A stretch of DNA of 24,109 nucleotides, from IMG/VR virus record IMGVR_UViG_3300044448_003297, positions 1 to 24,109 of that record; one strand, written 5' to 3'. The translations under genes were made by a program, and so were the position numbers. Under the pieces are notes generated by a model. That model was not told the origin of the DNA. It searched no databases and was given only the letters and a program-made list of their open reading frames with translations. This DNA comes from a virus. Its lineage: Duplodnaviria > Caudoviricetes. Below, piece by piece: positions 1 through 24,109 of this stretch (positions are counted from its first letter, which is position 1; the number at the start of each line of letters is the position of its first letter).

Positions 1-2
1 GG

Positions 3-296
3 AATGACAACAAAGACTCATTTCAAGGTGAAGATGATGACATTAAATTCTTAGAGTTCGCTCAAGAATCTAATTTGACTGATTTGAACCAAGCATTTAA
101 GCTTTGGAGTTACGATAAGATGCAAGATGAACTTGACCATCATAGACAGTTAGATGGAAATAAACAGCGAAACATGGGGAAAGTCGTTCATAACTCTAAG
201 ATAGGTGCTACGGAAGTTTCATCACCGAAGAACTACAAAGAGATGAAAGACATCAATATAGATGACCCTGATGTCGCTAAGTACTTTAACAGATAA
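3..296 (+). CDS. Partial (5'-truncated) probable capsid scaffolding protein
   Basis: The frame of ORF 75..296 is open back to base 3 (NDNKDSFQGEDDDIKFLEFAQES...). It is charged and helical and lies immediately upstream of the major capsid gene. Confidence 0.6.
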   Translation, partial: NDNKDSFQGEDDDIKFLEFAQESNLTDLNQAFKLWSYDKMQDELDHHRQLDGNKQRNMGKVVHNSKIGATEVSSPKNYKEMKDINIDDPDVAKYFNR

Positions 297-308
297 AGGA
301 GCTAAAAA

Positions 309-1424
309 ATGGCAGTAAGTTCAACAACGATTAATTGGGATGCTTTATCCTCGTTAACTCGTGATAAATTCTTGCCTGTTTTAGTAGATAATATCTTTAA
401 CTCTAACCCTCTAGCAGTGAAGCTTCTTAAGAATGCTGAAAAGTTAGATGGTGGAAGAAAGATTATTACTCCACTAGAATATGCAAAGAATACAGCTCAA
501 GGCTTCTACTCTGGATATGATGTACTAGATACAACTCCATCCGACCCTGTGACATCAGCAGTGTGGGATTGGAAACAGGCGTATGCTAATATATCAATTT
601 CTGGAGAAGAAGAATTGAAAAACTCAGGTGATAGCATGGTGTTATCACTGTTGAAATCTAAAATGGGAAATGCAGAGCGTTCTTTAAAGGACCTATTTGG
701 AACTAAATTATTTGGTTCTGGTACTGCAGCCCCTGGAAGTAACGAAATCACAGCACTTTGTGGTCAAGGTGTAGAAGCGTCAGCAGATTACACAGCAGAA
801 GGAGCAATAATTGACGCAGGGTCATCTGATGCGTGGCACGCCCCTGGTAATATTGATAACTGTGTTATTGGTTACAATAGAAGCCTAGGTGGTGTTAACT
901 CTGATAGCTACACTTGGTGGGAATCACCATTTGCATCGTTTGGACAAGATGCAGATAATGATAACGCAAGAGCTACTTGGAGTGACTTAAGCGAAACAAC
1001 TGATGGTGTTGGTAAAATAGTTAGAAGAATGACTAGAATGTATGGTAAGCTAACTATTGGTAGTGACCAGCCAGACCTCATTATTTGTCCTCAGAACTTA
1101 TACGATGCGTATGAGACATCTTTGCAGGCAAATAAGAGATTTGTTGGAACAGACGCTGGATTAGCAGATGCAGGTTTCTCAACTCTTAGGTTCAAAGGTG
1201 CAGATGTTGTTGCAGATTCACATTGCCCAGATGGCGTAATGTTATTCTTAAACACTAAGTATCTTGACTTTAAGGTTCACAGTAAGAGAAACTTCTCTTT
1301 CCAGGATTTCCAGAAACCAATTAACCAAGACGCTAGGACAGCCAAAATCTTCTGGATGGGTCAGTTAGTATGTACTAACCCAAGAATGCAAGGAATGATT
1401 GTTGGTGGTCCTACTGGCTACTAG
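309..1424 (+). CDS. Major capsid protein (HK97-like, Bordetella phage BPP-1-type family)
   Basis: 371 aa with SD AAGGAG. Motifs 'DNIFNSNPL', 'GGRKIITPLEY', 'YSGYD', 'WKQAYANISISGEEELKNSG' and C-terminal 'WMGQLVCTNPRMQG' resemble BPP-1-type capsid proteins. Confidence 0.9.
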   Translation: MAVSSTTINWDALSSLTRDKFLPVLVDNIFNSNPLAVKLLKNAEKLDGGRKIITPLEYAKNTAQGFYSGYDVLDTTPSDPVTSAVWDWKQAYANISISGEEELKNSGDSMVLSLLKSKMGNAERSLKDLFGTKLFGSGTAAPGSNEITALCGQGVEASADYTAEGAIIDAGSSDAWHAPGNIDNCVIGYNRSLGGVNSDSYTWWESPFASFGQDADNDNARATWSDLSETTDGVGKIVRRMTRMYGKLTIGSDQPDLIICPQNLYDAYETSLQANKRFVGTDAGLADAGFSTLRFKGADVVADSHCPDGVMLFLNTKYLDFKVHSKRNFSFQDFQKPINQDARTAKIFWMGQLVCTNPRMQGMIVGGPTGY

Positions 1425-1438
1425 AAAGGGGGTGTAGA

Positions 1439-1954
1439 ATGAGTCAATATAGATTAGAAGCAGGAATACCTCCTGTAAGTCTAGCAGACATTGAAGCTGG
1501 AGTAAATGATGCAACAGCAGAACACACTCTTGGGGACACTATACAATTTGACTTAGGCAAGATGTTTGTTTATGTTCAAGTTAAAGATGCTCCAACTACT
1601 CTAGGTAGTGGAACTGGTGCATCTAATGGTGCTGTGATGCAAAACAAAAGTGCATCCAACCCATTCATAGTTACTTGCGACAGGTCAGCTGGTTTGGCTG
1701 CAGGTGGTGTTACACAAAAAGCTATGGGTGTTGCACAAGGAGATGTTACAACAGATTACTATACTTGGATACAGGTCAGAGGGTTTTGTGACTATGTAAG
1801 AACAGATGGTACTTGTACAGCAGGTGCAGCAATGGCAATACACAGTGTAGATGAAGAAGCGAGTCTCAGAGCAACTTTAGAAGATAATTTTGGTACTTCT
1901 TTAGTTGATGATGGAGGTGATGCTTCAACAGCAGCGTTTTTATACTGTTGGTAA
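1439..1954 (+). CDS. Capsid cement/decoration protein
   Basis: 171 aa, small, Gly/Ala-rich and beta-rich, directly after the MCP. Has 'MFVYVQ' and 'GVAQ..VTTDYYTWIQVRG' motifs and SD AAGGGGG. Confidence 0.7.
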   Translation: MSQYRLEAGIPPVSLADIEAGVNDATAEHTLGDTIQFDLGKMFVYVQVKDAPTTLGSGTGASNGAVMQNKSASNPFIVTCDRSAGLAAGGVTQKAMGVAQGDVTTDYYTWIQVRGFCDYVRTDGTCTAGAAMAIHSVDEEASLRATLEDNFGTSLVDDGGDASTAAFLYCW

Positions 1955-1985
1955 GTAGTAAATAACTCTTAAACGAGTAACAAAC

Positions 1986-2013
1986 TGGGGGCAGGGTAAC
2001 TTGCCCCCATATT
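1986..2013 (+). terminator. GC-rich hairpin, probable attenuating intrinsic terminator after the capsid genes
   Basis: TGGGGGCAGG-GTAA-CTTGCCCCCA: 10-bp stem with a GNRA loop, followed by a weak U-tract (TATTT). Confidence 0.7.
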
Positions 2014-2023
2014 TGGAGATAAG

Positions 2024-2866
2024 ATGACAGGAGCAGATATGATGCTTAGTTTAGGTTACCGAATGGAAGACCTAACCGAAGCAAACTTTACAGAAGCACA
2101 GAAATTAGTAGCACTAAATGATGCACAGCGTCAAGCGATATCAATGCTATCAAATGATGCACTTGTTCATTTACAGACCTCAAGGACAATGGGGAGTGCA
2201 ACAGCAGATACAGACTTAGGGAGTTTGCTATATTTTAGCTTACCTACAAGCTCTGCAATTATAACAGATGTAACAGCGACAGCAGCAGACCCTACAGTAT
2301 TTACTAAAACTTCACATGGATTAGTTGATGGAGATATAGTTAAGCTTTATGATTTTACACAAATGACAGAAATTAATGGAATGACAGGAACAGTAAACCA
2401 ATTAGATGGAAATACATTTGAAATTAATGGAGTAGCAGCAGACCCTGCAGAAACTTCAATAAGTACTGACTTGGGTGGTACTGTAGAAAAATTAGAAACA
2501 TCAATGACTAGAATAGTAAGTGTATATGACGATACTAACGATAGATTTGTAGAACTAACAACAATAGCAGCTATTGGGGACCACACAGCATATAACTACG
2601 GAACTAAGGGAGCATTATTTAACAACAGACTTTATGTATCATCTTCAACAGCTACATCAGATTGTACTTTAGTATATATAACATCCCCTACAGATATAGT
2701 AGATACAGCTACAGAAATAACATATTTAAGTGACTCAGTACAACAAGCAATAGTAGAGCTAGCAGAGGCATTACTATGGAGACAAGATAATAGACAAGGT
2801 AGGGCAACAGCAGCAGCAAATAATGCAGCAGCTATGCTACAAGCAATTAATGGTCTGGGAGTATAA
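2024..2866 (+). CDS. Head-tail adaptor (tail tubular A-like) with inserted beta-barrel domain
   Basis: Helical N-terminus 'LVALNDAQR' and helical C-terminus 'VQQAIVELAEALLW'. Internal 'TKTSHGLVDGDIVKL...MTEING...NTFEI' resembles the E1-FCCH-like domain of phage structural proteins. Confidence 0.65.
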   Translation: MTGADMMLSLGYRMEDLTEANFTEAQKLVALNDAQRQAISMLSNDALVHLQTSRTMGSATADTDLGSLLYFSLPTSSAIITDVTATAADPTVFTKTSHGLVDGDIVKLYDFTQMTEINGMTGTVNQLDGNTFEINGVAADPAETSISTDLGGTVEKLETSMTRIVSVYDDTNDRFVELTTIAAIGDHTAYNYGTKGALFNNRLYVSSSTATSDCTLVYITSPTDIVDTATEITYLSDSVQQAIVELAEALLWRQDNRQGRATAAANNAAAMLQAINGLGV

Positions 2867-5800
2867 TGCCAAGAATTGAAGTAAATTTAGACGCAGGACT
2901 AAACACACAAGATGACCCAAAAAGAGTCGGATTTAATGGCTTTACTACTTTAGAGAATGTACGCCATGTAAACGGAAAGTTAATTAAAAGATATGGCACA
3001 GGAACACAATCTAGTGCTATTACAGGAAATACGGATTGCAAAATCACCAACGCTGATATATTTGTTCATAGAAAATTAACAGGTGTGAAAATAGTTGATG
3101 TCAACACAAATAATTTAACATTTACATCAACAACCACATTGACTATAGGTGGGACTATAAACACCACTAATATTAAAATTCCTGGAGGCTCAACAGACCT
3201 TACAACAATATTTAAAGCAGGAGATACAATAGTTTTATCCACAAATGCAGTTGTGAATGGTGGTGGTGCTTGTACAAATAAAGATAAAGCTCTTGTCATA
3301 AGCTCAGTAACAACAAACACTATTGTATTTACAACAGCAGTAGCTAATGAAGCAGTAGATAATAATGGGTCAGCAGGTCAACACGCAACTATTTCATTTA
3401 TATTTGATAGGCAAGATGATGGAGCAACTCCAAATAATTTGCAAATTAATGATGGAAATTCCTATGATGGAAGGGCATTAATGGTGACATGGGTTGATGG
3501 TTCTGATATGAGAATAGGTATGTTAAATGCCAATGATTATGGAGACCTTGACACAATAGATATACTATCAGGTGCGTCTGATATGCACATTAGAATGAAA
3601 ACATACACAGACGGAGTTAGATTTGCCTGTGGACTTGAGCATTCTCCATTATTACTTAAGTATGTTAATAGGCATCATTTCAATGGAATGCTACAGCGTG
3701 ACTATAACGCTGATGCACATACAATGTACCCTACATTTTTCATAGATGAGGCTGTTCCAATTATATCAGCCAACACTATTACAGAAAATAATTCTAGTAC
3801 GCCAAAATATATAGATGGTCTTTTAGATTTAAAAAATAATACATATGATTATAAATTCGTCCCAGTGTATGATGGAGTGCAGGAAGTATTATTAGAATCT
3901 CCTATATTAGAGGGTACAACAAGACAAATGGATGCTAAACTTACAGAGCCACTTGGAATATTGTCAGCAGAAAGGTCTGCATATCTAATGACTGGGAAAA
4001 TAGACCTACAACTATTAAATCCACGAATGAGTGCAATTAATGTATATAGAAGCACAAATGGTGGAACATACTTTAAAATTAAATCAATATATATGGGTGA
4101 TAATGACCCTAATCAAAAGCAGGTAGATTTATATGGAGCTAGAGATACTCTGTGGTTCAAAGGAGACACAACACCTTCAGCAGACACAGATTTTGATAGC
4201 TATGAATTAATTATAGATGGGTTTAGATATGAGCCACATCATGGTAACTTAGAAATTAACTTTAATTCATCAGGATACCATTTAGTAAATACTAATGATA
4301 GCTATGCAAGCACTTTTGGTAATGTAGTTAGAAACGATGCAAATATGTCAAGCGAATACTATGGCTCTTACAATATGAGTAAATTTAACCATCCATCAGA
4401 AGCTACAGAACTTATATTTGCAGATAGTGGAGATGTCATCGGAGGTAGTCCTAACGGAGGTTGGTACTTTGCAGGGGCAGAGACAATAGATATTATTGAT
4501 GATGGAACTGATATTGACCCTCCAGGAGCAAGTACTGCTGATGCTATTTCACTAACGCAAGGTGACACTGATACCCCTGGACCCTTTACAACAAATTTTA
4601 CAACAGATAACTCTGGCGATGGAGGCTCTACAGACGAAATACACCTTAAATTTTGGTCATCAGGGGCAGCAAATACTGATATGAAAAGGTGGAGACTCGG
4701 TGGCTCTGCTGCAGTTTCTACAACCAAACATATAATTAGTGGCTGGATTAGGGCTGAAGGGTTTAGTGATGGAGATGCAAGATGGAGGCTATTCGTTTCA
4801 GATTCATCTGGACATGACCAAGAATCAGCAGAAGGGTTGCAAGATATAGCAATCGGAAAAGGTGGCACCAATCAAAATATTGACAAATGGAGATGGTTTC
4901 AATACGAAATAACACCATCAAGCACAACCCTATATATGTATTATTTTAACTATATACCAGACAATGTTGATAATGCAGCAGTGTATGTAAAGGGTCTTTC
5001 TGTTAGACCAGCAGTATCCAATTACACATTTGATGATAATTTGGTAGGCTTTGCAGGTAAAGATATTGGGATGTCAAAAGCATTTCAAGACGAAGGATTA
5101 CAGAATGGAATCTTAAAAGGAAACAGCATACAAATTCATCTTGACAATGCATACTATCCAACAAGAGATTATACAGATAGGTCAGTCATTGTTGATAATG
5201 TTGATGGTTTTGTGAGAGTGGAGGATATGATACCAGACCTTGGTAATAATAACTCTGCCTTAACGCCAGATAGTGATACTTTTTTCTATAGCACATCTAA
5301 TTATCAATTTTATAGTTATGGTACAAATGGAGCTAACGATAATGACATGAACCAATATATGTTATTTGATTTTTATGACCCAGGATTGCCAGATGGAACC
5401 AGACACCAAAACGATGGAGTTACGTCCTTAGATGTTAAATTTAAGTACGCCACGATGCTTAATGGTAGGCAGTTTGTTGCTAATGTTAAAATTACAGGAG
5501 ATGAGGATACTGAAGAGTACCCCAACTTTGTAATGTACTCTAACCCAGGAGCACCAGACATTATCCCTACAAGTAATTTTATTAAGCTTGACGACCTCCA
5601 AGGTGGAGAGATAGTTGGAATAGAATCCCTAATGAGTGACATAGTTGTATTTATGACAAAAGGAATCTTTAGAATTAGTATCCCATCGGCTGACCCATCA
5701 AATTGGAGTTTAGTAGAGGCTCACCCTAATATAGGTTGCCTACACGATAAGGGGATTACAAAAACGCCTAATGGGATATTTTTCTTATCGCAAGAAGATG

Positions 5801-6447
5801 TAATATTTTTAAATTCAGGTTTTTCTGCAACACCAATAACATACCCAATTAGAGATGAATATCAGGCAAATGTTGCAAGTAGTTCAGCTATTATGAAAAC
5901 ACATTATGATGTAAAATATAATAAACTATATATAACAAAAAGCGTATCAACAACTACATTTTTTTGGACATATGATATTTTAAGACAAACATGGGCAACT
6001 GAAAAACATGGAAGTGTTGGGTACGATGAGTTTGCACTAGATAATGACAATAATACTTTATTAATAGAAAGTAGCTCAAATGGTAGTGGTGGTTCTGGAA
6101 ATAATAGTTATATAAGAAAGGCAGTCAATACTTCATCCTATCAAGATAAGGGAAGCCAAACTATAACGATAAAAGCGTGGACTGGTGAGCAGGAGTTAAC
6201 CCCATACGACCAAAACGCCTATATTAGAAGAGTTAATACCAATACAAATAAAGGTGGGGGTTCAGTTGGTATGGAGTTGGAGGTTGGAGGTGAAGGTATG
6301 TATACAGTAACAAAAGAAGAATATCTAGATGGGGTTCAGTCAACTCGTACAAGCCAAAGAGGAAAAAGTGTAAGGATTAATATAACAGACCAATTTAACG
6401 AGAATAATGTAAGAGAAATTTCAAAAGTAGATGTAGAGTATGAGTAG
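2866..6447 (+). CDS. Tail nozzle / DNA stabilization protein (tail tubular B, P22 gp10-like) with large insertions
   Basis: 1193 aa. N-terminal 'GLNTQDDP...LENV...GKLIKRYG' and beta-propeller-like C-terminal half ('NGRQFVAN','YSNPGAPD','GEIVGI','IVVFMTKGIF','IGC','GIFFLS'). Confidence 0.75.
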   Translation: MPRIEVNLDAGLNTQDDPKRVGFNGFTTLENVRHVNGKLIKRYGTGTQSSAITGNTDCKITNADIFVHRKLTGVKIVDVNTNNLTFTSTTTLTIGGTINTTNIKIPGGSTDLTTIFKAGDTIVLSTNAVVNGGGACTNKDKALVISSVTTNTIVFTTAVANEAVDNNGSAGQHATISFIFDRQDDGATPNNLQINDGNSYDGRALMVTWVDGSDMRIGMLNANDYGDLDTIDILSGASDMHIRMKTYTDGVRFACGLEHSPLLLKYVNRHHFNGMLQRDYNADAHTMYPTFFIDEAVPIISANTITENNSSTPKYIDGLLDLKNNTYDYKFVPVYDGVQEVLLESPILEGTTRQMDAKLTEPLGILSAERSAYLMTGKIDLQLLNPRMSAINVYRSTNGGTYFKIKSIYMGDNDPNQKQVDLYGARDTLWFKGDTTPSADTDFDSYELIIDGFRYEPHHGNLEINFNSSGYHLVNTNDSYASTFGNVVRNDANMSSEYYGSYNMSKFNHPSEATELIFADSGDVIGGSPNGGWYFAGAETIDIIDDGTDIDPPGASTADAISLTQGDTDTPGPFTTNFTTDNSGDGGSTDEIHLKFWSSGAANTDMKRWRLGGSAAVSTTKHIISGWIRAEGFSDGDARWRLFVSDSSGHDQESAEGLQDIAIGKGGTNQNIDKWRWFQYEITPSSTTLYMYYFNYIPDNVDNAAVYVKGLSVRPAVSNYTFDDNLVGFAGKDIGMSKAFQDEGLQNGILKGNSIQIHLDNAYYPTRDYTDRSVIVDNVDGFVRVEDMIPDLGNNNSALTPDSDTFFYSTSNYQFYSYGTNGANDNDMNQYMLFDFYDPGLPDGTRHQNDGVTSLDVKFKYATMLNGRQFVANVKITGDEDTEEYPNFVMYSNPGAPDIIPTSNFIKLDDLQGGEIVGIESLMSDIVVFMTKGIFRISIPSADPSNWSLVEAHPNIGCLHDKGITKTPNGIFFLSQEDVIFLNSGFSATPITYPIRDEYQANVASSSAIMKTHYDVKYNKLYITKSVSTTTFFWTYDILRQTWATEKHGSVGYDEFALDNDNNTLLIESSSNGSGGSGNNSYIRKAVNTSSYQDKGSQTITIKAWTGEQELTPYDQNAYIRRVNTNTNKGGGSVGMELEVGGEGMYTVTKEEYLDGVQSTRTSQRGKSVRINITDQFNENNVREISKVDVEYE

Positions 6448-6556
6448 TATAGGATATAAATCTCAAGATGCAGAAATAAATAAGTTAATTGCAAGACTTC
6501 AGCAGATAATATCTGACTTAGAGGCAAGAATAAAAAAATTAGAACAAGGAAGTTAA
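6440..6556 (+). CDS. Small coiled-coil protein, 38 aa (not in ORF track)
   Basis: MSSIGYKSQDAEINKLIARLQQIISDLEARIKKLEQGS*. Exactly fills the gap between the nozzle and the next adaptor and has a heptad pattern. Confidence 0.7.
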   Translation: MSSIGYKSQDAEINKLIARLQQIISDLEARIKKLEQGS

Positions 6557-6557
6557 T

Positions 6558-7505
6558 ATGACATGGGATAAATTAGTAGATAGATGTTTGCTTTTCACAG
6601 ATGCTCCAGGTGGTTTACTAAAAGAGCTTTTGAAGGAAGCAGAAATAGAGCTTTCAGATAAACTTATGTTATTTGAGGCGTTATATAAGATTAAAGTCCC
6701 ATATACAGACTATGGACTTGGAGAGGGTTCTCATGATACTGTAAGGGAGCATAACTACGCAAAGCTCCCCCTTAACTACCTACAAGATATAGGGGTTACC
6801 CACAAGGGAACACGCTTAAAGAAAATGACAGAGGATGAAATTCATCGCAGTACCACTGGACAGACATACACAGGAACGCCTACAGCGTACTCAATATCAG
6901 GAAATTTTATAGTATTTAACTCAGCACCTTCAAGGGGCGATGATTTTATATTACATTATAAATCTAGATTAACCGAGGAAACAAGAAATAAGATTTACAC
7001 CCTACAATATTATAGTGCTATTGGACCAACAGTGTATATAGATACCCCATTAGGTGGACTATTGGATGGCAAGAAGCTTCATTTTGAGGGTCAAGTACGA
7101 ACATTGTCTGGGGGTAATAATTCAGGTGCGACAATATCTGCAGGCTTGCCAGACACATCATTTACTAATTATCTTGGGGCATTGGTTGCAGGGGAGTCTC
7201 CTGATAGGATTGGAAGCTATTATACTTTAAATAGTGCTTTTTCAGCCGAGGGCTCCCTATCAGGCTCTGAGTGGTCAGATGCGATTGGAGCGATGGTAAC
7301 TGTGCTTGGAGTTAGGGATTATCAACCTTTAATCCCTGGCCAGTTCCATACATCTTTATGCGACTATGCTATAGCAATAGCAAACGCTAAATCCTCGCCA
7401 GATATATATAACACTTATTGGACAAAATGGATTATGAACATGGAAAACTTAATTAACGAATCAGCAGATAGAGACCTCTTTCATAGTGTAAGGGAGGAAA
7501 TCTAA
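6558..7505 (+). CDS. Second adaptor-like (tail tubular A-like) virion protein
   Basis: 'GTPTAYSISGNFIVFNSAP...FILHY' and C-terminal 'PLIPGQFHTSLCDYAIAIA' are typical of podoviral adaptor proteins. Confidence 0.65.
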   Translation: MTWDKLVDRCLLFTDAPGGLLKELLKEAEIELSDKLMLFEALYKIKVPYTDYGLGEGSHDTVREHNYAKLPLNYLQDIGVTHKGTRLKKMTEDEIHRSTTGQTYTGTPTAYSISGNFIVFNSAPSRGDDFILHYKSRLTEETRNKIYTLQYYSAIGPTVYIDTPLGGLLDGKKLHFEGQVRTLSGGNNSGATISAGLPDTSFTNYLGALVAGESPDRIGSYYTLNSAFSAEGSLSGSEWSDAIGAMVTVLGVRDYQPLIPGQFHTSLCDYAIAIANAKSSPDIYNTYWTKWIMNMENLINESADRDLFHSVREEI

Positions 7506-8245
7506 TGCAATTATTAGAACAAATTGATGGATGGGTTCAAAATGGACCTTATGGAAACGACAAGCAAATGCCAGACCCAGTCACTATGGCTGTTATACTG
7601 GGGTCTAAGATAGTAGGTGGCGTAATAAAGAGACAGCAAGAGAAAAAATTAATTGCAGAGCAAAAAAAGGCAGGGCTTAAACAATTAAAAGCTGCAGGAA
7701 GGATGTCTCCAGAAGAAGCTCAGGCTATGAGTAGAATGAAAAAAGGTGCAGAGCAAGGCACCATGAATGTTGAAAAGTTAAATATGCAAATGGCACAGCC
7801 ACTCTATCAACAAGGGGAAGCTCAAGAGGCTCAGGCGATGGGGAAAATTACTGCACAAGGCTTAGAGGGCTCTATAATAGCCCAAGAAGTGTCTAGGAAG
7901 ATTGGTGCAGATGTGAGAGCTTCTATAGCAACACAAGCTCGCCAAATAGCTTTGGAGAACGAAAGGACAAAAGCTGATGCAGAACGTAGGTACCAAGAAT
8001 CTTTAATGAAACGAGGAACCCTAATGCGAGAACTTGCGATGAAGAGAGCAGGCGTTATTAGTGGGGCAAAATTACAACAGATGCAATCAAAGCAAGGTCA
8101 GGCATTAGCTGCCTATGAAGCTGGTGCAGATTTTGCAACTGGGATGAGTAAGGATTATTCTAATCAAAATACATATACTGCAAATGAAGACACTCACCCA
8201 AATGACCCAGAGCAGTGGGGTAGACGTTATGATAGACCAGATTAA
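7505..8245 (+). CDS. Internal virion / ejection (pilot) protein
   Basis: 'MPDPVTMAVILGSKIVGG' hydrophobic segment followed by Ala/Gln/Met-rich helices. SD AGGGAGG, TAATG overlap, and position just before the giant protein. Confidence 0.65.
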   Translation: MQLLEQIDGWVQNGPYGNDKQMPDPVTMAVILGSKIVGGVIKRQQEKKLIAEQKKAGLKQLKAAGRMSPEEAQAMSRMKKGAEQGTMNVEKLNMQMAQPLYQQGEAQEAQAMGKITAQGLEGSIIAQEVSRKIGADVRASIATQARQIALENERTKADAERRYQESLMKRGTLMRELAMKRAGVISGAKLQQMQSKQGQALAAYEAGADFATGMSKDYSNQNTYTANEDTHPNDPEQWGRRYDRPD

Positions 8246-8256
8246 TAAGGGGCAAT

Positions 8257-9135
8257 ATGGATAAAAATAAAATATTAAATCATAAAAAAATAGCAAAAAA
8301 TAAAAGACTTTCTCCAAATTCAAAGTATTTAGTGGGAAGATATATAAGGGAATTTAAAGACCAAGACCTCTATATAATTACAGATGAGAATGGAAATGCT
8401 ATAGATGTAGTTAAGGGCAAAGATAAAGCCAATGAAATGCTAGCCCCACTTGAAAAAAAGCAGGAATATGAAAATAAATTTAATAAAATAATAAACAAAG
8501 AAAAGTCTAACGCTGTAAAAGATAAGCTTGAAAGGCAAAAGTTAATAGATAGATATAAGTCTTCTGGTGAAGTACAAAGAGAAGAATACGAAAAAGCTAT
8601 GGATGAGTATTTTACAGTGAGCAAGAACTTATCCGATGCTATTACTAAATACAAAGATGACAATATGGACTACGAATCAGAAGATGCCGATTTAATATCA
8701 AATATTCCTAGATTAAAAAATTTACAAAAGAATAAAGTGAAAGCCATGACAAAAGCTTGGGAGTTTGCACAGCTTGGTGAAAGAGATTATAGAGATGAAG
8801 CAATAGACGCTTTTGGCAATATTAGAGCTGAGGATTATGGAGAATTTACCCCTTCACAGCCAAAAAATATAAAGGAATATAGAAATTATAAAAGTAAATT
8901 TGGTCAAAGTGTAAGTGGTTTCCCTGAGCTTTTAAGTAATAAAGACATAGACCCAAGTAAGGTTCATTCGGTTAGAAGACCTGATGGTGCCCCACCTAGT
9001 TATTATACAGGAAGTGGGGAAACAGACACATTTGGAGATACTAAATGGGATAAAGTAGACCCAAGTACGCTCATTCCACCACCAAGAAAGACTTTTACAG
9101 AGGATGACTGGCTCAGACTACTTGCGAAAGATTAA
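8257..9135 (+). CDS. Hypothetical protein, probable internal virion protein
   Basis: 292 aa, charged, SD AAGGGG, lying between the pilot-like and giant ejection genes. Confidence 0.5.
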   Translation: MDKNKILNHKKIAKNKRLSPNSKYLVGRYIREFKDQDLYIITDENGNAIDVVKGKDKANEMLAPLEKKQEYENKFNKIINKEKSNAVKDKLERQKLIDRYKSSGEVQREEYEKAMDEYFTVSKNLSDAITKYKDDNMDYESEDADLISNIPRLKNLQKNKVKAMTKAWEFAQLGERDYRDEAIDAFGNIRAEDYGEFTPSQPKNIKEYRNYKSKFGQSVSGFPELLSNKDIDPSKVHSVRRPDGAPPSYYTGSGETDTFGDTKWDKVDPSTLIPPPRKTFTEDDWLRLLAKD

Positions 9136-9137
9136 TA

Positions 9138-12100
9138 ATGCCACCTATTAAAAACCCATTAAAGGACTTATTTAAGCGTAAGTATACTACTTATTATACT
9201 GTTGACGACCTCAATGAAGAGCAGGTAAACTTCATTCGTGGCAAATATGATGAGCTTCAAGCGAACCCTGAAAATTTCAATGAAGACCAAGTTAACGCTA
9301 TTAATGAATTAAACTACAGGCTATCAAACCCTGTAGACCCTATGTTAAAATATCGTGATGAATTACAAGCTAAGTACCCAGAGGGAACTCCAGGTGTTGG
9401 TGCGTTCACCTCAAGAAAAACTCCAGAAGATATAAGTCTAGATGTTGCAAAAGAAGCAATGGCTAGAAAGAAATTCAAAACATCGCATTTATACGGAAGA
9501 ATAGAGGGTCATGAGTCTCCAAAATCCCTCACCAATGTAGAAGATGTATTGACAGAGAATAAAGAGAGTGAAAAATTAGAGATTATTAAAAATGAAATAA
9601 ATACAAGAGGTAGAGAAAGGTATAAAGAATACTTTGGATACGACCTGTATAAAGATAAGGATGATTATGTAAAACTGCACGACAATAATGCAGCAAAGGC
9701 ATTCAATTCTTGGTATCATTGGGCTTTAGGGGGACTTCATGGAGAGGGAGATGAGGAATTATTAGAGGATATTTTAAAAAAATCTCCAAAGATAAGACAA
9801 GCTGAAGATAGATATTATAAGAAAACAGGTAAGACTGGTCTCTATATGGATGAAAATGGCAATATTACATCCATTAAAGGTATGTTAATGTCTAAATGGA
9901 GGGCATCGCTAGAGAAGGGTACTCTAGAAAAAGATTTTTTCAACATAGATATTAAAGATATTCAAAGAGATTTTAAAGAAAGAAATAAGAAAGTATATGA
10001 CTTCGCTGCAGCCATGAAGCATTTAGATGAAAATATGCACGAATACATACCATACGCAGATGCAATCTATGGAGCCCCTGAGTTATTTAACGCTTACAAG
10101 CTAGCAAAGAGGTTTGACGAAGACCCAGCAAGTATGTCCGAGGAAGAGTTAAATGAATTAATGGCTTGGGTAGAGCAGCAGGATTACGAGAGTACAGCAA
10201 CTTGGGGTGCTACATTAGTTGAAATGTTGGCATCTATGCCAGGTTTTTTTGTAGAGATTGGGACATCAGGTGGTCTTGTTAAGGTTGGTAGCAAGGCATC
10301 AATTAAGGTTGCAGATAAATTCTTAAAAAAATATATAAAAGAGGGAATTGAAACAAAAATACAAAGGGAGCTAAAAAATAGAACTGCCACAAGACTTGTT
10401 AAAGGAGCTACAGAGAAAGTAGCAATAACAACAGTTGGGACATCTTTATCAGGCGATGTAGAGACAGCGAAAATTAGAAATCTAATGCCAGGCTATGAAC
10501 TGCTTGATGGCGAACTATTTAAAATATACAATGGTATGGATGAACTCTCTGCTGAAAGACAAGCTTATTGGGGTACTACTTTAGAGTTTGGCTCTGAGAT
10601 GGTGGGTGGCGTTCCATCAAAGCTAGCAAGGTGGATTGGCAAGACAAAGGTGGGTAAATATACAGGCGATAAGTTTATTAAGTCGTGGGATAAATTAGGT
10701 CTACCCAACAAAGAATATTTAATGAGCACTGCTGTAATGAGAGCGTTTAAAAAAGTAAATCCAGGTGCTAGCAATAAAGATATAGAAAAGATATTTAGAA
10801 CATTTGGTTATCATGGCGTATTTGAGGAGATGTTTGAAGAGAGAGTTGGTGATGCAGGTAGACATATTTTAAACTTATTATCAACAACGAAAGATGAAAA
10901 TGGAAAGCCACTAATAGAGGGTTTTGAAAATAAGAATTGGGTATGGCAAAATCCAACGTGGGAACAGCTATCTTTGGAGTTGGTTGCATTTTCAGTCCCA
11001 GGGATTGGTAAGAGAAAGTTATCAAAGGCATTCAATAGTGTATACGAAGCAAGAGAAAATAAAAAGATAGATAAATTTAATGAAAATAATCCAGAGCTTG
11101 GCGAGCAAATTACAGAAATAGAGAATGAAGTAGAGAAAAATGATAAAAGGCTAGAGGTTCTACAAAATAAGTCAAAAGGTAAAAAAGAAAATTTATCTGA
11201 TGCAGAGATTGAAGAAGTTGAAACTATAATTGAAACCAAGCAGAAAAAAAATATCTTACAGTTCATAAGGGGACTAATCATTAAAGACCCTTCTTTGAAA
11301 GAAGAGGTATCATTAGATATAAACCTTGAAGAAGAAATGAAAGCCACTAAAGAGCAATTAGAAAATGAAGGGGTTACATTAGAAGGAGAGGGATTATCAA
11401 GCGATATTAATAATGTAAATATATTAGGGTTTACTATGTTTAATAACTTCAAGCTAAAATTGGGTCTACGAAAAGGTGCAGACTTAGATACAGCTATAGA
11501 AGAGTATTATGGACTTTATTATAGGGGTGGCTTGTCCAATGAGCAAAGTGATGTCTTTGCAGAGCACTATGATACATATAAAACAGACGAAAATTATAGG
11601 ATAGAAATAAATCAGTTTATAAATGATATGATGGAAGAAAATGGAATGTCAGACAAGATGATTCCAGATGTATCCCAAACCCTTACGGAACAAGAACTCT
11701 TTGAAAAAGAGGGTAAATCTTACGAATATAAGAGCATTCAAGAGGATAGGGGTGGTGCAGCAGATAAGACCTTCCAGTTTATTAGTAATATGTTCAACAG
11801 GGCATTTAAAAGATTTAATGTTTCTTCTGGTGTGGCTGATATATATAGACAAGCACAAGAGAGAAAGCAGACAATTTCTAGGGAGCGTGCAGCTTTACTA
11901 AAAAGAAGAAGAGAACAGCGTCAAGAAGAAAAGGAAGAAAAGCCTAAAGCAGAAGAAGCACCCAAAGAAGAAGTAGAGGTAGAGAAGAAACCTACCAAGA
12001 AAGAAGAAAGACGCAAAAAAAGAATAGAGAAGAAGCGTAAAAAGTTAAAGCCAGAGACTAAGCCAACACTAGATGAGACATTTGAAGACGAAGCATACGA

Positions 12101-15100
12101 GGATGTTCCAGAAGCAGAGCTTGAAGACCTACCAGAGATAGTTCCACCACCACCTAAAAAAGTTAAGGAAAGAAAGGAAATATCTAAAAAAATTAAGTCA
12201 AAGCCTAGATTGTTTAACTTTCTTAATCGTAGGGCAAAGAAAATTGTTCCCAAAGAAATAGAAAAAATATCTCCAGTTGCTACTAGGGAGCTGAAAATAA
12301 AAATAGAAAAAGAAGTAATGCCAGGTGGTTCGGTTTTGCCTGACGACCCTAGGCAACCACTAGAAATACTAAGAGACATACTTGGAGATGAGCAGTTCCA
12401 GGAGATTACTGGTATATATAGTGGACCAATCCTAGAAATAGAAATGGTGGAGCCAAAAATAATAGAGACTCTAAAGGAGAAGTTTGAACCCCTACCATAT
12501 GAATCACTAGACTTCTTTGATGTAATACCAGAAAAGAAACAAGAAGAGATACTTAAAGAGGTAGAGAAGAAGGTAGGCAAAGAAACAATCAAACCTATTA
12601 GAGACCTTAAGAAGCCTACTAAGCCTAAGCCTAAAATTTCAGAGGATGAAACATTTGACGATGCAACGTATGAGAATGTTCCAGAAACAATCTTAGAAGA
12701 GTTGCCAAATTTAGAAAAACCTAAAAAGAAATCCAAAAAATCTAAGAAGAAAGATACTAGCTATCAGATAGTGTCGGCAGATAAAAAAGAAAACACAGGA
12801 ACATTTATAATAGCTGGAGATGCAGCAAATCTCAATTTAAAGGGAGAGCAAGAAGATTTTGGAATAAGATACCCACGAACATATAAGGGTTGGGCAGTTA
12901 CAAAAATACCAGCTATAAAGATAAAAAACCAAGCCGACAAAGGAAATAATATTATAGCTATAACAACTCTTACAGACCCAGCTAATTCTATGAAAAACAA
13001 TCCTACGTTCATAGAAGCCTTAAAAAGAGCAGCTATAGAAAATGTAGGGGTCAGAAAATTTAATCAACTTTATAGAAAAAATAAAAAAAACATATATAAA
13101 ACAGCTACAGAGGCTAAAGTAAATATGAAGCAAGTGGGTAGAGAGACTTCTGTTCCAGATTTTAATCAAATAGCTGGGAAAATTGTTGCAGTTGCTGAAG
13201 TAGAAGATATTAGGACTGGAGATGATAGAAAAGTAAAACATCCAGCCTATGACCACGAAATAAATTTTAAAAGCTATAGAGAACTAAAAGAGCCAATATT
13301 ATTAAAAGATTACGTTGGAGAGCTAAAAGAAGGTGATAAAAGAATAGATTATCCATTTTTAATGGCAAAGACATACAATTTAGCAATTACAAACAAAGAA
13401 TCTCCTACTACTAATTTATTTAAACAATTTTTAGATACAGGTGATAATAGTTTGTTTGGCGTAAAAACTACAGGCATACAAGTTGCAAGCCCTCAAATAA
13501 AAGAAATTGGTTTAGATGAAGCTGTAAAGGGAATTAAAAGTAAAGACTTGATAAATTTTCATAGATTTGTTGCAGACTTAGAGGTAGAGCAAGGATTGAA
13601 ATCTACAACTAAGTCAAGCTTGGGTGAATGGGAAACAGGGGCTGAACCAAGCGTGTACACTGAAATAACATCAGAAATAGATGTAGAGCAACTAAAGTAT
13701 ATAGCAGCAGTAAAAGGATTATCAAGAAACCAAGAAACGATATTAAATTTTGTTGTGCAGGAAAATGGTCCAGATTCTATGTATGAGGTAGAAATAGATG
13801 TAGATACAAAAAATTTAAAAACATATACTAAAATGCTTACAGATGCAGGAATTTTATTTAAGACTTTACCTATACAGGGAAATAAATTTAATTTAGTTGT
13901 TGTAGATGAGGGAAATAATTTAGTAGATTTATTTAAGGAGGCATCAGATGTCAAAGAAATTAAACAAAGAACTGGCAAGGCGAGCTTTATTGGGGCTTTT
14001 GGAAGCAGACAAAAGGCAGACAAAGAGTACCTCAAAATCATCACAGAATACGAAGAAAGGTATCCAGAACGATACTCAGCAGTTCTTAGGAACAACATAT
14101 CAAATCTCAGACCAAGATTTAACAAAAATCTCCTCCCTAAAAAGCAAAAAGCTCAAGTAAGCTACCAGCTTAAACCAGCAGACCAACCACTAGAATTATC
14201 AGACGAGACTAGGCGAGAAAGATTCATAAGAAAATATATTAATTCATTAAAAAGGATAGATAAAACCGTTGGATTGGTTAGAGATGCAGATGAGCTAACA
14301 GACCCTTATAAAGAAGCAAAACTATTCCCAGGCAAGGTAAGTGCAGAATTAGAAGATTTTAATAATTACATAGAAAAAGATTTTCTTATAAGGCTAATGG
14401 ATGCTGGGTTTGATGTTGAGTCTTTTGGAGAATACTTGTATGCACGACACGCAGAAGAGCGTAACAAAAAAGTACACGAAGACGATGCTACATTTGAGGG
14501 GACAGGCTCTGGAATGGCGAGAGAAGATATTACCCTAGAAGATGGCACAATAATAGAGGGGTATAAATCTATCCTAGAAAAATATCGTGGAACAGGCATT
14601 GTCAAGTTTGCGAGGGAATTTGATAATAAAATTATTAAAAAAAGACTTAGAATATTGAGAGATAGTGGTCTTATTTCCCAAGAGACATATAATAAATTTA
14701 CAAAGGATTCTCCATATAAATTCTACGTACCATTAAAGGGTGGCGTAGACAAAAAACAACAAGGTCAAGGAGTTAGAGGTTTTAGTATAACAGGCAAAGA
14801 TATTAAACGTAAGAGAGGCAGAAACTCTAGGGCATTAAATCCATTTGTAGTTGCTATTTCAGATTATGCAAACTCTGTAGTTAGGTCAGGTAAAAACAGG
14901 GTGGCACAAAAGCTTTACTTGCTGGCTCTAGAGAACCCATCATCTTTCTGGAGTGCAAGGGGTAAGAGATATATACCAAGATTTGATAAGGCTGGAGATT
15001 TAAAGTTTTTTGAAGAGAAGCAACTAGGAAACGAAGAGGTACAAGCTGTAGTAGATGGAAAGTTAAAAATAATCACTATAACAGATAAGGGCTTATTGGA

Positions 15101-16742
15101 GTCTTTTAAAAATTTAGGCACAGAAAAATCTTACAAGGTGATGGAAAAAGTTAATAGCTTCCTTAGAAAAGCATATACAACATATAATCCTGACTTTATA
15201 TTGGGTAATTTTATTAGAGATATTCAAACAGCGATGGTAAATATACAAGCATCAGCCCCTGATAAGAAAATAGGAAGAAAAGTATTTAAAGATGTTATGT
15301 CTGGTGGTCCAATGAGAGCCATATATCGCTCTATGAGAGACAAGGGTGATGCAAAATTATCGGTAAATAAAAAGAAGCTTGATGCGTGGAGTAAGTATTA
15401 TCAGGAAATGAGGAAAGAAGGTGCTACAGTAGGTTGGTTCACCAATAGAAAAATTGAAGATAAATTAAAAGAGCTTGATAAGATAATAAAGAGACATAAG
15501 GGCAAGAACCCAATGGTTGTTATGAGAGCTATAGGGAAGTTTGCAGAAGATTTTAATATGGCTATAGAGCAAGCTACAAGATTATCGGCATATAAAAACT
15601 TAAGAGAGGCTGGATTATCTAAAGCCGATGCAGCAATAGCTACGAGAGATTTAACTGTTGACTTTAATCAAAAGGGTCAAGAGGGAGCATTGTTTAGAGC
15701 ATCGTATTTGTTCTCAAATGCAAGTATGCAGGGCACCTACATATTGGCAAACAGTATATATAAGAGCAAGTCTGCCAGAAGAATGGTTATGGCAATAACA
15801 ATGCAATCATTTATTTTAAATATTATCAATTCTATGTTAATGGATGACCCAGACGAGGACGAGTATCCTTGGACAGATGGAATACCTGACTATGAAAAAG
15901 ATTCGTATATTATGTATCCTCTTCCTAATGGGCAAATGTTTAAACTGCAAATAGGTTGGGGTTTAAATATTTTCCACACACTCGGAAATGTGATGGCTGA
16001 TGGTGTTGTTGCTATATCTCGTGGAAGAAAGCCTAAGCATACAAATAATATTAAAAGAGTGGTGGAGGCTTTTGGTAATGCAGCTAGCCCTATTGGGTTT
16101 GGAACGTCAGGAATATCATCTTTTGCTCCAACAGCCTATGGCACTAAACCACTCTGGGAAATAATAGATAATAAAAAGTTTACTGGAGCTCCAATAGCAA
16201 ATAAGTGGGCTGATAAACCTAGGGCAGCAAGTCAAGAAACTTTCCCTGGAGTGAACCCTTATACAAAGATGGCAACAGATTGGATATCAGAAATTACAGG
16301 GGGTGGACCAAGAAAAGGTGGTGGATACAAAGGGGGCTTAATTGAAATAAATCCTGAGTGGGTAGACCACTTTATTGAGTCTTGGGGTGGAGGTCCATAT
16401 AGAACCTCAAGAAATTTATATACGACAGGGTATGATTTAATGAAATTTGGGAAAATAAAAAAAATAAAGAATGTCCCAATTATAAGGAAGTTGTTAACGG
16501 AGCCAGATTCATTTGCAGCTAATTCAAAGATGTACGATATGTACAATGTTTCTTCCTATACTAGGTTTTCTAATGCAGAGAGAGATGATTTTAATAGATA
16601 TATTAAAATATTAATAGATAGTAATATAGAATTATTGAGAGAGACGAGCGATAAAAAAGAACGAAATAGGATAGATAGAAGAATTAAAAGCTATAAATCA
16701 AAGCAAAAGTCGTTTCATAAAAACCAAGGAAAGTTAAAATGA
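9138..16742 (+). CDS. Giant internal virion / polyvalent ejection protein with LPD38-like C-terminus
   Basis: 2534 aa. The C-terminal region ('NPDFILGNFIRD','EQATRLSAY','TVDFNQKG','YLFSNASMQG','IPDYEKDSY...PNGQMFKLQIGWG','NKKFTGAPI') is characteristic of large polyvalent proteins. Confidence 0.8.
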   Translation: MPPIKNPLKDLFKRKYTTYYTVDDLNEEQVNFIRGKYDELQANPENFNEDQVNAINELNYRLSNPVDPMLKYRDELQAKYPEGTPGVGAFTSRKTPEDISLDVAKEAMARKKFKTSHLYGRIEGHESPKSLTNVEDVLTENKESEKLEIIKNEINTRGRERYKEYFGYDLYKDKDDYVKLHDNNAAKAFNSWYHWALGGLHGEGDEELLEDILKKSPKIRQAEDRYYKKTGKTGLYMDENGNITSIKGMLMSKWRASLEKGTLEKDFFNIDIKDIQRDFKERNKKVYDFAAAMKHLDENMHEYIPYADAIYGAPELFNAYKLAKRFDEDPASMSEEELNELMAWVEQQDYESTATWGATLVEMLASMPGFFVEIGTSGGLVKVGSKASIKVADKFLKKYIKEGIETKIQRELKNRTATRLVKGATEKVAITTVGTSLSGDVETAKIRNLMPGYELLDGELFKIYNGMDELSAERQAYWGTTLEFGSEMVGGVPSKLARWIGKTKVGKYTGDKFIKSWDKLGLPNKEYLMSTAVMRAFKKVNPGASNKDIEKIFRTFGYHGVFEEMFEERVGDAGRHILNLLSTTKDENGKPLIEGFENKNWVWQNPTWEQLSLELVAFSVPGIGKRKLSKAFNSVYEARENKKIDKFNENNPELGEQITEIENEVEKNDKRLEVLQNKSKGKKENLSDAEIEEVETIIETKQKKNILQFIRGLIIKDPSLKEEVSLDINLEEEMKATKEQLENEGVTLEGEGLSSDINNVNILGFTMFNNFKLKLGLRKGADLDTAIEEYYGLYYRGGLSNEQSDVFAEHYDTYKTDENYRIEINQFINDMMEENGMSDKMIPDVSQTLTEQELFEKEGKSYEYKSIQEDRGGAADKTFQFISNMFNRAFKRFNVSSGVADIYRQAQERKQTISRERAALLKRRREQRQEEKEEKPKAEEAPKEEVEVEKKPTKKEERRKKRIEKKRKKLKPETKPTLDETFEDEAYEDVPEAELEDLPEIVPPPPKKVKERKEISKKIKSKPRLFNFLNRRAKKIVPKEIEKISPVATRELKIKIEKEVMPGGSVLPDDPRQPLEILRDILGDEQFQEITGIYSGPILEIEMVEPKIIETLKEKFEPLPYESLDFFDVIPEKKQEEILKEVEKKVGKETIKPIRDLKKPTKPKPKISEDETFDDATYENVPETILEELPNLEKPKKKSKKSKKKDTSYQIVSADKKENTGTFIIAGDAANLNLKGEQEDFGIRYPRTYKGWAVTKIPAIKIKNQADKGNNIIAITTLTDPANSMKNNPTFIEALKRAAIENVGVRKFNQLYRKNKKNIYKTATEAKVNMKQVGRETSVPDFNQIAGKIVAVAEVEDIRTGDDRKVKHPAYDHEINFKSYRELKEPILLKDYVGELKEGDKRIDYPFLMAKTYNLAITNKESPTTNLFKQFLDTGDNSLFGVKTTGIQVASPQIKEIGLDEAVKGIKSKDLINFHRFVADLEVEQGLKSTTKSSLGEWETGAEPSVYTEITSEIDVEQLKYIAAVKGLSRNQETILNFVVQENGPDSMYEVEIDVDTKNLKTYTKMLTDAGILFKTLPIQGNKFNLVVVDEGNNLVDLFKEASDVKEIKQRTGKASFIGAFGSRQKADKEYLKIITEYEERYPERYSAVLRNNISNLRPRFNKNLLPKKQKAQVSYQLKPADQPLELSDETRRERFIRKYINSLKRIDKTVGLVRDADELTDPYKEAKLFPGKVSAELEDFNNYIEKDFLIRLMDAGFDVESFGEYLYARHAEERNKKVHEDDATFEGTGSGMAREDITLEDGTIIEGYKSILEKYRGTGIVKFAREFDNKIIKKRLRILRDSGLISQETYNKFTKDSPYKFYVPLKGGVDKKQQGQGVRGFSITGKDIKRKRGRNSRALNPFVVAISDYANSVVRSGKNRVAQKLYLLALENPSSFWSARGKRYIPRFDKAGDLKFFEEKQLGNEEVQAVVDGKLKIITITDKGLLESFKNLGTEKSYKVMEKVNSFLRKAYTTYNPDFILGNFIRDIQTAMVNIQASAPDKKIGRKVFKDVMSGGPMRAIYRSMRDKGDAKLSVNKKKLDAWSKYYQEMRKEGATVGWFTNRKIEDKLKELDKIIKRHKGKNPMVVMRAIGKFAEDFNMAIEQATRLSAYKNLREAGLSKADAAIATRDLTVDFNQKGQEGALFRASYLFSNASMQGTYILANSIYKSKSARRMVMAITMQSFILNIINSMLMDDPDEDEYPWTDGIPDYEKDSYIMYPLPNGQMFKLQIGWGLNIFHTLGNVMADGVVAISRGRKPKHTNNIKRVVEAFGNAASPIGFGTSGISSFAPTAYGTKPLWEIIDNKKFTGAPIANKWADKPRAASQETFPGVNPYTKMATDWISEITGGGPRKGGGYKGGLIEINPEWVDHFIESWGGGPYRTSRNLYTTGYDLMKFGKIKKIKNVPIIRKLLTEPDSFAANSKMYDMYNVSSYTRFSNAERDDFNRYIKILIDSNIELLRETSDKKERNRIDRRIKSYKSKQKSFHKNQGKLK
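13948..14160 (+). CDS. Nested +1-frame overprinted ORF (70 aa) inside the giant protein gene
   Basis: Perfect SD TAAGGAGG (13934-13941) 6 nt before the ATG. Host-frame codons switch to NTC/NTT across the overlap, which avoids +1-frame stops. Confidence 0.55.
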   Translation: MSKKLNKELARRALLGLLEADKRQTKSTSKSSQNTKKGIQNDTQQFLGTTYQISDQDLTKISSLKSKKLK

Positions 16743-17167
16743 AAAATTCAATAAAAAAGATAATTAGATATGTACTTAAGGACTTGAATATGTATAGTGA
16801 AGATGCAGAGAGTCTAGTCTACAGGACTGGTATGGCTGAGAGTGGATACAGACACCTAGAACAAGTTAAAGGTCCAGCACTGGGTTTCTTTCAGGTAGAA
16901 CCAGATACCATTAATGACACTATCAACAATTACCTTAAGTTCCGACCAGAAAAATTAGACCACCTAGTAAAGCGTGGGCTTGATTTAACAGACCCAGAGA
17001 ATAGTGTGCTGTGCAGTATATACCTACAGGTAGCTTTTTGTAGATATAAATACTGGAGATGCCCCAAGCCAATCCCTAGTGGAATGGTTAAGCAAGCTAA
17101 ATACTGGAAAGAAATTTACAATGGTCCTGGAAAGGGCACTATAGAACACTTTGTGGATAATAACTAA
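16739..17167 (+). CDS. Lysozyme/transglycosylase-fold protein, probable endolysin
   Basis: 'TGMAESG...QVKGPALGFFQVEP.T' (catalytic Glu in ES plus GxxQ motif) and 'AKYWKEIYN'. Followed by small membrane proteins. Confidence 0.75.
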   Translation: MKNSIKKIIRYVLKDLNMYSEDAESLVYRTGMAESGYRHLEQVKGPALGFFQVEPDTINDTINNYLKFRPEKLDHLVKRGLDLTDPENSVLCSIYLQVAFCRYKYWRCPKPIPSGMVKQAKYWKEIYNGPGKGTIEHFVDNN

Positions 17168-17319
17168 TGCCACAGGAGAGAGCAAAAATTGAATCATTTA
17201 GAGTAGAAACGCCACTAGGTGCATTAGAAAGCGACAGTGGAAATCACGTTGTTGATGTTATATCAGTAGTAGTGGTAATAATAGTTTTATTAATGGCTAA
17301 AAAGATATTTGGAAAGTGA
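17167..17319 (+). CDS. Small single-TM membrane protein, 50 aa (not in ORF track), holin-like candidate
   Basis: MPQERAKIESFRVETPLGALESDSGNHVVDVISVVVVIIVLLMAKKIFGK*. TAATG and TGATG overlaps with both neighbours. Confidence 0.7.
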   Translation: MPQERAKIESFRVETPLGALESDSGNHVVDVISVVVVIIVLLMAKKIFGK

Positions 17320-17612
17320 TGGAGTTTAACTGTAGTCAATGTGGGGCGTGCTGTAAGCAAGCAGGTCTGATAGGATTACCCACTAAGGAAGATGGAAGTT
17401 GCAAGTTTTTATCTGAGGATAACAAATGTAGTATATACGACACGAGACCAGACATATGCAATATTAAAAAAATGTACGAAAAAAGAAAGAAAAAGGGTAT
17501 GGATATAAACTATAAAGAATATTGTAAAATTTCCAGTGAGGTTTGTAACGACCTGATGGAGAAGAGTGGGGTAGATAAAAAGTACAGATTAAACCCAGAT
17601 GAGTATAAATAG
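17319..17612 (+). CDS. YkgJ-family (CxxCxxCC) cysteine-cluster protein
   Basis: 'FNCSQCGACC...DGSCKFL...NKCSIYDTRPDIC'. The start is likely ATG 17319 overlapping the previous stop (track starts at GTG 17316). Confidence 0.85.
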   Translation: MEFNCSQCGACCKQAGLIGLPTKEDGSCKFLSEDNKCSIYDTRPDICNIKKMYEKRKKKGMDINYKEYCKISSEVCNDLMEKSGVDKKYRLNPDEYK

Positions 17613-17896
17613 TGGACTTTGTAAATTTAATTGAAACCTTTGGCTTGCCAGTGGCAGGGGTAATAGCACTGGGTTTTTATGTATCTAGACAAAATAAATG
17701 GATACAGGAGACGCTTATGCAGGAGCTAGAAGAGAGTCAAAATCGTACCGAGGGGATTCTTATCAAGCTTATAGACCAACAGAAGCGTCTTCAAACAGAC
17801 GAGTTTCCAGATTTACATAAGGAGCTTGCACGACTTGAGGGTAGCTACCATTCAATCGTTAGAATAATAAGCAGTTTAAATAAAAAAAATTCATAA
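17612..17896 (+). CDS. N-terminal TM plus coiled-coil protein, holin-like
   Basis: GTG start. 'LIETFGLPVAGVIALGFYV' TM segment followed by a helical, charged C-terminus, within the lysis region. Confidence 0.6.
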   Translation: MDFVNLIETFGLPVAGVIALGFYVSRQNKWIQETLMQELEESQNRTEGILIKLIDQQKRLQTDEFPDLHKELARLEGSYHSIVRIISSLNKKNS

Positions 17897-17906
17897 AGGA
17901 GAATAG

Positions 17907-18080
17907 ATGAAAGATACACTTTTAACAGTAGTAGAAAAACCACTTGTAGGAATGATGGGTTCATTCGGTGGGGCATTTATAAATCATATGGAGATGTTAA
18001 GTCCATATCTAAACTTCGCATCGGTTTGCGTTGGTTTGGTTGTGGGTCTACTGACACTCAAGAAACTCTGGAAAGGATAA
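17907..18080 (+). CDS. Small membrane protein, 57 aa (not in ORF track), holin candidate
   Basis: SD AAGGAG. MKDTLLTVVEKPLVGMMGSFGGAFINHMEMLSPYLNFASVCVGLVVGLLTLKKLWKG*, hydrophobic with a basic C-terminal tail. Confidence 0.7.
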   Translation: MKDTLLTVVEKPLVGMMGSFGGAFINHMEMLSPYLNFASVCVGLVVGLLTLKKLWKG

Positions 18081-18086
18081 AACAAA

Positions 18087-18263
18087 ATGATAGCTGGACT
18101 AATAGTAAACTACCTTAAAGAAAACAAAGAAGAGATTGTTGATGAAATTAATAAGAAAATTAACATCCCTCTAATTTCAGAAGCCAAAGAAGAGGATATT
18201 CTAAATTCACTCTTTGACGGTCTAATGGAAATACTTGAAGGTATTTTAGCTAAAAAGAAATAG
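18087..18263 (+). CDS. Hypothetical amphipathic helical protein, 58 aa (not in ORF track)
   Basis: SD AAGGA. MIAGLIVNYLKENKEEIVDEINKKINIPLISEAKEEDILNSLFDGLMEILEGILAKKK*. Confidence 0.7.
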   Translation: MIAGLIVNYLKENKEEIVDEINKKINIPLISEAKEEDILNSLFDGLMEILEGILAKKK

Positions 18264-18264
18264 T

Positions 18265-18293
18265 TTGGAATAAATATCTGCTCATAGTAAATT
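18265..18293 (+). promoter_or_regulatory. Sigma70-like promoter for the recombination/replication operon
   Basis: TTGGAA(18265-70), 17-nt spacer, TAAATT(18288-93) in the intergenic gap before the Rad52-like gene. Confidence 0.55.
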
Positions 18294-18306
18294 CTTTGTA
18301 ACTAAA

Positions 18307-18316
18307 AGGAGTAGCG
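18307..18316 (+). repeat. Extended RBS motif AGGAGTAGCG, copy 1
   Basis: Identical 10-mer also at 19642-19651 and 20717-20726, each just before an ATG. Reverse complement at 18676-18685. Confidence 0.85.
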
Positions 18317-18319
18317 ACT

Positions 18320-18916
18320 ATGAGTAAGATTGATTTATCTAAACTAGCACAACCAACACCAGAAGACAGGATTAAACACAGAACCCAAGCAGGGGTTAAA
18401 CTGTCCTATGTAGATGCGAGATACTGCATGGATGTTTTAGATGCTGTAGTAGGTCCTGAAAACTGGAGTGATGATTATAAAGAAGTAAAGGGTTTGTTGA
18501 TGTGTGGTGTTTCTATTAATGTTAATGGAACCAAAGTAACTAAATGGGACACTGGAACTGAAGCAAACTTTGAAGGAGAAAAGTCTATAGTTAGCGACTC
18601 ATTTAAACGTGCTTGCGTTAAATGGGGTATAGCAAGGGATTTATACGACATTAAAAAGGCTGGGGTCAAAAGGGACGCTACTCCTATATTACCTTCCGAA
18701 CCTTCCGTGGGTTCCCCTGGTAAGCCTCAGCCAAATTCCCCTACAAATAAACAATCTGGATATGTTCTTAATTTTGGTAAACATAGTGGAAAATTTATTA
18801 CAGATGTTCCCTTAGATTATCTTAAATGGTTTTTAAATCAAAAAGATAATAAGAAGGATATGAAGACTTACAATGAGTTTCTAAGTGAATATCAAAAGAG
18901 AATGACGAATGATTAA
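18320..18916 (+). CDS. Rad52/Rad22-family (Sak-like) ssDNA annealing protein with C-terminal 'FGKH' domain
   Basis: 'LSYVDAR..MDVLDAVVGPENWS', 'EKSIVSDSFKRACVKWGIARDLY'. C-terminal 'LNFGKHSGKFITDVPLDYLKW' resembles DUF3820 / ExoX C-terminal domains. Confidence 0.9.
   Translation: MSKIDLSKLAQPTPEDRIKHRTQAGVKLSYVDARYCMDVLDAVVGPENWSDDYKEVKGLLMCGVSINVNGTKVTKWDTGTEANFEGEKSIVSDSFKRACVKWGIARDLYDIKKAGVKRDATPILPSEPSVGSPGKPQPNSPTNKQSGYVLNFGKHSGKFITDVPLDYLKWFLNQKDNKKDMKTYNEFLSEYQKRMTND
18658..18732 (+). other. CDS-embedded stem-loop carrying the anti-RBS sequence CGCTACTCCT
   Basis: GGCTGGGGT(18658-66) pairs with GCCTCAGCC(18724-32), 9 bp with 2 G-U. The pyrimidine-rich interior includes CGCTACTCCTATA. 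Confidence 0.55.
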
Positions 18917-19643
18917 GCTTGTAGAGGGCACTAGATATGGTAGATTCTATGATATTGGGGATGGTATATACGTCCCCAGTGTCACCACAGTCACTAGATA
19001 TGGATGCCCTACACCTAATTACCTTCTAAAATACATTGTGAACAACTCAAAGGGTGACTATGATAAGTACCTAGAGACTTCATCAGAAGCACTTAGAGTG
19101 GGAACTGCTGTACACGATAGCTGTGAGAAGCTATTACTAGGTGAGGACTTAACTATAGAGAACGACCAAGAGGTGCAGAAGGGTGTAATAAGTTTTTGTA
19201 AGTGGTACAAGGACTATATGCCTAAAGTAATTTCAGTAGAAGAGGTGCTATACGCAAAGACTCACAAGCACGGTAAGTTGGTGTGTCCCTTTGCTGGTAG
19301 GTGTGACCTTGTGGTAGAGATGAACGATGAGATATGGATGATTGACCTAAAGACATCTAAGAGTCTAGAGGATTATACATATGTGATTCAGCTAAGTATG
19401 TATAAGATGTTGTGGGATATTCTACATCCAGACCAGACTATAGATAGGCTTGCTCTTGTTCATTGCAAAAAGAACTTTATGGGTGCACAGCCCACAGCAC
19501 GAACAAAGCTTTTTAAAGAGGTGGAGTTTGATGAGAAGTCTGTGTATGCAGCAGTGAGATTCTTTTACAGATACCAGGAAGCATTTGATAATAGTGGCAA
19601 CCTAAAAACAAAAGCTAAATTACAGACTGAATTTAAATTATAG
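18909..19643 (+). CDS. PD-(D/E)XK exonuclease (Cas4-like/phage recombination exonuclease)
   Basis: 'PSVTTV','GTAVH','EEVLY','AGRCDL','IDLKTS','QLSMY'; adjacent to the annealase. Confidence 0.88.
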   Translation: MIKLVEGTRYGRFYDIGDGIYVPSVTTVTRYGCPTPNYLLKYIVNNSKGDYDKYLETSSEALRVGTAVHDSCEKLLLGEDLTIENDQEVQKGVISFCKWYKDYMPKVISVEEVLYAKTHKHGKLVCPFAGRCDLVVEMNDEIWMIDLKTSKSLEDYTYVIQLSMYKMLWDILHPDQTIDRLALVHCKKNFMGAQPTARTKLFKEVEFDEKSVYAAVRFFYRYQEAFDNSGNLKTKAKLQTEFKL

Positions 19644-19651
19644 GAGTAGCG
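19642..19651 (+). repeat. Extended RBS motif AGGAGTAGCG, copy 2
   Basis: Overlaps the exonuclease stop codon and is immediately followed by the ATG of the initiator gene. Confidence 0.85.
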
Positions 19652-20335
19652 ATGAACGATTATATAGTAATACCAGGCAGTGTCTTGAGAAATCCAGACC
19701 TGACCTACCTACAGAAGTTAATCTTAGCTAAAATCACTAATTTAGATAACGACAAGGGGTGTTTTGCAACGAATAAATACTTTGCAAGATTATTATCCAC
19801 ATCTATAAATAGTGTATCAAAGACAATAAACCAGTTAAAAAGTATAGGATTGATTGAAGTAGAAATAAAAAACAATACAGATAGAAGTATAACCCTAGCT
19901 AAAAAGTGTAGGGGGGATGTCGTAAAAGTTGAGGGGGGGTCGCCTAAAAGTGTAGGGTCTTCCGTTACTATTAATATAGATAGTAATATAGATAATAATA
20001 AAATATATAAAAGTTTTATTGATTGGTGGAAATTATATGACAAAAAAGTTGGCAAGGATAAGGCTCTTAAGTTTTGGACTAAGAAACTTGACCAGTCTCT
20101 AGTTGATGATATAATGAACCACACCAAGCGTTATGTAAAAGCCACTGATAAGCAGTTTAGAAAGAACCCATACACTTACCTGTTTAATAGCTCTTGGGAA
20201 GATGAGATAATGAACGAAGAAGAAGAGATGAAATCTAATCCATTTGAAGACCAGAAAAGATTAAAGCTTTATAATCAGATGCACAATACAGATTTTCAAA
20301 CAATAGAAGAGGCTAGAGCTCATGCCAATGGTTAA
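19652..20335 (+). CDS. Replication initiator protein (N-terminal winged HTH, lambda O-like organisation)
   Basis: 'YIVIP..VL.NPDL...QKLILA.I...GCFATNKYFA..L...SVSKTINQL..IGLI'. C-terminal 'FIDWWKLYDKKVGK...KNPYTYL...WEDE'. Contains internal iterons. Confidence 0.85.
   Translation: MNDYIVIPGSVLRNPDLTYLQKLILAKITNLDNDKGCFATNKYFARLLSTSINSVSKTINQLKSIGLIEVEIKNNTDRSITLAKKCRGDVVKVEGGSPKSVGSSVTINIDSNIDNNKIYKSFIDWWKLYDKKVGKDKALKFWTKKLDQSLVDDIMNHTKRYVKATDKQFRKNPYTYLFNSSWEDEIMNEEEEMKSNPFEDQKRLKLYNQMHNTDFQTIEEARAHANG
19900..20020. other. Putative replication origin: three 22-bp-period iterons plus AT-rich unwinding element
   Basis: AAAAGTGTAGGG (19902), AAAAGTTGAGGG (19924), AAAAGTGTAGGG (19946), followed by an AT-rich tract containing TAATATAGATA twice. 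Confidence 0.75.
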
Positions 20336-20729
20336 ACTAGGTGATGCAATGAGACCACTTACAAGTAAGTTTGATATTGATTTAAGCTTAGGCGAGAAGT
20401 ATGAAGACTCTCTTGCTCAGATATTAACCATAGCAAAGATAGAAGTTAAAGCAGAAATAGATAAGTGGAGAGAAACAGGTAATATAGCTATAGAGATTAG
20501 GTGCAATGGAAAGCTATCAGGACTATCTGTAACCAAAGCAGACCACTGGTGCCACGTTCTATCTTACAAGAATGAAATTAAAATGATATTAATGTTCCCT
20601 ATTAAAGAACTAAAAAGAATAGTTAGGGAGCTAGTAGATAAAAAAGAAGCTAAGGTGATTATGGGTGGTGATAATAATAAGTCACAGATTGTGCTCATAC
20701 CCTTAGATAAAATAAAAGGAGTAGCGTAA
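20322..20729 (+). CDS. Restriction-endonuclease-like (PD-(D/E)XK) phage protein
   Basis: 'DLSLGEKYE','IEVKAE','TGNIAIEI..NGKLSGLSVTKADHW'. Confidence 0.65.
   Translation: MPMVKLGDAMRPLTSKFDIDLSLGEKYEDSLAQILTIAKIEVKAEIDKWRETGNIAIEIRCNGKLSGLSVTKADHWCHVLSYKNEIKMILMFPIKELKRIVRELVDKKEAKVIMGGDNNKSQIVLIPLDKIKGVA
20717..20726 (+). repeat. Extended RBS motif AGGAGTAGCG, copy 3
   Basis: Shares 14 nt (TAAAAGGAGTAGCG) with copy 1 and precedes ATG 20729. Confidence 0.85.
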
Positions 20730-21076
20730 TGGAAGTAATGAAAAAAATAGAAGAGATGTATCCTGAGTGTACAGATGCACTAATGAATAACTTTGACAGA
20801 GCGTATGACCTCTGGACCAGGAAACAAGCAGACTATGGAGACAGCAATATCCGACTGGGTTTAGACCTCTCCTCCTCATCCGAGCGTTCGCAAAATAGTA
20901 GGCTAGCTCAGTTGGGTGTTGTTATAAGAATGAATGATAAAATTAGTAGGTTAATTAATTTATATAAAAAGGACTTAGAGTCAGCAGTAGATGAATCTAT
21001 TGAGGACACAGCTCTTGATATTATGAATTATGCTAATATGTTAATGGTATTAAAATCAAACAAGTGGGGTAAATAA
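20729..21076 (+). CDS. Nucleotide-modification-associated domain protein (DUF1599-like, MazG-like helical fold)
   Basis: 'RKQADYG.S','IRMNDKISRL','DESIEDTALDIMNYA'. Confidence 0.8.
   Translation: MEVMKKIEEMYPECTDALMNNFDRAYDLWTRKQADYGDSNIRLGLDLSSSSERSQNSRLAQLGVVIRMNDKISRLINLYKKDLESAVDESIEDTALDIMNYANMLMVLKSNKWGK
20843..20923 (+). other. CDS-embedded long RNA stem-loop with anti-SD loop (CTCCTCCTC)
   Basis: 20843-20861 pairs continuously with 20905-20923: 19 bp, 13 Watson-Crick and 6 G-U. Confidence 0.6.
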
Positions 21077-21077
21077 A

Positions 21078-21356
21078 ATGACAATAAAGGACTTCAGAAA
21101 ACTAGATAATGGTGGCAAGGTAAAAGGTTTCATGACTATCGTAACAAACGAAGGTTTTGAAATGAAAAACTTTAAGCTTATTGAAGGTGCTAATGGGCTA
21201 TTCGTAGGTGCACCAAGCCAAAAGGGAACCGACAAAGAAGGCAACGAGAAGTGGTATGATATGGTGTGGATTCCAAAAGAGCTTAATGAACAGCTTGTAG
21301 ACCTTGTGGCTAATGAGGTAGATTTAACTCAAGACTCAAACCCTGTTCCATTTTAA
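21078..21356 (+). CDS. spoVG: SpoVG-family nucleic-acid-binding protein, probable phage SSB
   Basis: 'KVKGFMTI...GFEMKNFKLIEGANGLFVGAPSQK...WYD'. Acidic C-terminal tail ending in 'PVPF'. Confidence 0.8.
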   Translation: MTIKDFRKLDNGGKVKGFMTIVTNEGFEMKNFKLIEGANGLFVGAPSQKGTDKEGNEKWYDMVWIPKELNEQLVDLVANEVDLTQDSNPVPF

Positions 21357-21616
21357 TGTGGACAGGGAATACAACAGGGGGTAAGGTTTTGTATGTACAA
21401 AGGGAAGAGCTAGAGAAAGCACACTCTGAATTAGTGCAACACAATAAACAGCTCTTGAAAAAAATAGATGCAATCGTTAAATTAGTGGAGCAAACACTAA
21501 ACATACTTCTGTCATATAATCCGAAACTAGCAGAACAAACTAAAGAAGAGTTGGAGAAGATTAATGAACAGACAGACGATAAAAGCGATAAATCCCAGAG
21601 CGATACTTCTGGATGA
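21356..21616 (+). CDS. Hypothetical coiled-coil protein
   Basis: 86 aa, TAATG coupling to the spoVG-like gene. Confidence 0.55.
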   Translation: MWTGNTTGGKVLYVQREELEKAHSELVQHNKQLLKKIDAIVKLVEQTLNILLSYNPKLAEQTKEELEKINEQTDDKSDKSQSDTSG

Positions 21617-21824
21617 CGCATTTGACCGAGCTATACTTGGCGTAGGTAATGACGCTGATGGCGAACTGGTCGCAGTTTATAGCCAAAAAGAATGCTTAGA
21701 TATAATTGGAGCTGATGGCGTAGAGGATAAAGACGCTACATTTCTATGGGCAACATTCATAGAATACTCCAGAGGGAAAGGTGCTCCCATAATATTTACA
21801 GAATTGTGGGAAATCAATGAATAG
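21564..21824 (+). CDS. Hypothetical phage protein
   Basis: SD GGAG. 'DDAFDRAILG...VAVYS...GKGAPIIF' resembles a recurrent small phage family. Confidence 0.65.
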   Translation: MNRQTIKAINPRAILLDDAFDRAILGVGNDADGELVAVYSQKECLDIIGADGVEDKDATFLWATFIEYSRGKGAPIIFTELWEINE

Positions 21825-22005
21825 GAAAACTTGGAAGTTGATTCAATATTGGAGAGATAAATATAATTCAACACCTAATGGTTGGGCAGTAGCGTATATG
21901 GTTGGTGAGGATTATGTATCAGAGCTAAGTAAAATTAATAAAAAAAGAAATGTCAAGCGTAACAAAAAGATTAAAAACAGAGCCACTGACTTGCAAGATG
22001 TGTAA
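21817..22005 (+). CDS. Hypothetical protein
   Basis: 62 aa, overlaps both neighbours in a tightly packed operon. Confidence 0.5.
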   Translation: MNRKTWKLIQYWRDKYNSTPNGWAVAYMVGEDYVSELSKINKKRNVKRNKKIKNRATDLQDV

Positions 22006-22132
22006 GGGCTACACTATTGGAAAGCCAGTATATGAGTTTAGGTTTTGGGAAGACCCAGAGCCAATTAAAATATGTCACACTTGTGCAAAAAGAGAACATG
22101 GGAGTAGAAATAAAAAACCACTACCAGAATAA
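21950..22132 (+). CDS. Small zinc-finger-like protein
   Basis: CKMC...CHTC followed by a conserved-looking 'AKREHG'. Confidence 0.6.
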   Translation: MSSVTKRLKTEPLTCKMCKGYTIGKPVYEFRFWEDPEPIKICHTCAKREHGSRNKKPLPE

Positions 22133-22134
22133 TT

Positions 22135-22251
22135 TAGGGAAGCAGAGATGCTTTCTTGTCGGAAAGAAGATTAGGGTGTCTATATTACCAAACCTGATGA
22201 GTCGCTGTGGCGAAGGGTTTGAAACAGCAATTTTGGACACCCTTTGATTCT
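22135..22251 (+). ncRNA. Candidate structured RNA element
   Basis: GNRA-capped hairpin (22135-22158), then a nested multi-stem: AGGGTGTCTA/TGGACACCCT, CAAACCT/GGGTTTG, TCGC-TGTG-GCGA. Confidence 0.5.
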
Positions 22252-22500
22252 ATGGTTTCTATGTTGTCAATATATATACCCCTAATATTTACCCTTCACA
22301 CAACACACGAAATTTATAATATTAATAATCCCAGAATTAATCCTAAAGGCTATTATATTTTATGCCAATGGGAAGAAGATGATTTTTTTACTGATAAGAA
22401 TGGAGTAAGTAGACCATATCTGAGAGCAAAGGCAGATAAGTACTTTAAAAGAAAAGCAAGGGTAAAATATTGGCTAAGAAAACAGCAAGGCAAAGAGTAG
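22252..22500 (+). CDS. Hypothetical protein with hydrophobic N-terminus (start uncertain: GTG 22207 or ATG 22252/22261)
   Basis: In frame with track ORF 22207..22500. 'MVSMLSIYIPLIFTL' is hydrophobic, and the upstream extension overlaps the structured element. Confidence 0.5.
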   Translation: MVSMLSIYIPLIFTLHTTHEIYNINNPRINPKGYYILCQWEEDDFFTDKNGVSRPYLRAKADKYFKRKARVKYWLRKQQGKE

Positions 22501-22865
22501 TAAAGAGGTTAGACGATGTTACATCAAGATATATACGAGAGCGTGACAAGGCTTGTGTCCAATGTGGCTCAAAAGAAAACCTCACAAACGGACACGTCTT
22601 CTCCAGAAGGGCGTACAACACGAGGTGGGATATATCTGAGAACGGTAATTGTCATACTCAGTGCTGGGGCTGTAACTTTAGGCATAGTAAAGATAATTAC
22701 GATTATTTTAAGTGGTATAGGGATAAATTTGGAATAGAAAGGTTTGATGAATTAAGATTTGAATATAAAACCACAAGAAAAATAACCACAGCAGAATTAG
22801 AGGAGTTGTACGAGAAACTAACCTTAGCATATAAGGAGTTACTAATTGAAAACCAGGCTACTTAA
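22470..22865 (+). CDS. ninG: NinG/Rap-like recombination endonuclease (HNH-type)
   Basis: TTG start. 'LDDVTSRYIRERD..CVQCG...NGHVFSR...TRWD...NCHTQC.GCN'. Confidence 0.85.
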   Translation: MAKKTARQRVVKRLDDVTSRYIRERDKACVQCGSKENLTNGHVFSRRAYNTRWDISENGNCHTQCWGCNFRHSKDNYDYFKWYRDKFGIERFDELRFEYKTTRKITTAELEELYEKLTLAYKELLIENQAT

Positions 22866-23052
22866 CAAAGAAAGGATAATTGATTCATTAGAAGCAACAC
22901 TTAGGGATTTAGAAATAAGGGCTTGTTGGGTCGGATTAAAGGCTACAGCAATGAATTACACACAGAAGCTTGAATACGTTATGACGTTTTGGAATGTAAG
23001 CAAGGAAACAGCAGAGAAGGCGTTGTATAGTGACAAAACTATCAGCGAGTGA
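22846..23052 (+). CDS. Hypothetical protein
   Basis: TTG start with SD AAGGAG; 68 aa, helical. Confidence 0.55.
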   Translation: MKTRLLNKERIIDSLEATLRDLEIRACWVGLKATAMNYTQKLEYVMTFWNVSKETAEKALYSDKTISE

Positions 23053-23473
23053 TAAGGGGTATGTAGGAGAGTTATTCTGCGTCTTCTATTTAAACCTACA
23101 TAATTATTCAGCTATGATTGTTCCGAATCGTAGACCCTATGATGTGGCGATGGAATATGGTGGCAGATTAATTAAGGTTCAGGTAAAAACAAGCACCCAT
23201 AAAAATCACGAAAAAAAGAATTATAATTCTGGGTATTGCTTTAACATCAATAGACGTAGCAGGATAGTTAAGAATAATAAGGTCTTCCACTACTATGAGC
23301 ACTATGGAGAATTTGATTGTGATATTTTTGCATTTGTTCAGCCACGATTATATAAGATTGCCTTTTTTCACGTCAACCAGATTGACATTAAGTACAGAAA
23401 GATATTAAAGCCAGAGCAGTTTGATGAGTATAGTATAGAGAAAGCATTAACATACATAAAGGAGCCCAGATGA
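23030..23473 (+). CDS. PD-(D/E)XK endonuclease (I-Ssp6803I-like homing endonuclease family)
   Basis: 'KGYVGE','PYDVAME.GGRLIKVQVKTS','Y.FN','CDIFAFV'. Confidence 0.8.
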   Translation: MTKLSASDKGYVGELFCVFYLNLHNYSAMIVPNRRPYDVAMEYGGRLIKVQVKTSTHKNHEKKNYNSGYCFNINRRSRIVKNNKVFHYYEHYGEFDCDIFAFVQPRLYKIAFFHVNQIDIKYRKILKPEQFDEYSIEKALTYIKEPR

Positions 23474-23661
23474 GAACCCTTGAAAGCCTTAACCTTATAG
23501 TAGACAGAGTATACAAACTAATACTAGGAGTAGAGAGAAACCCAAAACCAAAACGAGCAAGAAACAAAGGTAGATTTGTAGCAGATGATAAATCAACTAA
23601 AGACATCAATGAAGCTTGGGTAGGTGGCAAAGCTCCAAAAAAGAAGAAGGGCAAATCTTAG
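23470..23661 (+). CDS. Small basic phage protein
   Basis: SD AAGGAG. 'KRARNKGRFVADDKSTKDINEAWVGGKAP' resembles a recurrent small phage protein motif. Confidence 0.7.
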   Translation: MRTLESLNLIVDRVYKLILGVERNPKPKRARNKGRFVADDKSTKDINEAWVGGKAPKKKKGKS

Positions 23662-23717
23662 GTATATGTAGGTATAGGGAAGGTGCTAACTTTGCGTATA
23701 TGGGGCATTCTAGGAAC

Positions 23718-23743
23718 AAAAAAAGGGAGCCGAAGCCCCCTTT
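23718..23743 (-). terminator. Intrinsic terminator (strong on the minus strand, possibly bidirectional)
   Basis: Minus strand reads GGGGGC-TTCG-GCTCCC-TTTTTTT, between convergent gene blocks. Confidence 0.85.
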
Positions 23744-23767
23744 AATTGCATTTATCACATTAGAGGT

Positions 23768-23947
23768 TTAATCTGGTGCACCGAATTGAATCCTTAAATC
23801 CTCTCTTATCACAGCTTCTCTATTAAAGGTACAAGTAACACATAACATATAACCCCAAGAGCTAAGATACTCTTCATACTCAGATACATACTTAACATCA
23901 TCAGAAGACTGCTTACAAAAGCTACATTCTTTAAGTTCTTTACTCAT
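23768..23947 (-). CDS. Small C4 zinc-finger-like protein, 59 aa (not in ORF track)
   Basis: MSKELKECSFCKQSSDDVKYVSEYEEYLSSWGYMLCVTCTFNREAVIREDLRIQFGAPD*. SD AAGGGGGTG and TAATG overlap. Confidence 0.7.
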   Translation of the reverse strand: MSKELKECSFCKQSSDDVKYVSEYEEYLSSWGYMLCVTCTFNREAVIREDLRIQFGAPD

Positions 23948-24108
23948 TACTCACCCCCTTCCACTAATATGATATTAACCTTACAGCTTTTTGGATTATG
24001 AGTATCAAACTCTAAGCCATGTTCAAAGGCTAATTTGTATAGCTTGATTTGTTTTATATCATAATCAGCATCTGGAACCATTTGCACTTCAGTAACTCCA
24101 CGTCCTGT
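23947..24108 (-). CDS. Partial (5'-truncated) hypothetical protein
   Basis: Open frame from the window end: TGRGVTEVQMVPDADYDIKQIKLYKLAFEHGLEFDTHNPKSCKVNIILVEGGE*. Its stop overlaps the next ATG. Confidence 0.55.
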   Translation of the reverse strand, partial: TGRGVTEVQMVPDADYDIKQIKLYKLAFEHGLEFDTHNPKSCKVNIILVEGGE

Positions 24109-24109
24109 T

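Follow-up and report, generated by a model that had tools for sequence, protein, structure and literature searches.

The window analysed here is the whole 24,109-nt stretch of IMGVR_UViG_3300044448_003297 (positions 1–24,109 of that record), from a marine phage of the Caudoviricetes. A gene at 18320..18916 (+), the first of the rightward early operon, encodes a Rad52/Erf-like single-strand annealing protein of 198 aa (40.6 bits against PF04098, cut-off 20.3); it is followed on the same strand by genes for a PD-(D/E)XK exonuclease (18909..19643), a replication initiator (19652..20335) and a DUF1599 protein (20729..21076). The gene labels of the initial annotation agreed with the profile matches, which were Rad52_Rad22/Erf-like, HTH_36/replication initiation protein, DUF1599 and SpoVG. 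Because its start overlaps the annealase stop and it has no Shine-Dalgarno (SD) sequence, the exonuclease gene is likely to be translationally coupled. The motif AGGAGTAGCG forms the ribosome binding sites (RBSs) of the annealase (18307..18316, +; target 1), the initiator (19642..19651, +; target 2, which overlaps the exonuclease stop codon) and the DUF1599 gene (20717..20726, +; target 3), and stands 3, 0 and 2 nt ahead of the ATGs at 18320, 19652 and 20729, within the 0–3 nt described earlier. A candidate early promoter, TTGGAA-N17-TAAATT (18265..18293, +), was recognized from a similar pattern in relatives and would begin a transcript about 9 nt ahead of target 1; it matches 8 of 12 consensus bases and was for that reason unlisted by the promoter scan.

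The motif has exactly four exact copies in the window: the three RBSs and one on the minus strand at 18676–18685, inside the annealase gene. This confirmed the original observation of three RBSs with one internal antisense copy; no exact match occurred in any of 100 dinucleotide shuffles of the window. When one mismatch was allowed, five matches were found against a shuffle mean of 0.68, and five were reached in 1 of the 100 shuffles. With the RBS motif given, a complement of 10 nt arose in 0.26% of 5000 codon-order shuffles of the annealase coding sequence and in 1.2% of 5000 synonymous recodings; taken gene by gene, the synonymous-recoding P was modest (0.006–0.19 in 12 positive genes). Contiguous pairing with the internal copy extends over 13 nt at the initiator, 11 nt at DUF1599 and 10 nt at the annealase's own RBS. 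The 13- and 11-nt complementarities claimed at the outset are thus present in the window, but the 13-nt extension is not kept in relatives, where the bases after the core are TAC, TTT, TTC, AAC or GAA; it is specific to the window genome. The reverse copy might instead be the RBS of a minus-strand open reading frame (64 aa), whose TTG at 18669 lies 6 nt past the motif in the window; alternatively, the motif might fit a host whose 16S tail is unusual, or chance might account for the match. That start codon is missing at the same spot in L002–L008, and we rejected the open reading frame as not conserved; the structural genes have AGGAG without the motif extension, and the 100 shuffles gave no exact match. 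All three are largely refuted by the covariation described below, and we consider them scarcely credible.

The internal copy lies in a predicted 75-nt three-way-junction RNA (18658..18732, +) that is in frame in the annealase linker and begins about 11 nt past the codons of the conserved WGIARDLY block. Homologous proteins with variant linkers (KATP, NAPP, IATP) also exist. The predicted stems are P1 (18658–18666/18724–18732), P2 (18672–18675/18682–18685), P3a (18689–18693/18719–18723) and P3b (18698–18703/18709–18714), all on the plus strand, and the anti-RBS segment CGCTACTCCT (18676..18685, +) consists of the loop CGCUAC and the weak 3′ arm of P2. The fold has a minimum free energy of −30.9 kcal/mol (z −2.55 and −3.1 in two computations). 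By computation, opening of the anti-RBS segment would cost 3.5 kcal/mol in the window and 0.4–4.5 kcal/mol across elements (8.0 in L167), with the outer stem remaining shut; the duplexes formed with the window targets would have energies of −19 to −22 kcal/mol (−18.8 for target 1, −22.3 for target 2 and −20.5 for target 3), compared with about −8 for a generic anti-SD and just −2.5 at the exonuclease start. Among ten short-type elements 95% of cells were paired, three pairs had changed on both sides, and the score was reached in 0 of 500 shuffles. Four long-type elements were 99% paired, with three two-sided changes, and all four one-sided changes involved a G-U pair. A hairpin found with Sak-type annealases (three sequences) had two-sided changes in 7 of 23 pairs and an invariant apex. 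The second loop of the three-way junction varies, so that only one loop is both conserved and complementary. Structure model R1 gave a single sense-strand match per close-clade genome or locus searched and found neither the L167 element nor the Sak-type element, showing that no fold is common to the three element types. Fold energy alone did not single out a strand: in 7 of 13 elements the minus strand was slightly lower in energy, and in L338 it was clearly so. The suggestion of an RNA of about 75 nt was upheld in part: there is a predicted folded unit of that size with compensatory stem changes, and a scan at the element gave neither an internal promoter nor a terminator that could produce a separate small RNA. 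An Rfam search of positions 17600–21400 (E ≤ 5) returned four weak matches, none over the element. Two other readings were rejected: a tRNA-like NCCA end of the element is not conserved, and a −1 frameshift at AAAAAG is contradicted by L033 and by homologous proteins, where that run is interrupted.

Covariation with the RBS motif supports the view that the internal copy pairs as RNA. In the close clade the RBS GGAGTAGC and the 8-nt core GCTACTCC were kept in all 19 loci, many of them from near-identical phages. The ninth base was complementary in 17 of the 19 and mismatched in L034 and L035; in L043 it is compensatory with that locus's own RBS. In the distant Rad52 gene L167 (46% amino acid identity) the pair had changed to GGAGATGT/ACATCTCC, and in the Sak annealases L336, L338 and L343, which belong to another Pfam family (PF06378), it was GGAGATTCGTT/AACGAATCTCC, with GGAGATTC/GAATCTCC as the pair in a syntenic Sak gene. 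Both sides thus change together across three lineages and two annealase families, as the proposed check in related phages had anticipated, and the matrix of computed duplexes between the elements and RBSs of the lineages was largely block-diagonal. The same 17 nt are read in two different frames, as NESPIP in L336, L338 and L343 and as KRISNS in L354, and therefore do not reflect a protein constraint. Seven of nine start-linked one-base variants of the motif were G-U compatible, the other two coming from one non-early gene; the wobble-compatible RBS variants represent just about 3–4 independent events, and the rightward RBS variants TTGC (L043) and AAGC (L003) were not wobble-compatible. A search for an extra compensatory allele in contigs of four DNA runs was ambiguous, yielding at most a ninth-base mismatch, which is probable in one contig of run X14 (two-record consensus).

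Sequence matching alone cannot tell complementarity from a common DNA consensus, and the motif might accordingly be a protein binding site near early promoters and gene starts, with the internal reverse copy serving as an auxiliary operator about 370–480 bp downstream or as a stoperator-like site. The lacO2 site in lacZ is such an auxiliary operator within a coding region; moreover, each early promoter is closely followed by motif copies, and the leftward operon encodes small DNA-binding proteins. These regulators, however, come from different families in different clades (RHH/Arc-like, from weak matches, versus XRE-HTH) while the element persists, the sites are non-palindromic and centred on the SD, only their core is common, the matches extending from it into different flanks of the internal copy, and that copy is held within compensated stems containing G-U pairs. 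We regard an operator array as very improbable.

The element was restricted in its distribution. Of 135 Rad52-family genes, the only ones with the element were L167 and 18 genes of the close clade; among 39 Sak genes, 35 had none. Of four new syntenic loci two were negative, since the element was missing from the complete syntenic genome G011 (L335) and from L337; conservation of the antisense copy in homologous loci thus held for all 19 close relatives, but not for some syntenic ones. When viral contigs were scanned with a DNA pattern, 84 stretches came up, nine of which were the close clade; the others looked unrelated, and thus the scan found no copy outside annealase genes. Scans of genome contigs revealed no Rad52 relative; for Sak they gave a single distant gene, which lacked the element. 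The annealases of cultured phages were only distantly related. A listing of 24 sequencing runs included no RNA run with the sequence, which says nothing either way about expression.

The initial annotation had proposed a cis-encoded circuit centred on the initiator, and this was not supported in that form. Of 16 close-clade loci with an initiator, 14 had the motif at its RBS; in L167 the initiator RBS lacked an SD, and in the Sak clade it matched over only 4–9 nt. Steadier targets were the leading RBSs of two operons, that of the annealase and an early one on the opposite strand, the latter reachable only in trans. The first gene of this opposite-strand operon matched over 13 nt in G006; the match was 12 nt long in G009, L338 and L354 and 11 nt long in G007. 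Leftward genes of short-type genomes matched just 8 nt, and in G006 another motif, common to six leftward genes, matched only 5 nt. In G007, G009 and L338 the three best sites lay on three transcripts and in three registers that jointly span the invariant 17 nt (in G007, 0+7, 6+1 and 4+3 flank bases), and their top-3 match had P ≤ 0.001 in 2000 flank shuffles. In the five near-complete close-clade genomes counted, 6–8 of the 30–40 start-linked GGAG sites per genome matched at least 8 nt, all in the early region; each genome had one in-element copy and 0–2 further 8-mer matches, in structural genes. Most often the best targets headed two or three early transcripts, including transcripts of the opposite strand, and each was matched in a register of its own; this spread argues for action in trans rather than for a cis circuit alone.

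A strictly cis fold-back resembling that of MS2 (Min Jou) would have the element pair only with RBSs of its own transcript, to be freed by ribosome passage, the other matches being by-products of RBS copying. The annealase RBS is about 370 nt upstream of the element and the initiator RBS about 960 nt downstream. When the 5′ ~490–600 nt were folded, two alternative states were obtained: the long-range helix was the minimum-energy state in 4 of 11 genes (L043, L044, L167, L343), came within 1–4 kcal/mol of it in four more, including the window, and was 9–13 kcal/mol higher in the other three. Predicted pairing extended beyond the annealase's own start codon in L167, L336, L338 and L343, and the compensation in L043 involves its own RBS. 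Against this, first genes on the opposite strand match over equal or greater lengths, through flanks absent from the element's own RBS; in L354 that RBS matches 8 nt only and two other first genes match 12; and the initiator is not a constant target. We therefore hold an exclusively cis arrangement to be rather unlikely.

Motif copies lie at gene junctions, inserted genes bring the motif along, and the internal copy, viewed as DNA, repeats the leftward RBSs in direct orientation. The RBS might thus be a junction sequence spread by annealase-driven cassette exchange and the internal copy a captured repeat, with linker structure serving mRNA processing, stability or ribosome pausing. The related Rad52 genes L166–L176 have strong linker hairpins (best-of-six-window z −2.6 to −6.2) and no anti-RBS, so linker structure may indeed serve another purpose. 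A single copying event, however, cannot unite the flanks of three sites in two orientations within 17 nt; the segment is invariant despite changing stems and reading frame, and the match recurs with three different motifs. We judge this origin improbable.

The conserved and, by prediction, exposed segment of the annealase message complements early RBSs and changes with them, and the message is therefore likely to act as an antisense brake. Specifically, we propose, with a probability of roughly 0.6, that a predicted folded RNA domain in the annealase linker pairs with and blocks early RBSs, both in its own message and in early messages from the other strand. At the level of sequence this proposal draws on complementarity, covariation, frame independence, compensatory stems and best matches mostly on first early genes. 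The exposed loop would seed pairing immediately 3′ of the SD, and the duplex would then zip across GGAG and shut out the 30S subunit. Rising early RNA would lower translation of the annealase, the coupled exonuclease, the initiator and the leftward early genes, giving a negative feedback without protein that might time the end of the early phase. The active form could be a domain within untranslated mRNA or an excised RNA of 60–80 nt; repression, small-RNA release and any role of the annealase are inferred. We also entertain, as a doubtful extension, that the annealase gene is a self-contained RNA–protein feedback device, in which an in-frame antisense domain is directed at the RBSs of every early transcript and the encoded annealase catalyses the strand exchange that replaces the local fold with the RBS duplex, annealing activity thereby being read to shut off the early programme, and that this is also the general function of start-associated sequences (SAS) in phages. 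If the proposed pairing occurs, a regulatory RNA with several targets can shape the linker of the recombination protein whose gene it overlaps, and gene annotation and intergenic RNA screens overlook this layer.

Searches of an open-access library gave no earlier description of such an element, and it is likely to be a real, undescribed variant of phage antisense control. In the fold-back of the IS10 transposase message, the RBS pairs with a stretch of its own coding region that lies a few hundred nt farther downstream. Pairing of the gene's own RBS from within is common to IS10 and the annealase gene; IS10 differs in having a single cis target and no regulon-wide motif. The c4 antisense RNA and the CI RNA of P4 are systems of the same sort. 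As described in PMC5320573, c4 of P1 and P7 is released from its precursor by RNase P as an RNA of about 77 nt and acts in immunity and lysogeny; our element resembles it in its predicted size (about 75 nt) and three stems, in sharing the strand of a target, and in a loop that, from sequence and computed pairing, would occlude RBSs. It differs in lying in frame within a protein-coding gene, in having one conserved target loop rather than a′/b′, and in matching the genes that open several early transcripts, where c4 targets an antirepressor operon; in addition, it has no Rfam match and its phages lack a tyrosine integrase (PF00589 in 0 of 5 near-complete genomes). The MS2 interaction of Min Jou, as described in PMC11339067, likewise pairs a coding segment with a distant initiation region that translation across the segment could free. 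With 7 nt and about −8 kcal/mol, it acts strictly in cis on a single target downstream and has no dedicated fold, whereas here 8–13 nt cover the SD, the targets include the upstream own RBS and RBSs on the opposite strand, and the segment lies within a conserved local predicted structure.

The closest parallel to the motif is the SAS of cluster K mycobacteriophages, described in 2011 with its function unknown (PMC3203893). Both are asymmetric, AGGAG-containing sequences a few nt ahead of non-structural gene starts, contain conserved bases outside the pairing with 16S rRNA, and have a single reverse copy away from a start. That opposite-orientation copy was already reported (reverse sites in Fig. 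S3 of PMC3203893), contrary to the initial annotation, which knew of no antisense copy in cluster K. The 13-bp SAS consensus is not matched here, the AGGAG core alone being shared, and the reverse copy of Anaya is intergenic, in a hairpin loop, rather than inside an annealase gene. Rfam gave no match in nine cluster K loci. Across ten cluster K loci the loop was exact in four, altered with SAS unchanged in two and absent in four, and consequently there is no covariation; the tests in Amohnition and Syra333 failed. Here, by contrast, an SAS-type motif has a complementary partner that changes with it across lineages, two annealase families and reading frames, and this partner makes the function of SAS testable by allele swap.

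The window, a 24.1-kb phage contig that makes up the entire record, contains four exact copies of AGGAGTAGCG, whereas every one of 100 shuffles contained none. Three lie on the plus strand at gene starts: the copy at 18307 is 3 nt before the ATG of the Rad52/Erf-like annealase, that at 19642 directly abuts (0 nt) the ATG of the replication initiator, and that at 20717 is 2 nt before the ATG of a DUF1599 gene. The fourth is on the minus strand at 18676–18685, inside the annealase gene, so that the arrangement described in the initial annotation, three copies at starts and one antisense, was borne out. Contiguous complementarity to this internal copy covers 10 nt at the annealase RBS, 11 nt at DUF1599, as had been claimed, and 13 nt at the initiator; the last is indeed present in the window, but its extension to 13 nt is specific to this genome. 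Shuffling the codon order 5000 times produced a 10-nt complement to the annealase gene's own RBS in 0.26% of cases, and 5000 synonymous recodings did so in 1.2%; an origin by chance or as an antisense ORF is extremely improbable. The motif often fuses a gene end, stop and next start (window 20717–20731; 13749–14260 of locus L438), giving several unrelated proteins that end in KGVA; these may be cassette-exchange junctions.

The internal copy is located in a Pro/Ser/Gly-rich linker directly after the annealing domain, within a segment (18658–18732) whose predicted fold is a three-way junction (MFE −30.9, z −2.55). In this fold the anti-RBS is part of a 4-bp hairpin, of which it makes up the loop together with the weak 3' arm; its computed opening cost is 3.5 kcal/mol. 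Among ten relatives with the short type of this element, 95% of cells were paired, with three two-sided changes, a score reached by none of 500 shuffles; relatedness was uncorrected, and four of the ten sequences, with a shifted P3b register in the third stem (P3), were scored there as broken. The four long-type sequences were 99% paired, with three two-sided changes (relatedness again uncorrected), and all four one-sided changes involved a sense-strand G–U pair. For 8 of the 13 elements, fold energy by itself did not single out one strand. When 30 sources were searched, the short-type model gave one sense-strand match in each of ten close-clade sources and missed the other element types; the element had no match in Rfam. 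Pyrimidines also predominate in the unpaired parts of P3 (18689–18723), which read UUCC, UCCGU and CCCU and may offer additional anti-SD seeds.

Co-variation of the motif and its internal copy, which the initial annotation had proposed as a check, was found in the close clade and in two more distant settings. All 19 close-clade loci, many of them from near-identical phages, kept the 8-nt core on both sides; the ninth base was complementary in 17, among them L043 with a compensatory change, and mismatched in 2. In the distant, syntenic L167 (46% amino acid identity), the RBS reads GGAGATGT and the linker ACATCTCC, and the predicted pairing extends across the start codon (−23.5). About 35 nt before that linker, the L167 gene is complementary over another 10 nt to the 5' leader immediately preceding the SD; this second match could lengthen the fold-back helix. 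A search by the neighbouring exonuclease returned 16 loci, of which 9 were already known, 4 were new and syntenic, and 3 were unrelated; two of the new syntenic loci, L336 and L338, encode a Sak annealase, which belongs to another Pfam family, and have the RBS GGAGATTCGTT with an in-frame AACGAATCTCC at the apex of a long hairpin, as does L343. Across these three loci, seven of the 23 pairs of this hairpin were changed on both sides and the apex was invariant. At a fourth Sak-type locus, L354, the identical 17 nt are translated in a different frame (KRISNS vs NESPIP), and conservation is therefore at the nucleotide level. The matrix of duplexes between elements and RBSs was for the most part block-diagonal. 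We conclude that the feature is real and selected at the nucleotide level. That it marks an array of DNA operators is very unlikely, since the regulators differ from clade to clade.

In related genomes a rightward early operon begins at the annealase and a leftward operon converges on it, the latter probably transcribed from a conserved promoter-like TTGCAT-N17-TAACTT. Start-linked GGAG sites that match the element over at least 8 nt were counted in five near-complete genomes of the close clade: they numbered 8 of 33, 6 of 34, 6 of 40, 8 of 36 and 7 of 30, all of them early and on both strands. In the window, which lacks most of the leftward operon, the count was 3 of 20. In genome G009, one of eight sites lay outside the early region. 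Seven of nine one-base start-linked variants were G–U compatible (about 3–4 events), the other two belonging to a single non-early gene; two rightward RBS variants, in L003 and L043, were not G–U compatible. The first leftward gene matched over 13 nt in G006, 12 nt in G009, L338 and L354, and 11 nt in G007, pairing through a TTGGAG flank that the annealase gene's own RBS lacks. In G007, G009 and L338 the remaining flank accounts for an 11-nt match to a third gene, which is divergent and has a promoter-like sequence to itself; the three registers jointly span the invariant 17 nt (top-3 P ≤ 0.001, 2000 flank shuffles). The initiator, which had been proposed as the coupled target, did not prove constant: 14 of 16 loci of the close clade have the motif at its RBS, L167 has no SD there, and in the Sak clade the match covers 4–9 nt.

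Several other features were seen in these operons. Six early genes of the G006 leftward operon (L446:11157–13233) share a second motif, GGAGAAnAAGTA, unmatched by the element, and in L354 (6264–6518) the 12-nt target RBS belongs to a gene of 43 codons that precedes the Sak gene, the latter having an 8-nt version. By eye, a hairpin with A and T runs lies between the convergent early operons (window 23718–23745) and is likely a terminator; three 12-nt repeats at 22-nt spacing within the initiator gene (19902–19957) are likely origin iterons. A weak SAM-II riboswitch match (19569–19628; 25.5 bits, gathering score 44, E 0.085) in the exonuclease gene, just before the initiator RBS, is probably due to chance.

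Computed duplexes with the window targets ranged from −18.8 to −22.3 kcal/mol, compared with −4 to −13 for late-gene starts and about −8 kcal/mol for a generic anti-SD. The folded 5' part of the annealase mRNA has two states, the local fold or a long-range helix with the RBS; of 11 genes, 4 have the helix as their minimum, and in the window it lies 4 kcal/mol higher. Of the initial proposal, pairing of the internal copy with early RBSs is supported by complementarity and covariation, but a circuit acting in cis has no access to targets on the opposite strand; for the same reason, fold-back in cis alone is rather unlikely, and the best reading is that the annealase mRNA carries a multi-target antisense domain (probability roughly 0.6). 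Judged from sequence, the feature is most likely an antisense RNA embedded in coding sequence and acting on several targets of the early regulon. Pairing would be seeded by the loop and would occlude the SD at the target RBS; polarity may then extend to the translationally coupled exonuclease, whose start overlaps the annealase stop and has no SD, and the build-up of early RNA would provide negative feedback. The domain may be released as a small RNA, and the annealase or SpoVG may assist.

Among 135 Rad52-family genes, the element occurred only in 18 close-clade genes and L167; two unrelated genes had a 9-nt match (−13 kcal/mol) inside the end of the conserved domain. It was present in 4 of 39 Sak genes, and absent from L335 (complete genome G011), where the sole reverse match lies in a methyltransferase-like gene without a comparable fold, and from L337. 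These two syntenic phages have a third, Pfam-negative family at the annealase position (L335:7274–7960; L337:3048–3794). Long sense-strand hairpins also follow the Rad52 domain in L166, L168–L171, L173, L175 and L176 (best-of-six-window z −2.6 to −6.2); these linkers lack a clear anti-RBS, and the hairpins are possible processing or pause sites. Such hairpins favour the view that the element is a by-product of recombination whose structure serves another use, which we nevertheless hold to be unlikely.

Known systems for comparison include IS10 fold-back inhibition, the P4 CI RNA and lacO2. In cluster K mycobacteriophages, the start-associated sequences (SAS) behave like the motif here, and one opposite-orientation site is reported there in four phages (PMC3203893), contradicting the earlier remark that no antisense copy was known. 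In Anaya the reverse SAS makes up a 10-nt hairpin loop within an intergenic region that folds strongly, and matches were found in 154 records; across ten cluster K loci the loop was exact in 4, altered in 2 with the SAS unchanged, and absent in 4, without covariation with the SAS, and we therefore treat this parallel as a lead, not as support. The region itself (L344:34680–35070, Anaya JF704106 about 59680–60070; also L345–L353) is large, follows a terminator and promoter-like sequence, has z −7.3 in Anaya including the terminator hairpin, and gave no Rfam match; it is a candidate undescribed non-coding RNA. To the MS2 Min Jou pairing (PMC11339067), the element would be similar only as regards the initiator target. 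In its predicted way of working, it resembles P1/P7 c4 RNA, which is about 77 nt with three stems and a loop that occludes an RBS (PMC5320573). It is not a member of that group, having no model match, one target loop and a coding location; the absence of integrase in five of five genomes is a further contrast. No description of this arrangement was found in the open-access literature searched, and what would be new here is a variant of phage antisense control.
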